Of a DNA stretch of 64,000 nt, positions 1-64,000 are shown in pieces (the stretch's first letter is position 1; every line of letters starts with the position of its first letter). Under the pieces are notes generated by a model, which was given only the letters and a program-made list of their open reading frames with translations, searched no databases and was not told the origin of the DNA. Position numbers and translations under genes: made by a program. The DNA is taken from the NCBI GenBank assembly GCA_049320885.1, contig JBMORA010000033.1, positions 32,001-96,000 on the forward strand, given 5' to 3'. The DNA is from Thermodesulfobacteriota bacterium. GTDB taxonomy: Bacteria > Desulfobacterota > Desulfobacteria > Desulfobacterales > SURF-7.

Positions 1-407
1 AACACCCGGTCGCCTGTTGCCACCTCCTGGTTGCAGATGAACATCCATTCGTCCGCCCCGATCAGGGGTGCGGAAAACCGGACGACGCCCCGTTTTCCTG
101 CCACCGGTTCACTGATCACCAGCCCCCCCTGTCCCAAAACGGCCTCCCGGGGGATTCCGGCTTTGGTATTGTCCGTCATCCGCGGTTTGATGTAGCGGAA
201 CCAGAAAACCGCGAGACCGATCGATGCCAGTGCCCAGACCAACAATTGCCATGAAAGCTTCAGGGAGGGAAGCACCCAGAGCAGCGCCGCCACCAGCACG
301 CCGGCAAGCCCGAACCAGAATATCGTGAAGCTGGGGATGAAGATTTCGCAGATGATCAGAATCGCGCCGAAGATCAGCCAGTGCCAGTACAGCAATTTGA
401 ACTCCAT
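1..407 (-). CDS. NfeD/YbbJ-family membrane protein (3' end runs off the window)
   Basis: Not in the ORF track; manual translation from ATG at 407 (AAAGGA RBS): MEFKLLYWHWLIFGAILIICEIFIPSFTIFWFGLAG...GVVRFSAPLIGADEW, a hydrophobic N-terminus plus OB-fold-like C-terminus typical of NfeD-C proteins. Confidence 0.8.
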   Translation of the reverse strand, partial: MEFKLLYWHWLIFGAILIICEIFIPSFTIFWFGLAGVLVAALLWVLPSLKLSWQLLVWALASIGLAVFWFRYIKPRMTDNTKAGIPREAVLGQGGLVISEPVAGKRGVVRFSAPLIGADEWMFICNQEVATGDRV

Positions 408-474
408 GACAGGTCCTTTCCCGCAGGCGAAGCCGCAGAATAATGCCGGCTTTGCCTGTCGAACGGCCGGATGA

Positions 475-873
475 TTAGCGTGTCGAAACCACCAGCCGCT
501 GATCCATGACCTCGAGGCGCAGGAGCGTCAGCGGTTCTTTCCCGGGCCCGCTCAGCACGTCGCCCTTGGAGCTGTAAGTGGTTTTGCTGACACTGCAGCA
601 ACGAAAATTGTCGGTCCCGGCCAGGGGATCGATCCGCCTCCCCATATGCGTGCATTTGTTTTTGATCGCCGTATATCCGCCCCGGGGATCATGGTAAATC
701 ATCAGGCGATCCGGAAGCCCCCGGCCCTCCAGGCGAATGGCGCCATGGGGCGGATTCAGTTCGGGGGTGCGGCGCAGATCGATGGTGACTTTCCCGTCAC
801 GGTGGTCCCAGCAGCCCGGATCAGCCGGCGGTTTGGTTTCACAGATGCCGAAAATACGCTTTAACAGGCCCAT
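475..873 (-). CDS. Rieske-type [2Fe-2S] domain protein (atypical second box)
   Basis: Box I NKCTHMG present, box II reads FRCCSVS, C-terminal GDVLSGP..EPL; start MGLLKRIFG after GGAG RBS. Confidence 0.75.
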   Translation of the reverse strand: MGLLKRIFGICETKPPADPGCWDHRDGKVTIDLRRTPELNPPHGAIRLEGRGLPDRLMIYHDPRGGYTAIKNKCTHMGRRIDPLAGTDNFRCCSVSKTTYSSKGDVLSGPGKEPLTLLRLEVMDQRLVVSTR

Positions 874-908
874 GTCCCCTCTCCAGGTGTTTGTCCATGA
901 TGGTTCTG

Positions 909-1766
909 TCAGCCATCGAACTCCTCCTCCAGAAACATTTCCGCGGCCAGTCTTCCCTCGCAGATTTTGACGGCCGGTCCGCACAGGGTGACGGCATAAT
1001 CGTCCGCAATCACGAGACGGATGGTTCCGCCGGGCATATGCACCGTGATGCGGCCGTCACAAAGACCCAGGCGACGCGCAACCGCACCGGCAGCCGCGCT
1101 GCTGCTGCCGGAAGCCAGGGTATACCCGGCCCCCCGCTCCCAGATTTCAAGCCGGATGTTGGCCCGATCCAGTACTTCCATAAACTGGACATTGATTTTA
1201 TTGGGAAACATCGGGTCCGTTTCAATTGCCGGCCCCAGACGCCGCGCCTCATCCGGCAACGCCTTCGCCCGCTGGATCACACAGTGGGGATTGCCGATGG
1301 TGGCTGCGCAGAAGGTTAAGACTTCGCCTTTCACCGCAATGGATTCGTTGATTACCTCCCGGGCAGGTCCGGCCACCGGGATGTCCGGGCTGTAAAAACC
1401 GACCCGGCCCATCTCCACGGTAATCATCCGGCCCCCTTCCTGAACCTGGGACGAAACCGTCCCGCCCGGTGTGCGGATGGTAAACGGCTCGGTGCCGACA
1501 AGACATCTGTCCCAGAGGTAGCGGGAAAAAATGCGCAGCCCGTTGCCGCTTTTTTCCGCTTCACTACCGTCCGGGTTGAAGATCCGCAGCGAAAAGCCGC
1601 TGGTTTTTCCCGGCAGGGGCCCCAGCAGGATTCCGTCCGACCCGACGCCGTAATGGCGATGGCAGATACGACGAATCTGATCGGCCGTCAGCGCCTCAAT
1701 TCCCGACTCCGCCGGATCGATGAGGATATAGTCATTGCCCAGTCCGTGGTATTTGTGGAAAATCAT
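909..1766 (-). CDS. dapF: Diaminopimelate epimerase-family protein (Ser at both catalytic Cys positions)
   Basis: FHKYHGLGNDY, GVGSDG, FNPDGSEAEKSGNG, IGNPHCV, WERGAGYTLASGS motifs. Confidence 0.8.
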   Translation of the reverse strand: MIFHKYHGLGNDYILIDPAESGIEALTADQIRRICHRHYGVGSDGILLGPLPGKTSGFSLRIFNPDGSEAEKSGNGLRIFSRYLWDRCLVGTEPFTIRTPGGTVSSQVQEGGRMITVEMGRVGFYSPDIPVAGPAREVINESIAVKGEVLTFCAATIGNPHCVIQRAKALPDEARRLGPAIETDPMFPNKINVQFMEVLDRANIRLEIWERGAGYTLASGSSSAAAGAVARRLGLCDGRITVHMPGGTIRLVIADDYAVTLCGPAVKICEGRLAAEMFLEEEFDG

Positions 1767-2047
1767 GGATCGTTCCGTAAACGGATGTCCGGGCGCCCCT
1801 GACGCGAGGATGGTCCGCCGCCCGCCTGAACTCTTTTCAGATATGACGGATTCTGTCACGGGAAAACCATCGGGTCAAGCAAAATGAATGCGTCCTTCTG
1901 TGGCCGCCCCATGTTTACCGTTATTAGCTATTGAAAGCGGGAACGCGCAGCGGTATGCTGGCGGCAAGGATCGTCAGCGGCCGGTTTTCGGGACAGGATG
2001 CCATCTTCCCGGAATGGCAGGTCAAACCAGGATATGCGGAAGCGGAC

Positions 2048-4906
2048 ATGAAAACGAATTTGCCGGAGGAAATCGAGCGGGAAACAGAGGACAAATGGCA
2101 GCGTCTGCTCGAGTCGGCCGGCACCGGGACAGCGGGAAAATCCATTCCGGGGGAACTGAGACAGATCCTGGCTTTTTCCAATTTCGTGGCCAACCATCTG
2201 ATCCATAAACCCGAATTGTTGCAAGACCTGCTGAATGGCGGAGATCTGGAGCGATCCTACGGGGATGGTGAATATCAGCAGCGGGCAATCGCCCTTGCGG
2301 AGCAGACGGACGATGAAACCCGCCTGGGAAACGCCTTGCGCCGGTTCCGTTGCCGGGAAATGATCCGGATCGCTTTCCGGGACTTGACCGGCCGGGCGGA
2401 ATTGTCGGAAACCATGCGGGATCTCAGTGCCCTGGCGGATGCCTGCATTGACGCCGCCATGTCGCGCCTGTATCGCTGGCTGGAGGAAAAATACGGAACC
2501 CCGGCGGACGAAAACGGTGACCATCAGCCCATGATCGTCATCGGGCTTGGAAAGCTCGGGGCCAAGGAACTGAATTTTTCATCGGATGTGGATCTCCTCC
2601 TTGCCTATCCCCGGTCCGGACAAACCCGCAATGGACCCCGCATCATGGACAATGAGGAATTCTTTCTGCACTTGAGCCGCCGTTTCCTGGCTCTTTTCAG
2701 CGCCACGTCGGAGGAAGGCCTGCTGTTCCGGGTGGATTTGCGCCTGCGACCCTTCGGAGAAAACGGGCCGCTCATCATGAGCTTCAACGCCCTGGAAGAC
2801 TATTACCAGGCCCAGGGCCGGGAATGGGAACGGTACGCCCTGATCAAGGCCAGGGTGGTATCCGGCGACAAGACAGCCGGCAAGGAAATCCTGACCCGCC
2901 TGGAGCCCTTCATCTACAGAAGGTATTTCGATTACGGCACCTTTGAGTCCCTGCGCCTGATGAAAGAAAGCATCGCCCTTGAGGTCAACCGGAAAGGCAT
3001 GCAGGACAATATCAAGCTGGGGCCAGGGGGCATCCGGGAAATCGAGTTTTTCGGGCAGGTCTTCCAGCTGATCCGCGGCGGAGTGGAACCCGAACTGAAA
3101 GAGCCCGCCATTTTGAAAGTGCTGCAACTGCTGGTGGATAAGCGCTATATCGAGCAGGCCACCTGCGACGAATTGACCGCGGCATATCGGTTCCAGCGCA
3201 ATACGGAACACCGCCTGCAGATGCGGGACGATCTTCAGACCCATCTGCTGCCGCAGCAGATGAAGGAGAAATCCCGCCTGGCCTTGGCCTCCGGCTTTGC
3301 CGCCTGGGAAGAGTTCGCCCATCACCTCTCGGTTCACATGGGCAATGTCAATCGCCATTTCAACGGTCTGCTGGCGGTTGAAGACCACGGAGCGGCGGCG
3401 GATGACCGGCTGAAAACGCTGGAGGGTCTCTGGCTGAATCTGCTGGATGCCCAGAAAGCCAGGCAGGAGCTGAAGGAAATCGGATATGACTCGCCGGACG
3501 ACATCCTGAAGGTCATCGACTACCTGCGCAATGATCCGGAAACCAGGGCCTTGAGCCCCGAAGGCCGCAAACGCCTGAACCGGCTGATCCCCATGATCCT
3601 GAAACGCGCGGCGGAATCCGGGAATCCGGGAATCGTGTTCAAACGGCTCATGGAGCTTGTCAAAGCCATTGAAAGACGCACCTGCTATATCGCCCTGCTG
3701 CTGGAAAGCCCCGAGACCATCGACCAGCTGGTCAAACTCGGCCAGGCCAGCCCCTGGATCGTTTCTTTCCTGGCGCGACACCCGGTGCTGCTGGATGAAC
3801 TCCTCGACGCCCGCAATCTGTACAAACCGCCGTCCCGGCCGGAGCTGGAGCAGGAACTCCATCTGCGCATGGCGCGGATCCCGGACCGGGATCTGGAGTT
3901 TCAGCTGGAATCCCTGTGTATTTTTAAACAGATCAATATATTGCGGGTCGCCGCAACGGACATATCCGCCGTCTATCCGCTGATGCGGGTCAGTGACCAC
4001 CTCTCGGACATCGCGGAAATCGTGATCAACCGGATATTCGATCTGGCCTGGGAACATCTGGCTGCCAAACACGGAATCCCCAGGGCGGAAATAGGGGGGA
4101 ACCCCTGCCGGACCGGATTCGCGGTGGTGGCGTACGGCAAACTGGGGGGGCTCGAGCTGGGATACGGCTCGGATCTGGATATCGTCTTTCTTCACGCCGC
4201 TTCTCCGGGCCAGACCTCCGGTGGCCCCGCTCCCACTGAAAATGTTCAGTTCTACAGCCGCATCGGACAGCGGATCATTCATCTGCTGACCGCCCCCACC
4301 CGGGCGGGGGTCCTGTACGAAATCGACACCCGCCTGCGTCCCAGCGGCAATTCCGGCCCCCTGGTCAGTCAAGTGGAAGCATTCCGGGAGTACCAGCTGA
4401 ACCAGGCCTGGACCTGGGAGCACCAGGCCCTGGTCAGGGCCCGGGTGATTTGCGGGGATGCTGATTTGGCCGGACGCTTTCAGGAAATCCGCCGGGAAAT
4501 CATCTGCCGGCCGAGGAATCGCAAGGAACTGGCGGAAGAAATCCGGAACATGCGCGGCCGCATGCGGGAAAACCTCCCGCTCCCCCCCGCCGGCATGTTT
4601 GACCTGAAACAAGGGCCGGGCGGAATCGTGGATATTGAATTCCTGGTGCAGTATCTGGTGCTGCTGCATGCCCATCAGCATCCGGAACTGGTTCGCTGGA
4701 CCGATAATGTGCGCCAACTGGAAACGCTTTCGGAAACGGGAATCATCGACCCGGCCACGGCCCTTTTCCTGAAACAGGCCTATCTGCATTTCCGGGGGGC
4801 GGTGCATCGGCTGAACCTGCAGGAAACCCCCGCCGTGGCTCCGGAAGAAGCGTTCCGGGACAACAGCCTGCGGGTCGGCGGACTCTGGCGGGAATATATC
4901 GAATGA
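2048..4906 (+). CDS. glnE: Bifunctional glutamine synthetase adenylyltransferase/deadenylase
   Basis: Two NTase domains (GLGKLGAKELNFSSDVDL; AYGKLGGLELGYGSDLD), RVDLRLRPFG, IKLGPGGIREIEF, DLKQGPGGIVDIEF. Confidence 0.95.
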   Translation: MKTNLPEEIERETEDKWQRLLESAGTGTAGKSIPGELRQILAFSNFVANHLIHKPELLQDLLNGGDLERSYGDGEYQQRAIALAEQTDDETRLGNALRRFRCREMIRIAFRDLTGRAELSETMRDLSALADACIDAAMSRLYRWLEEKYGTPADENGDHQPMIVIGLGKLGAKELNFSSDVDLLLAYPRSGQTRNGPRIMDNEEFFLHLSRRFLALFSATSEEGLLFRVDLRLRPFGENGPLIMSFNALEDYYQAQGREWERYALIKARVVSGDKTAGKEILTRLEPFIYRRYFDYGTFESLRLMKESIALEVNRKGMQDNIKLGPGGIREIEFFGQVFQLIRGGVEPELKEPAILKVLQLLVDKRYIEQATCDELTAAYRFQRNTEHRLQMRDDLQTHLLPQQMKEKSRLALASGFAAWEEFAHHLSVHMGNVNRHFNGLLAVEDHGAAADDRLKTLEGLWLNLLDAQKARQELKEIGYDSPDDILKVIDYLRNDPETRALSPEGRKRLNRLIPMILKRAAESGNPGIVFKRLMELVKAIERRTCYIALLLESPETIDQLVKLGQASPWIVSFLARHPVLLDELLDARNLYKPPSRPELEQELHLRMARIPDRDLEFQLESLCIFKQINILRVAATDISAVYPLMRVSDHLSDIAEIVINRIFDLAWEHLAAKHGIPRAEIGGNPCRTGFAVVAYGKLGGLELGYGSDLDIVFLHAASPGQTSGGPAPTENVQFYSRIGQRIIHLLTAPTRAGVLYEIDTRLRPSGNSGPLVSQVEAFREYQLNQAWTWEHQALVRARVICGDADLAGRFQEIRREIICRPRNRKELAEEIRNMRGRMRENLPLPPAGMFDLKQGPGGIVDIEFLVQYLVLLHAHQHPELVRWTDNVRQLETLSETGIIDPATALFLKQAYLHFRGAVHRLNLQETPAVAPEEAFRDNSLRVGGLWREYIE

Positions 4907-4990
4907 TCGTCCGCCTCTTGAAAAAACGGATGGAAACAAATACGCTGCGTTCGGTAACCGTCAAACAAACGCAACCCCAAGGGAGAGGCA

Positions 4991-5998
4991 ATGGCTGAAC
5001 GAATTCTGCTGGATCACGGCAGCGGTGGCAAGATCGCCAACCGGTTGATCCGGGATCTGCTGCTTCCGGCCTTCGACGACCCGGAGCTGTCCCGTCTCAA
5101 CGACGGCGCCATTCTGGAAACGAATGGCCTGCGGATCGCCTTTTCAACCGACTCCTTTGTGGTGGAACCGCTTTTTTTCCCCGGCGGCAACATCGGCGAC
5201 CTGGCCGTCAACGGCACGGTGAACGACATCGCCATGTGCGGGGCCGTTCCGTTATACCTGAGCACCGGTCTGATCCTGGAGGAAGGCTTCGACATGGGCG
5301 AACTTTCCGTCATCGTCGACACCATGGGCCGGGCGGCCCGCGGGGCCGGGGTCCGGGTGGTCACCGGGGACACCAAGGTGGTCCCCGGGGGCGCGGCGGA
5401 TAAACTGTTCATCAACACGTCCGGTATCGGGATCATTCCGGCGGGCGTGGATATCGCGGCCCGGCGGGCCGAACCCGGTGACCTGATCCTGCTCAGCGGT
5501 ACCATCGCCGATCACGGCATGGCGGTTTTGGCCCGACGGGAAGGGCTCACCTTTGAAACCACCATCGTGAGCGATACGGCCCCCTTGAACCGGATGGTGG
5601 CCGCCATGCTGGCCGTCACCCGGAATATCCACACCCTGCGTGACCCCACCCGCGGCGGTGTCGGGGCGATCCTGAACGAAATCGCCCAGAGCGCCGGAGT
5701 GGGCATCCGGATCTGGGAGGAAAAAATTCCCCTCCGGCCGGAAGTCGGAGGGCTTTGCGAATTGCTCGGCTTCGATCCGCTCTTTGTCGCCAATGAAGGC
5801 AAACTCGTGGCTTTTGTGCCCGAGGCGGAAGCGGAAGCCGTCCTGGAGGCCATACGCCATGATCCCCTTGGGGAAAACGCCTGTATCATCGGCCGGGTGC
5901 TGGCGGATTCCCCGGGCCGGGTGGTCATGGAAACCCGTATCGGCGGGACACGTCTGATCGACACTCCCGCCGGAGAACAACTGCCGAGGATTTGCTGA
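4991..5998 (+). CDS. hypE: [NiFe]-hydrogenase maturation carbamoyl dehydratase HypE
   Basis: LDHGSGG, TDSFVVEPLFFPGGNIG, RDPTRGG, C-terminal GEQLPRIC. Confidence 0.95.
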   Translation: MAERILLDHGSGGKIANRLIRDLLLPAFDDPELSRLNDGAILETNGLRIAFSTDSFVVEPLFFPGGNIGDLAVNGTVNDIAMCGAVPLYLSTGLILEEGFDMGELSVIVDTMGRAARGAGVRVVTGDTKVVPGGAADKLFINTSGIGIIPAGVDIAARRAEPGDLILLSGTIADHGMAVLARREGLTFETTIVSDTAPLNRMVAAMLAVTRNIHTLRDPTRGGVGAILNEIAQSAGVGIRIWEEKIPLRPEVGGLCELLGFDPLFVANEGKLVAFVPEAEAEAVLEAIRHDPLGENACIIGRVLADSPGRVVMETRIGGTRLIDTPAGEQLPRIC

Positions 5999-6001
5999 TT
6001 C

Positions 6002-7036
6002 ATGAAACCGTTTCGCATTCCGATTTTCTGTTGTCTGTGCTGGCTGATCGCCGCCGGTTGCGGCCTGAAAAAGGAACTGGTGTTCAGCGGCAAGACCATG
6101 GGGTCGACCTATCAGGTCAAGGTGGTGGCCGGATATTTCCAGAGTGCCGGAGATCTGGCCCAGGCCATCGAACGCCGCCTGGCGGAAATCAACCAACACC
6201 TGTCCATCTATCGCAAGGACAGTGAGATCAGCCGTTTCAACCGCCATGCCGCCAGCGACCCTTTCCCGGTTTCGGACATGTTTGCCGAGATCCTGGAGAT
6301 ATCCCGGCCCTTGTACGAACTGACCGGCGGCGCCTGGGATCCGACGGTGGCGCCGCTGGTGGAACTCTGGGGATTCGGCGCCGGGGAACCCACCGGCCGG
6401 ATCCCCCCCCGGGCCGCCATTGAACAACGGATGGCCGCCGTCGGTTTCCACCGGCTTGAATTCAAGGACCGCGCGTTTATCAAAGAGCAACCGGGGCTTT
6501 CCCTGGACCTGGGCTCCGTGGCCCAGGGATTCGGGGCGGACCAGGTCGCGAAAGTCATCGAGGCGGCCGGATTCCGGGATTATCTGGTGGAAATCGGCGG
6601 AGAAGTTATCGCCTCCGGCGTCCGCCGGGACGGCACGGACTGGCGCATCGGTATCAACACCCCGGTCCAGGGCTCGCCCTTCGACAAGGTCTACAAGATC
6701 GTAACCCTGCGCAACCATGCCCTGGCCACCAGCGGCGACTACCGCAATTTTTTCGTCGTGGACGGCAAAACCTATTCCCACATCATCGATCCCCGCACGG
6801 GTTATCCGATCGCAAACGGCGTGGTCAGCGTGTCCATTCTCGCCAAAAGCTGCACCTTCGCCGACGGCCTGGCCACGGCCCTGATGGTCATGGGCCGGAA
6901 GGAAGGCCTTGCGCTGATCCGCAACCTGCCGGACGTCGAAGGGATGATCGTGGAAAGAGATCCGGACGGCCGGCTCACGGACTACTACTCTGAGGGGTTC
7001 AGGCCGGTGCCGGAAAATAAAGCAATTACAAATTAG
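6002..7036 (+). CDS. apbE: FAD:protein FMN transferase lipoprotein
   Basis: Lipobox LIAAGC, GKTMGS, SEISRFN, DPTVAPLVELWGFG, ATSGDYRN, SHIIDPRTG, ADGLATAL. Confidence 0.92.
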   Translation: MKPFRIPIFCCLCWLIAAGCGLKKELVFSGKTMGSTYQVKVVAGYFQSAGDLAQAIERRLAEINQHLSIYRKDSEISRFNRHAASDPFPVSDMFAEILEISRPLYELTGGAWDPTVAPLVELWGFGAGEPTGRIPPRAAIEQRMAAVGFHRLEFKDRAFIKEQPGLSLDLGSVAQGFGADQVAKVIEAAGFRDYLVEIGGEVIASGVRRDGTDWRIGINTPVQGSPFDKVYKIVTLRNHALATSGDYRNFFVVDGKTYSHIIDPRTGYPIANGVVSVSILAKSCTFADGLATALMVMGRKEGLALIRNLPDVEGMIVERDPDGRLTDYYSEGFRPVPENKAITN

Positions 7037-7039
7037 GAA

Positions 7040-7230
7040 TTACGAATGGTGGATTGAACACGCCCCGCAACCAGCCGGAATAGAATTGGTCGGTGTCGGT
7101 GCCGGCAGGAATCCGGCCCAACAGATCAAAGCCATCATCCGGGGTGACTCGATAGACCGCAAGGCCGTTGAAGGCGTCGGCTTGACGTTCTTCAGCGGCA
7201 TAGGGGTAGACCGCCATCGGAATGGCCAGC
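7040..7230 (-). pseudogene. C-terminal fragment resembling beta-propeller-domain secreted proteins
   Basis: 63-aa ORF with FNGLAVYRV..DGFDLLGRI...W.RGVF; no N-terminal part. Confidence 0.4.
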
Positions 7231-7233
7231 TCC

Positions 7234-7581
7234 TTATCGTACCTGTTTGGATAGGGGGAAAACCTGAAAATTGACTTGAATGACCTGATCCGCGGACTCG
7301 TCCCGGCAGGCCATCATCAACAATTCCTTACGCAACGCCGCGATCAGCTCCTTGATGCGTTGGATCCGGCTGCCGCTGACGCCCAAGGTCAGTCCAGTGA
7401 TGTCCCGCTCAGCGGATGGATGGCGATCGATGGATTCGGCGGTGAGCCGCAGCATTTCCTTGTGAAAATTGGCAACGGCCAAGGAATGAACTTCCGGCCC
7501 GGTGGTGACTGCCTGATCGGCCTGCTGCCATTTTCCCTCCCCGTCCTGTTGGATGAGGCCGAGTTCCGCGAGCAGTTTCAA
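7234..7581 (-). pseudogene. Fragment of a TIGR02147/DUF4423-like protein (C-terminal half only)
   Basis: LL.ELGLI...GKW.Q....VTTG.EV.SLAV.NFH..ML....ESIDR.....RDI.GLT...QVN.QVFPLS; starts at TTG and lacks the N-terminal HTH part. Confidence 0.6.
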
Positions 7582-7681
7582 GGTATAATAACATTATCGC
7601 CGATTGTTCCGATTCATGATACCCCTTGACCGTCATCGTCAAAGGAGGCTTGACCTCCCGGCCGGATTGGGATAGAGATTC

Positions 7682-7808
7682 TCCTGTTCCCGGCAATACC
7701 GGAAACGGGATGCGTTGCGCCCGATAATCGGTTTTGCCGGATGTGATCAACCGAGTTATGCACTAGGCAGAAGCCACCCAGACTCCGGTCCGGTGGCTTT
7801 TTATTTTT
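7682..7808 (+). ncRNA. Candidate structured leader (riboswitch/attenuator) of pabA-pabBC
   Basis: Hairpin 7682-7710, hairpin 7724-7759, alternative pairing 7730-7738/7766-7775, terminator 7771-7808, all just upstream of the pabA start. Confidence 0.55.
7771..7808 (+). terminator. Intrinsic terminator in the pabA leader
   Basis: AAGCCACC-ca-GAC-TCCG-GTC-c-GGTGGCTT followed by TTTATTTTT; C(UCCG)G tetraloop. Confidence 0.8.
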
Positions 7809-7825
7809 GGAAACACGGGGGGAAT

Positions 7826-8443
7826 GTGCCAAGCCCGGAAACGGCCAGACTGCTGGTCATCGACAACTATGACTCGTTTACCTACAACCTGGTGCAGATG
7901 TTCCGGCAATACCCGCTGGATATCCGGGTTTATCGCTGCGACCGCCTGACGCTGGAAACCGCAGAAAATTATCGTCCCGACTACGTGCTGATCAGCCCCG
8001 GCCCCAAAGATCCCCAGCATACCGGTGTTTCCGTGCCCATCATCCATGCATTCTGCCACCGGATACCCATCCTGGGGGTCTGCCTGGGAATGCAATGCAT
8101 CAATGCAGCTTTCGGCGGCGCGACCGTCCGGGCGCCCCTGCCCGTTCACGGCAAGACCAGCCTGATCCGGCACGAAGGTCGCTTCCTGTTTCACGACCTG
8201 CCGTCACCCTTCCGGGCGGCCCGGTATCATTCCCTGATGGTCCGGCCGCGGAACGATGAGCTGACCATCACCGCCGAAAGCGAAGACGGCGTGATCATGG
8301 GGTTGTCCCACCTTCGCCACCCCCTGCACGGCGTCCAATTTCATCCGGAAAGCTTTTTGACGGAATATGGTTTCCGGCTGGTGGAGAACTTTCTGCGCCT
8401 GGGACCGCTGGCCCGGCCGGAAAAACAGAGGAGGCCATCATGA
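7826..8443 (+). CDS. pabA: Aminodeoxychorismate/anthranilate synthase component II (class I glutamine amidotransferase)
   Basis: IDNYDSFTYNL, ISPGP, LGVCLG, ARYHSL, GVQFHPES; GTG start after a G-rich RBS; 4-bp overlap with pabB. Confidence 0.88.
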   Translation: MPSPETARLLVIDNYDSFTYNLVQMFRQYPLDIRVYRCDRLTLETAENYRPDYVLISPGPKDPQHTGVSVPIIHAFCHRIPILGVCLGMQCINAAFGGATVRAPLPVHGKTSLIRHEGRFLFHDLPSPFRAARYHSLMVRPRNDELTITAESEDGVIMGLSHLRHPLHGVQFHPESFLTEYGFRLVENFLRLGPLARPEKQRRPS

Positions 8444-10716
8444 AACCGGAGCCGATGGAACTGACGGAAGTCATCCGGGGAATCCATGTGGAACCCCTTG
8501 AGCTGACGCAACCCCTGCCGGAAATCGCCGGTCATTTTGCCGCCGAACCGGGAACCGTATTGTTGTTGAGCGGCGGCGATCTGGATTGCGCCCGCTATCA
8601 CTTCCTGGCCGTAGATCCCTGGCTGCAGTTGCGCGGCAGCGGCCGCGACATGACCCTGGTCACCGGCAACCGGCGGACCGAATTTGCCGCCGACCCCTTC
8701 GAGACCCTCGATTTCCTGCTCTCCGCTTGCCGGCTGCCATCGCCGGACCTGGCCCTGCCGGTGGGGGCCGGGCTCTTCGGCTATCTGTCCTATGACCTGA
8801 AAGACCGCCTGGAAAACCTGCCCCGGACCTCCATGGATGCAGCGGGTTTGCCCCAGATCTGCCTGTATGCTCCCGGAATTCTAGTGGTTCAGGACAAGCT
8901 CGCGGACCGCTCCTGGCTGTGTTTGCCGAAATTCGAGGGGCGGAATGAAGCCTCGGTTCAGCGGCAAATCGCGGCCTTTCGGGAGAAAATCTGCCGGCCC
9001 CTGCCGCCGGACGGGGGCTTTTCCGGCAATCCGGACGGGTTCCGATCGGATTTCACCAGGGAAGAATACGAGGCCGCCGTGCAAACCATCCGGGAATACA
9101 TCGCCGCCGGCGATGTCTACCAGGTCAACATGTCCCAGCGCTTTGAAATGACGTTCCACGGCGACGGGTACCATCTGTTCAAATCCCTTTACCGCCGGAA
9201 TCCGGCTCCTTTTTTTGCCTACATCCAGGCCGGCGATCACCAGATCGTTTCCACCTCCCCCGAACGCTTTCTGAAGCAGCGGGGCCGCGCCATCGAAACC
9301 CGGCCCATCAAGGGCACCCGGCCCCGGGGAACCACAGCCGAGGAGGATGCCGCCTCCGGCGAACAGTTGCGGAACAACCCCAAGGACGATGCCGAGCTGT
9401 CCATGATCGTGGATCTGCTGCGCAACGACCTGGGCCGGGTTTGCCGGGCCGGCTCCGTGCAGGTTACGCAGCACAAACGCCTGGAGGCCTATCAGAATGT
9501 ATTTCACCTGGTTTCCGTGGTGGAAGGCCGCCTGGAGGAAGACAAAACCGCGGTGGATCTGCTCCGGGCGACGTTTCCGGGGGGCTCCATCACCGGCTGC
9601 CCGAAAATCCGCGCCATGGAAATCATCGACGAACTGGAACCGGTGCGCCGCCATATCTATACCGGCGCCATCGGCTATTTCGGCTTTCATGACACCATGG
9701 ATCTGTCCATCGCCATCCGCACCGCCGTCATCCACGAGGGCCGGATTGTTTTTTCCGTGGGCGGCGGCATTGTCTTTGATTCGGTTCCGGCCGACGAATA
9801 CGCCGAAACCCTGCACAAAGGCAAAACTTTGATGGAGGCTTTTGCCGGCGAAGGAACCCCATCCGCGGAACCGTCCCCGGTGGTCTGGATCAACGGCCGC
9901 TGCCGGAATCCGGACCAGGCCGGGATTCCCATTACGGATTTGGGGGTTCAATACGGCTTCGGTTTCTTTGAAACCATCCGGGTCCATCATGGGACGCCCC
10001 TGCACCTTGCCGATCATCTCCGGCGTTTCAATCGGACCTGGGGCCGGCTGTTTCCTTCGTCTCCGCCGGATCTCACCTGGGACGACATCATCCGGGAAAC
10101 CGTCAGACGCAATGGGCTGGAAGATCGGGTCAGCGCCGTGAAAATCATCGCCACCCGAGGTACCCGGCTGCGGCCGCCCGTGGATCATACCCTGGCGGTC
10201 CTGGCCCGGCCCTATGTCCACCGCCTGGAGGCGACCCAAAAGAACGGCCTGGATCTGGCCACCTATCCGGAACCCCGCCGGACGCCCCTGGCGGATTATA
10301 AAACATTGAATTATCTGTATTATCATCTTGCCGGCGAGTGGGCCCGGGAAAACGGGGCGGATGAGGCCCTGATCCTGAATCCGGACGGCACGGTTTCCGA
10401 GACCAACTCCGCCAGCCTGGTGGTCATCCGGGACCGGGACCTGATTCGCCCGGAATCCCCTGCGGTGCTGCCGGGCGTCATGGCTGAACAGGTGTGCGGG
10501 CTGCTGTCCAAGGAAGGGTTTAGCGTGCAGACCCGGCCGGTCCATCCCCGGGAGTTGACCACCGCCGACATGGTGCTGATGACCAATGCCCTCATCGGGG
10601 CGGTGCCGATTCTGCACCTGGACGGCTTTGCCCTGAAGCCGCCGTCCGATCTCTGGCGCCGGATCAACGCGCAAGTGCTGGCGCCGCCCCCCATGGACGA
10701 ATATCCAGCCGGATGA
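8440..10716 (+). CDS. pabB: Aminodeoxychorismate synthase component I fused to ADC-lyase (aminotransferase class IV) domain
   Basis: GDVYQVN, STSPERFL, TRPIKGT, MIVDLLRNDL, FPGGSITGCPK; C-terminal QYGFGFFETIR, DYKTLNY (PLP Lys), LPGVM. Confidence 0.9.
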   Translation: MKPEPMELTEVIRGIHVEPLELTQPLPEIAGHFAAEPGTVLLLSGGDLDCARYHFLAVDPWLQLRGSGRDMTLVTGNRRTEFAADPFETLDFLLSACRLPSPDLALPVGAGLFGYLSYDLKDRLENLPRTSMDAAGLPQICLYAPGILVVQDKLADRSWLCLPKFEGRNEASVQRQIAAFREKICRPLPPDGGFSGNPDGFRSDFTREEYEAAVQTIREYIAAGDVYQVNMSQRFEMTFHGDGYHLFKSLYRRNPAPFFAYIQAGDHQIVSTSPERFLKQRGRAIETRPIKGTRPRGTTAEEDAASGEQLRNNPKDDAELSMIVDLLRNDLGRVCRAGSVQVTQHKRLEAYQNVFHLVSVVEGRLEEDKTAVDLLRATFPGGSITGCPKIRAMEIIDELEPVRRHIYTGAIGYFGFHDTMDLSIAIRTAVIHEGRIVFSVGGGIVFDSVPADEYAETLHKGKTLMEAFAGEGTPSAEPSPVVWINGRCRNPDQAGIPITDLGVQYGFGFFETIRVHHGTPLHLADHLRRFNRTWGRLFPSSPPDLTWDDIIRETVRRNGLEDRVSAVKIIATRGTRLRPPVDHTLAVLARPYVHRLEATQKNGLDLATYPEPRRTPLADYKTLNYLYYHLAGEWARENGADEALILNPDGTVSETNSASLVVIRDRDLIRPESPAVLPGVMAEQVCGLLSKEGFSVQTRPVHPRELTTADMVLMTNALIGAVPILHLDGFALKPPSDLWRRINAQVLAPPPMDEYPAG

Positions 10717-10764
10717 ATTTTTGGGTCTTGCAATCCGGCGGTTCATTTGCTAACGAACGTTCGT

Positions 10765-11247
10765 ATGCGAACGAACCATCCCGAACCGAAATATTTCATT
10801 TGCTCCCTGGCTTCCCAGGCTGTCCGCAAGATGGTGGCGTATTACAACAGCGTCCTGGAACCCCTGGGATTGACGGCCCAGCAGGTGATGGCCCTGGGGG
10901 TGCTCTGGCGGGGGGAAAATATGAGTCTGGGGGAATTCGCCGGCCGGGCCGGCATCGGCAAGGCCGCCGCCGTCACCATGATTCAGCGCCTGGAAAACAT
11001 GCAACTGGTCCGGCGCAAGCCGCATCCGGAAGACGCCCGCCTGAATGTGCTGACCCTGACCGAAAAGGCGCGGGGCCTGGCACCCGGACTCCTGGCAACC
11101 GGCGGCAAACTGGAGCGCTCCATCGAGGCCGCCGTGGGACCGGAAACCATGGCAGCCCTGATCAAAGGCCTCACCACCATCTGCGAACTGGATATCGACC
11201 ACCTGAAATCCGCATCCAAAAATCGTGAACAAAGGAACAGCTCATGA
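10765..11247 (+). CDS. MarR-family transcriptional regulator
   Basis: LGLTAQQ..AL..LW, wHTH, RLE...LV.R..HPEDAR...L.LTEK. Confidence 0.88.
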   Translation: MRTNHPEPKYFICSLASQAVRKMVAYYNSVLEPLGLTAQQVMALGVLWRGENMSLGEFAGRAGIGKAAAVTMIQRLENMQLVRRKPHPEDARLNVLTLTEKARGLAPGLLATGGKLERSIEAAVGPETMAALIKGLTTICELDIDHLKSASKNREQRNSS

Positions 11248-11948
11248 ATCCCGTTTCGTCAGCTCTTGCCCAAGGACAGCGGGCTCTTTCCGAATATCAA
11301 TCCAAGGAACTGCTCCGCGCCTATGACATCCCCGTAACCCGGGAAATTCTCACCGAACATGTGGCGGACGCCATCCGCGCCGCCGGGGAAATCGGCTATC
11401 CGGTTGCCTTGAAAGCCTGCGCGCCGGAACTGATGCACAAGAGCGAATCCGGGGCCGTCGCCCTGAATTTGAAAAACGAGGAAGACATCCGGGAAGCCCA
11501 TGAACGGATCAGCGCCGGGCTGGCGCCGGCCAAAACGGCCATGCTGGTGCAGGAAATGATCGCGGGTCAGCGGGAGCTGGTGATCGGACTGACCCGCGAT
11601 CCCCAATTCGGTCCCTGCGTCATGCTGGGGCTGGGCGGGATTCTGACCGAAATCCTTCAGGACACCGTCTTCCGGGCGGCGCCGTTCGATCTCATCGAGG
11701 CCCGGGACATGGTCCGGGAACTGCGCGGGAAGGCCATCCTGGAGGCCTTTCGCGGTCAACGGCCGGCGGATCTCGATACTCTTCTGCGGGCCCTGGTTGC
11801 CGTGGGCCGGATCGGTCTGGAACAACCGGCCGTGACCGAGCTGGATATCAACCCGTTGATCATCGATCCTGCCGGGCGTATCGTGGCCGTGGACGCCCTT
11901 GTGGTCCTGAACCCGAATCCGGCGGCAGCAGGAGGGCAGAACACATGA
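11244..11948 (+). CDS. ADP-forming acyl-CoA synthetase beta subunit (ATP-grasp)
   Basis: LSEYQSKELL, IGYPVALK, HKSESGAV, ELVIGLTRDPQFGP, ELDINPL. Confidence 0.9.
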   Translation: MNPVSSALAQGQRALSEYQSKELLRAYDIPVTREILTEHVADAIRAAGEIGYPVALKACAPELMHKSESGAVALNLKNEEDIREAHERISAGLAPAKTAMLVQEMIAGQRELVIGLTRDPQFGPCVMLGLGGILTEILQDTVFRAAPFDLIEARDMVRELRGKAILEAFRGQRPADLDTLLRALVAVGRIGLEQPAVTELDINPLIIDPAGRIVAVDALVVLNPNPAAAGGQNT

Positions 11949-13417
11949 TTCCGTCGATCCAGGAAAATCCGCTTTACGCCATCGCCAATCCGGGCAGCAT
12001 CGCCTTCTTCGGCGCGTCCAACAATTTCAGCGCCATGGGAACCAATATCCTCCAATCCGTTCAGTCCCTGGGATATGCCGGCCGGATCTATCCGGTCCAT
12101 CCCAAGGAAAAACGGGTCATGAACCTCCCGGCCCACGCGGATGTGGCCGATCTCCCGGAAACGCCGGACATGGCCTTCATCGTTCTGCCCACGGATATCG
12201 TCATTCCGACACTGGAGGCCTGCGGCCGTAAGGGCATCCGCCATGCCGTGATCGTTTCCGCCGGATTTAACGAGGTGGGCGGCAAAGGCGTCGACCTGCA
12301 GCAAGAACTGCTCCGGGTGGCCCGGCAATACGGCATCCGTTTTTCCGGACCGAACTGCATCGGCGTGGTGAACCCGCATCACCGCTTGAACGCCACTTTC
12401 CTGCCCTATGAAGCTCGGCCGGGGTTCATCGGCATCGCTTCCCAGAGCGGCAGCTTCGTCACCCAGATGTTCAACTACCTGGATCGCTTCGGGCTGGGCT
12501 TCAGCACCGGCTTCAGCCTGGGCAATGAAGCCGATATCGATCTGGTGGACGCCATCGAATATCTGGGAGCCTGCCCGCACACCCGGGTCATCGCCATGTA
12601 TGTGGAATCCATCCGCCGGGGCAGGGCCTTCATCGAAGCCGCGAGATCCATCATCCCCCGGAAGCCGGTGGTGGCCTTTTATGTGGGCGGCTCCGAAGCC
12701 GGCAAGCGCGCCTGTTTTTCCCATACCGGCGCGCTGGCCGGATCGGACCGGCTGTATGACGGCATTTTCCGGCAAAGCGGGGTGATCCGGGCCCGCTCCA
12801 TCGAGGAAATGTTCGATTTCTGTTACGCCTTCGGCGCTTCGCCCCCGCCCCGGGGAAACCGGGTCATCATTCAAACCCATTCGGGCGGACCGGGGGCGGC
12901 CGCGGCCGACGCCGGGGGTCGGGCCGGGCTGGCGCTGCCGGCCTTGACAGATGAAACCGTCCGGAAACTGGCGCCGTATATGCCCCACACCGGCAGCAGC
13001 GCCAATCCCATCGATCTCACCTATACCAAAAACCCCCTGGACTATTTCCACACCATTCCCGATATCCTGCTGGAGGATGCCGATGCGGATGCGCTGCTGG
13101 TGTATTTTCTGGCCTCCTCCGGCATGGTCCGCCGCGCCCTGGAGGGCCTGGGAATCCCCCAGGAAGAATCCGCGGCCCATGCGGAAAAAATCATCGCCGA
13201 TCAATGCAAGGCCATCGCTTCCCTCGTGGAAAAGCACCGGAAACCACTCATCGGCTATTCGTTCCTGACCCGGGAGAATCCTTTTATCCGGGGCCTCCAG
13301 GATCTCGGCGTGCCGGTCCTGGGCAGCCCGGAACGGGCCGCGCGGGCCGCCGGGGCCATGGCAACCTACGTGCAGCTGAAGCAGAAAATTCTGGAAAGCG
13401 AGAAATCTTCGAGCTGA
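11945..13417 (+). CDS. ADP-forming acyl-CoA synthetase alpha subunit (CoA-binding)
   Basis: SIAFFGAS, SAGFNE, GPNCIG, ASQSGS, SLGNEAD, phospho-His motif SHTGALAG, NPIDLT. Confidence 0.9.
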   Translation: MIPSIQENPLYAIANPGSIAFFGASNNFSAMGTNILQSVQSLGYAGRIYPVHPKEKRVMNLPAHADVADLPETPDMAFIVLPTDIVIPTLEACGRKGIRHAVIVSAGFNEVGGKGVDLQQELLRVARQYGIRFSGPNCIGVVNPHHRLNATFLPYEARPGFIGIASQSGSFVTQMFNYLDRFGLGFSTGFSLGNEADIDLVDAIEYLGACPHTRVIAMYVESIRRGRAFIEAARSIIPRKPVVAFYVGGSEAGKRACFSHTGALAGSDRLYDGIFRQSGVIRARSIEEMFDFCYAFGASPPPRGNRVIIQTHSGGPGAAAADAGGRAGLALPALTDETVRKLAPYMPHTGSSANPIDLTYTKNPLDYFHTIPDILLEDADADALLVYFLASSGMVRRALEGLGIPQEESAAHAEKIIADQCKAIASLVEKHRKPLIGYSFLTRENPFIRGLQDLGVPVLGSPERAARAAGAMATYVQLKQKILESEKSSS

Positions 13418-13559
13418 AATCGAAAACGGATAAGTGTAGCGAGTGGTTGAATAGATCAGTGATGACGTTTGACCAAGATCTTCATTTTTATGATCGGTTC
13501 ACCCCTTCACCCCTCCCATTGTCGAACCAGGAAATAGGCGCGTGCCGAGAATTCGGGGT

Positions 13560-13601
13560 TTGACTTATTAAATGACCATGGTATTATGACCTTGTCATAA
13601 T
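13560..13601 (+). promoter_or_regulatory. Sigma70-type promoter with overlapping inverted-repeat operator for the TA operon
   Basis: TTGACT (13560-13565), 16 nt, TATTAT (13582-13587); perfect IR ATTATGAC-ctt-GTCATAAT (13583-13601). Confidence 0.65.
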
Positions 13602-13658
13602 GGTCAGTCCAAGGCCTGAAGGACCAGTTGCGGGGAAGCGTAAAGAGGAATCGGCAAC

Positions 13659-13892
13659 ATGGAAAAGCAGATATCGAAATCACAATTTAAACCTAGGGTT
13701 TTGCAACTTTTCAGGGAAATTGAACGAACGGGCAGGGCGCTGATCATCACCGACCGGGGCAAACCGGTGCTGAAGATCGAACCCTATGCTGAAAAGCCGT
13801 CCGACATCTTGAAAATACTTAGAAATACGGTTATCAAATATGAAGATCCAACCGCACCTGTTGGCCTGGATGACTGGGAATCGCTAACATGA
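13659..13892 (+). CDS. Phd/YefM-family antitoxin
   Basis: ISKSQFK..L.LFREIE.TG..LIITDRGKPVLKI; overlaps the PIN toxin start. Confidence 0.88.
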   Translation: MEKQISKSQFKPRVLQLFREIERTGRALIITDRGKPVLKIEPYAEKPSDILKILRNTVIKYEDPTAPVGLDDWESLT

Positions 13893-14284
13893 TCGTCCTC
13901 GATACGCATGCTTGGGTATGGTATGTCAGCAACCCCGAAAATTTTTCCCGAAAAGCAAAAAAAGCGATAGATGACGCGCTGGATCAGCAACAAATCTATA
14001 TTTCCTCAATCAGCGCATGGGAAATTGCGATGCTGGCTTCCAAAAAACGGTTGGAACTGGCTCTCACAGTAGAGGACTGGATTGCAAAATCAGAAAAATT
14101 ACCTTTCTTTCATTTTATTCCGGTTGATAATGCCATTGCGGTTAAGTCGGTTGGTTTACCCCAGCCTTTCCATAATGATCCGGCAGACCGGATCATTATA
14201 GCGACCGCGTTATTATTGGGTGCGGCGGTCATCACCAAAGATGAAAAAATACGGAATTACCCGCATGTAAGAACCATCTGGTAG
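13889..14284 (+). CDS. vapC: VapC-like PIN-domain toxin
   Basis: IVLDTHAWVW, ISSISAWEI, HNDPADRIIIATA, ITKD. Confidence 0.9.
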   Translation: MIVLDTHAWVWYVSNPENFSRKAKKAIDDALDQQQIYISSISAWEIAMLASKKRLELALTVEDWIAKSEKLPFFHFIPVDNAIAVKSVGLPQPFHNDPADRIIIATALLLGAAVITKDEKIRNYPHVRTIW

Positions 14285-14420
14285 AATTACAACACGAAAA
14301 AAGTCCCGCTTACTTTCAACTAATCGTATGTTCAGAGGGAAACGGTTTAGCGGCGTTACACCACCCACTGCGTTCAAAAAGAAATGGACATAACCTGATT
14401 AACGGATATAATGGGAAGCA

Positions 14421-14539
14421 GGGGCATGTGGTCGCATCTTAAAAATTAATTATTTTCTTTCCGATCCGATCGACCCGCACTATCTTAACGGCACCACATT
14501 ATCAATACTTGATATTTTAGATGCGACCCTTCTGTTTCC
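14421..14539. repeat. 119-bp element with terminal inverted repeats, copy 1 (REP/MITE-like)
   Basis: GGTCGCATCT...AGATGCGACC inverted ends; aligns without gaps to 19065-19183 with 15 mismatches by manual count. Confidence 0.8.
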
Positions 14540-14584
14540 TCATTATCAATACTTGATATTTTAGATGCGACCCTTCTGTTTCCT
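14497..14584. repeat. Exact 44-bp tandem duplication
   Basis: CATTATCAATACTTGATATTTTAGATGCGACCCTTCTGTTTCCT at 14497-14540 and 14541-14584. Confidence 0.95.
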
Positions 14585-14896
14585 TTCCGTTTTGTTGCCG
14601 TAGTGATCCGTGACAGTGAGAAGATCCGATGCGGCATCATAGGCATAAAAGGTCGAAAAGACCGCTTCGCGCTCGTCGGCTTCATTGTATTCGTCAACTT
14701 CGATGATCCTGCCGAGATAGTCGCGTTTCTCCACTTTCCGGTTATTGTCCGGGTCGGTGATGTTTGGAAAATCACATCTTCCGCTCTTAAAACGCTTTTT
14801 TCAGCCCCAAAAACATCATTCTAAGACCTCAAAATGGTCTGTTTTTTATCCTAACCAATTGATAGTAATAGGTTCTACTTGGTCCGACAAGAAATC
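14584..14896. repeat. 313-bp direct repeat, copy 1 (Rhs stub plus ~135-bp non-coding leader)
   Basis: Matches 17527-17839 at offset 2943 with about 8 mismatches by manual count. Confidence 0.95.
14585..14762 (-). pseudogene. Truncated Rhs/YD-repeat stub
   Basis: Encodes ITDPDNNRKVEKRDYLGRIIEVDEY...DHYGNKTE, the same as the start of the Rhs ORF at 17677, and is cut off at the tandem-duplicated element. Confidence 0.8.
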
Positions 14897-14967
14897 CAGA
14901 AATCGTTTGCAAGCAGTTACCTATGTCCGGCAAGAAATCAAAATCATTCTCTATTGGCCTGTCTTCT

Positions 14968-15384
14968 TCACTTCATCTTAATTAATTTACCATTATTTTT
15001 ATCTATACGCCATCTTGTTGTATTGCTATCTCTATTGGTGTGCTCTATAAACTCAAGAACATTATCCTTGCTATAAAAGTATTTAAAAATATCTGTTATC
15101 TTATCTTCGACTTGTCCGTTATTTAAATTCCACTTTTGATGTTTTTCATAATAATCGATAGTACCATCTTTATTGTAGTAAACAGTTAAATAAGCGTCTT
15201 TATAATCCGCTATTTCTTCTGAAGTCATCTCATAACTAGGATCAGGTTCAATTGGTATTGTCATAAGATTAGCTCTTTTATAGTAATATGGGCCACCGAT
15301 GCGATCGCTATGTGCATTGCATGAAAAATTTATCAATAAAACTAAAAATATAAAAAAAAAGATACAAATATTAAATTTTAGCAT
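14968..15384 (-). CDS. Putative Rhs immunity lipoprotein
   Basis: AT-rich ORF directly downstream of the Rhs toxin tip; start MLKFNICIFFFIFLVLLINFSC (hydrophobic stretch then Cys) after GAGAGGA RBS. Confidence 0.7.
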   Translation of the reverse strand: MLKFNICIFFFIFLVLLINFSCNAHSDRIGGPYYYKRANLMTIPIEPDPSYEMTSEEIADYKDAYLTVYYNKDGTIDYYEKHQKWNLNNGQVEDKITDIFKYFYSKDNVLEFIEHTNRDSNTTRWRIDKNNGKLIKMK

Positions 15385-15415
15385 TGAAAATTTTCCTCTC
15401 TTATAATGTAGCTTC

Positions 15416-17677
15416 TTATTCATTTTTCCGAGAACGTTCCTGGGCTTTTTCATTAAGATGATTGACCATATCGGATTGAAATGTTTGGCATTCTTGAGCA
15501 AATGAATCAACTCCAATTCTATAGCTTCCCTCAAATGAGTGCGCATAGTTCTCCATCTCTTGTTTAGCTTCTTCACAAGTCATCTCAGAATTTCTTATTT
15601 CTAAATTATACACTCTATCCGCTGGCTTCCCCTCATATGGATCATGATCTTCTTCTCCGCCAGGAAAAACACCGACACCGTTTACAATTCCTCTAACGCC
15701 AGTCAGCGCTTCATAGTTACTGACCCGCTTCTCAGGGTACAATCCCCAACTTTTTACATCAGGAGTTCTAGGATTAGCTTCGGACCAATAATGACCCCAC
15801 TTGGTTCTCTCTGGATCTTTTTTAAACAGATCAGGATCAATTTGCTTAAATTCAATATCTGTGCAAACCACAATCGATTCTGAAACCGATTGACTGCTAT
15901 TCCCCTCACTATTATCGTTTCCTGATTCACTCGATCCATTTGAGTTGGAGCCACCAAAAAGTCCTGCCACACCTCGACAGAAATTTCCTATAGCTCCGGA
16001 TATTCCTTCGCCGTCGTCCCAAGAATGGCCAGTCGGATCAATATATTTTAGCGGATTGTTTCTTGCATAAGCATATCGGTTCAAACCTTGCGGATCATAG
16101 TAATTAGGCCAAATATTATCCGCACTAACAAACACCCCCAATATCGGATCATACAACCGCGCCCTATAGTTGTAGAGCCCGATCTCGGCATCCTGCTCCT
16201 GGTCCGTGAACTTATAGTTCGATACGGTCTGATGATTGCCGGAGCGGTTCTGGCCGAAGGGCATGTATTGGGTGGTTTCGCTGCCGGTAGCGGGATTGCC
16301 GCTTGCGTCGGTGACGATGGTGGAGCTGCCGAGGTGGTCCTTGTGATAATAATGGATTTCTTCCCCTTCTCCGGTATTCGTTATCTTCGCGATCCGCTGG
16401 TTGTTGGCGAATATATATCTTACCGGCACGCCGTTGACAATCTCGTATTCCCTGGTGACGTAGAGGGTCGTACCGGCGGTTGTCTCTTTCCTGACCCTGC
16501 TGTTGTCCGCATCATACAAGAGGTGGGTTGTACGGGTCTCGCCGTTTTTGGTGTAATCGATCTTCTCCGCCATGTTGTCGATGCTGAAGGTGATCTCGCG
16601 CACGGCCGGAGCGGTGATGTCGCTCAAATCCCAGCCCCTGGTCATGTTGCCTTTGCGGTCGTATTCGAATTGATAGGACGCGCCGTTCCGCTTGATGGTT
16701 TTCACCGCATGGGGGTGGGTAGAATCATAACCGTATTCCATGACGAAATCGGCCGGGTATTTCGGATCGCGTTCCGGGGCCTCCTGCTTCAAGCGATGCA
16801 GGCTGTCGTAATTGTAATACGCTTCAAGCTGATTGGGATTATCCCGGATAAACCGGACGTCTCCCGCCGGAGAATATTGGTATTCCAATTCCTGCAAAAT
16901 GCCGGCTTCAGAAACAGTATATGTCTGGGCCGACGTCATGCGCAGGGAATACGGATCGTACCCGTAATTCGTATAGACGACCCCACCGCCGTATTTTATG
17001 GAACCGACACTGCCGGACGGATTGTACCCCTCGAACTCGGCATAACCAACATTCCTGACCAGCCCGGTTTTAGGGTAATAGTCGTAGGTCACCGTCCCGA
17101 GCTCATCAGGCCACAGGATGCTCCGCAATTTTCCGGCGACATCGTATTGGTATTTAATCAGATAGCTTTGCTCGCCGATCGCCTTGCCGGTTTTGACGAC
17201 CCGGCCCATGCTGTCATATTCATAGGCCGCCATAACCGTTGCGGGGGTCCGGTGATCCTCCGAGTAATGCAGCCGGCCGACGCCGTTTTCCGGGGATGTG
17301 TCGTAATGAAATTCCACATACCCTTTATCGACGCCGCCGGATAGATAGGCACGCCGGGTGATCCGGCCCAGGGCGTCCGGCGTGAACGCAACGGATTCCA
17401 CCACCGCATCGCCTTCGCCCAGCAGATACTGGCCGGTCAGCACGCCGTTGCGGTTATATTCATACCGCCGGTTGCCCATGTCCGGATCGCTCATCCGGGT
17501 CTTGCGGCCCAGCGTATCGTAAATCATTTCCGTTTTGTTGCCGTAGTGATCCGTGACAGTGAGAAGATCCGATGCGGCATCATAGGCATAAAAGGTCGAA
17601 AAAACCGCTTCGCGCTCGTCGGCTTCATTGTATTCGTCAACTTCGATGATCCTGCCGAGATAGTCGCGTTTCTCCAC
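15416..17677 (-). CDS. Orphan Rhs/YD-repeat protein with C-terminal toxin domain
   Basis: YD repeats (YDTLGR, YDSMGR, YDSLHR), core motifs YYHKDHLGS, GLYNYRARLYDP, NRYAYARNNPLKYIDPTG, then a low-GC C-terminal domain. Confidence 0.9.
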   Translation of the reverse strand: MEKRDYLGRIIEVDEYNEADEREAVFSTFYAYDAASDLLTVTDHYGNKTEMIYDTLGRKTRMSDPDMGNRRYEYNRNGVLTGQYLLGEGDAVVESVAFTPDALGRITRRAYLSGGVDKGYVEFHYDTSPENGVGRLHYSEDHRTPATVMAAYEYDSMGRVVKTGKAIGEQSYLIKYQYDVAGKLRSILWPDELGTVTYDYYPKTGLVRNVGYAEFEGYNPSGSVGSIKYGGGVVYTNYGYDPYSLRMTSAQTYTVSEAGILQELEYQYSPAGDVRFIRDNPNQLEAYYNYDSLHRLKQEAPERDPKYPADFVMEYGYDSTHPHAVKTIKRNGASYQFEYDRKGNMTRGWDLSDITAPAVREITFSIDNMAEKIDYTKNGETRTTHLLYDADNSRVRKETTAGTTLYVTREYEIVNGVPVRYIFANNQRIAKITNTGEGEEIHYYHKDHLGSSTIVTDASGNPATGSETTQYMPFGQNRSGNHQTVSNYKFTDQEQDAEIGLYNYRARLYDPILGVFVSADNIWPNYYDPQGLNRYAYARNNPLKYIDPTGHSWDDGEGISGAIGNFCRGVAGLFGGSNSNGSSESGNDNSEGNSSQSVSESIVVCTDIEFKQIDPDLFKKDPERTKWGHYWSEANPRTPDVKSWGLYPEKRVSNYEALTGVRGIVNGVGVFPGGEEDHDPYEGKPADRVYNLEIRNSEMTCEEAKQEMENYAHSFEGSYRIGVDSFAQECQTFQSDMVNHLNEKAQERSRKNE

Positions 17678-17839
17678 TTTCCGGTTATTGTCCGGGTCGG
17701 TGATGTTTGGAAAATCACATCTTCCGTTCTTAAAACGCTTTTTCCAGCCCCCAAAACATCGTTCTAAGACCCCAAAGTGGCCTGTTTTTTATCCTAACCA
17801 ATTGATAGTAATAGGTTCTACTTGGTCCGACAAGAAATC
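17527..17839. repeat. 313-bp direct repeat, copy 2
   Basis: Matches 14584-14896; spans the 5' end of the orphan Rhs ORF and its upstream non-coding segment, which holds an IHF-consensus match at 17795-17807. Confidence 0.95.
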
Positions 17840-17886
17840 GGAGCGCAGTACCGCACGCGGCGGGCTCGGCACAAGGCATTCGTCGG

Positions 17887-18207
17887 TTAAAAGGGAGACT
17901 CTTCTGCATCACGATTCCACCCCCAATCTTTTAGCATTTCAATAAAACTTTGCCTATCGTAGGGTTCTTGGCCATACGAATTATCGATAATCGATACTCC
18001 ATATCCCATGTTAATAATTTCATTTGTAAATAATTTAACAGAGTCAAATTTATTAACGATAAGCATGCCATTAGGTGGCCCGAAATCCTTTACTAATAAT
18101 TCTGCGAATATTTGGTCACCGGATGGCAGCTTCAATCTATAAGGTGTGACTATTATAAAGCCTATATCTTCTGCAGCCAATTGCCACCTTTTAATTATAT
18201 CACTCAT
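17887..18207 (-). CDS. Putative cytoplasmic Rhs immunity protein
   Basis: 106-aa low-GC ORF 18 nt downstream of the second Rhs tip; GAGGA RBS. Confidence 0.7.
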   Translation of the reverse strand: MSDIIKRWQLAAEDIGFIIVTPYRLKLPSGDQIFAELLVKDFGPPNGMLIVNKFDSVKLFTNEIINMGYGVSIIDNSYGQEPYDRQSFIEMLKDWGWNRDAEESPF

Positions 18208-18225
18208 AATATTACGTCCTCACGA

Positions 18226-19064
18226 TTATCTGATAGGAATATGTCTTACAGGGCCAACATGTCCGTGCCAAATATTGATATTCCTATCAGGATGTATTTC
18301 AGGGCCTCTTACCGTATTTTCTGGAAAAGGATCTTCAAGTTGTTTATTCAACTCTTTATAAGTACTCATATCATCAGCAGAAATGCCGCCTTTCTTTTTA
18401 TCTTGCTTAGCCATTTCTACTAATGCCTGTTTTTCATCACTATGTTTTCCACATTCAGTGTCAGTCGAGCCTTGATTTTGTTTGACTTGAGGCAAACTTT
18501 CAAGAAGATTATAAAGATCCAATGTGGCCGCGCCTGTCATGAGTCCTGCAGCGAGAATATCACCGAAAGGTAATGGGCCATCCATAATAGCCATATACCC
18601 CGCAATAGGAGCTGCTGCTTGCAGATAAAATTCACCCGTTGGATCAATCAGGTTCACCGGATTATTCAGGACATATCCATACAGATCAGTATCCCCACCG
18701 TCAAAAAGGATCGGATCTTTAGCGGTCCATCGACCTGTCTCCGGGTCATAGTCGCGGTAGCCGAATCGCACCAGCCCGGTGTCCCGGTCATGCAGGCCGC
18801 CGGCAAATCCGAACGGAATTGTGAAGGCGGGGTTCGTGTCCGCGAGTATATACCCGAAGGCGTCGTAGTCAACTGTTTTGATGAGATTGCCTAACGCATC
18901 CGTCACCGCGCGTAAGGACCCCACTTGATCGTAGAGGAGATAGTAGCGCTGGCCGGAGCGGGTCAGGGAGACGGGCAGGCGGCTGTCCGCGTATTCCAGG
19001 CGCAGGATCAGGTTGTCGGCGCCATCATAAACCGCCAGAAGTTGTGTCAACCCCTGCCAGGGCG
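18226..19064 (-). CDS. Orphan Rhs core fragment with His-rich C-terminal toxin domain (5'-truncated)
   Basis: YDQVGSLR, YDAFG, FGFAGGLHDRDTGLVRFGYRDYDP, LYGYVLNNPVNLIDPTG, then tip ending HPDRNINIWHGHVGPVRHIP; frame is cut by the 119-bp element. Confidence 0.85.
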
Positions 19065-19183
19065 GGGGCATGGGGTCACATCTCAAAATTTAAGTATTTT
19101 CTTTCCGATCTGATCGACTCGCGCTATCTTAGCGGCACCACCATATCAATCCTTAATATTGTAGATGCGACCGTTCTGTTTCC
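19065..19183. repeat. 119-bp element with terminal inverted repeats, copy 2
   Basis: GGGGTCACATCT...AGATGCGACCG; same orientation as 14421-14539. Confidence 0.8.
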
Positions 19184-19189
19184 CCCGCC

Positions 19190-19345
19190 GCCGTATTTTA
19201 TGAGCATTTTCAGGTCCGCGGAACTTCAAGGATTGAATCCTGTCGAGAAAACCATCGAAGACGCCAGGACTTTGCGCCAAGGTAAAAATGATGATAGGGT
19301 CGGATTCGAATTGGCAGCCTAATTTTCAAAGAGCCAAACTGTTAC
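19190..19345 (+). mobile_element. Remnant 3' end of an IS66-like element
   Basis: Peptide MSIFRSAELQGLNPVE...LAA* resembles IS66 TnpC C-termini; ends ...CTGTTAC, matching the GTAA-type IS66 terminus. Confidence 0.5.
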
Positions 19346-19375
19346 GAAAAGATGAGGAGGATGCAAGCGGTGTCC

Positions 19376-19795
19376 ATGTCCGATCTGCGAAAAATCGTCG
19401 AACCCTTTGTGCGGAATGTGCTGGGATGCGGCTGTCCGGATGCGGTTTTTGACGATATCCGGATGGTCGATCCAAAGGACGGATTGGCGGGAATGCCGAT
19501 CGATTATCTGCTCCTAATCGGCGGCCGCCTGCTCATTGTCGTCTGCGCATCCGATCCTGATGCGGATATGGCGGCGCATCTGGCACAACTGGTCCATTCC
19601 GGCAGGCAGTTGCGCGACGAGCTTGGCTTCAATCGCTTCCGGTTGGTGGTGCCGCTTGCCGATATGGAATCAACCCGGAAACTCCGGCAGGCCTTCGCAG
19701 CCCTGACCGGATTGGATGATCGCACCCACCTGCATGTCCTGGCGCCGTCCATGCTGCCGACAATCCAGTTCCCGTCGCACCCGCTTCAGGGATGA
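19376..19795 (+). CDS. Hypothetical protein with LGCGCP motif
   Basis: FVRNVLGCGCPDAVF...IGGRLL...GFNRFRLVV...DDRTHLH; start could be 19352. Confidence 0.7.
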   Translation: MSDLRKIVEPFVRNVLGCGCPDAVFDDIRMVDPKDGLAGMPIDYLLLIGGRLLIVVCASDPDADMAAHLAQLVHSGRQLRDELGFNRFRLVVPLADMESTRKLRQAFAALTGLDDRTHLHVLAPSMLPTIQFPSHPLQG

Positions 19796-19807
19796 TCCCT
19801 GAGCCAG

Positions 19808-20281
19808 TCATTTCAATTTTTTTTCCATGAAAAGTGCTGTGGGGTCCGGGTTAAATCGATAGGTTCCTATTTCCTTGAAGCCCACGCTTTTATACAACGC
19901 TATCGCTCTGTCGAGCTTCCGGAGCGTGTCCAACCGTACTGCCGTGTAGCCCAGGTCTGTGGCTGTTTCAATAAAACGATCGGTGAGTGCTTTTCCGATT
20001 CCCTTACCTTGAAAGGAAGGAAGCACATACATGCGTTTCATTTCCGCGATGCCTTCGCCAAGATCGCGCAGCCCAACGCACCCGACAAAATCACCGCCAA
20101 CGCTGGCCAGCAACAGCGCCCCTCTTGGCGGTCCGTACATGACCGGCAAAGAATTCAATTCGGCTTCAAACCCCTGGAAGCACAGATCCACTTCGAGGAA
20201 TTGCTGGTATAACTCAAAGAGCCGCCTTGCTTCGGCGAACTCTGCTGGTTGCGTTGCGGTGATGATCAGCAATTCCGTCAC
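19808..20281 (-). CDS. GNAT-family N-acetyltransferase
   Basis: DLCFQGF..EL..LP..YGPP.G, EMKRMYV.P.FQGKGIG, AIALYKSVGF. Confidence 0.92.
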   Translation of the reverse strand: MTELLIITATQPAEFAEARRLFELYQQFLEVDLCFQGFEAELNSLPVMYGPPRGALLLASVGGDFVGCVGLRDLGEGIAEMKRMYVLPSFQGKGIGKALTDRFIETATDLGYTAVRLDTLRKLDRAIALYKSVGFKEIGTYRFNPDPTALFMEKKLK

Positions 20282-21108
20282 CGCACGATGAATTCAACCC
20301 GGCGGTTCTGGGAGCGCCCGTCGGCGGTGCCGTTGCCGGCAAAGGGCTTGTCGTAGCCGAACCCCATGGTGATAATCCGGCGGGCGGCGATGCCGTTCCG
20401 GATCATGTACTGCCTCACGGCCTGGGCGCGTTTCCGCGAGAGATTCAGGTTGTAGGTCTGGGAGCCGATGCTGCATGTATGCCCCTGCAACACCACCTGC
20501 GCCTCCGGATCGGCCTTCAGGTCCCGGATGATGTTATCGATGATATAGAAATAAGGCGGCTTGACGATATCCTTGTCAAAATCGAAAATGACGTAGTTCT
20601 CCGGCTCCCCGCCGGCCCCGGAACCATCCCGGGACATTCCGCCCGGCCCGCCGGTTCCATCTGCCCCGCCAGCTCCGCCCGGACCACCGGATGAACCCCC
20701 GGAGCCGCCCCACCGCCCTCCCCGGCCCTGGCGGCCCGGGCAATCGTCGCATATTTTGGTGAGTTGGAACTTATCGCCCTTAGCCGGCGCATATCCGCAA
20801 TCTTCGAAACGGAATTGAACTTCGCCGCCGTCGATCCTCACCAGCCAATGATCCGGGTCCAGTTTGTACATCAGGACCCGCTTGCCTTCTTCCGTTTGCG
20901 GACATATCTTGCCGAATTTAATCGGGTCCTGCACCGTGGCCACATAACTGCCCCCATCGGAAACCAGGGTCAAGGTCTTTGAAACCGGACAGAGCCCCAG
21001 ATAGTCGTTGAATTCATAGAAATCAAGGCCGAAGACCGGCTGCGGAAACAGCAGAAAAAAGCCGGCCGCCAGAATCATCGCCATGGAATAAGAACTCTTG
21101 CTGCGCAT
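20278..21108 (-). CDS. Exported OmpA-family peptidoglycan-binding protein with Gly-rich linker
   Basis: Signal-like N-terminus; IFDFDK, GHTCSIGSQTYNLNLSRKRA, GRSQNRRVE. Confidence 0.88.
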   Translation of the reverse strand: MRSKSSYSMAMILAAGFFLLFPQPVFGLDFYEFNDYLGLCPVSKTLTLVSDGGSYVATVQDPIKFGKICPQTEEGKRVLMYKLDPDHWLVRIDGGEVQFRFEDCGYAPAKGDKFQLTKICDDCPGRQGRGGRWGGSGGSSGGPGGAGGADGTGGPGGMSRDGSGAGGEPENYVIFDFDKDIVKPPYFYIIDNIIRDLKADPEAQVVLQGHTCSIGSQTYNLNLSRKRAQAVRQYMIRNGIAARRIITMGFGYDKPFAGNGTADGRSQNRRVEFIVR

Positions 21109-21433
21109 GCGTCATGATCCGCTCTGGAGTGATTATAGTGGACTCTATCCCCGGATTTATCACCGGATGGCATTGCCCGTATTATAGTGTCCCCTTTTTG
21201 TTTTTGCAACTCCTTGTTTCAATTTGCCTTCTGCATGATCTGCGTGAATCGGCGTAATCTGCGGATAGAAAAAATGGGCGGTTGGGCATTCATCGTCCTT
21301 AAAATTGTGGGAAGATGCTTTTTACTTGTGATGTCCATGTCCCGCAGTACCGCCAAACTTGACAAGGTCCGGGCTTGTCTGTAAATGTTTCCTTACGTTT
21401 TGATCCCTTTTTGTAAGTGAACAGGAAAATGTC

Positions 21434-22501
21434 ATGAGCCGTTTCTGGAGCGAAGTCGTCACCGGCCTGAAACCCTATGTGCCGGGCGAACAACCCAAAA
21501 TCACCAATCTGATCAAACTCAACACCAATGAGAACCCCTATGGGCCTTCTCCGAAAGTGATCGAGGCCTTGAAAGCCGAGGTCGCCGACACCTTGCGGCT
21601 GTATCCGGATCCCAATGGCGATTTGCTGAAACAAGCCGTGGCGGACTATTACGCGCTTCCACCCGGCCAGGTTTTTGTCGGCAACGGGTCCGACGAAGTC
21701 CTGGCCCATGCGTTCCAGGCTCTCCTGAAGCATGAAAACCCCCTGCTGTTTCCGGACATCTCCTATAGTTTCTATCCGGTGTATTGCGGATTATACCGCA
21801 TCGACTTCGCGACGGTGCCCCTCACGGAAACATTTGAGATCGACCTGCGGGATTACCTGCGGCCCAACGGCGGCATCATTTTCCCCAACCCCAATGCACC
21901 CACGGGTATCGCCCTGCCCCTCGGCGCGGTGGAAGAACTCTTGCGCCGCAATACGGAATCCGTTGTCGTGGTTGATGAAGCCTATATCGATTTCGGCGGG
22001 GAAACCGCCGCACCGCTGGTGAACCGCTACCCGAACCTGCTGGTGGTCCAGACATTGTCCAAATCCCGTTCCCTGGCCGGCCTCCGGGTGGGCTTCGCCA
22101 TGGGCCGGGAAGACCTCATCGAAGGCCTGGAACGGGTCAAAAACAGCTTCAACTCCTACCCCCTGGACCGGCCGGCCCTGCGGGGAGCGGCGGCGGCCAT
22201 GGCGGACCGGGCCTATTTCGATGAAACCCGGAACCGCATCATCCGCACCCGGGAAAAGCTGGTGGAAAATCTGAAAAACCTGCACTTCCAGATATTGCCG
22301 TCCAAGGCCAATTTCATCTTTGTCCGGCATCCGGAGCGGGATGCGGCGGAAATCAGCCGCCGGCTGCGGGAAAAATCCATTATCGTCCGCCATTTCCGGC
22401 AACCGCGCATCGAGCAGTTCCTGCGCATCACCATCGGCACGGATGGGGAATGCGACCGACTGGTCGAGGCCCTGGAGACCATCCTGGCGGATCGTTGCTG
22501 A
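21434..22501 (+). CDS. hisC: Histidinol-phosphate aminotransferase
   Basis: [51 protein letters not shown]. Confidence 0.93.
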
Positions 22502-22525
22502 TTGTCCCTGTTACAAGGCCGACGC

Positions 22526-23974
22526 TCACTCCTCCGGTCCTTTCACCCCGGTCTGGATTTTCAGGCCGTACCGCTCGATGCGGGCCAAAAGGGTCGGCCG
22601 GGAAAGCCCCAGCATTTTCGCCGCCTGGGTGCGATTGCCCTCGGTGATCTTCAGGGCCTCCCGGGTGACAATGCCGCCGAAATAATCCATCATGCTGTCG
22701 AACAGGTTCTCCTCACCGGAGGAAACCAGCAACTCGTGGACCCACTCCCGCAGCCCGGCCTCGAACCCCTCGGCGGAATTGGCCCGGGATGGTTTCCGGG
22801 CGCCGTGATATTCATCCATGGTGTGGAGGATATCCTCCTCGGTGAGCGGAGCCCCCTGGCTGAAGATCAACGCTTTCTGAATGGTGTTGGAAAGCTCCCG
22901 GACATTTCCCGGCCAGGCGTGCCGCCGCAAGGCGTGCAGGGCGGCATCCGACCTGCCGGGATCGGGGATATTCATCTCCCGGCTGTATTTCTGCAAAAAA
23001 TAATCGATGAGCAGCGGCAGGTCCTCCGGTCGCTCCCGCAGCGGCGGCAGGTTCAGGCTGACGACTTTCAGGCGGTAATACAGATCTTCCCGGAACCGGC
23101 CCTCGGCCACCGCCGCCTCCAGGTCGCGATTGGTGGCCGCGATGATCCGGACATCCACGGGAATCGGCTGCCGCCCGCCCAGACGTTCGATGCTCCGTTC
23201 CTGCAGCAGCCTCAGAATCTTCGCCTGGATGTTGTACGGCATATCGCCGATCTCATCCAGAAAAACCGTTCCATTGTTGGCCTGCTCGATTTTGCCCACC
23301 CGCCGCGTCACGGCGCCCGTAAAGGCGCCCTTTTCATAACCGAACAATTCGCTCTCCAGCAGCGTGTCCGGAATGGCCACGCAATTGATCACCAGAAACG
23401 GCTTGTCGGATCTCAGGCTGTGCTGATAAATGGCCCTGGCCACCAGTTCCTTGCCGGTTCCGGACTCGCCACGGATGAGAATCGTGGCGTCGGTGGGCGC
23501 GGCCCGGCCGATGGCCTTGTAAACTTCCTGCATGGGTGCGCTCTGGCCCACAATGGCGTCCTGGGTCATGGATTTGGCGGGGGCGTTCATCGTGACCTGG
23601 GAACGCATGAACCGGCCGGCCTGCAGGGCCTTCCCGATGAGTTCGAGTATTTCCGGGATTTCAAACGGTTTGATCACATAATCAAAGGCCCCCATTTTGG
23701 TGGCCTCGATGGCCGTTTCCGTGGTTCCGTAGGCCGTCATGATGATCACCGGCAATTTGGGATTGATCCGGTGCATGATTTCAAACGCCTCCAGACCGCT
23801 CATTCCCGGCATGCGCACGTCCATGATCACCAGGTCCGGCCGGTTCTCCTTGACCACGGCGATGCCGGCTTCGCCGGAATTGGCTGTCAACAATATATGC
23901 CCCTCGCTTGACAGAATCTTCTGAAAGCTCTGCCGCAGTTGCGGATCATCGTCGACAATCAGAATTCTAGCCAT
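22526..23974 (-). CDS. NtrC-family sigma54-dependent response regulator
   Basis: Receiver (MDVRMP), GESGTGKE, ESELFGYEKGAFTGA, FLDEIGD, WPGNVREL, C-terminal Fis-type HTH. Confidence 0.95.
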   Translation of the reverse strand: MARILIVDDDPQLRQSFQKILSSEGHILLTANSGEAGIAVVKENRPDLVIMDVRMPGMSGLEAFEIMHRINPKLPVIIMTAYGTTETAIEATKMGAFDYVIKPFEIPEILELIGKALQAGRFMRSQVTMNAPAKSMTQDAIVGQSAPMQEVYKAIGRAAPTDATILIRGESGTGKELVARAIYQHSLRSDKPFLVINCVAIPDTLLESELFGYEKGAFTGAVTRRVGKIEQANNGTVFLDEIGDMPYNIQAKILRLLQERSIERLGGRQPIPVDVRIIAATNRDLEAAVAEGRFREDLYYRLKVVSLNLPPLRERPEDLPLLIDYFLQKYSREMNIPDPGRSDAALHALRRHAWPGNVRELSNTIQKALIFSQGAPLTEEDILHTMDEYHGARKPSRANSAEGFEAGLREWVHELLVSSGEENLFDSMMDYFGGIVTREALKITEGNRTQAAKMLGLSRPTLLARIERYGLKIQTGVKGPEE

Positions 23975-25436
23975 GAATCGCCTCCTTCATCGGCAGGGCG
24001 ATGACGAAGGTCGCCCCGGCACCTTCTCCGGGCCGGACATCGATCTCACCACCGTGCTCTTCAATGATGCGTTTTGCTATACTGAGCCCCAACCCGGAAC
24101 CTTCTTCCTTGGAGCTGAAAAACGGCTGAAAAACCTTTTCCTGGAGCGTCTCCGGTATCCCCGGGCCATTGTCGTGAATCTGGATCAGGGCCACCGCCCC
24201 AAGGTTTTCCCGCAGCCCGGTCTCCTCCACGATCTGAATCATGCCACCTTCGCCCATGGCCTCGCAGGCGTTCACCAGCAGGTTCACCAGCACTTCCTTC
24301 AGCTGGTCCGTATCGATGGAAATCTCCGGCAACCGTCCGATCCGCTTCACCTGCACTTCCGTTCGGTAGGAATCGAACCGATGCCGCAGCAACTGCAAGG
24401 TCATATCCACCACGTCCGAGGGACTGGCCGGATGCATTTTCAGCTTCGGCGGCCGGGAATACTCGAGGAAATTCCGTAGAATGGTGTCGATATGGCGGAT
24501 TTCCTCGGAAATGACATCCAGATCTTCCTTCTGGGTCGGCGTCAGCCGCAGGCTGCGTTCCAAGGTGAACAGCCTCATCTTGACGGAGGTCAGCGGATTC
24601 CGAACGCTGTGGGCCACACCGGCCGCCAGCTTCCCCACCATGGCCAGTTTTTCCGACTGAATCAGGTGGGTCTGGCTTTCCACGAGCTTGGCCCGGGTCT
24701 GCCCGATGTTTTCCACCAGGTGGTCCAGCCGGTTCTTGACGGCCTTGACTTCGTCCCCCATGGGTTTCCGCCATTCGCCGTTTTCCATGGCCAGTTCGCG
24801 GATGGGCGTCAAAATCTGCCGCAACAGGACAAGCGTGAGCAAAATACTGATCAAGAGGACGCAGGGAATGGCGGCCCAGGCGAATATCACCATTTTGGAA
24901 TTGGATTTCCGGAACTGGTTGCGCAGATCCTCGATCTGGTTTTCATGGGCGGCCTTGAATTTTTCAGCCAGATCGAAAACGGCGAAAAATTGCTCCCGGA
25001 CCCGCCAGTGACGGTTTTCCCCCTCCTCGCGCTTGCCGTCCTTGTACAGGGCGACCACCTGGTCCCGCTCGAAGACATATCGGATATATCTGGATTCGAT
25101 TTCGTTCAGGATTTCCGTGGCCGCCTCGATGTTGTTGGCCGCCCGGGCGCGGCTCAGCCAGCTTTTGAAATTATTGTGCCGCCCGCCCAGCTGTTCCAGC
25201 CATTTGTCATCACGGGTAAGTAAATAATAGGTGGCCAGGCCTTTCTGCATGACCAGCTCGGTTTCCATCTTCTGGGCCGCGGTCAAGGATTTCACATCCC
25301 GATCCAGCATATCGGCATAGATGCTCTGGACCCGGTAGGTGTACCAGACCGTTCCCAGGGAACCGAAAAGGTTCAACAACGCCAAGGCCGTGATGAGCAA
25401 TAGCAGCCGCTGCCGCAAACTGATGGTTTGAAACAT
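23967..25436 (-). CDS. Membrane sensor histidine kinase (periplasmic helical sensor)
   Basis: Two TM segments, H-box AGVAHSVRNPL, NLLVNA, DNGPG, FQPFFS, GSGLGL; overlaps the NtrC-type gene. Confidence 0.93.
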   Translation of the reverse strand: MFQTISLRQRLLLLITALALLNLFGSLGTVWYTYRVQSIYADMLDRDVKSLTAAQKMETELVMQKGLATYYLLTRDDKWLEQLGGRHNNFKSWLSRARAANNIEAATEILNEIESRYIRYVFERDQVVALYKDGKREEGENRHWRVREQFFAVFDLAEKFKAAHENQIEDLRNQFRKSNSKMVIFAWAAIPCVLLISILLTLVLLRQILTPIRELAMENGEWRKPMGDEVKAVKNRLDHLVENIGQTRAKLVESQTHLIQSEKLAMVGKLAAGVAHSVRNPLTSVKMRLFTLERSLRLTPTQKEDLDVISEEIRHIDTILRNFLEYSRPPKLKMHPASPSDVVDMTLQLLRHRFDSYRTEVQVKRIGRLPEISIDTDQLKEVLVNLLVNACEAMGEGGMIQIVEETGLRENLGAVALIQIHDNGPGIPETLQEKVFQPFFSSKEEGSGLGLSIAKRIIEEHGGEIDVRPGEGAGATFVIALPMKEAIHG

Positions 25437-25549
25437 GTCGCCCTTTCTTTCCTGAATGACCCGCCATCGCATTCATTGGAAATCCGGTGTATGGGGTAGG
25501 AAGGTTGCCAAACGGGCCTATTCTATTCGCCGTCACCCGCCCTGTCTAC

Positions 25550-25616
25550 TGTAAAAAAATCCGACACTCCAACGGAAGACCTGTAAAAAAACCAAACACC
25601 CGGAGCCGGACAGACC
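25550..25616. promoter_or_regulatory. Putative enhancer (UAS) for a sigma54 activator
   Basis: Two TGT-N11-ACA boxes 32 bp apart (25550-25566, 25582-25598) plus CCGGACAGACC (25606-25616); the same elements recur at 37981-38019. Confidence 0.6.
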
Positions 25617-25654
25617 GCCCATTTGCCACCTGCCGATGAAATAATTTTCCTTTA

Positions 25655-25667
25655 TATCAAAATATTA
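25655..25667 (+). promoter_or_regulatory. IHF-binding site
   Basis: TATCAAAATATTA is a perfect WATCAANNNNTTR match, lying between the UAS and the -24/-12 promoter. Confidence 0.6.
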
Positions 25668-25694
25668 TTTCAAACCCCAGCCGCACCGACTCCC

Positions 25695-25709
25695 TGGCAT
25701 GCTCATTGC
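25695..25709 (+). promoter_or_regulatory. Sigma54 -24/-12 promoter
   Basis: TGGCATG-CTCA-TTGC. Confidence 0.75.
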
Positions 25710-25829
25710 CACCATCCATATCGAACCCATTGCCGGCCGTGCTATTCTGTATGGCAAGCAAAAGTCGTACAAAACCGGATATGGGAAGAAAGGCCATGAA
25801 AAATAAACACTGCGGCAGTTATAAAGCTC

Positions 25830-26255
25830 ATGACCAGTAGACAGTTTACCATATTGATCGCCGATCGGAACCCCCATGTCCGCGAACTGCTGAAACGGGA
25901 GTTGACCGACAGCGGATACCGGATACATCTGGCGAAAACCGCCCAGGAGGTCGTGGACGTGGCTTTCCGATCCGAGCCGCCGGATCTGCTGATCCTGGAT
26001 CCGGATCTGCCGGACAACGGACGTCTTTCCCCGCTGCGAAAGCTGAAGGAGTGCGCCCCGGCCTTGCCGCTCGTTCTCCACCTCCATAGCCCGGACACCA
26101 CGGCCGGCCTGGAAGGGCTGCTCGTCTGCGGCATCATTGAAAAAACCGGGAACAGCATCGAAAACGTGAAAAAGACCGTCGCCGAGCTTTTTAACCGCCG
26201 GAATACGTCTGAAAATCCACCAGGGCACCGCGGCCTTGCGCCGGGTCCGGGATGA
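25830..26255 (+). CDS. Atypical stand-alone receiver domain protein
   Basis: ILIADRNPHVRELL, PDLLILDPDLP; degenerate acidic pocket. Confidence 0.75.
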   Translation: MTSRQFTILIADRNPHVRELLKRELTDSGYRIHLAKTAQEVVDVAFRSEPPDLLILDPDLPDNGRLSPLRKLKECAPALPLVLHLHSPDTTAGLEGLLVCGIIEKTGNSIENVKKTVAELFNRRNTSENPPGHRGLAPGPG

Positions 26256-26262
26256 ACCGCCC

Positions 26263-27978
26263 ATGAGTCAACCCATGATCCGTTCGGAAGCCCATTTTTA
26301 CCAGAACCTGACCCGCAGGATTATTTCGACCATCCTGATCGTGTCGTTCACCCCCATGATTCTGGCCACCGTAATCCTGCTCTACCAGTTCCGGGAGGCC
26401 TATATCGAAAAAACCAACGAACATCTGGTGGAAGTGGTGATGAAGCACAAGCAGAACATCGACGCCTTTCTGAAGGAGCGCCTGAGCAATCTGCGCTTCC
26501 TGTCGGCCAACCGAAGCATAGAGGAACTGATCGATGAACCCTTTCTGCAGGAAAAACTGAATCTGCTCAAAAGAGAATACGGCCTTGTTTTCACGGATCT
26601 GGGCCTCATCAATGACGAAGGGATTCAGATGGCCTATGCAGGCCCCTTCAACCTTGCCAATGCCCGTTATTCGGAAGCCGCCTGGTTTCATCAGGCGATC
26701 AAGACCAGCTACTATATCAGCGATGTGTTCCTGGGTCTGCGGGGGCATCCCCATTTCATCATCGCCGTCCGGCATACATACAGGGGACGATATTGGATTC
26801 TGCGGGCCACCATCGATTTCGCCGCCTTCAACTCCCTGGTGGAAAACCTGCGGGTCGGCAAAACCGGCATCGCCTTTTTGATCAACAAGGAGGGCCAGCT
26901 CCAGACAAAGCCCTCCTTTGATGTCTCCCCGGAAAAAATCGACTACCTGCTGAAAATCTCCCAACAGAATGACAGCGAATTTCATGTGTTCCGGGATTCG
27001 TACGAAGGCGGCGAGCATGTCTTTGTGACCGCCTTTCTGAAAAACCATAACTGGCTGCTGATATTTCAGCAGGACACCAATGACGCCCTGGCGGATGTCG
27101 ATCGTACCGCAAAAATCGCCGCCGTGATCTTTCTGCTGGGCGCCTGCGCCATCCTGCTTATGGCCTTGATTCTGTCCCGGCGGATCGTGCGCATTATCCG
27201 TTCCGCCGACAAGAAAAATGAACTGATGCAGCAACAGGTGGTGGAGACCGGCAAACTGGCCTCCCTGGGAGAACTTGCCGCCGGCATCGCCCATGAAATC
27301 AACAATCCGGTGGCTATCATGGTGGAAGAGGCCGGCTGGATCGGCGATCTGCTGGAAGAGGAAGACCTTCGGCAAAGCAGCAACCTGGAGGAATTCCAAA
27401 AATCCCTCCGGCAAATCCACACCCAGGGCAAACGGTGCAAGGACATTACCCATAAACTGCTCAGCTTCGCCCGAAAAACGGACAGCCAGACCAAGGATGT
27501 TCAGGTCAACGATCTGATAACGGAAATCGTGGCCCTCAGCGCCCAGATGGCCAAATACAACCGGGTGGATATCCGGACCCACCTGCAGAAGGATATCCCG
27601 CGCCTGAACATTTCCCCATCGGAAATGCAGCAGGTGCTGCTGAACATGATCAACAACTCGCTGTATGCGCTGGAAAAACGCGGAGGCGTCATCGATATAA
27701 CCAGCAAGCAGTCCCAGGATCAGGTCTTTATCGATATCGCAGACAACGGTCCGGGAATTCCGGAATCCATTCTGCCACGGATTTTCGATCCTTTTTTTAC
27801 CACCAAACCGGTGGGCAAGGGAACCGGTCTGGGTCTGTCCATCTGTTTCGGCATCATACAGAAAATGGGAGGTGATATCACGGTCAACAGTGCGGTGGAT
27901 ATCGGAACACGGTTCCGGATCAAGCTGCCGCTGAAAGCAGGAACACAGGTTGCAGGAGCTGCCTCCGCGGGCGCCTGA
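26263..27978 (+). CDS. Membrane sensor histidine kinase (Cache-like periplasmic domain)
   Basis: Two TMs, [22 protein letters not shown]-box AGIAHEINNPV, DNGPG, FDPFFTTK, GTGLGL. Confidence 0.93.
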   Translation: MSQPMIRSEAHFYQNLTRRIISTILIVSFTPMILATVILLYQFREAYIEKTNEHLVEVVMKHKQNIDAFLKERLSNLRFLSANRSIEELIDEPFLQEKLNLLKREYGLVFTDLGLINDEGIQMAYAGPFNLANARYSEAAWFHQAIKTSYYISDVFLGLRGHPHFIIAVRHTYRGRYWILRATIDFAAFNSLVENLRVGKTGIAFLINKEGQLQTKPSFDVSPEKIDYLLKISQQNDSEFHVFRDSYEGGEHVFVTAFLKNHNWLLIFQQDTNDALADVDRTAKIAAVIFLLGACAILLMALILSRRIVRIIRSADKKNELMQQQVVETGKLASLGELAAGIAHEINNPVAIMVEEAGWIGDLLEEEDLRQSSNLEEFQKSLRQIHTQGKRCKDITHKLLSFARKTDSQTKDVQVNDLITEIVALSAQMAKYNRVDIRTHLQKDIPRLNISPSEMQQVLLNMINNSLYALEKRGGVIDITSKQSQDQVFIDIADNGPGIPESILPRIFDPFFTTKPVGKGTGLGLSICFGIIQKMGGDITVNSAVDIGTRFRIKLPLKAGTQVAGAASAGA

Positions 27979-28066
27979 AGAGAATCGAGTAGAAACAGGC
28001 CGGCCCGGCCGGAGGCGGTTTTTGGAAAGGACGGTTTACAACAACGCATTGAAGGGAGAACAAGGT

Positions 28067-28498
28067 ATGACCATCGCTAATATATTGCTGGTTGACGACG
28101 AAGTCCCATTCGTGGAGGCCATTCAAAAACGTCTCGTCAAGAGGGAACTCCATGTCCTCTCCGCCCATAGCGGCAAGGAAGCCTTGGCATTGCTGGAAAA
28201 ATCCAAGGACACCGAAGTTGTCATCCTGGACGTCAAAATGCCGGAAATGGACGGAATCCAAACCCTGACGGAAATCAAAAAACGCCATCCCCTCGTGGAG
28301 GTGATCATGCTCACCGGGCATGCCACGGTGGAATCCGCCATCGATGGAATGAAGCAGGGCGCCTATGACTACCTGATGAAGCCTTGCGACATGGATATCC
28401 TCATCACCAAGGTCAAGGAGGCCGCGGACAAGAAAAGAAAGCATGAGGATAAAATCGTCGAGGCGCGCATGAAGGAAATCACCCAGCGCATGGCGTAA
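28067..28498 (+). CDS. Stand-alone response regulator receiver
   Basis: LLVDDE, ILDVKMP, IMLTGH, YLMKP. Confidence 0.92.
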   Translation: MTIANILLVDDEVPFVEAIQKRLVKRELHVLSAHSGKEALALLEKSKDTEVVILDVKMPEMDGIQTLTEIKKRHPLVEVIMLTGHATVESAIDGMKQGAYDYLMKPCDMDILITKVKEAADKKRKHEDKIVEARMKEITQRMA

Positions 28499-28509
28499 GG
28501 ACCCGGGGT

Positions 28510-28932
28510 ATGACGGCACAGTCAACAACAACACGGAATTCGAGACAAAAGCCCATCAGGCTGCTGTTGGTGGACGATGAAATCGCCTACGCCAACGTGC
28601 TGGCCAACCGTCTCGAAAAACGGGGCTGCCGGGTGGTGAAAAGCTACAGCGGCACCGAAGCCGTCCGTGCTCTTCGCCATCAGGAATTCGATGTGGCGGT
28701 TCTGGACTTGAAAATGGAAGACATGAGCGGCATCGAAGTGCTGAAGATTTTCAAAAAACTGGCGCCCGAAATGGAAGTCATCATGCTCACCGGCCATGGT
28801 TCCGAAACAGCGGCCAGGGAAGGCATGGAAACCGGCGCTTTTGATTATCTTACCAAGCCATGTGAAATAGACGAATTGCTGCCGAAAATCACGGCGGCCT
28901 ATCAGGCGAAACAAGGAAGCATGGAAGGATGA
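28510..28932 (+). CDS. Stand-alone response regulator receiver
   Basis: LLVDDE, VLDLKME, IMLTGH, YLTKP. Confidence 0.92.
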   Translation: MTAQSTTTRNSRQKPIRLLLVDDEIAYANVLANRLEKRGCRVVKSYSGTEAVRALRHQEFDVAVLDLKMEDMSGIEVLKIFKKLAPEMEVIMLTGHGSETAAREGMETGAFDYLTKPCEIDELLPKITAAYQAKQGSMEG

Positions 28933-29017
28933 ATCCCCCTTGCCGGGGGACGACGGTCACCCATGGCCGCAACAACGGCAACGGAAGATTCAAAGAACGT
29001 GAGGAGAGACGGAAGCA

Positions 29018-29416
29018 ATGGAATCCATTACGGTGCTGCTGGTGGATGACGAGGAACGTTTTGTCACCTCAAATGCAAAACTGCTGAATAAGTTGGGATT
29101 TAGAGTTCTGACCGCCATGAGCGGGGATGCGGCCATACAAATCCTGGAAAGCAATGACGTGGATGTGGCCGTTGTGGATGTCAAGATGCCGGGCATGGAT
29201 GGAATCACCCTGCTGACCGTCATGAAAAAACGATTCCCCTTGGTGGAAGTGGTGATGCTCACCGGGAACGCCACGTTTGAATCCGCTGTTTCCGGTCTGA
29301 AAATCGGCGCCAGTGATTATCTCATGAAGCCGGCGGATCTGGACGAACTGGTTCTGAAGATACGGGAGGCGAATGAAAAACGCAAAATCCAGCTGGAAAA
29401 AACCCGCCCGCGTTAA
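29018..29416 (+). CDS. Stand-alone response regulator receiver
   Basis: LLVDDE, VVDVKMP, VMLTGN, YLMKP. Confidence 0.92.
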   Translation: MESITVLLVDDEERFVTSNAKLLNKLGFRVLTAMSGDAAIQILESNDVDVAVVDVKMPGMDGITLLTVMKKRFPLVEVVMLTGNATFESAVSGLKIGASDYLMKPADLDELVLKIREANEKRKIQLEKTRPR

Positions 29417-29461
29417 TGGAGACGGGGACAGCTTCCCCGGGAAAGGGATCGAGGTGCGTAA

Positions 29462-29878
29462 ATGAAAGTTCTATTCGTCGACGATGAGTCCGTTTTTCTG
29501 GATGTCATTCTCCGTCGCATGAAAAAACGCAATATTGACGCCCATGGCGCAACCGACGGTGATCGGGCCATCGAACTGATGGAAAAAAACAATTTCGATG
29601 TCGCGGTTCTCGATGTCAAAATGCCCGGGAGCAGAAGCGGCATTGAATTGCTGAAGGAGATTAAAGTTCGTTGGCCTCTCATCGAAGTGATCATGCTCAC
29701 CGGCCACGCCATGCTCGAGGCAGCCAGAGACGGCATGGAAAACGGGGCGTTCGACTATATCGTCAAGCCGGCGGACACCGACGAACTGTTCTATAAAATC
29801 AATGACGCTTATCAGAAGAAGTCCCTGCAGGAAATGAAAATCAGGCATATCGATAGTATCATGAAGGACAAGAAATAA
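29462..29878 (+). CDS. Stand-alone response regulator receiver
   Basis: LFVDDE, VLDVKMP, IMLTGH, YIVKP. Confidence 0.92.
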   Translation: MKVLFVDDESVFLDVILRRMKKRNIDAHGATDGDRAIELMEKNNFDVAVLDVKMPGSRSGIELLKEIKVRWPLIEVIMLTGHAMLEAARDGMENGAFDYIVKPADTDELFYKINDAYQKKSLQEMKIRHIDSIMKDKK

Positions 29879-29910
29879 AAAACAAGCAATTTATCAAGGA
29901 GGTTTGCAAC

Positions 29911-31191
29911 ATGAATTGGTTAACGACAACAGGCCGATTTCTCATGGCCGGCGCGAAAGCCCACGCGGACTGGGAAATCAGTACGGCCAACACCATTCTG
30001 ACATCCAGAAAGCGCCTGGCGGTACTGGGCCTGATGCTGCTCCCGATCCTGATCGGCGGGATCGTGTTCGCCGAGGATATCGCCACCGAACTCCCCAAAT
30101 ACCTGGGAGGAAAAACCGCTTACAGTCCATCCTTTTTCACCATGGGGGTTTTTGTTTCCTCCATTTTCATCGGGCTTTGCGCCGGTTTGATCACCGGCTG
30201 CATCGGCGCGGGCGGCGGGTTCATCATTGCCCCGGCGTTGATGAGCGCGGGCATCAAGGGTATCCTGGCGGTGGGCACCGATCTCTTCCATATTTTCGCA
30301 AAAGCCATCATGGGCAGCGTGCTGCATAAGAAGCTCGGCAACATCTCCGTGGCCCTGGCCCTCATTTTTCTGATCGGCTCGGTTTTCGGCGCCACCCTCG
30401 GCGGTTATATCAACCGCGTCCTGTACGAACTGAATCCGATCATCAGCGACGCCTTCATCACCACCATCTATGTGCTGATGCTGGGCGCCCTGGGAGCCTA
30501 TTCCCTCCTGGATTATTTCAAGGCCAGAAAAGCCGGCGGCGGCGGCGATGCCCACGGCGGGAATGCCGAAGGCACCGAAATGGGCAATCTGCCGAAAAAA
30601 CTCCAGGCCATCAATCTGCCCCCCATGGTATCCTTTGACCAGGGCATCATCCCCGGCGGGCGCCATATCTCCTCGTGGTTCCTGATCTTGAGCGGATTTG
30701 CGGTGGGTCTTTGCGCCGCCATCATGGGTGTGGGCGGCGGCTTCCTGACCTTCCCGATTTTTGTATATGTTCTGGGTGTTTCCTCCATGACCACTGTGGG
30801 AACGGACATTTTCCAGATCATTTTCACCGCCGGGTATGCCGCCATTGGACAATACGCGATCTACGGTTTTATTTTTTACACCCTGGCCATGGGCATGCTG
30901 CTGGGTTCCCTGCTGGGCATTCAAATCGGCGCCATGGCCACCAAGGTCGTAAAAGGCATCACCATCCGCGGCTTTTACGCCATGGCGGTTCTGGCGGGAT
31001 TCATCAACCGCTTTTTCGCCCTGCCGTCCAAATTGTCCTCCGTGGGCGCCTTTCCACTGTCGAAAGAACTCGCCGGCACCCTGGATACCATCGGTATCTG
31101 GCTTTTCTTCGTGTTTATTTCCATTTTCGCCGTCTGGGTGATCGGTACATTTGTGATGAACATTAAAAAATTAAAAGGTGAGGAGGCGTAA
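29911..31191 (+). CDS. TauE/SafE (TSUP) family permease
   Basis: Duplicated GCIGAGGGF / AIMGVGGGF and VGTD motifs; many TM segments. Confidence 0.88.
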   Translation: MNWLTTTGRFLMAGAKAHADWEISTANTILTSRKRLAVLGLMLLPILIGGIVFAEDIATELPKYLGGKTAYSPSFFTMGVFVSSIFIGLCAGLITGCIGAGGGFIIAPALMSAGIKGILAVGTDLFHIFAKAIMGSVLHKKLGNISVALALIFLIGSVFGATLGGYINRVLYELNPIISDAFITTIYVLMLGALGAYSLLDYFKARKAGGGGDAHGGNAEGTEMGNLPKKLQAINLPPMVSFDQGIIPGGRHISSWFLILSGFAVGLCAAIMGVGGGFLTFPIFVYVLGVSSMTTVGTDIFQIIFTAGYAAIGQYAIYGFIFYTLAMGMLLGSLLGIQIGAMATKVVKGITIRGFYAMAVLAGFINRFFALPSKLSSVGAFPLSKELAGTLDTIGIWLFFVFISIFAVWVIGTFVMNIKKLKGEEA

Positions 31192-31196
31192 GCGTT

Positions 31197-31889
31197 ATGA
31201 TAACCGACAAGAAAGAATTCTATGGCGGCGCCGCCATGATGGCCGGTTTTTTGGCCGTACTGTTCATTATGTTTCTGCCCCTGTTCGAGGGCCAAAAAAA
31301 CAGCTTGAATTATCTGGACGACTTGTTTAATTCCATATCCAAAAACTCGGCTTACTATATTCCGACAATCAAAACGAATGTGGCCAAATCGGAAACCGGA
31401 AAAAATCTGACCCTCGATCTTTCATTGGATTCGGACACCCTGGCCAAGGAAGGCGCCCTGCTGCTCCAGAAAAGCGGCGCTTCGGTCGCTGTGGATGGCA
31501 AATCCATACATGCCGTCGGAGATCTGGGTCTGATGCTGGGTAATTGCCTGGATGACGCGGACACCCTGTTTAACAACAATGGACAGGCCCTTCAGGACAA
31601 ATACGGAATCGAAGGGAAAAAAACCCTCTTCGTCTGGCACAGCATTTTGAAGTCTTTACAAAAGGCCTTGGACAAACAGGAAAAATTCGATGAAAGCAAG
31701 GTCGTTTACACGGTCATGACCAAGGCCGTGGAATGCGCCTACAATTATTATCGGGTGGTGCCCCAGAAAATGTCCGAACGCCTGGGAATGGTCGTTTTTT
31801 CGCTTGTCTTTTATGTCATTTACACCATGTGGTACGGCTATGCGATTTTATATTTGTTTGAAGGCTGGGGACTTCAGATCAGTCACTAA
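31197..31889 (+). CDS. Membrane protein of unknown function coupled to the TauE gene
   Basis: N- and C-terminal TMs around a soluble loop; LDDLFNSISK.SAYYIP, VECAYNYY; 5 nt after the TauE stop. Confidence 0.8.
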   Translation: MITDKKEFYGGAAMMAGFLAVLFIMFLPLFEGQKNSLNYLDDLFNSISKNSAYYIPTIKTNVAKSETGKNLTLDLSLDSDTLAKEGALLLQKSGASVAVDGKSIHAVGDLGLMLGNCLDDADTLFNNNGQALQDKYGIEGKKTLFVWHSILKSLQKALDKQEKFDESKVVYTVMTKAVECAYNYYRVVPQKMSERLGMVVFSLVFYVIYTMWYGYAILYLFEGWGLQISH

Positions 31890-31907
31890 TCCGGCGATTT
31901 GTATCCC

Positions 31908-34520
31908 ATGAAGTGGATAACGGATTTTTTCAAGCGCCGTTTCGGAGCGAGGAAGCAGGAAGACGATCCGGGCACCGAAGAACTGCGCATCGCGTTCAAG
32001 GAGCGCTATAATCATTTTAAATTGTTGCTGAGCGCCAACAACAAAGCGCTCGAAATCATGACCGGCATCGAGCAGGTGCTGCAGGGAAAACAGCCTTTCG
32101 GCATGGCGTTTGTCAGAAGCAATTGCATCGCCATCACGGTGAACCTGCTGCGCCTGCTCAAAAGCCTGGAGCATATCAGCGCGGGAAAATACAATGCATT
32201 GTATGCGCGTTTTGACGAGATCTGCCACACCATCCAAACCATCATCGAACAGAAACGGGAGGAAACGGACGAGCGCTTCATCATTCCGCTGAACACCATC
32301 ACCCGCACCATGTCCGATCTCGTGGGCAACAAGATGGCGAATCTAGGCGAAATCCAAAACCGCATCCACCTGAAAGTGCCGGATGGATTCGCCATTACCG
32401 CCCACGCCTACCGGCGGTTCATCGAATTCAACGACCTCCAGACGGAAATCGACCGGCGCTACATCGCCACCGATATCACCGACATGGAAGCGCTTTACAG
32501 CCTGAGCGCCGGAATCCGAGAACTTATCCTTTCATCCTCCCTGCCCGGGGAACTCGAGGCGGCGATTCGCCAAGCCACCACCATCCTGGAAAAGGGGATG
32601 GATCGAAAAATCACCCTGGCCCTCCGCAGCAGCGCCATGGGCGAAGACTCGGCGGAGAATTCCTTTGCCGGTCAGTATCATTCGGAACTGAACGTCCTCC
32701 CGGAAAACGTGTTGACGACCTACAAGGAAATCATCGCCAGCAAATACAGCCTGACCGCCGTCACCTATCGGCTCAACAAAGGAATCCGGGATGAAGACAT
32801 CGCCATGAGCGTCGGCTGCATCGCCATGGTGGACGCCCGCTCCGGCGGGGTCATGTATTCGCGCAATCCCATCGACATCGCCGACACTTCCGTCTTCATC
32901 AACGCCGCCTGGGGCCTGCCCAAGGCAGTGGTGGACGGCAGTATCGACGGGGATTTGTTTGTCGTCAACCGAATGAATCCATTGCAGATCGTGCATAAGG
33001 ACATCCGGCGGAAAGACGCCCGGTTCCTGTGTTTTGCCGAAAACAGCGCCTGCCGTTTTGAGATCACCGGGCAATCCGGCGAGCAGCCCTCCATTCGTGA
33101 TGACGAGGCCCTGACCTTGGCGAAACTCGCCTTGAGCATGGAACAGTATTACGGTTCGGCCCAGGACATCGAGTGGGCCATTGATCAGAAGGGGACGGTC
33201 TTCATCCTTCAAACCCGCCCGCTGCAGCAGATGGACCGTGTCCCGCCGAATTACCCGGATGAAGTAAAATGGAAATCGGAAGAAAACGTGCTTGCCGGCG
33301 GTGGAATCGCCGTCTGCCCCGGGGTCGCCAGCGGGGAAGTGTTCATCGTGAATCATCCGGGCGACATGGTTCATTTCCCCCGGGGCGGCATCCTGGTCGC
33401 CCGCCAGGCGCTGCCCGTCTGGGCATCCCTGCTGAGCCGGGCAGCGGCCGTTATCACCGAGCAAGGCACTTTTGCCGGACATCTCGCCAATGTGGCCCGT
33501 GAATTCAAAGTCCCCGCCCTCTTCGGGTTGAAGGACATCACCACCCTTCTGAAAAACGGCGATCTTGTCACCCTGGACACGTCTTGCCTGTGCCTTTATA
33601 AAGGCAAGATCGATCTGCCTGCCGTGGAAACGGAAACCGTCCGCGGCTCCATCGAGGGCAGCCCTGTATATAAAATCCTGCTGGAAGCCAGTAAGCACAT
33701 AATCCCCTTGACCCTGCTGGATCCCTATGCCCCGGAATTCAAGCCTGAAAACTGCCTCACTTTTCACGATATCACGCGCTTTTCCCATGAAAAGGCCGTC
33801 CAGGAGATGTTCGATTTCGGGAAGTCCCATAATTTCTCCGAAAGATCCAGCAAACAGTTGTATTACAAAGTCCCCATGCAGTGGTGGGTCTTGAATCTGG
33901 ACGATGGTTTCACGGAAGAAGTCAAAGGCAAATACATCCGGCTCGACAACATCGCCTGCATCCCCATGCTGGCCTTATGGGAGGGAATCGTCGCCGTTCC
34001 CTGGAGCGGACCGCCGCCCATCGACGGCAAGGGGCTTGTCTCCGTCATGTTCCAATCCACGGCCAACCGGGCCCTGGAACCGGGCCTTCGTTCGGCCTAC
34101 ACCGAACGCAATTACTTCATGATTTCCAAACATTTCTGCAGCTTCACCTCCCGCCTGGGATATCATTTTTCCACCGTGGAGGCCCTGGTCAGCGAAAGGA
34201 CCTCTGAAAATTATATCAATTTCCGGTTCAAGGGCGGCGCCGCGGACAGCCAGCGGCGCATCCGGCGGGTCCAATTCATCGGCGATATCCTGACGGATAA
34301 CTCCTTCCGGGTCGAAACCAAGGAGGACAACCTGGTGGCCCGCATTGAAGGCTACGAAATCGGTTTCATGCTGGAGCGGGTTAAAATCCTCGGATACCTG
34401 ACCATGCATACCCGCCAACTGGATATGATCATGTCGAACAGTGTGGCCATCCAACACTATCGAACCCAGATCGATCACGATATTAAAACCCACCTGCTGA
34501 GTAAGCCGCCACTTGTCTAG
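31908..34520 (+). CDS. PEP synthase/PPDK-like protein (ATP-grasp plus phospho-His swivel, unknown C-terminal domain)
   Basis: VGNKMANLGE, VPDGFAIT, ALRSSA.GED...SFAGQY, QDIEWAID, ILQTRP, AGHLANVARE. Confidence 0.88.
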   Translation: MKWITDFFKRRFGARKQEDDPGTEELRIAFKERYNHFKLLLSANNKALEIMTGIEQVLQGKQPFGMAFVRSNCIAITVNLLRLLKSLEHISAGKYNALYARFDEICHTIQTIIEQKREETDERFIIPLNTITRTMSDLVGNKMANLGEIQNRIHLKVPDGFAITAHAYRRFIEFNDLQTEIDRRYIATDITDMEALYSLSAGIRELILSSSLPGELEAAIRQATTILEKGMDRKITLALRSSAMGEDSAENSFAGQYHSELNVLPENVLTTYKEIIASKYSLTAVTYRLNKGIRDEDIAMSVGCIAMVDARSGGVMYSRNPIDIADTSVFINAAWGLPKAVVDGSIDGDLFVVNRMNPLQIVHKDIRRKDARFLCFAENSACRFEITGQSGEQPSIRDDEALTLAKLALSMEQYYGSAQDIEWAIDQKGTVFILQTRPLQQMDRVPPNYPDEVKWKSEENVLAGGGIAVCPGVASGEVFIVNHPGDMVHFPRGGILVARQALPVWASLLSRAAAVITEQGTFAGHLANVAREFKVPALFGLKDITTLLKNGDLVTLDTSCLCLYKGKIDLPAVETETVRGSIEGSPVYKILLEASKHIIPLTLLDPYAPEFKPENCLTFHDITRFSHEKAVQEMFDFGKSHNFSERSSKQLYYKVPMQWWVLNLDDGFTEEVKGKYIRLDNIACIPMLALWEGIVAVPWSGPPPIDGKGLVSVMFQSTANRALEPGLRSAYTERNYFMISKHFCSFTSRLGYHFSTVEALVSERTSENYINFRFKGGAADSQRRIRRVQFIGDILTDNSFRVETKEDNLVARIEGYEIGFMLERVKILGYLTMHTRQLDMIMSNSVAIQHYRTQIDHDIKTHLLSKPPLV

Positions 34521-34559
34521 CGGGCGGATTTCAGGTACGGGCAAGCCCGAAAAGAAATA

Positions 34560-34575
34560 TGGCACGAGGGTTGCT
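34560..34575 (+). promoter_or_regulatory. Sigma54 -24/-12 promoter
   Basis: TGGCACG-AGGG-TTGCT, consensus match, about 105 nt upstream of the PAS gene. Confidence 0.8.
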
Positions 34576-34681
34576 TTTCGTTATTCCGTCACTGCAGTGG
34601 AACTGACCGCCCATAAGCCGGAGAACCCATCGATTCCCCCGGCCATGGCGGTCCAAGAAAGGAGCCAACCGCATAATAACG

Positions 34682-36154
34682 ATGAATGAACCTATCGCCA
34701 TCTGCGATTCGGAGACCAATCCCATCCCGTATCGGCAGATCCTTTCCATGATCAGCCAGGGCATCGCCGTTCTCTCGGAAGGGATTGTCGTTTACGCCAA
34801 CGCCGCCTTATGCGACATCGCCGGAAAGAACCGGGGTGAGATGATCGGCCATATGTTTTTGGACCTCGTCGCCGACATGGACCGTTCCAGAATCGCATTG
34901 TATTTGCAGAACCTGCATGAAACGACGGGCGAGGATATCATTTTCCGCGTTCATCGGAGCAAGACCGCCGGCAGGGATGTGATGATGAAAGCCCTGCCCG
35001 TCCATCTCCAGGGCGTCTATTGCCATAACCGGGGCATCTGCTGCTGTGTAACGGATATCACCCTGCACCTGGATCATTTCCAGGCGCTGCAGCGGGAGAA
35101 CCGCCGCATGAGAAGTCTTCTGGACGATACGGAAAGCGTTCTCCTGTCGCTCGCCCCGCATGATTGCGAGGATATCCTGTCGGTCAATCGGCATGTGGAG
35201 GCCATGATCGGCTGTTCGGTAAAGGATCTGAAAAACGGTCGGAGGCACTGGTTCGATTTTGTTCATCCGGATTTTTTGAACCAGGTGACGGCGTTTTACA
35301 AAAAGTTTCCGGACACCTTCGAAAACGAAACCCTGGAATACGTCGTTATCGGCAACGACAAGAGCCCCAGATGGGTCCGGGATACCGGGAATGTACTGTT
35401 TGTGGAACGGGGACACGGCATGCCCCGCCGCGTCGACCATACCATCGTGGATATCACCGAACAGAAACAACGTGAAGTTGAGTTGGAGGCGGAAAGGACC
35501 AAACTGGCGAGCATTATCCGTAACAGCACGGACATGATCTACCGCGTGGATTATGAAGGTAATTTCCTGGATCTCAATCCCGCCGGAATTCAATTGCTCG
35601 GTCTGGAGGAAGGCTTCCGCACCAGAAAAATATTGGATTTTTATGTCGATCCGAAACAGCGCGACCGGCTGCTGAAAAACTGTGAAACAACCGCAGGCTG
35701 TGCCCAGCAGGTGGCCAAATGGCGACTCGGTGACGGGAAACAGATTGACGTGGTCATCAACGTCGTGGCGGAAAAGGATATGACGGGCCGGATAGTCTCC
35801 TTTCACGGAATCGTCCACAATGTCACCCAGACCCTGGAGATGCAAAAACTGGAATCCGTCAAGAAAATGGCCGGCGGTCTGAGCGATCACATCAACACGC
35901 CGTTGATGATCATTTCCGTCAACATATCCCAGATGAGAGAGATTCTGGATGCCGCAACCATTGACAAGGAAGAGCTCATCACCTGCCTGGACGAAATGAA
36001 GATCGCCTTCTCGAAAATCGTCGAACCCCTGAAAGCCGTCCGCGATACCTACTGGAAAATAGAAGAAGTGCCGGACGGCGTCGGCGGAACCATATACGAG
36101 ATCCATGACGGCAGGGAAGCAAAACGAAAGGGCCTCCCCGGATATGCCGAATAG
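34682..36154 (+). CDS. Triple-PAS protein with degenerate HisKA-like segment and no ATPase domain
   Basis: PAS signatures (YANAA, FVHPD, WVRD, DITEQK, DLNPAG); MAGGLSDHINTPL; no N/G/F boxes. Confidence 0.8.
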   Translation: MNEPIAICDSETNPIPYRQILSMISQGIAVLSEGIVVYANAALCDIAGKNRGEMIGHMFLDLVADMDRSRIALYLQNLHETTGEDIIFRVHRSKTAGRDVMMKALPVHLQGVYCHNRGICCCVTDITLHLDHFQALQRENRRMRSLLDDTESVLLSLAPHDCEDILSVNRHVEAMIGCSVKDLKNGRRHWFDFVHPDFLNQVTAFYKKFPDTFENETLEYVVIGNDKSPRWVRDTGNVLFVERGHGMPRRVDHTIVDITEQKQREVELEAERTKLASIIRNSTDMIYRVDYEGNFLDLNPAGIQLLGLEEGFRTRKILDFYVDPKQRDRLLKNCETTAGCAQQVAKWRLGDGKQIDVVINVVAEKDMTGRIVSFHGIVHNVTQTLEMQKLESVKKMAGGLSDHINTPLMIISVNISQMREILDAATIDKEELITCLDEMKIAFSKIVEPLKAVRDTYWKIEEVPDGVGGTIYEIHDGREAKRKGLPGYAE

Positions 36155-36200
36155 TCTATCCGAGCCAACCGTCTCACCCCTCATCGGCAGGAGCGGAAAC

Positions 36201-37952
36201 ATGACCCATCCATCGGTAATCAATCCCGGAATCATTCGCCCCGAAGATCCATATGGACCATTACGACGCATATTGCTGGTCAGTATGATCGTCATTCCCT
36301 TCATGCCGTTTCTGCTGGTTCTGGCCAGTGGCGGGTATTTTTTCTATTCCTCCATCGAAAACAAAACCATTGAAAGCATGAAGCGGATTGTGGAAGACCA
36401 TCGCCAGGTGATCGAATTTTTCCTGGAAGAACGCAAAACCGACCTGGCATGGGTGCTGAACACTTATCCGGTTGAAAAACTTCGCCAATCGGACCAGCTT
36501 CATGGTGTCATCATGGATCTGCAACGGAAATCCCCGGCTTTCGCCGATATCGGTCTTTTTGACGAAAACGGAGTCCACCTGGCCTACTGGGGCCCCTACG
36601 AGCTCAGCGGCAAAGTCTACAGCGACGCCCCCTGGTTCAAAAAAGTGATGAAGAGCGGCTGGTATATCAGCGATGTCTTCCTTGGATTTCGCAAGGAGCC
36701 GCATTTCATCATCGCCGTGCGGAAGAAGGATGGAGACCATCAATGGGTGTTGCGATCCACCATCGACAGCCGCCTTTTCACGGATTTCGTGGAAAGGGTC
36801 CGCATCGGTAAAACCGGCGAGGCCTATATCCTCAACAAGGAAGGTTTTTTTCAAACCGAGCGCCGATCCGGCGGCAGCCTCATGACCCGGGATCCGGAAC
36901 ATGAAATCCATCCCGCTTATCATTCCGGAATCGAAACGTTCATCCAGAAAGACCATAGCGGGGATGAATATCTGTACGCCACCGCCTGGCTGAAATCCAA
37001 CGATTGGCTGCTGGTGGTCCGCAAGGAGAAGTCGGATGCCTTTCAATCCCTGCGCATGGCTTCCTTCTTCAGCCTGCTGATTTCCACTGTCAGCGGCATG
37101 CTGATTATTCCCCTCGGGTTCTATGTGACCGGACGGATCATCCGGCGGATGGAAAAGATGGAGACCGACAAGGGATTTCTGGAACAACAATTGATCGGTG
37201 CCAGCCGCCTCGCGGAGCTGGGGGAAATGGCGGCAGGCTTCGCCCATGAAATCAATAACCCCCTCCAGATCATGAAGAGCGAAAAGGCCCTGATCGATAT
37301 GGTGTTGGACGAAATGCGAAAAACCGGCGAGCTCAAGGAATCCGATGACCTGGCCACCGTTCTGGATTGCATGAACCAGATCCAGCTGCAAATCAACCGG
37401 TGCGCCAAAATCACCCAGGCGATCCTGAAATTCGGCCGCCAGGGAGAACCCGCCCCCCAGACCATTGCATTGCAGGAATTCGTTCCCGAAGTCACCGCCA
37501 TGATCGAAAAGCAGGCCGCTGTTGCCGGAATTCACATCTCCCAGGATATCCATGAAAACACACCGAGGATTTATGCCGACCCGGCCCAGCTCCAGCAGGT
37601 GCTCTTGAATTTATACAACAACGCCATGGATGCCATTACCGAAAAAAATCCGACGGAAGGCGGCAGCCTGGAGATCCACGCCAAACGGAGCCAGGAGGGC
37701 AGAGCGGAAATCACGGTCACCGATTCGGGAGCCGGTATCCGACCGGAAAACCTTGAAAAAATCTTTTCGCCGTTTTTTACCACCAAGCCCGTGGGCAAAG
37801 GAACCGGTCTGGGACTGTCCGTATGCTATGGAATCATCCAGAGCATGGGAGGGAACCTGGCGGCCTCCAGCAGGGAAGGCGTCGGAACTACATTCACCAT
37901 TACACTACCGCCTCAAAAAGGACAAGTTCGCCCCGGAGTAAAAAAAATCTGA
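36201..37952 (+). CDS. Membrane sensor histidine kinase, paralog of 26263-27978
   Basis: [54 protein letters not shown]. Confidence 0.93.
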
Positions 37953-37980
37953 CCGGTCTCACACCAGTTTTTTTTCACTC

Positions 37981-38019
37981 TGTAAATAATCCTGACAGCG
38001 GGGGTATCCCGGACAGACC
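37981..38019. promoter_or_regulatory. Putative enhancer (UAS), second copy
   Basis: TGTAAATAATCCTGACA (TGT-N11-ACA) and CCGGACAGACC (38009-38019); weaker box at 37937-37954. Confidence 0.55.
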
Positions 38020-38092
38020 CGCGTTGGCTATGCCCGTGGATAATTCACATATTTTTATACAGATCCACTCCTGCCGGACCATTCACTCCGGT

Positions 38093-38108
38093 TGGCACAA
38101 AGGTTGCT
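38093..38108 (+). promoter_or_regulatory. Sigma54 -24/-12 promoter
   Basis: TGGCACA-AAGG-TTGCT. Confidence 0.78.
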
Positions 38109-38220
38109 GTTTTTGAATGGCAGTGTGGAAACCACACCGGCAGACCCGTCATCGTCCTTCCGGGAACGATGACGCTGGAAACACACAGGGTCAAGACAAG
38201 AGAATGAAAGAACCAATCCA

Positions 38221-38628
38221 ATGAACTTGATGCTTGTCGATGATGAGGAGCGCTTTCTGGAGACCACCCGGAAATTGCTCGAAAAAAAAGGCTACCGGGT
38301 CGTCACGGCCACTAACGGCGCCGAGGCCATGCAACTGCTCAACAGCCAAACGGTTCACGTGGTCATCCTGGATGTCAAAATGCCCGGGAAGGACGGCAAT
38401 ACCGTCTTAAAAGAAATCAAAAGCCAGTTTCCCCTGGTGGAAGTCATCATGCTGACCGGTCATGCCACCATGGAATCCGCCATTGACGGTCTGAAATTCG
38501 GCGCCACCGACTACCTGACCAAACCCGCGGATATGGAGTTGCTGATTCAAAAAGCCGAGGATGCCTATGAAAAAAGGCTCCGTCATGAAGAAAGAATTCA
38601 AAAGGAGGTTCCGCATGCAATTCTTTAA
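38221..38628 (+). CDS. Stand-alone response regulator receiver
   Basis: MLVDDE, ILDVKMP, IMLTGH, YLTKP. Confidence 0.92.
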   Translation: MNLMLVDDEERFLETTRKLLEKKGYRVVTATNGAEAMQLLNSQTVHVVILDVKMPGKDGNTVLKEIKSQFPLVEVIMLTGHATMESAIDGLKFGATDYLTKPADMELLIQKAEDAYEKRLRHEERIQKEVPHAIL

Positions 38629-39550
38629 AAGGATTTTCTTCCCGCTGGATCTCTCGGAAACATCCGCGAAACTGGCACCCTATGCGCTTTCCATGGCCCG
38701 GAAATTCTCCGCCAAACTTCACATCGTTTTCGTGGCCAGAATGTTCGACCATTTTTCGGAAATGTATGTCGCCGATACCATGATCGCCAATTTCCAGAAA
38801 GCGGTGATGGAAGGCGCCAAAAAGCGTTTGCAGGAATTCACCACGGAACATCTTGCTTCCTGGCCCCATGTAGAAACAACCGTACTCGCCGGAGATATCG
38901 CCGAAGAAATCCTTGCCTATTTGGAAGCAAACACCTTCGACTTGATGATATTGGGAACCCATGGTCGAAAAGGCCTCGAGAAAATTTTCTTCGGCTCCGT
39001 GGCGGAACGGCTGCTGAAAGCCTCCCCCGCGCCGGTTTTGCTGATCAACCCCTATCGTCTGGAATCCATCCGCGGTGCCGGTTTTCCGGATACGCCCTTC
39101 CGTAAGATCATGTTTCCGGTGGATCTGTCCACCATTTCACCCGTCATTGTTCCCTTTGTCAAAGCCGTTGCCGGCGCTTTCGGCGCCGACATCGAACTGC
39201 TGCGGGTCATGCGCTCGGTCAATTATTTCAATTCGCTTTACGTACCGGACAACTCGATTTTTACCTTCGAGGAAGAACTGCGACTGGGCGCCAAGCGGAA
39301 GATGGAAGAATTCAAGCAAGCACATTTCGCCGATGCCCCCGGTGCCAAAACCAACGTTCTTGTCGGCGATATATCGGAATGTATCCTGGATTTCGCCCGT
39401 TCCAAGCAGGTGGATCTTATCGTCATGGGCACGCATGGCCGGAAAGGATTGGACAAGATCATGTACGGTTCCGTTGCCGAACGGGTGGCCAAGGCCTCAC
39501 CGGTTCCGGTGCTGCTGGTCAACCCCCATCGGGTCTCCCGGCAAGCATGA
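38615..39550 (+). CDS. Tandem-domain universal stress protein
   Basis: Two USP domains, each with FP.DLS and GTHGRKGL.KI..GSVAER. Confidence 0.92.
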   Translation: MQFFKRIFFPLDLSETSAKLAPYALSMARKFSAKLHIVFVARMFDHFSEMYVADTMIANFQKAVMEGAKKRLQEFTTEHLASWPHVETTVLAGDIAEEILAYLEANTFDLMILGTHGRKGLEKIFFGSVAERLLKASPAPVLLINPYRLESIRGAGFPDTPFRKIMFPVDLSTISPVIVPFVKAVAGAFGADIELLRVMRSVNYFNSLYVPDNSIFTFEEELRLGAKRKMEEFKQAHFADAPGAKTNVLVGDISECILDFARSKQVDLIVMGTHGRKGLDKIMYGSVAERVAKASPVPVLLVNPHRVSRQA

Positions 39551-39616
39551 CCGAAACGGGATCTGAAATCTGACATTTCAAATCACCAGAAGTGGTTTTT
39601 TCTTGGAGGTTCCGCC

Positions 39617-40567
39617 ATGAAACAAAAATACCTGCTGGCGGTGGATCGGTTTGACCAGTCCCTTTCGGTCGTCCGCTATTTCAGCAAAATTGTCCCCCCC
39701 GACCGGGCTGAAGCGGTGCTGTTCCGGGTGAATCCCCCGGTCCCGGAATGTCTATTCGACCTGGAGAAAGATCCCCATCCGGGAATCGACCTCCTGCCCA
39801 TCGATGGCTGGAGTTCCCATGAAAAAGAAGCCGCCGAAGCCTTTTTCGATGCCGCCAGGATCATGCTGCTGCAGAAAGGCTTTGCACCGTCAGCCATTAC
39901 CGTCCTTCACCAGCCGCGCCAAAGAGGTATCGCCAGGGATATCGCGGACGAATCCAGAAAAGGATATGCGGCTCTGTTGATCGGACGCTCGGAAACCCAT
40001 GACATGAACGACATATCCCTGGGCAGCGTAACCACCAAACTGGTTCACCTGTGCGATCATCTCCCCCTGGCGGTAATCGGCGCCAACCCGCCGACGGACA
40101 GGTTTCTTATCGGTATGGATCGTTCCGAAGGCGCGCGGCGTGCCGTTGAATTCGTCGCCGGCATTCTTCACAACCCGGGTATCGACGTAACCCTTTGCCA
40201 TGTGATCCGGTCGCTCAAACTGAAACAGCTGCGCAACCGTCCCGCCGGAAAACAGGCGGCTGTTTTTTCACCGGAACATGAACTCAAGTGGCAGAAAATC
40301 AACCAGGAAGGCATCCGGCCGGTACTTCATCTTGCCGAACGCCAATTTGTAGATGCCGGCTGGGCGCCCCATAAAGTTCACAGCAAAGTGATTCTGGAAG
40401 TCGAAAAACGTTCCCAGTGTCTGGTGAATGAAATGCTGACCGAAGGCCACGGCAGCATCGTGCTCGGCCGCAGAGGCGCTTCCGTTGTAAAAGAATTTTT
40501 CATGGGCCGGGTGGGCCAGAAAGTGTTGAATCTGGCCGCAAACCGGGCTGTATGGATTGTCAATTGA
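39617..40567 (+). CDS. Tandem-domain universal stress protein
   Basis: LLAVD, GIARDI, LGSVTTKL; IGMDRS, LGRRG.S.VKEFFMGRV. Confidence 0.85.
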   Translation: MKQKYLLAVDRFDQSLSVVRYFSKIVPPDRAEAVLFRVNPPVPECLFDLEKDPHPGIDLLPIDGWSSHEKEAAEAFFDAARIMLLQKGFAPSAITVLHQPRQRGIARDIADESRKGYAALLIGRSETHDMNDISLGSVTTKLVHLCDHLPLAVIGANPPTDRFLIGMDRSEGARRAVEFVAGILHNPGIDVTLCHVIRSLKLKQLRNRPAGKQAAVFSPEHELKWQKINQEGIRPVLHLAERQFVDAGWAPHKVHSKVILEVEKRSQCLVNEMLTEGHGSIVLGRRGASVVKEFFMGRVGQKVLNLAANRAVWIVN

Positions 40568-40568
40568 C

Positions 40569-41477
40569 ATGCGCGCGATATTAGACCTGTTTCGCCGGCC
40601 CGAACCGAAAGCACAAGGCCTTGGCGCTTCCCGCCTTTCAAGGGGGCTTGTTTTCGCGGTTTCCCTGCTCCTGACCGCGGCGATCGGATATCTGCGGCAT
40701 CTCACCGGACCGGAGTACGCCTTGTCGGCCTTCTATATTTTCCCCATCGCATTATCCGCCTGGCTGGTGGGCATCTGGGGCGGGGTCTCTATTTCCGCGG
40801 CCGGAGCCCTTTCCTGGCTGACGGCGGATCTTTCCATTATCGAGTCCTTCTCAAATCCCTATGTGCCGTATGTGAACGAAACGTTTCGCTTGCTGGTATT
40901 CCTGTTCATCGCCCTGCTGATCTCCAAAATGAAAGCCCTGGTCGAATCCCAGAAGCAGCTGGCCAGAACCGACCCCCTGACCGGAATTTCCAACCGGCTG
41001 GCGTTTTTTGAATTCGCCGAAAGCGCGATCCAGCATGCCCGGAGGTTCGGCCACCCGGTTTCCATCCTTTCCCTCGACCTGGATAATTTTAAAAGCGTCA
41101 ACGATTGTTACGGCCACCGGGAAGGCGACAAGCTCCTGCGCCTGGTTGCCGGGACCATCCGGGCCAATATCCGCGTCATCGATATCGTCGCCCGCTTCGG
41201 CGGCGATGAATTCGTGATTTTACTCTCCCGAACGGACAGCGACGCCGCCTTTCAGTTGGGGGTCAAGCTGCAGCGCAAACTCCTCGCCCTGATGAAACAA
41301 AACAACTGGCCGGCCACCGCCAGCATCGGCGTCGCCACCTATGAAGACGTTCAGACAAGCATCCATGAAATGGTCGCTTCCGCCGATGCCCTGATGTATT
41401 CCGCCAAACAGAACGGCAAAAACCTGGTCCTGAGAAAAATCAGCGATCAGACCAAAACCTCTTCCGGTATTCATTAG
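40569..41477 (+). CDS. Membrane-anchored diguanylate cyclase
   Basis: N-terminal TMs; DPLTG..NR, DLDNFK.VND.YGH..GD, RxxD I-site (RVID) and intact GGDEF. Confidence 0.92.
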   Translation: MRAILDLFRRPEPKAQGLGASRLSRGLVFAVSLLLTAAIGYLRHLTGPEYALSAFYIFPIALSAWLVGIWGGVSISAAGALSWLTADLSIIESFSNPYVPYVNETFRLLVFLFIALLISKMKALVESQKQLARTDPLTGISNRLAFFEFAESAIQHARRFGHPVSILSLDLDNFKSVNDCYGHREGDKLLRLVAGTIRANIRVIDIVARFGGDEFVILLSRTDSDAAFQLGVKLQRKLLALMKQNNWPATASIGVATYEDVQTSIHEMVASADALMYSAKQNGKNLVLRKISDQTKTSSGIH

Positions 41478-41489
41478 AAAGGAGGAATC

Positions 41490-41765
41490 ATGGCGGCCAA
41501 CTCAAAAATCCGTTTTTATAAAGATGGGAAACAGGTGCGGTTTCAACTGAACGGCGATTTCGACGGTTCCATGGCATTGCAGCTGATCGGCATGATCGGC
41601 GATCATTGCGGCCGTTCCGATGCCGTCGTGATCGACACCGACGATCTCAGGGATTTGTTACCATTCGGGGTGGAAGTTTTTCACAAACGCTTGCGGACGG
41701 ATCTCGGTTTCCCCCTTCATTGCCGGGTGGTCGGTTCCAAATCAGCCCTCCTGCAGCCACATTAA
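41490..41765 (+). CDS. Small STAS/anti-anti-sigma-like protein
   Basis: FQLNGDFDGS.A..L, VVIDT..L..L.PFG; strong AGGAGG RBS. Confidence 0.6.
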   Translation: MAANSKIRFYKDGKQVRFQLNGDFDGSMALQLIGMIGDHCGRSDAVVIDTDDLRDLLPFGVEVFHKRLRTDLGFPLHCRVVGSKSALLQPH

Positions 41766-41857
41766 AAAACTGCTGAATTACTCCCCCAGGGAACTGGAGG
41801 AATACCTGGAGTTGGAAAACCAAACCCTGCTGCGGGTTTTGCGTTGCTCACCGGAAT

Positions 41858-41908
41858 GGAAAAACCGGGTGGCTTGACTTTTTCTCCAGGCCGGTTTTTC
41901 CTGTTTTT
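41858..41908. terminator. Possible terminator hairpin between convergent genes
   Basis: GGAAAAACCGG...CCGGTTTTTCC followed by a T-rich tract; loop is long. Confidence 0.4.
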
Positions 41909-41992
41909 CGATTGTTACCAGCAGCGGATTCAGTTGAAACCGCGCTGAAGCATCGGAGCTCCAGGCGATTTCAACCTGTCCATGAGAGGGAA

Positions 41993-42829
41993 TCAGACGA
42001 GCTTGCCCATTTTTCCCGCGATGCTGTCAAATGCCTTGGTAACGGGTGAATCCACATATTTTTCCTGGTAGGAGACACCGGCATCGCCGCAGGTCACCAT
42101 GGCCGTGTCAAACGGAATCCGGCCCAAAAAGGGGATGCCGGTTTCGAGGGCCGTGCGTTCTCCGCCGCCGGAGCCGAAAATCTCGATCAGTTGATTGCAG
42201 TGGGGGCATTGCAATCCGCTCATGTTTTCGATGAGCCCGAAAATGTCCATCTTGACGACCCGGCAGAAATTGATGGACTTGCGGACATCCGCAAGGGACA
42301 CTTCCTGGGGCGTGGTCACGATGACGGCCTTGGCGTCCTTGATGATCTGGGCCACGGTCAAAGGTTCGTCGCCGGTCCCCGGAGGAGCGTCGATGAGCAG
42401 AAAATCGAGGTCTCCCCAGGCGACATCGCCGATGAATTGGCGGATGGCCGAATGCTTGACCGGACCCCGCCAGATAATGGCGTCATCCTTGTTGACGCTC
42501 AGGCTCTCAATGGAAATCGCCGCCAGTCTGTCCGAATAACGCAGTGGAACCAGCTTCTGATCCCGATCCACATCCAGCATGCCGGACAGCCCCAGCATGC
42601 GGGGGATATCGGGGCCATGAATATCCACATCCATGATGCCGACACGGAAGCCCTTCTTGGCCAGAGCCATGGCCAGATTCACCGTGACACTGGTTTTCCC
42701 GACGCCGCCCTTTCCGCTCATGACAATCAATTTGTTTTTTATTTTTCCAAGCGAAGCCTTGACCGGCGCATCCGGGTCGGGTTTGGCCTCCGCCGGGCAA
42801 CTCGCGATATTGATACCGTCCTGTTTCAT
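41993..42829 (-). CDS. Mrp/ApbC/NBP35 Fe-S cluster carrier ATPase
   Basis: SGKGGVGKT, DVDIHGP, IWRGP, DAPPGTGDE, VTTPQ, ENMS...CPHC. Confidence 0.93.
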   Translation of the reverse strand: MKQDGINIASCPAEAKPDPDAPVKASLGKIKNKLIVMSGKGGVGKTSVTVNLAMALAKKGFRVGIMDVDIHGPDIPRMLGLSGMLDVDRDQKLVPLRYSDRLAAISIESLSVNKDDAIIWRGPVKHSAIRQFIGDVAWGDLDFLLIDAPPGTGDEPLTVAQIIKDAKAVIVTTPQEVSLADVRKSINFCRVVKMDIFGLIENMSGLQCPHCNQLIEIFGSGGGERTALETGIPFLGRIPFDTAMVTCGDAGVSYQEKYVDSPVTKAFDSIAGKMGKLV

Positions 42830-42896
42830 ACTGTCTTCCTTTCTTTTTCTTGGCAAAATAGATGATACGGCTGCATTGCGGAACCGGCCTTCGAAT

Positions 42897-43325
42897 TTAT
42901 CCCCCGGCTTCCAGATGCGGGAGACGATAAATGTTTTCGTCATGACAAGCCGGGCAGCATCCGGGATGGCCGCTGCCCTGGGGCTCCTCCCACTGTGTGT
43001 TGCAATGCTGGCAGACGAATATTCTTTTTACGTCCCCGATCCGATAATTGCCGCCCTGGACATTGATGGCCTTGCCGTTGATCAGGGCATCGGCGATGAT
43101 CCCCCGCGCGCGGTTGACGATTCGCCCGAAGGTGGCCCGGGAGACACCCATCTGTTGCCCGGCCTCTTCGTGGGACAGGCCTTCCAAATCCGCGAGACGG
43201 ATGGCTTCGCGTTCATCAACGGTCAGGGCGACTTCCTCCAGCTCGATCATGGGAATTCCGCGGGGCTTGAAATAACTGACGTTGGGATTGAAGGTGACAA
43301 TTCGATCTTTCTGGGGACGGACCAT
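42897..43325 (-). CDS. DUF134-family HTH protein with C-terminal Cys motifs
   Basis: MVRPQK.R, FKPRGIP, EAIRLAD.EGL..EEA...MGVSRATF; CxxC...CPxC. Confidence 0.88.
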   Translation of the reverse strand: MVRPQKDRIVTFNPNVSYFKPRGIPMIELEEVALTVDEREAIRLADLEGLSHEEAGQQMGVSRATFGRIVNRARGIIADALINGKAINVQGGNYRIGDVKRIFVCQHCNTQWEEPQGSGHPGCCPACHDENIYRLPHLEAGG

Positions 43326-43335
43326 ATGTTATCCT

Positions 43336-43388
43336 TTATGGGAAAATACTCATAACAGGAAAATAGTGGCCGTCGCCCGGAAAGTCAA
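43336..43388 (-). promoter_or_regulatory. Sigma70 promoter and palindromic operator for DUF134-mrp
   Basis: Minus strand TTGACT (43388-43383), 17 nt, TATTTT (43365-43360); imperfect palindrome TTATGGGAAAATACTCATAA (43336-43355). Confidence 0.6.
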
Positions 43389-43396
43389 GGCCTTTT

Positions 43397-44650
43397 TCAG
43401 GCGGGGAAAACGTGCGGGGGAAATGAAGATTTTTCGAAATGCTTCCCGAGGGCCTCGAATAAATCGCGGATCAAACGCCGGGGGTTTTCGATTCGACCAA
43501 GGGCCGGATCTTTCAGCAACCGGTTGGTGCGCTCCATTCCCAGGCGGAATTGGTCGAGCATATCCGCCGGAATTGCATTCGATCCCGTCCCCTGGTGTCG
43601 CTCTTCTCCGCTGTACGCCCGGTTTTCCAGAACGGCTGCGTATCGGGTTTGCTGAACGTCCATGTCCAGAGAGAAGCCGGACAGTTCCGTGGAATCGAAA
43701 TCGATGGATGCCGCCTGGGAGATGGTTTTCCCCATATCGAAGGCATAAAAGGTTTTGGCCAGTCCGGCAATGTCGCCGATGAGTTCCCGGATGGCCGTGA
43801 TTTCATCCTCGTCCAGGTCGCCCCGGATGCTATAGGCGAGGTTCTTTTCCAGGTAGCCGTATTGTTCCGTACGCATGGTACCGCCGTCGGATCCGGCGGC
43901 TGCAAATTGGCTTTGCCCGGCTCCCGCAGTCTGGTGAATATCGATGCTCACCCGGTCGCCGTCACGGGTCATGATGGTGAGACTCAGATTGCGGGACTCA
44001 TCGAAAGCCATCGTTGAATACGAATAACTGCCGGAATCAGCACCGGCGGTTCTGGTCTTGATATCCTGAACCCCCTGCTTGATCAATCCGTACGCCTGAT
44101 CCACCGCATCCATGATCTCTTGAAAATGCTCCGCGCCGGAAAAATCGCCGCGGGTTTGGGAATATCCCCGATCCACTCCCTGCTCCAGACGGCCCGCCCA
44201 TTCATTCCCGCTTGTGGAAGGAGAAATGGCCGGTTTCGTCGCGGCCGGCAGTGACGCTCCCGTTGCTTCGCTCCGGGAAACGGGCCCCGACCCTGTTTCC
44301 ACTCCGCCAGCTGCGGTTCCGGACGAAGCCGTTGGTCCAGCCGGAGCTTCTCCGAAGAGCCGGTTCTCAAGCGCTCGCAGAAACCGTCCGGCGATGGATG
44401 CGGGACTTGTCTTCGCCCGATACGGGCCGGTCTTCCCGATGGCTTGACGATCCATCACCCGTCCCAACTCACCTTCGATCCGGTTGATGAAATGCAGCAG
44501 CCCGGCGTCCGGTTCCGGCTGACTCAGCGAAACCGCGTCCGTTTCCATGGGAAAGGGGGTCGGCCCCGCAATGGGCTGTTCCGTTGTGGTGATGCTTTCC
44601 GGATATCGGGAAGATACAGCCGGGACATGGGATTGGATAGGGTTCAACAT
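43397..44650 (-). CDS. DUF5610-like hypothetical protein
   Basis: GV.RGY.Q.R, L.IMTRDGDRVSI, YSIRGDLDEDEI.AI.EL, FDSTELSGFSL; GGAGG RBS before MLNPIQ. Confidence 0.6.
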   Translation of the reverse strand: MLNPIQSHVPAVSSRYPESITTTEQPIAGPTPFPMETDAVSLSQPEPDAGLLHFINRIEGELGRVMDRQAIGKTGPYRAKTSPASIAGRFLRALENRLFGEAPAGPTASSGTAAGGVETGSGPVSRSEATGASLPAATKPAISPSTSGNEWAGRLEQGVDRGYSQTRGDFSGAEHFQEIMDAVDQAYGLIKQGVQDIKTRTAGADSGSYSYSTMAFDESRNLSLTIMTRDGDRVSIDIHQTAGAGQSQFAAAGSDGGTMRTEQYGYLEKNLAYSIRGDLDEDEITAIRELIGDIAGLAKTFYAFDMGKTISQAASIDFDSTELSGFSLDMDVQQTRYAAVLENRAYSGEERHQGTGSNAIPADMLDQFRLGMERTNRLLKDPALGRIENPRRLIRDLFEALGKHFEKSSFPPHVFPA

Positions 44651-44788
44651 GGGGACGCCTCCTTCCATGGACGCAAGGTCGTTGGGACTGCCGTGTCCCG
44701 GGGGAAAAGCATACCGCCCGCGTCACGAACGGGAATAGCGCTCCCCGCGAAAAAACGAACAGAATGCAATGCTGATTTGTTGATTTTC

Positions 44789-44816
44789 ATATCGGACGAT
44801 TTGTGATAGAACTTTA
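44789..44816 (-). promoter_or_regulatory. Possible sigma28 (FliA) promoter
   Basis: Minus strand TAAAGTTC-N12-TCCGATAT; spacing is one base longer than the enteric consensus. Confidence 0.4.
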
Positions 44817-44852
44817 GCAATACTTTTTTAACCCCAACCGAAACGAATAAAC

Positions 44853-45062
44853 ATGCTGTACTATTCAAAATATCTAGCTGTTTTACTGGCCGCCCTGATC
44901 CTGGGCCGCTGGTTCGATCAGGAACGAAAACGTCTTCGCGCCCAGGGTTTGCCCTGGCATCATGCCTGGCGGACCACCCCCGGTGTGATCATCATCATCT
45001 GCATCGGTCTGCTGATCGCCCTGCGACTGTTGCTGTCATTCCGTCTCCCTGGCGGATGGTAA
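44853..45062 (+). CDS. Small two-TM membrane protein
   Basis: 69 aa, two hydrophobic helices around a basic PW..AW..PG loop. Confidence 0.6.
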   Translation: MLYYSKYLAVLLAALILGRWFDQERKRLRAQGLPWHHAWRTTPGVIIIICIGLLIALRLLLSFRLPGGW

Positions 45063-45097
45063 GAAGCTGTCAACCAAATCCAGAGGCATTGCATGCA

Positions 45098-45505
45098 ATG
45101 GAACACATGAAAACCGTGGTTGATCACGATCGTTTTGCCGCCCATGTGGGAATCCGTCTGACGGCGGTGGGTGCGGGATATGCCCGCGCCGAGCTGGATG
45201 TGGCGGATTGTCATCTGAACGGTCTGGGAACCGCCCATGGCGGCGTCATTTTCACCCTGGCGGATCTGGCGTTCGCCGCGGCCTCCAATTCCCATGGTAT
45301 CGACGCCATGGCGGTGACCGTCCATATTTCCTATTTCAAGGCCGTGCGGGAAGGGACATTGATCGCCGAAGCCACGGAATTGTCCCTGAACCGGAAACTC
45401 GCCACCTATGCCGTCCACGTTTCCGAAAAAAACGGTGACCGGGTGGCCGCCTTTGTCGGAACCGCCTACCGCAAATCACCAAAGGACGGGGCGGGCCGTT
45501 CATAG
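45098..45505 (+). CDS. PaaI-family hotdog thioesterase
   Basis: DRFAAHVGI, HLNGLGTAHGGVIFTLAD.AFAAASNS. Confidence 0.88.
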   Translation: MEHMKTVVDHDRFAAHVGIRLTAVGAGYARAELDVADCHLNGLGTAHGGVIFTLADLAFAAASNSHGIDAMAVTVHISYFKAVREGTLIAEATELSLNRKLATYAVHVSEKNGDRVAAFVGTAYRKSPKDGAGRS

Positions 45506-45520
45506 CTCCCGATGCCGGGG

Positions 45521-46945
45521 TCAGCAGATCTTCTCCAGGCAATCCTTCGAGAGCGTGCCGTCGAAGTCCACGGCATAGCATCCGTCGAAACAGGCCTTGC
45601 AGAAATTGTTTCCCGGATCATTGGTTCCCGTTGACTCCAGCAATCCTTCCAGGCTGAGATAATGGAGGCTGTCCAGCCCGAGAAACTCCCGCAATTCGGG
45701 GATGGTCTTGGTGGCGGCGATCAGCTCGCCTTTGGTGGAAAAATCAATGCCGTAATGGCAGGGGAACCGGTGGGGCGGACAGGCGATCCGCATGTGCACC
45801 TGTTTGACACCCAGCTCGCGCAGGGCCTTGACCCGTGTTTTGGCGGTGGTGCCGCGGATGATCGAATCCTCGATGATGATGATGTCCTTGCCGGCCAGCA
45901 GTTGTTTGACGGGATTCAGCTTGATCCGCACTCCGAAATCCCGCATGTTCTGGGTGGGCTGGATAAAAGTCCGGCCCACGTAGTGGTTGCGGATCATGCC
46001 GATTTCAAATGGGATGCCGGAAGCCTCGCTGTATCCCAGCGCCGCGTAATTTCCGGAATCCGGAAAAGGCATCACCAGATCCGCCGCAACGGGCGCCTCC
46101 AGGGCCAGTCGCCGGCCGTGATCCTTGCGGACCATGTACACATTCTTATCAAAAAAAGTGCTGTCGGGCCGGGCGAAATAGATATATTCGAAAATACAGA
46201 AGGCCCGTTTGACCGCCGGATGGGGTTTGATGCTGCGGATGCCTTCCCGCGAGATAATGACGATCTCCCCGGGATCCAATTCACGGACGAATTCGGCTTG
46301 CAGCAGATCCAGGGCGCAGGATTCCGATGCCAGAATGTAATTTCCGTTGAGCCTGCCGAGACACAGGGGGCGGAAACCGTTGGGGTCCTTGATGCCGATG
46401 ATCTCTCCCTTGCCGGTCAAGACCACGAACGAATAGGCCCCCTTGAGCCGCAGCACCGTCCGGGTGAGGGCTTCTTCCAACCCGCCGTATTTCAAGTTTT
46501 TGACAAACAGGTGCAAGGCCACTTCGCTGTCCATGGTGGTTTGGAAGATGGAGCCTTCCTCCTCCAGTTCTTCCTTCAGGATATGCGCGTTGACCAGGTT
46601 GCCGTTGTGGGCCACGGCATAGGATTTTCCACGGTGGTGCACCACGAAAGGCTGGGCGTTGGCAAGGGTGGAACTGCCGGTGGTGGAATACCGCACATGA
46701 CCGATGGCGCTGCCGCCCTGAAGTTGTTCCAAATGGTTGATGTCGAACACATCCGCCACCAGTCCCATCCCTTTATGGGCCGTAATGCGTTTGTCCCGGG
46801 CGACCGTGATGCCGGCACTTTCCTGGCCCCGGTGTTGAAGCGCGTACAGGCCGAAATACGTCAGTTTGGCGGCTTCCGGATGGTCGAAAATCCCGAAGAT
46901 GCCGCAGGCTTCCCGAGGTCGCTTGTCGATGGGGGTGCTAGGCAT
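45521..46945 (-). CDS. purF: Amidophosphoribosyltransferase
   Basis: Propeptide then [48 protein letters not shown], Fe-S Cys residues. Confidence 0.96.
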
Positions 46946-49900
46946 GGTATTCCTGTATGGTCCTTACGGACAGTTTTTTGTTTTTCAGCGCGGCGATCCC
47001 TTCGCAGACAGCCCGGGCCCCCGCCACCGTCGTGGCGTAGGGAATGAAGTATTTCAGCGCCGCCCGCCGGATCAGATACCCGTCCTGCCGGGGTTCATCC
47101 CCCAGGCCGGTATTGATAATCAACTGAATTTCACGATTTTTAATGGCATCCACCGCATGGGGCCGGCCGATGGAAACCTTGTTGATTCGCGCATTCTCAA
47201 TGCCGTGCTCCGCGAGATAACGCGAAGTCCCCCGGGTGGCCATGATGCGGAAGCCCATATCCCGAAACTTTTCCGCCACCTTCAGAATGGACGGTTTGTC
47301 CTCGTTTTTGACGCTGATGAACACGGTCCCCTCGGTGGGCAGGTTCTGCCTTGCTCCCAGTTGGGCCTTGGCGAAGGCCGCACCGAAATCCTCTCCCAGA
47401 CCCATGACTTCTCCAGTGGATTTCATTTCCGGACCCAGCAGCGTATCCACTCCCGGGAACCGATCGAAGGGCAGCACAGCTTCCTTAACCGACACATGGG
47501 TTGGAATGATTTCCTCGGTAAATCCGAGCTCCTGCAGCGTGCGGCCGATCATCACCTTGGTAGCCAGCTTGGCCAGGGGAACTCCGGTGGCCTTGCTGAC
47601 AAAGGGGACGGTCCGCGACGCCCGGGGGTTGACTTCGATCACAAACAGCTGGTTGTCCTTGATGGCGTATTGAACATTCATCAGGCCGACGACGTTCAGC
47701 TCGGCAGCCATGGCTTTGGTGGCGCGCGTGATCTCGGCCTGCATTTCCGGCGCCACATGCGCGGGCGGAAGCACGCAGGCCGAATCACCGGAATGAATCC
47801 CGGCCTCCTCGATATGTTCCATGATCCCGCCGATGATGGTGGTCCGGCCGTCGGAAATGGCGTCCACGTCCAGCTCCACCGCATCTTCCAGAAACTTGTC
47901 GATGAGCACCGGGTGTCCCGGCGAAGCCTCGATGGCGAGACGGGTGAAGTTCTCCAGCTCCGATCTTTGATAAACGATTTTCATGGCCCGGCCGCCGAGC
48001 ACATAGGATGGACGCACAATGACGGGATAACCGATTTCTTCGGCGATGACGACGGCCCCGGCCGCATCCACGGCGGTTCCGTTCGCTGGCTGCTTCAGCC
48101 CGAGCTTTTGCAGCATGGCCTGAAACAAGCGCCGGTCTTCGGCCCGATCGATGCTTTCCGGCTGGGTGCCGAGGATGGGCACACCGGCCCGATGAAGTGG
48201 AACCGCGAGGTTCAGCGGGGTCTGTCCGCCGAATTGGACGATGACGCCCATGGGCTTTTCCGTTTCGATGATATGGAGGACATCTTCTTTCGTCAGGGGT
48301 TCGAAATACAATTTGTCCGACGTGTCGTAATCGGTGCTGACCGTTTCGGGATTGCTGTTGACCATGATGCTTTCGACGCCCTCCTCCCGCAGGGCGAAGG
48401 AGGCCTGAACGCAGCAATAATCGAATTCAATACCCTGACCGATGCGGTTGGGTCCGCCGCCGAGGATCATCACTTTCCGCCGGTCCGTGACCCTTACCTC
48501 ATTCTCCGTTTCGTAGGTCGAGTAGTAGTACGGAGTGGCGGCGCGAAACTCGGCCGCGCAGGTATCCACCAGTTTATACACCGGACGGATGCCGGCCGCG
48601 TAACGTTGTTGCCGGACAGCCTCATCGGTTGCAGCGGTGATATGCGCCAGCTGAATATCGGAAAAGCCGTGGGACTTGGCCTTGCGCAGCAATTCATCCG
48701 GCAGGCGTTTTCCCGCATGGGTTCTCAATTCCGTTTCGAGATCGACGATCTGCCGGATCTGGTATAGAAACCAGGGGTCGATCCGGGTCATCTCGTGGAT
48801 CTCCTCAATGGACCTGCCGCTCAACAGGGCGTCCCGCAGATAAAAATAGCGCTGGGAATTGGGCGTGGACAGCTTCTGTTCGATTTCCGATTTGGACGCC
48901 CGGAACGGGTCGATCAGGTCTTTGCCGTCGGCGCCCAGGCCATGACGGCCGATTTCCAGCGACCGGATGCCTTTCTGAAAGGCCTCCTTGAAGGTTCTGC
49001 CGATGGCCATGGTTTCCCCCACGGATTTCATGGCGGTGGTGAGATAATCATCGGTCTCGGGAAATTTTTCAAAGGCCCAGCGCGGAATCTTGACCACGCA
49101 ATAATCCAGGGTCGGCTCAAAGGCCGCCAGGGTTTCGCCGGTGATATCGTTGGGGATTTCATCCAGGGTATAGCCCACGGCCAGCTTGGCGGCGATCTTG
49201 GCGATGGGGAAACCGGTGGCCTTGGAAGCCAGGGCGCTGCTCCGGGAAACGCGCGGATTCATTTCCACTACGATCATTTCGCCGGTGCGGGGATTGATGG
49301 CGAACTGCACGTTGGAGCCGCCCGTATCCACTCCGATCTCCCGCATGATGGCGATGGAGGCGTCCCGCATCATCTGGTATTCCCGGTCCGTCAGTGTCTG
49401 GGCCGGCGCCACCGTAATGCTGTCCCCGGTATGAATACCCATGGGATCCATATTTTCGATGGAACAGATGATCACCACATTGTCGTTGTGATCCCGCATG
49501 ACTTCCAGCTCATATTCCTTCCAGCCCAACACGGATTCTTCCAGCATCACCTGTCCGATGAGGCTGGCGTCCAGACCGGATTTGGCCAGCAGCTCCAGAT
49601 CGTCCGGATTGTAGGCCACTCCGCCGCCGGTTCCCCCCAGGGTGAAACTGGGCCGCACGATGATCGGATAGCCGATTTCCTCGCCGATGGTCCGGACCGC
49701 ATCCATGTCCTTGGCAAAACCGCTTTTGGGAATCCGCAGGCCGATTTTCTCCATGGCGTGGCGGAAACGCTCCCGATCCTCCGCTTTCTGGATCGATTCG
49801 ATGGAGGCCCCGATCAGTTCCACGCCGAAAAGGTCCAGGATCCCCATCCGGGCCACTTCCACGGCGGTATTCAACCCGGTCTGGCCACCCAGGGTCGGCA

Positions 49901-50159
49901 ACAGGGCGTCGGGACGCTCCTTTTCGATGATCTGGGCCACCACCTGGGCGGTGATGGGTTCGATATAGGTGGCGTCGGCCATTTCCGGATCGGTCATGAT
50001 GGTGGCCGGGTTGCTGTTGATCAGAATCACCTTGTAGCCTTCTTCTTTCAAGGCTTTACAGGCCTGGGTGCCGGAATAGTCGAATTCGCAGGCCTGGCTG
50101 ATGATGATGGGCCCGGCGCCGATGATCATGACTTTGTGGATATCTGTACGTTTCGGCAT
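46938..50159 (-). CDS. carB: Carbamoyl-phosphate synthase large subunit
   Basis: [26 protein letters not shown], two ATP-grasp halves, [11 protein letters not shown]-terminal MGS domain. Confidence 0.98.
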
Positions 50160-50200
50160 GGTGTCAACTCACATGGCAATGTCCGTTCCCGGCTGACCGC

Positions 50201-51346
50201 TCATCGGGAACGATGCTGTTTCATCATGGTGGCAAACTCTTCAAACAGGTATCCGCTGTCATGGGGGCCGGGGGCAGCCTCGGGATGGTATTGCACGGCG
50301 AACAGGGGACAGGTGCGATGCCGGAACCCTTCGAAAGTGTTGTCGTTCAGATTGATATGGGTGACCTCGATGTCCTTTCCCACCATGCTGTCCGTGTCCA
50401 CCGCAAAACCATGGTTCTGCGACGTGATTTCCACCCTTCCGCTGATCAGGTTCTTCACCGGCTGATTGGCGCCCCGGTGACCGAATTTCAGTTTGAAAGT
50501 TTTTCCCCCGAGGGCCAGCCCCAGGAGCTGATTGCCCAGACAAATACCGAAAATCGGACGAAAACCGATGAGGTTGCGGATGGTCGCCACAATATGGGTC
50601 AACGGTTCCGGATCCCCTGGACCGTTGGAAAGAAAAATGCCGTCCGGTTCCAGCTGCTTGACGATTTCCGCCGGGGTGTCGGCCGGGACCACCAGAACCT
50701 CGCATCCGGCCCGTTCAAGGCTTCTCAATATATTGTATTTAATTCCGAAATCGAAGGCCACCACCGAAAAACGGGTATCCCGTTTTTCCCAGATATGCCG
50801 GTCCAGCCGGATGTCTTCAGGGTCGAAGTGAACTTTATCCCGATCCCAGAAATACGGTTTCGGGGTGGTCACCTTGTGTACGAGGTCCAGCCCCGCCATA
50901 CCGGGAATGGAACGGGCTTTGGCCGCCAGGGAGACAGGATCCAGATCGGCAGTGGATATCACCGCCCGCATGGCGCCCGCATTGCGGATATGCAGGGTCA
51001 GCGCGCGGGTGTCGAAGCTGTCGACGCCCATCACGTTTTGGGCCCTCAAATAATCCGCCAGTGAACCGGTGGCGCGGAAATTGCTCAGCCCCGCCTGGTA
51101 TTCCCTGACCAGAAAAGCCGCCACCTGAACCCTGTCCGACTCCACATCCTCCGGGTTGACCCCGTAATTGCCGATGAGCGGATAGGTCATGGCCACCATC
51201 TGTCCACGGTAGGAAGGATCGGTCAACACCTCCTGGTAACCGGACATGGCCGTGTTGAAAACAACCTCTCCGGCGGTTTCCCCCGCGCCCGTGAAACTGC
51301 GGCAGGGGAAGGTCCTTCCGTCCTCTAAAACCAACAGTGCTTCCAT
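50201..51346 (-). CDS. carA: Carbamoyl-phosphate synthase small subunit
   Basis: LVLEDG, GEVVFNT, LTDPSY, SNGPGDP, GICLG, QNHGF, QYHPE. Confidence 0.97.
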   Translation of the reverse strand: MEALLVLEDGRTFPCRSFTGAGETAGEVVFNTAMSGYQEVLTDPSYRGQMVAMTYPLIGNYGVNPEDVESDRVQVAAFLVREYQAGLSNFRATGSLADYLRAQNVMGVDSFDTRALTLHIRNAGAMRAVISTADLDPVSLAAKARSIPGMAGLDLVHKVTTPKPYFWDRDKVHFDPEDIRLDRHIWEKRDTRFSVVAFDFGIKYNILRSLERAGCEVLVVPADTPAEIVKQLEPDGIFLSNGPGDPEPLTHIVATIRNLIGFRPIFGICLGNQLLGLALGGKTFKLKFGHRGANQPVKNLISGRVEITSQNHGFAVDTDSMVGKDIEVTHINLNDNTFEGFRHRTCPLFAVQYHPEAAPGPHDSGYLFEEFATMMKQHRSR

Positions 51347-51529
51347 CGTCAACCCCGTTTTTGACTGATCAGGCGGTATGTCCATGCGCCGAAACCGACG
51401 CGAAAGCCTTTTCGGCCGGCAGCCATCACCCTGCTTCAACCCCTCCTGAAAAGCATGTCTCCCTTAGCACATTCTGATGATAAATCAATATAAATAGTGC
51501 CAAGGCTTCCGTCCACGGAAGGCCACCCA

Positions 51530-53890
51530 TCACCCAATGGGCTCATTGGCCGTCAAGCCCCATACTCCGCAGGGGCAGGCCCCGGCGCAGAACCCGCAGC
51601 CGATGCATTTATCCCCGTCCACCTCGTAGGCGTATTCCCCTCCGCCTTTGTCCGTCCGCCGGATGGCTCCCTGGGGGCAGATGGAGACGCAGATTCCGCA
51701 ATCCCGGCAGTTGCCGCAGGAGGCGCACTGGGAGCCACATTTTTCGGGGCTCTCCAAATCCGTGATCCTGGGGTCGAAATATTCCAGGGATATCCTGCCG
51801 CGATCGATAACACTGCCGGCGGCAATCGCGGCTTCACGTCCGGAAAGCAGCGCGTCGATGACCGCGGCGGCTTTCCTTCCGGCGCCGATGGCGTCCGTCA
51901 GCAATCCCGGCTTAACGATATCCCCCACGGCGAAAATTTTCGGATCCGACGTCTGAAAGCGGTCGTCGACTTTGACATATCCTCTCTCCGTATCCACGCT
52001 CTCCGGCAGGAAATCCAGGTCCGGAATATCCCCGATGGAGATCACCACCAGATCCGCGGGCAATACTTCACCGGTGGTCAACAGAACCCCCTGATCGAGG
52101 ATTTCCTGTGTGAAACACGGCCAGCGGAAAACCGCGCCGGCGGCTTCGGCTTCCCGGCGCTCCTTGCCGAAGGAAGCCGGTTCCTGCACATCGATGAGCA
52201 GAAGATCCGTCGCGCCCAACCGGTGGGCTTCCGTGGCGACATCGCAACCGACGTTGCCGGCGCCGATAACCACGACCCGCTGGCCCGGTTTGATCCGGTT
52301 TTCCTTGGCGGCCGCCAGGAAGTCCTGGGCCGTAACCAGTTTCTCCTTGCCGGGTACGGACAGCGTGCGGGCCTTCCGGGCTCCGGCGGCCAGCACCAGA
52401 TAGTCGAAATCCTGCTTGAGGCGCTCGGTTTCTTCGCGGGAGAGCCGCTGTTGCAGATGGACATGCGGGATCACCTTGCGGACCCGGTCGAGTTCCGCCG
52501 CGAGGACATCTTTCGGAATCCGGGTCTCCGGAATCAGATGGGAAATCTTGCCGCCCAGGACCGATGACATATCATAGACCACGGCCTCATGTCCCCCGCG
52601 GCGCAGCTGCCAGGCAATGGAAATCCCGGCGGGCCCCCCGCCTACGACGGCAATGCGCCGGCCGCTCAATTCCGGCATTTCCGGCAGCCCGGCCTTGACA
52701 CTGGCTTTACCGATCTGAGTGGTATCCACCGGCATCATCCCGGCAATCTGCCGGGTGCATGCCTGCATGCAGGGGTTGGGGCACAAATAACCGCAAACGG
52801 TCGCGGGAAAGGGCGTGTAGGCCAGGGCCAGATCAACGGCTTCATCAACCCTTCCTTCCCGGATCAGCCGCCAGCGTTCATGGATGGGAATCCCGGTGGG
52901 ACAGCTGGCTTCGCAAGGCGCCAGATAGGTGCGGTTTTCCCAAACCGGGATGAAACGGCGCATATCGCCGGTGGTAATCAGGGGGATCGGACTGCGGTCA
53001 TTTGTGACCAGATCGCCGATCAACCCTCCAGCACCGAGCTCCGCATCCCATATATCCTTACGAAAGGAAGCCATGGAACGTCTTTGGGCGGCACCACGCT
53101 CCTGGGGCGAACGGGCCCGCAACAGCTGCCACGACTCCCGGATCCCCAGTTCCCAAAACAGCTCGCTGCGATGGATCCGGGCAAGAAATTGTTTCAAATT
53201 TTCCGTCAGCCAGGCCCAATCCTCATCCGAAATGGCAATCAACCTGGCGTCACTCTGGCTGAAACCGGCATGGGGGCCCCGGAAAAACACCTGCCCCCCC
53301 ACCATGCCCACAAAGGGACGATGTCCAAGGATGTTATTCGGATCCTGAGGGTTCACGCCGCAAATGACCGCCACCCCGCCGGCCATGAACTCCCCGAAAT
53401 AATCCCCCACCGAACCGAGCACCCAGACTTGCGGAGGCTCAAAGCGGGGATTGCGCTTGGTCATGGTCATCCCGCGCGCGCCGATATTTCCGGCCACAAA
53501 GATTTTCCCCTGGGCCATGGCATTGGCCAGGCCGTTTCCGGCATGCCCATGAACGACGATTTCAGCGCCGGCATTGAGCCAGCCGACATCATCGGATGCC
53601 GGCCCCATGACGTCGATCATCGTATTGGGAAAACCGAAAGAGCCAACCCGCTGCCCGGCCTGACCCTCGATTCGGACATGAACCGGATCCGTTCCGGCTT
53701 TCCAGAGTCGCCCTCCCAGTCCATGCTGACCATAGGCTTGAATCAACAGGCGCCGCTTTCCATCGGCCACCGCCCGTTGGATCGTCTCTTCCAGCACCCT
53801 CGATTCCAGACGATCGCCCTGCACTTTTCCCGTTATAACAGTGTATTCATTCTGCATTCCTGCCTCCGAATCACGGCCCGGATTTTCCAT
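51530..53890 (-). CDS. Glutamate synthase subunit: GXGXG domain fused to GltD-like FAD/NAD(P) oxidoreductase and ferredoxin domains
   Basis: Repeated GxxG beta-helix motifs (GEFMAGG), PCEASCP, VCGYLCP, GGGPAG, GAGNVG, terminal 2x CxxCxxCxxxCP. Confidence 0.85.
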   Translation of the reverse strand: MENPGRDSEAGMQNEYTVITGKVQGDRLESRVLEETIQRAVADGKRRLLIQAYGQHGLGGRLWKAGTDPVHVRIEGQAGQRVGSFGFPNTMIDVMGPASDDVGWLNAGAEIVVHGHAGNGLANAMAQGKIFVAGNIGARGMTMTKRNPRFEPPQVWVLGSVGDYFGEFMAGGVAVICGVNPQDPNNILGHRPFVGMVGGQVFFRGPHAGFSQSDARLIAISDEDWAWLTENLKQFLARIHRSELFWELGIRESWQLLRARSPQERGAAQRRSMASFRKDIWDAELGAGGLIGDLVTNDRSPIPLITTGDMRRFIPVWENRTYLAPCEASCPTGIPIHERWRLIREGRVDEAVDLALAYTPFPATVCGYLCPNPCMQACTRQIAGMMPVDTTQIGKASVKAGLPEMPELSGRRIAVVGGGPAGISIAWQLRRGGHEAVVYDMSSVLGGKISHLIPETRIPKDVLAAELDRVRKVIPHVHLQQRLSREETERLKQDFDYLVLAAGARKARTLSVPGKEKLVTAQDFLAAAKENRIKPGQRVVVIGAGNVGCDVATEAHRLGATDLLLIDVQEPASFGKERREAEAAGAVFRWPCFTQEILDQGVLLTTGEVLPADLVVISIGDIPDLDFLPESVDTERGYVKVDDRFQTSDPKIFAVGDIVKPGLLTDAIGAGRKAAAVIDALLSGREAAIAAGSVIDRGRISLEYFDPRITDLESPEKCGSQCASCGNCRDCGICVSICPQGAIRRTDKGGGEYAYEVDGDKCIGCGFCAGACPCGVWGLTANEPIG

Positions 53891-53920
53891 CCCCCATGCC
53901 GTTGACCTTCCGCCTGCCGT

Positions 53921-55555
53921 TTACACCACATATTTGATTTTCAATCTCTCGGCGGCATTGACATCGTCAATCCCCAGGGCGTCTGACATCCCCACCGGCA
54001 GAGAAGTGGAGCGCCCCAGCGGAGCGATGATCTTTTTCAGTTCCGTATCAAAACTCAAATAGACGTCCACCACCCGCTGGGCCACGTCCTCGGCATTCAG
54101 CCGCCGGTAAAGACGGGGATCCTGGGAGGTGATGCCCTTGGGACAGAGCCCGATGTTGCAGATGTTGCAACGGTCGCCTTCCGATCCCAGGCAACCGGCG
54201 GCGGCCTGCATGATATATTTGCCGATCTGCACGCCGCTGGCCCCCAGCATGATCAAGGCCGCCGCATTGGCCGCCAGGTTGCCGGTTTTGCCCACGCCGC
54301 CCCCGGCAAACAGGGGGATCTCGTTCTGTTTGCCCAGATTGACCAGGTTCAGGTAACAATCCCGGATATTGCTGGCGATGGGGTGACCCATGCTGTTCAT
54401 GGAAACATTGTAGGCCGCTCCGGTACCGCCGTCCTCGCCGTCAATGGCCAGTCCGGCCGCGTAGGAATTGCGGGTCAGGTTGTTGAGCACCGCCAGGCTT
54501 GTCGAGGTCGCGGATATTTTGGGATAAACCGGCACCCGGAAGCCCCAGGCCATGTACATGGACTGAATCATCTTGGCCACGGCCTCCTCAATGGAATATT
54601 TCGTCTGATGGGTCGGCGGACTCGGCAGGCTGATCCTCTCGGGAACCCCCCGGATGGCGGCGATCAGCTTGTTGACCTTGTACCACATCAAGAGCCCGCC
54701 ATCCCCCGGCTTGGCGCCCTGTCCGTATTTGATTTCCACCGCGCAGGGATCTACTTTCATTTCCGGAATCGCATGAATGATTTCATCCCAGCCGAAATAA
54801 CCGCTGGCGATCTGCAGGATGACATACTGCAAAAAACGGCTGCGCAACAACCGCGGAGGGCAACCGCCCTCGCCGGTGCACATGCGCACCGGCATTTTCA
54901 GCTCCTCATTCAGATACGCCACCCCCATTTGAAGCCCTTCCCACATGGGCGGAGACAAGGCGCCGAAAGACATGCTGCCGATCACCAGCGGATAGATTTC
55001 CCGGACCGGAGGAATCCAGCCGTTTTCCCGCATATGCTGCAAGCCCTGCTCCGGTGGCAGCACCCTGCCCAGCAATGTCCGGATTTCAAATTCATGCCGG
55101 CCGGCATCCAACGCCGGATCTGTCAGCATGGAAATGCGGATGAATTTGATGCGATCCAGAATCCCGCCCGGCACATTGCGGCGGCCGCCTCGGCTGCGCG
55201 GCTGTCCGCCCCGGTTGATGTGATAAACCAGTTTATCCGCCTCGTCGCTCTTGACGGGGATGATGGCGCCGTTGGGACAGACCAGATTGCACATGGCGCA
55301 TCCCACGCAGGCATACCCGGGATCGGTTTTCTGGCGGATACCGTGATACACCTTGAATATGCTGGACGACGCCTTCTCGATACCCAGGGCCGTCTCCACC
55401 ACCCGTTTGCGGTGGACCCCGAGTTCAATGGCATTCACCGGGCAGACCGCTGTACAGCTGCCGCACAGGGTGCATTTTTCCTTGTCCCACAGAACCTGCC
55501 ACGGCAGATCCTTGACGCTCAGTGTAGATGGGGTAATCGGTCTGTTTGACGGCAT
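53921..55555 (-). CDS. Glutamate synthase FMN-binding subunit with N-terminal ferredoxin
   Basis: 2x CxxCxxCxxxCP, SMSFGALS, TGEGG, QIASGYFG, EIKYGQGAKPGDGG, DGEDGGTGAA, C..C..G.CPKGITSQ. Confidence 0.9.
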   Translation of the reverse strand: MPSNRPITPSTLSVKDLPWQVLWDKEKCTLCGSCTAVCPVNAIELGVHRKRVVETALGIEKASSSIFKVYHGIRQKTDPGYACVGCAMCNLVCPNGAIIPVKSDEADKLVYHINRGGQPRSRGGRRNVPGGILDRIKFIRISMLTDPALDAGRHEFEIRTLLGRVLPPEQGLQHMRENGWIPPVREIYPLVIGSMSFGALSPPMWEGLQMGVAYLNEELKMPVRMCTGEGGCPPRLLRSRFLQYVILQIASGYFGWDEIIHAIPEMKVDPCAVEIKYGQGAKPGDGGLLMWYKVNKLIAAIRGVPERISLPSPPTHQTKYSIEEAVAKMIQSMYMAWGFRVPVYPKISATSTSLAVLNNLTRNSYAAGLAIDGEDGGTGAAYNVSMNSMGHPIASNIRDCYLNLVNLGKQNEIPLFAGGGVGKTGNLAANAAALIMLGASGVQIGKYIMQAAAGCLGSEGDRCNICNIGLCPKGITSQDPRLYRRLNAEDVAQRVVDVYLSFDTELKKIIAPLGRSTSLPVGMSDALGIDDVNAAERLKIKYVV

Positions 55556-56649
55556 AGGTAAGCCTCCTGGCGGTCCGGCGCCACCATGACGGTGTCCAGA
55601 TGCATGGGTTGAAAGTCCTTGCTCTTATCCCGGTCTGGAATTACGGCGTCAAGACCGCAGATTTCCGAGGAAAACGCATAGCACCCCGGCCGGCCCCCCA
55701 CAACGCCGGGACGCAGTTTTTTGCGGTCCTGCACCATGAAAAGCGTATGATCCGGCAGGCTGCCGATGACACAATTGGGCCCGTCGATGATCAACCGGCG
55801 GCAGCTCTGTTTCAACTGCTTCAGTATCGGGGCGTCGGGGTGACGCTGCAGATCCTCGTCCTGGAGCGGGGTAATGATGTGTTTGTAGGCCTCAAGAGGC
55901 AGCCCCAACTTTGATACGGCATAATGAAGGATATGGGTGAACACCTCCGAATCGGACTGAAATCCGGTATAACCCGGGAAGCCTCTGGACATGAGGTATT
56001 CCCTGATGGGCACGAAGGCGGTGTTCTCCCCGTTGGTCATGGTGGAAAAACCCTCCACGAAAAACGGATGACAGGCATACAGATTGATGGCGTAGTTGGT
56101 ATTCTGACGTCCCTGGGCCATGATGATGCGCGCCCGAAGGTCCTCCCGGTCGAAATGCATGTACCGGCCCACCGTCAGCGGATCCCCGATTTCCTTGATC
56201 ATGATCACATCGGGCCAGAAGGAAAACACGATCATATCCTGTTTTTCAAGTCCCATCTGCCGCAATTCGAGCCGCACCAGCATCAGTTTTTCACCCAGCT
56301 GCTTGAAATCCAGCCCTTCCCAGTCGGCCGGATATTCATAGGCCCGCACCAAATAGACATCCCGCTTGGGAACGCCCGCCGCAACTGTTTTCGGCAACTT
56401 GAAGGTTATTTTGTATTTGGTCATGAAGCCGAGGTTCATCATATAATTGTCCAGACGCTTGATTCCCTCATGGGTAAAGATTCCGGACAGAATCGGGGCA
56501 TCCTTGATTTGTTCGAACGGACCGCCAAGGTCCCGCAGGAACAAACCGACTCCCGAGCCGTCATGCCCTTCCCGCATCACATCCAGCGCCTCAATGGCAA
56601 CCATCGGCGACAGCGGCTGGTCACTCGTAATGGCAAACAAACGACACAT
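55519..56649 (-). CDS. Glutamate synthase class II glutamine amidotransferase subunit
   Basis: N-terminal M-C-R-L-F (Ntn Cys), DGSGVG, GRQNTN, CHPF, NGEN, SDSE, LRP. Confidence 0.85.
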   Translation of the reverse strand: MCRLFAITSDQPLSPMVAIEALDVMREGHDGSGVGLFLRDLGGPFEQIKDAPILSGIFTHEGIKRLDNYMMNLGFMTKYKITFKLPKTVAAGVPKRDVYLVRAYEYPADWEGLDFKQLGEKLMLVRLELRQMGLEKQDMIVFSFWPDVIMIKEIGDPLTVGRYMHFDREDLRARIIMAQGRQNTNYAINLYACHPFFVEGFSTMTNGENTAFVPIREYLMSRGFPGYTGFQSDSEVFTHILHYAVSKLGLPLEAYKHIITPLQDEDLQRHPDAPILKQLKQSCRRLIIDGPNCVIGSLPDHTLFMVQDRKKLRPGVVGGRPGCYAFSSEICGLDAVIPDRDKSKDFQPMHLDTVMVAPDRQEAYLCRQTDRLPHLH

Positions 56650-56790
56650 GTTACCCTCCTGGGCAAACCGCCACCCGTACAGCGTGGGGTTTGGAATACG
56701 AACAATCATCACCTCCCGATGTGCTCACCGCCGGTAATGGATCGTCCCGGCGGTTCGGGACCCCCGATTTTCACGGGCGGCTATTGATTG

Positions 56791-56806
56791 AGCAATAGCC
56801 ATGCCA
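56791..56806 (-). promoter_or_regulatory. Sigma54 -24/-12 promoter for the glutamate synthase operon
   Basis: Minus strand TGGCATG-GCTA-TTGCT. Confidence 0.75.
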
Positions 56807-57035
56807 GCCGCCAGAAGCATGGCAACCTACTAAATTTAATATGGTTTATGCAATACACCAGAAACAACCCCCTGGGCGCAACACCAAATTTGTAATAATT
56901 TTTTGCCAAAAATTACAAAATTGAAATCATTCTTCGCTGACGCGCCCTTCCGGTGTACATAAGGATCAAGGGTCGATGCGGTTGTAGTATATACAGGAAC
57001 CATGGACACCGGAAGTGGGGACGGATATGCCCTTT

Positions 57036-58940
57036 TTATGGCAGATGACACTGGGATGTCAATAAAGGGTTGTCCGCACCTGGGTCCATCAGCTTCCATC
57101 CGGCTGTTGTCAGATGGGTAGCTAATAGAGCGACCTCGGGGATATGAATCAACAGGGAAACTTCGTCACCGGGCTTGGGCGGACCGAGATCGCCCACAGG
57201 GGTAACCCGTTTCCCGCCGTGAAGGCATAGCAGGAGGACACCGCTGTCCAACAAGCCCGCAGGGGAGTCTTTTTTCCCCATCACTAATTCCGTGCTTTCC
57301 CCTACAAACCAGCGTTGCAATCGGACCTGACTCCGCCGAATCCGCGTGCACCAAAGTTCCACATCCATGGGATTCAGAAAGGCGACCTGGGCGCCGAGAG
57401 GATGCAGCATGCTGGGTGACAGGGTATCGTTGTTGATTTTCAATGCCGAATATAGTTCGACGCCCCTGGCCTCCTGTTTAACTTTTTGGATAAAAAGGAA
57501 ATTAACTTCATCATTGGGTGTAAGAGCCATAACGCCGATCCGGGTATCGATTTCCGCCCGTTGCAAGCTCCGGGATTGAATGGCATTGCCGAAAATCACC
57601 CGGGTACAGTCTTTTTCCGCCGCCCGGCAGTTATCCGGATTACTGTCGATCAGAACCGTTTCCTGCCCATCCTCTCGCAGCAGTTTCGCCAAGGCCCGGG
57701 CCAATTCATTGGCACCCATAATCACCCAACCGTTTTGGCTGGGTCGCCGCAAGCCAAGAAGTCCGGCCACCCACCCACCGGTCAACCCGGCGCAAGCAAC
57801 GGTTACGGTAATGACGAGAAACACCAGGGCACGCAGTTCATATCCACCGGGAATGTTGTGCTCATTGAGAGACACGGCGAACAGGGATGCCACGGCGGCG
57901 GCAACGATGCCCCGAGGACCGATCCAGGCGATGAACAGCCGTTCCCTCCAGGCCATATTGGCCCCCATGGTGCTGAGCCATACGGCCAGGGGACGCACGA
58001 AAATCATCAGGGCGGCGGCGGTGGCGATTCCTGACCAACCCAATTGTTGAACCTGGCTCAATCGGATATCGGACGACAGCAGGACAAACAGCATGCCGAT
58101 GAGCATAACGGTTAGCTCTTCCTTGAACTCCGCGAGATCCTGCAGTGCATGGGTAGTGGAATTCCCCACCAGAATCCCGGCGACAGTGACGGCGGCGATA
58201 CCGCTTTCCGACAGGATAGCGTTGGTCCCCTGAAAAAGGGCCAGAACGATACAAAGGGTAAAGACATTCTCGATGCCCTCCGGTAATATCCGGCGCATCC
58301 GGAATACTCCCACCACAAACAGACCGGCGACAACGCCGCAGAAGGCTCCGAACCCCAATCGGAAAACAATATGCCATATCCAGGTGGGCCAGCCACGGCC
58401 TGCCGGGCTCAACACGGCTTCCAGCGCAACCACGGCCACCACGGCGCCCAAGGCATCGATGAGCACGCCTTCTGCCTCGAGCACCGTGGCGACACCGCGT
58501 TTCACTTTCAGGCGTTTCAGCAGCGGATTGATCACCGTCGGGCCGGTGACCATCACCAGGGTGCCGAACAGCAGGGCTGTCTGCCAGGGCCATTGCATGA
58601 TCAAGCGGGCTGCCACCATGCCGCATAACATGGTAATCCAGCCGCCAAGCAGCACCAGCTGCCGGATGGAGCGCTGCTCTCGCCGCAATTTCTGGAATTT
58701 CAGACTCATCCCGCCTTCGAAGAGGATCACTGCCACGGCAAAGCCGGTAAGGATACCCAGAGCGGAACCAAGCCCCTGGGGTTGAATCCATCCTGCGCCG
58801 TCCGGACCGAACACCACGCCGGTAGCGAGCAGAACCACAATCCCGGGAATCCGCAAATGATGGGCCACGGATTGGGACACGATGCCCAATACCAATGCCA
58901 GGGCCACGGTCAGACCGGGATGGGTGACGATCGATTGCAT
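57036..58940 (-). CDS. CPA1/NhaP-type cation:proton antiporter with TrkA-N (RCK) domain
   Basis: ILFEGG, VTGPTV, LEAEGVLID, WIGPRGIVAAAVA; C-terminal IMGAN, LIDSN. Confidence 0.9.
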   Translation of the reverse strand: MQSIVTHPGLTVALALVLGIVSQSVAHHLRIPGIVVLLATGVVFGPDGAGWIQPQGLGSALGILTGFAVAVILFEGGMSLKFQKLRREQRSIRQLVLLGGWITMLCGMVAARLIMQWPWQTALLFGTLVMVTGPTVINPLLKRLKVKRGVATVLEAEGVLIDALGAVVAVVALEAVLSPAGRGWPTWIWHIVFRLGFGAFCGVVAGLFVVGVFRMRRILPEGIENVFTLCIVLALFQGTNAILSESGIAAVTVAGILVGNSTTHALQDLAEFKEELTVMLIGMLFVLLSSDIRLSQVQQLGWSGIATAAALMIFVRPLAVWLSTMGANMAWRERLFIAWIGPRGIVAAAVASLFAVSLNEHNIPGGYELRALVFLVITVTVACAGLTGGWVAGLLGLRRPSQNGWVIMGANELARALAKLLREDGQETVLIDSNPDNCRAAEKDCTRVIFGNAIQSRSLQRAEIDTRIGVMALTPNDEVNFLFIQKVKQEARGVELYSALKINNDTLSPSMLHPLGAQVAFLNPMDVELWCTRIRRSQVRLQRWFVGESTELVMGKKDSPAGLLDSGVLLLCLHGGKRVTPVGDLGPPKPGDEVSLLIHIPEVALLATHLTTAGWKLMDPGADNPLLTSQCHLP

Positions 58941-58993
58941 GACATATACCTATCCGTTGAACTCCTTTTCGTGCCAAATCGATTACGGCGATA

Positions 58994-59009
58994 TGGCATA
59001 AATATTGCT
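58994..59009 (+). promoter_or_regulatory. Sigma54 -24/-12 promoter
   Basis: TGGCATA-AATA-TTGCT, 58 nt upstream of the DsrC-like gene. Confidence 0.7.
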
Positions 59010-59067
59010 TATTATAGAGGATACAACCATTTCATTCTATCTTCAACACCAAACAAAAGGATTCCCC

Positions 59068-59757
59068 ATGCCCGACATCATCCTTGGAGAAAAAACGTAT
59101 CATGTTGACCCGGTCGGCTTTTTGATGGATTTCAACCAATGGGATCGCGCCTTTGCCGAAAACCTGGCGCTGCGACTCTCGATACCGGGTGGTTTGACTG
59201 AAAAACATTGGCAGGTGATCAATTTCATCCGCGACTGGTATGAAAAGAAGGGGCTTTGTCCGTTGGTATATATTGTTTGTGAAATGAATAAGTTGCGTAT
59301 CAATGAGTTAATGGAATTGTTTCCCACCGGCTACCTACGCGGCGCCTGCAAGCTGGCGGGTATTACCTATAAATACGCCTACGATGGAAATGCCGGCAAA
59401 CTTTCGATCCTCGCGGGAAAAGAATCCGAAGCCTTTTCGGCAAGCCGGCGCGATCCGGAAATACGGCATTTTGAAAAAAGCTACCTGGTGGACGTTTGCG
59501 GATTTTTAATCAACCCGGGGTCCTGGGACGAACAGTTCGCGGTCCACAAGGCCTTTGAACTAAAACTTCCTGATTTACTGACGGATTCACACTGGAAGGT
59601 CATCCATTTCCTGCGCCGTTACTACTATCAAAACGGAAATGTTCCCACCGTGTATGATACCTGCTCCTATTTCGGCATGGAAATCGATGAGTTGGGCAAA
59701 TTATTTCCGGACGGTTATCACCGCGGAGCGGTCAAAATCGCCGGCCTGAGGGTATAG
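59068..59757 (+). CDS. Tandem-domain DsrC/TusE-family protein
   Basis: Two repeats of VD..GFL....WD..FA...LT..HW.VI.F.R..Y...LFP.GY.RGA.K.AG. Confidence 0.9.
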   Translation: MPDIILGEKTYHVDPVGFLMDFNQWDRAFAENLALRLSIPGGLTEKHWQVINFIRDWYEKKGLCPLVYIVCEMNKLRINELMELFPTGYLRGACKLAGITYKYAYDGNAGKLSILAGKESEAFSASRRDPEIRHFEKSYLVDVCGFLINPGSWDEQFAVHKAFELKLPDLLTDSHWKVIHFLRRYYYQNGNVPTVYDTCSYFGMEIDELGKLFPDGYHRGAVKIAGLRV

Positions 59758-59782
59758 CAACTCTCCCGGAAGGAGAGTTGCT
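59756..59782. terminator. Hairpin between convergent dsrC-like and fdhE genes
   Basis: AGCAACTCTCC-cggaa-GGAGAGTTGCT, perfect 11-bp stem, no U-tract. Confidence 0.6.
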
Positions 59783-59786
59783 CCCA

Positions 59787-60647
59787 TCAGGAGGCAGGCG
59801 TCTGGGGCAATATCAGCGGATTTACATTGGTATATCCTTTTGAGCGTGCAATCATGTCGAGATGCAGCGACGTCAGGTTTTCGATATCCGCATCCATCTC
59901 CTCGCCCGTGGAACGTAGATCCAGCACTTTCAAATACGTATGGCAATGGTCGCAAATTTCAACCCTGCTCTTGCCGTTTTCCAGTGCTGTCAAATAGGAA
60001 AGATGAGCAGGTTCCCTGGTCCCGCAACCGCAGCAGCGGAGACGAGGAAAAGACCATTTGGTCTTGCACGCCCCGCAAATCAGATATTTCTCCCCCGCTT
60101 CTCCTCGAAGAACCCCCAAAACCGGTTGTCCACCGCATACGGGACAATAACCGTATTCCCATTCCCCCCAGGCCGGCCTTTGATTGAGATGCGCTGCATG
60201 AACCTCCAGCAGCGGGAATAGGATCTCCTTCAGAAAAAAAGAAAGCGCCTGGGGATACCGGGCAGGCGGCCGGCCCTGCAAGGCCTGCTGGATCACGCGG
60301 CCGAATTCCCCCTTGTCGCCGGCAAGCTCCGTCAATTGCTCCTTATCCCTTGAATCCAGGTTCTCGGTAATGGAAAGCAGCTGTACAAAATAGGCGTTCA
60401 TCAACGAAACATCGATCCCCAGATGGCGCATATCGATCAATGGGAACCCTGCTTTCAGTCGCTGCCGCATGTGATCATCGATATCGAGAGGGGTTATCGC
60501 ACGCCGGAGGCGCTCCCGATAATCCCCCCTGATAGTCAGGACCCGTTTGTAAAAAGAAAGCAGTTCCGCGTAAACGGAATCCTCGGATGACGCTTGAACC
60601 AATTCCGGTCCATCCCCGCCCGCGTTGATATCCATCGCCTGTCCCAT
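59787..60647 (-). CDS. fdhE: Formate dehydrogenase accessory protein
   Basis: W..GYCPVCG, YLICGAC...W...R..C..CG, CDHCHTYLK, LHLD..A...GY; GGAGG RBS at MGQAM; downstream of fdhB. Confidence 0.9.
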   Translation of the reverse strand: MGQAMDINAGGDGPELVQASSEDSVYAELLSFYKRVLTIRGDYRERLRRAITPLDIDDHMRQRLKAGFPLIDMRHLGIDVSLMNAYFVQLLSITENLDSRDKEQLTELAGDKGEFGRVIQQALQGRPPARYPQALSFFLKEILFPLLEVHAAHLNQRPAWGEWEYGYCPVCGGQPVLGVLRGEAGEKYLICGACKTKWSFPRLRCCGCGTREPAHLSYLTALENGKSRVEICDHCHTYLKVLDLRSTGEEMDADIENLTSLHLDMIARSKGYTNVNPLILPQTPAS

Positions 60648-60660
60648 GAAGACCTCCTGT

Positions 60661-61359
60661 CTATCCTGCCATTCGCATTGGTTTCGGAGCCATAACGGCG
60701 ATTCTGTAAGGCCTGGACCGATGGTTATGCGCAATGGAGTAGCTGTCCTGACTTTCCGGCAGAATCCAAAGCGTATTGTATTCCTCACCGGGATACAAAT
60801 TCGCGTTTTTACCCAGTATGCGAATCCGATCATGGGCGAGTTTGAGCATATCCTGTTTCGGGCCGAACTGTAAGGCGCCTGTGGAACAGGCCGTGACACA
60901 GGCGGGTTTGAGGCCGTTGGTGATGCGATCAATGCACATGGTGCATTTATGGATTCGCCCGGTCTCCTCATTTTTACGGGGAATATCATAGGGGCACTCG
61001 GCCAGAATGCTGTCATAATCCAGTTGTGCCGTTTTGTCGGTGAACACGATTGCTCCGCTGCCGTCGCGAATAATCGCGCCGGGAACGCTTTCCTCGGCCG
61101 CGGCCATGCATGGCGCATCCTCACAGTGCCGGCACCGGTCGTTGAAAAAAGTCCAGTCGATCCGTCCGCCCGACATCCGCGTTTCCATGAACACAATCCG
61201 GTTCCAGGTATTTTCAGACAGATCCGGCGGATTTTCATGACTTCCGCGGTTTTCCGTTTTATCCGCGCTGAGCCTGTTCCAGTTCTTGCACGCCACCTGG
61301 CAGGCCCGGCAGGCCGTGCATTTTGCTATATCGTTCAAGATGGCAAGTTCCATTTTCAT
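60661..61359 (-). CDS. fdhB: Formate dehydrogenase beta (Fe-S) subunit
   Basis: KCTACRACQVACKNWN, NPPDL, CRHCEDAPC, CPYDIP, KCTMC.DR...PACV.AC. Confidence 0.92.
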   Translation of the reverse strand: MKMELAILNDIAKCTACRACQVACKNWNRLSADKTENRGSHENPPDLSENTWNRIVFMETRMSGGRIDWTFFNDRCRHCEDAPCMAAAEESVPGAIIRDGSGAIVFTDKTAQLDYDSILAECPYDIPRKNEETGRIHKCTMCIDRITNGLKPACVTACSTGALQFGPKQDMLKLAHDRIRILGKNANLYPGEEYNTLWILPESQDSYSIAHNHRSRPYRIAVMAPKPMRMAG

Positions 61360-61363
61360 TCTC

Positions 61364-64000
61364 CTATGATTTGAGGATATCCACCATAAACACCTTGCTT
61401 TCCGGAATCATGGTATTGGCATCGCCGATGTTCGGTGTAACAAGGTTCGCGCTGTCGCCGAAAGTGAAGTATTGCGGTTTTTTGTCGTTCGCCTGATACG
61501 TTCTTTCGGCTGTTGTCACCCAGCCGTAATGATAGGGTATTCCCACCTGGTGAATGGTTTTGCCGGTGACCGTGAAGGGCTGCCATCTCACCGTGACAAG
61601 TGCAATGGCGCCGACCTCCCCCCTGGCCGATACGACCCGGACTTTTTCGCCGTTCTTGATGTTTTTTTCATCCGCGAGCTCCTTGCTCATCTCCACGAAC
61701 ATAGCTGGTTCCAGCTCCACCAGCCATGGTTGCCAGCGCGTCATGACCCCTGTCTGCCAGTGCTCGGTGACGCGATAGGTCGTGCAGACGATCGGGTATT
61801 TCTTGTGGCCCTGGGCCCTCTTGTTGGTCTGTCCCATCGATTTATCCCGGTCCCATCGCTTTATCGCCGGATTGACGAATTGAGGGGACAAGGGATTTTT
61901 ATCCAAAGGACTTTCAAGAGGTTCATAGTGCTCCGGGAATGGGCCGTCCTTTAGCCCCGGACCGAAGATGTGGCCATGGCCTTCCGCCTGCATGATAAAC
62001 GGATACCTGCCCGCAGCGCCGGCTGACAGGGGCGGCCAGCCCCCGTCCGGCACATCGCCTTTCCATACATTGAGATGCCACGTGATCACCGGCTTGTCGG
62101 GCGCCCAGGGTTGCCCTTCCAGATTCACGGAAGCGCGATTGTAAATGATTCTTCGATTCAGCGGCCAGCACCAGGCCCACCCGGAAAACAACCCGATGCC
62201 GGATGGATCTTCCTTGTTCCTTCTGGCTGCCATGTTTCCGTCTTCCGTATAGGAATTGCAGTAGATCCAGTTTCCGGATGAAGTCGAGCCGTCATCCCGC
62301 AAAAAAGTGAAATTCGGCACCAGCGACCGTTTGTTGTAGAGCTTGCCGTTAATGACCGTATCGTCCAGAAAGTATCCGTTGATTTCCCTGGCCACCATGT
62401 GCGGATCGATGTGGGTCACCTGGTTTTTTGCATTTTTGGGACCGTATTCCCATCGCAGCTTGACAATCGGGCCGGCAAATACACCCGGTTCTTTTTCAAA
62501 CAGCCCTTTCAGCCGCATGAGCAATGCGTTGATGATATCGCCATCCGGCTTGGCCTCCCCGGGAGGATTCACGGCCTTGTAGCGCCATTGCATCCAACGG
62601 CCGCTGTTCGATATGCTGCCTTCTTTTTCGTAGGAGGCGGCACATGGCAGCATAAAGACTTCCGTTTTGATTTTTTGGGGGTCCATGCCGGGCCCGCGCC
62701 AGAATGATCCGGTTTCGTTATCAAACAGATTGACATTTACCAGCCAGTCCAATTCGGTCAGTGCCTGACGGCTTTTATTCGCATTGGCCCCGCTGCAGGC
62801 CGGATTCTGCCCCCAGGAAAAGAACCCGGTAAACTTTTTTTGATACAGCTGATCGAAAATGGTCAACCAGGAGTAATCAACGCCATCATCCAATTTGGGC
62901 AGTAATTGATATGCCTCGTCAAGCGGCACCTCTTTCCCGTAAAATTCCCGGAGAAGACTGGCGCTGTATTTCGGATAATTCTGCCACCAGTTGGCGCTTT
63001 GGGGGTCGCTGGCCACGGGGGTGTTTTCCGTGGTATATTTCTTCCATGTCTCCTGGGAGGCTTTCGACGTTTTCAGATAGCCGGGTAAAATATGAAACAG
63101 CAGGCCTTGATCCGTAGACCCTTGCACATTGGCTTCACCCCTGAGCGCATTGACGCCCCCGCCGGCCATGCCCATGTTCCCGAGTAGAAGCTGAATGATG
63201 CACATGGCCCTGATGTTCTGGGTGCCGACGGTGTGCTGGGTCCAACCCATGGCGTACAACACCGTCCCGGATTTATTCGGGGCGCCGGATTCGGCATAGG
63301 TCGAGTAAATTTTCATCAGGCTGTCTTGCGGGGTTCCGGTGATGGACGAAACAACTTCCGGCGTATACCGGGAATAATGCTTCTTCAGCAGCTGCAACAC
63401 GCAATGGGGGTTTTGAAGGGTTTTGTCTTTTTTGATACCACCGGCTTCATCCTTCTGATAGGCCCATGTCGCCTTGTTGTATTGCCCATCCACATAGCCT
63501 TCTTTTGTCTTGACGGCCTCCAGCCCGGAAAACACGCCGTCGTTTTCACCGGGCAGCCGGATATCCGGATTGATTAAGAAGGAGGCGTTCGTGTACTCCC
63601 GAACGTATTCTTCAAAATAGAGCTTGTTTTCCAGGATATACTTGATCATGCCCCCCAGGAAAGCGATATCGGTTCCCGACCGCAGGGGCGCATACAAATG
63701 GGCTTTTTTGGAGGTTCTGGTGTACCGTGGATCCACGCTGATCATCACAGCGCCCTTATCAATGGCCCGCTGGATCCATTTGAAGGAGATGGGATGATTC
63801 TTGACCGGGTTGCTTCCCATGCATAGGATATAATCACTGTTTTTGATATCGATCCAGTGATTGGTCATTGCGCCGCGTCCGAACGACTCTGCCAGAGCCG
63901 CTACCGTCGCGGAGTGTCAGATCCTGGCCTGGTGCTCTATATAGACAAGCCCCAAGGCACGCAAAAATTTCTGATACAGATAGCATTCTTCGTTATCCAG
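61364..64000 (-). CDS. fdhA: Selenocysteine-containing formate dehydrogenase alpha subunit (5' end outside the window)
   Basis: Frame continues upstream of the tracked ORF: LDNEECYLYQKFLRALGLVYIEHQARI-TGA-HSATVAALAESFGRGAMTNHW; TGA at 63917-63919; FdnG-type motifs YAMGWTQH, LRGEANVQG, PFPEHYEP. Confidence 0.96.
63883..63901 (-). promoter_or_regulatory. Bacterial SECIS hairpin
   Basis: mRNA GCGGCUCU-GGC-AGAGUCGU stem-loop starting 16 nt after the UGA. Confidence 0.8.

Follow-up and report, generated by a model that had tools for sequence, protein, structure and literature searches.

pabA, encoding the glutamine amidotransferase of aminodeoxychorismate synthase, and a pabB-pabC fusion lie together on the plus strand of the window (the whole stretch of 64,000 nt analysed here), behind a leader that holds a probable promoter, a stable hairpin, a conserved 33-nt element and an intrinsic terminator (Table 1). 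The locus is a p-aminobenzoate (pABA) operon, since the fusion passes the pabB cut-off (TIGR00553, 362.7 bits against 328.4) and a separate trpE-trpG-like pair occurs elsewhere in the genome, on contig C31; this pair rules out a trp operon at 7826-10716. The DUF4423 fragment that diverges from pabA is partial, has an in-frame stop just upstream and has no paralog in the genome, and is therefore probably a truncated gene remnant. At 13659-14284 (plus strand), a by-eye reading of the open reading frames gives a small gene pair that presumably resembles an antitoxin with a PIN-domain toxin. No tRNA or tmRNA was found in the 64-kb window.

Table 1. Features of the pABA locus and its leader, in window positions.
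Feature	Position	Strand	Details
DUF4423 fragment, divergent from pabA	7234-7581	-	covers only profile positions 57-165 of 165
Probable sigma-70 promoter	7650-7678	+	-35 TTGACC 7650-7655; spacer 17 nt; weak -10 TAGAGA 7673-7678
Leader hairpin (rod), non-conserved, between promoter and aptamer	7690-7740	+	-27.0 kcal/mol; pair probability 0.96-0.98
Conserved putative aptamer and antiterminator, 33 nt	7753-7785	+	covariance-model score 64.4 bits
Aptamer P1	7753-7757/7781-7785	+	
Aptamer J1/2	7758-7765	+	
Aptamer P2	7766-7768/7773-7775	+	
Aptamer J2/1	7776-7780	+	
Intrinsic terminator	7771-7808	+	stem 7771-7778/7792-7799, upper stem, UCCG loop, U-tract; -14.6 kcal/mol
pabA, glutamine amidotransferase of aminodeoxychorismate synthase	7826-8443	+	PF00117, TIGR00566; GTG at 7826 presumed start
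pabB-pabC fusion (ADC synthase I and ADC lyase)	8440-10716	+	PF04715, PF00425 and PF01063

The leader and its conserved element

The leader region folds better than all of 200 shuffles (z -3.16). The TTGACC promoter, which an earlier note on this DNA had proposed, was not picked up by a consensus promoter scan, and its position is conserved: TTGAC-N-TA occurs at most 140 nt upstream in 128 of 179 motif copies, as compared with 3.0% of shuffles and 0 of 143 downstream controls. Judged from this position, transcription would start near 7684-7686. In 51 of the 159 copies having a promoter match, the motif begins 35-41 nt past the start of the -35 element, that is, at about +1; nothing upstream is therefore needed, and the 33-nt fold would be the whole sensor. 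The terminator, also recognized earlier, carries a C(UCCG)G loop and ends 17 nt before the pabA GTG. A simple scan returned no terminators and so did not call it, and support comes from conservation and from covariation, C-G being exchanged for a compensatory U-A in 17 of 74 and in 10 of 30 aligned copies.

The rod that occupies the leader downstream of the promoter has no second copy that could be found in the genome. It contains the core of a P1 hairpin, the 5′ arm of a P2 hairpin and the 5′ arm of an antiterminator, from which the earlier note had assembled its switch. All of these pairings are present in the sequence (7682-7710, with 11 pairs, one C.A mismatch and a 5-nt loop, -15.0 kcal/mol alone; 7724-7733 with 7749-7759 and one bulged G; 7730-7738 with 7766-7775). 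As functional folds they are not supported: their mean pair probability in the whole leader is at most 0.02, the rod being preferred, and of 180 distinct leaders that of this genome alone has their exact cores. The spacers of 39 of 74 long leaders hold unrelated stable hairpins (z <= -2, mononucleotide shuffles), which possibly provide 5′ protection or insulate the aptamer.

When the upstream regions of pabA were compared for conservation and covariation, as the earlier note had suggested, the outcome was positive for 7753-7785, a segment it had missed, and negative for the stems it had drawn. In the consensus, P1 covaries and has 5 bp, and the internal loop between it and the short P2 hardly changes at all (AUG..A / AYCCM); J1/2 reads AUG-N(2-4)-A and J2/1 is the 5-nt AYCCM. 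The 267 instances comprise 203 different aptamer sequences. The present genome has one strong copy, the next match reaching 15.9 bits; with a single full copy and other matches of 15-21 nt, a repeat or mobile element was ruled out. Across the 203 aptamers the last base of J2/1 is C only if Y is U (41 AUCCC, 0 ACCCC), and the J2/1 word resembles an anti-Shine-Dalgarno sequence.

Covariation of P1 was counted in alignments that had not been chosen by a fixed pattern (67 distinct rows, including 3 terminator-only rows; the 7 terminator-only rows of alignment A7, dropped elsewhere, are still inside this count). P1 cells are paired in 99.4%, slid controls in at most 55%. Double changes occur at 4 of the 5 pairs, in 61 cells as compared with 20.0 +/- 3.9 after shuffling, counts that are inflated by kin, and the tally of pairs with double changes is not beyond the shuffles, 46-78 of 500 being equally high. 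Because both G-C pairs of P2 are invariant, support for this helix comes from its third pair and from variable extensions only.

The terminator 5′ arm is made of the 3′ strand of P2 and J2/1, and the terminator upper stem or loop contains the 3′ strand of P1. Since the aptamer 3′ half doubles as the terminator 5′ arm, the conserved fold also acts as antiterminator, and the polarity would be ON instead of the OFF that had been proposed. According to folding of this leader, an RNA ending at 7790 forms aptamer P1 with a probability of 0.85 and P2 with 0.99; both values fall to about 0 after completion of the terminator, which beats the aptamer fold by about 4.5 kcal/mol. The AUG and AGG of the aptamer 5′ half are not involved in the terminator. 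Retention of the A of AYCC in 12 of 74 copies whose terminator partner cannot pair with it points to a role of this base in the other fold. Comparison among homologs establishes both folds, their mutual exclusion, the promoter position and the gene association.

Distribution, downstream genes and folate synthesis

Among 41 genomes, 25 pabA-pabB orthologs were found, and the motif is intact at 23 of them, split by an insertion at one and absent from one; it occurs at 0 of 5 trpG-type loci examined. The split copy (L030) carries, at about 1200-1430, a roughly 185-bp element inside J1/2 that is bounded by terminal inverted repeats, and the promoter and terminator remain; the insertion may leave pabA uninducible. 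A pattern scan of GTDB gave at least 120 matches and was left out of the P1 covariation because the pattern fixes most motif letters. Among the pattern matches listed (at least 120), a pabA-type gene follows in 102 (and a pabA start recognized by eye only in 1), a LivK-type binding protein in 8 and a sodium:solute symporter (SSS) in 3; the orders sharing the present pabA arrangement among the matches listed are Desulfobacterales, Desulfobaccales, Syntrophobacterales and Desulfarculales. The carriers include a cultured species, Desulfosarcina alkanivorans (L046). Five pattern matches (L088, L105, L117, L144, L157) look like chance, with no terminator or related gene, and were dropped.

Covariance models (R1 and R2) were built for a wider search and run in three phyla. 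In 151 genomes of the phylum to which the present bacterium belongs, inspection left 28 real matches, located before pabA (17), SSS (6) or LivK-type genes (5); two weaker matches with a terminator only (L187, L188) were dropped, and a second sample of this phylum added one locus. The motif is also present in 15 of 151 genomes of a phylum with a record titled Spirochaetes and in 15 of 31 genomes of a third phylum (that of G190), in both cases before SSS wherever the gene is visible. The motif spans at least three phyla. The split copy and G255 (23 bits) were also left out of the counts, and the weak match L109 (18.5 bits) is included in the promoter/leader, 203-aptamer and Shine-Dalgarno/long-leader tallies. 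Viewed from the gene side, in a metagenomic sample of 80 loci of one SSS subfamily (7 without upstream DNA, some near-duplicates), 72 of the 73 loci with upstream DNA carry the motif (70 by model, 2 by eye).

Some SSS copies lack the terminator, and in 5 of 9 that were folded the aptamer 3′ half pairs, by eye, with the ribosome-site region (L248, L257, L261, L263, L264). Masking of the ribosome site may thus be a second platform, which would share the ON polarity provided that P1/P2 is the ligand-bound form. A variant copy at L257/L258 (about 1380-1430), missed by R2, has a long P2 with one changed base and this ribosome-site platform. In L215-L227, from the G190 phylum, the terminator hairpins are kept and the U-tract is short or broken, which suggests that termination works differently in this high-GC phylum; short tandem repeats lie immediately 3′ of the hairpin in L221-L223.

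The folate genes of the host genomes differ with the context of the motif. The 42 genomes with a non-pabA context (38 with a transporter seen and 4 cut by contig ends) have folP in 41 cases and pabB above cut-off in 1, and pabB is found in all 11 pabA-context genomes (10 of 16 picked from the search of the home phylum, plus the present genome). folK occurs in 49 of 53 motif-bearing genomes. pabB coexists with the transporter context in G179, and two chorismate-binding genes of G215 score below cut-off. By gene content, the transporter-context genomes look like pABA auxotrophs that still make folate; this pattern fits but is not specific, because motif-less genomes share it (folP without pabB in 16 of 16 from the third phylum, and folP in 33 of 36 motif-less controls). 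Because the hosts keep folP and mostly lack pabB, the SSS subfamily and the LivK-type ABC system are likely to import pABA, which names candidate pABA importers in genomes with folP and without pabB. The LivK-type group that follows the motif (L041, L106, L183, L184) has distant relatives in the PDB (best E 7.5e-16), none naming a ligand, and the nearest transporter labels are sub-cut-off panF/putP and LIV-type matches. No close ortholog of the motif-linked LivK-type protein or SSS was found in the present genome.

A putative ON riboswitch and the competing readings

The leader has the comparative features generally expected of a riboswitch, namely a conserved, covarying 5′-leader structure that overlaps the expression platform and a coherent gene association. 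The reading preferred here, with a probability of roughly 0.7, is a metabolite-sensing ON riboswitch of an undescribed class that responds to pABA shortage, its ligand being putative. P1/P2 would be the ligand-bound state and the ligand a metabolite. During transcription, 7753-7785 would fold into P1, internal loop and P2 before the terminator 3′ arm exists. If no ligand is present, the terminator would displace this weak fold and transcription would end before pabA; a small molecule that accumulates under pABA limitation could bind the internal loop and stabilize the fold, which would block the terminator and allow transcription of pabA-pabBC or, elsewhere, of a transporter gene. Since antiterminator and conserved fold are one, a ligand that stabilizes the fold would turn the genes ON.

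Switching pABA supply ON calls for a signal of its shortage. The most specific candidate is DHPPP (dihydropterin pyrophosphate), which dihydropteroate synthase uses as co-substrate. By analogy, the ligand might be the pterin half of folate, either DHPPP or its precursor 6-hydroxymethyl-dihydropterin, an assignment whose chances fall slightly short of even. As the available sections of PMC6478431 describe, the HMP-PP riboswitch senses one half of thiamin and turns on the other half. Trimethoprim block of folate lowers DHPPP precursors in Escherichia coli, and no rise of DHPPP under pABA shortage is given in the accessible part of that paper (PMC5843663); because the drug lowers these precursors, the DHPPP assignment is weakened for deep starvation. 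That the motif does not reproduce the THF-II pterin pocket likewise counts against DHPPP. Held a shade more tentatively still is the full proposal of a riboswitch class of about 33 nt that would bind DHPPP or its precursor, act as an ON switch for pABA synthesis or import, and have a regulon marking dedicated SSS and LivK-type pABA importers. If true, it would be among the smallest riboswitches, balance the two halves of folate, and reveal how anaerobes match pABA to pterin supply at the step blocked by sulfonamides. The idea is directly testable because the element is tiny, over 200 distinct sequences are at hand, the ON logic is clear and the ligand list is short; a potential use is as a reporter of dihydropteroate synthase status.

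The earlier proposal of an undescribed cis-regulatory RNA controlling pabA-pabBC is borne out by an element that is conserved, covarying, coupled to a terminator and free of any Rfam match at or near gathering score. Within 6500-8500, Rfam 15 gave 9 matches at E <= 10, all of 12.7-18 bits and far below gathering, and of these only a lncRNA model and a terminator-like ctRNA touch the leader. Across 20 diverse loci with homologs there was 1 match at E <= 1, located off the motif, and no TPP match. About 55 riboswitch classes are validated, going by the accessible literature. No riboswitch class for the pABA branch of folate synthesis was found in it, and the motif is apparently undescribed. The literature covered holds no description of it, and an earlier listing is possible in supplements outside that coverage (PMC11109978, PMC5737381) and in subscription papers. 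Neither pabA nor aminobenzoate was found in the main texts of PMC11109978, PMC8632094 (with one supplement), PMC7266159 and bioRxiv 10.64898/2026.10.21.760802. PMC11109978 has 24 further candidates of the weak kind and describes a motif from Desulfobacteraceae, so that an earlier listing may exist there or in the database of bioRxiv 10.64898/2026.10.21.760802.

The closest functional likeness is to the HMP-PP riboswitch (thiS motif; Atilho et al., 2019, PMC6478431, available sections), a very small aptamer that overlaps an intrinsic terminator, has ON polarity and governs how the second half of a two-part coenzyme is made and taken up. In HMP-PP, P2 forms the tip of a terminator with a conserved loop, there is a proposed pseudoknot, and the genes are thiazole genes of Firmicutes, whereas here P2 competes with the terminator base and the sequence 3′ of P1 is free in length and sequence. 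P2 as the terminator tip, the conserved terminator loop and the pseudoknot, as given in those sections, were absent from the motif alignments, no thiazole genes were found among the downstream genes, and no tandem TPP riboswitch in the 20 homolog loci.

In shape the element is closer to THF-II (folE motif), a P1 / internal loop / P2 rod of similar size with conserved internal-loop bases and a place in the folate pathway (PMC6800512, PMC9881143, accessible parts). THF-II is described there as an OFF switch of translation that lies upstream of folE in Rhizobiales, with the ribosome binding site in P1 (PMC6800512) and a J1/2 of 7 nt; its pterin pocket lies between G16-C46/U17-A45 and G25-C43 and consists of C22 from J1/2 and U44, the single base of J2/1 (PMC9881143). 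This pocket, as far as it is described there, is absent from the consensus of the 203 aptamers, in which J2/1 has 5 nt and C22 has no conserved counterpart, and in place of OFF polarity and folE the present motif has ON polarity and pabA or transporters. The motif works like HMP-PP, is shaped like THF-II and fails the defining features of both. P1 and the flanking CCAGRCUC word presumably resemble the SAH riboswitch (RF01057), which is taken to be an ON switch. Unlike the latter, the motif seems to lack a strand for the pseudoknot (P4) and has different genes; a search with RF01057 found nothing in the present genome and matched 0 of 5 genomes, but also 0 of 14 controls, and thus gave no true example for comparison. 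RF01057 is also not among the Rfam matches obtained for 6500-8500 and for the 20 homolog loci. The ZTP (pfl) riboswitch is a larger two-domain pseudoknot. It is likewise an ON switch that answers folate shortage (PMC7266159, available text), but has a broad purine and one-carbon regulon, and the present motif has no Rfam match.

The best surviving alternative keeps the same ON riboswitch, falls within the probability given for it above, and makes the ligand another folate-stress or substrate signal, namely ZMP/ZTP, dUMP, chorismate or aminodeoxychorismate. This is judged unlikely. An ON riboswitch senses ZTP, whose role as a signal of 10-formyl-THF shortage is established (PMC7266159, available text), and the drop of pterin precursors in E. 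coli on folate block (PMC5843663, accessible part) argues for a non-pterin ligand. However, in all real matches examined the genes that follow are pabA or those of the two transporter groups and in no case purine or one-carbon genes, which speaks against a ligand of the ZMP/ZTP type, and the ZTP family has no match in the leader or in the 20 homolog loci. Where pabB is missing, chorismate or ADC would be an ill-suited signal for importers.

TRAP, PyrR and HutP are familiar examples of proteins that control terminator/antiterminator leaders. The fold could accordingly be the site for an antiterminator protein active at pABA or folate shortage, or for a repressor that binds the 5′ half when these are plentiful. 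Such a site would suit an element that is small, weak (mean MFE -6.9 kcal/mol) and near-invariant in sequence, but is improbable for a motif that accompanies three unrelated gene families in at least three phyla with two expression platforms; no regulator gene follows the motif in the loci read, and there is no TRAP-type triplet array.

Far less probable is that ribosomes initiate at the invariant AUG (7758-7760), such that ample formyl-Met-tRNA would open P1 and let the terminator form, and folate shortage would let the antiterminator survive. The AUG is present in every copy parsed, the logic suits folate status, and a comparable idea has been proposed for the fthC motif (PMC11109978, accessible part). 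Against an attenuator with an upstream reading frame stand the rarity of SD-like words before the AUG (3 of 236 copies, 0 of 74 long leaders) and an ORF whose frame and length vary (from 1 to over 30 codons), and initiation would leave the conservation of AYCCM and AGG unexplained. Least credible is the OFF switch of the earlier note (aptamer stems 7682-7710 and 7724-7759, antiterminator 7730-7775), whose pairings exist on paper and follow end-product repression, the usual logic of biosynthetic operons, but lie 4.7-10.8 kcal/mol above the MFE in an RNA ending at 7790 (p <= 0.02), have cores unique to this genome and are missing from the many homologs without sequence upstream of the motif; that note was right on the existence of the RNA and wrong on its structure and polarity.
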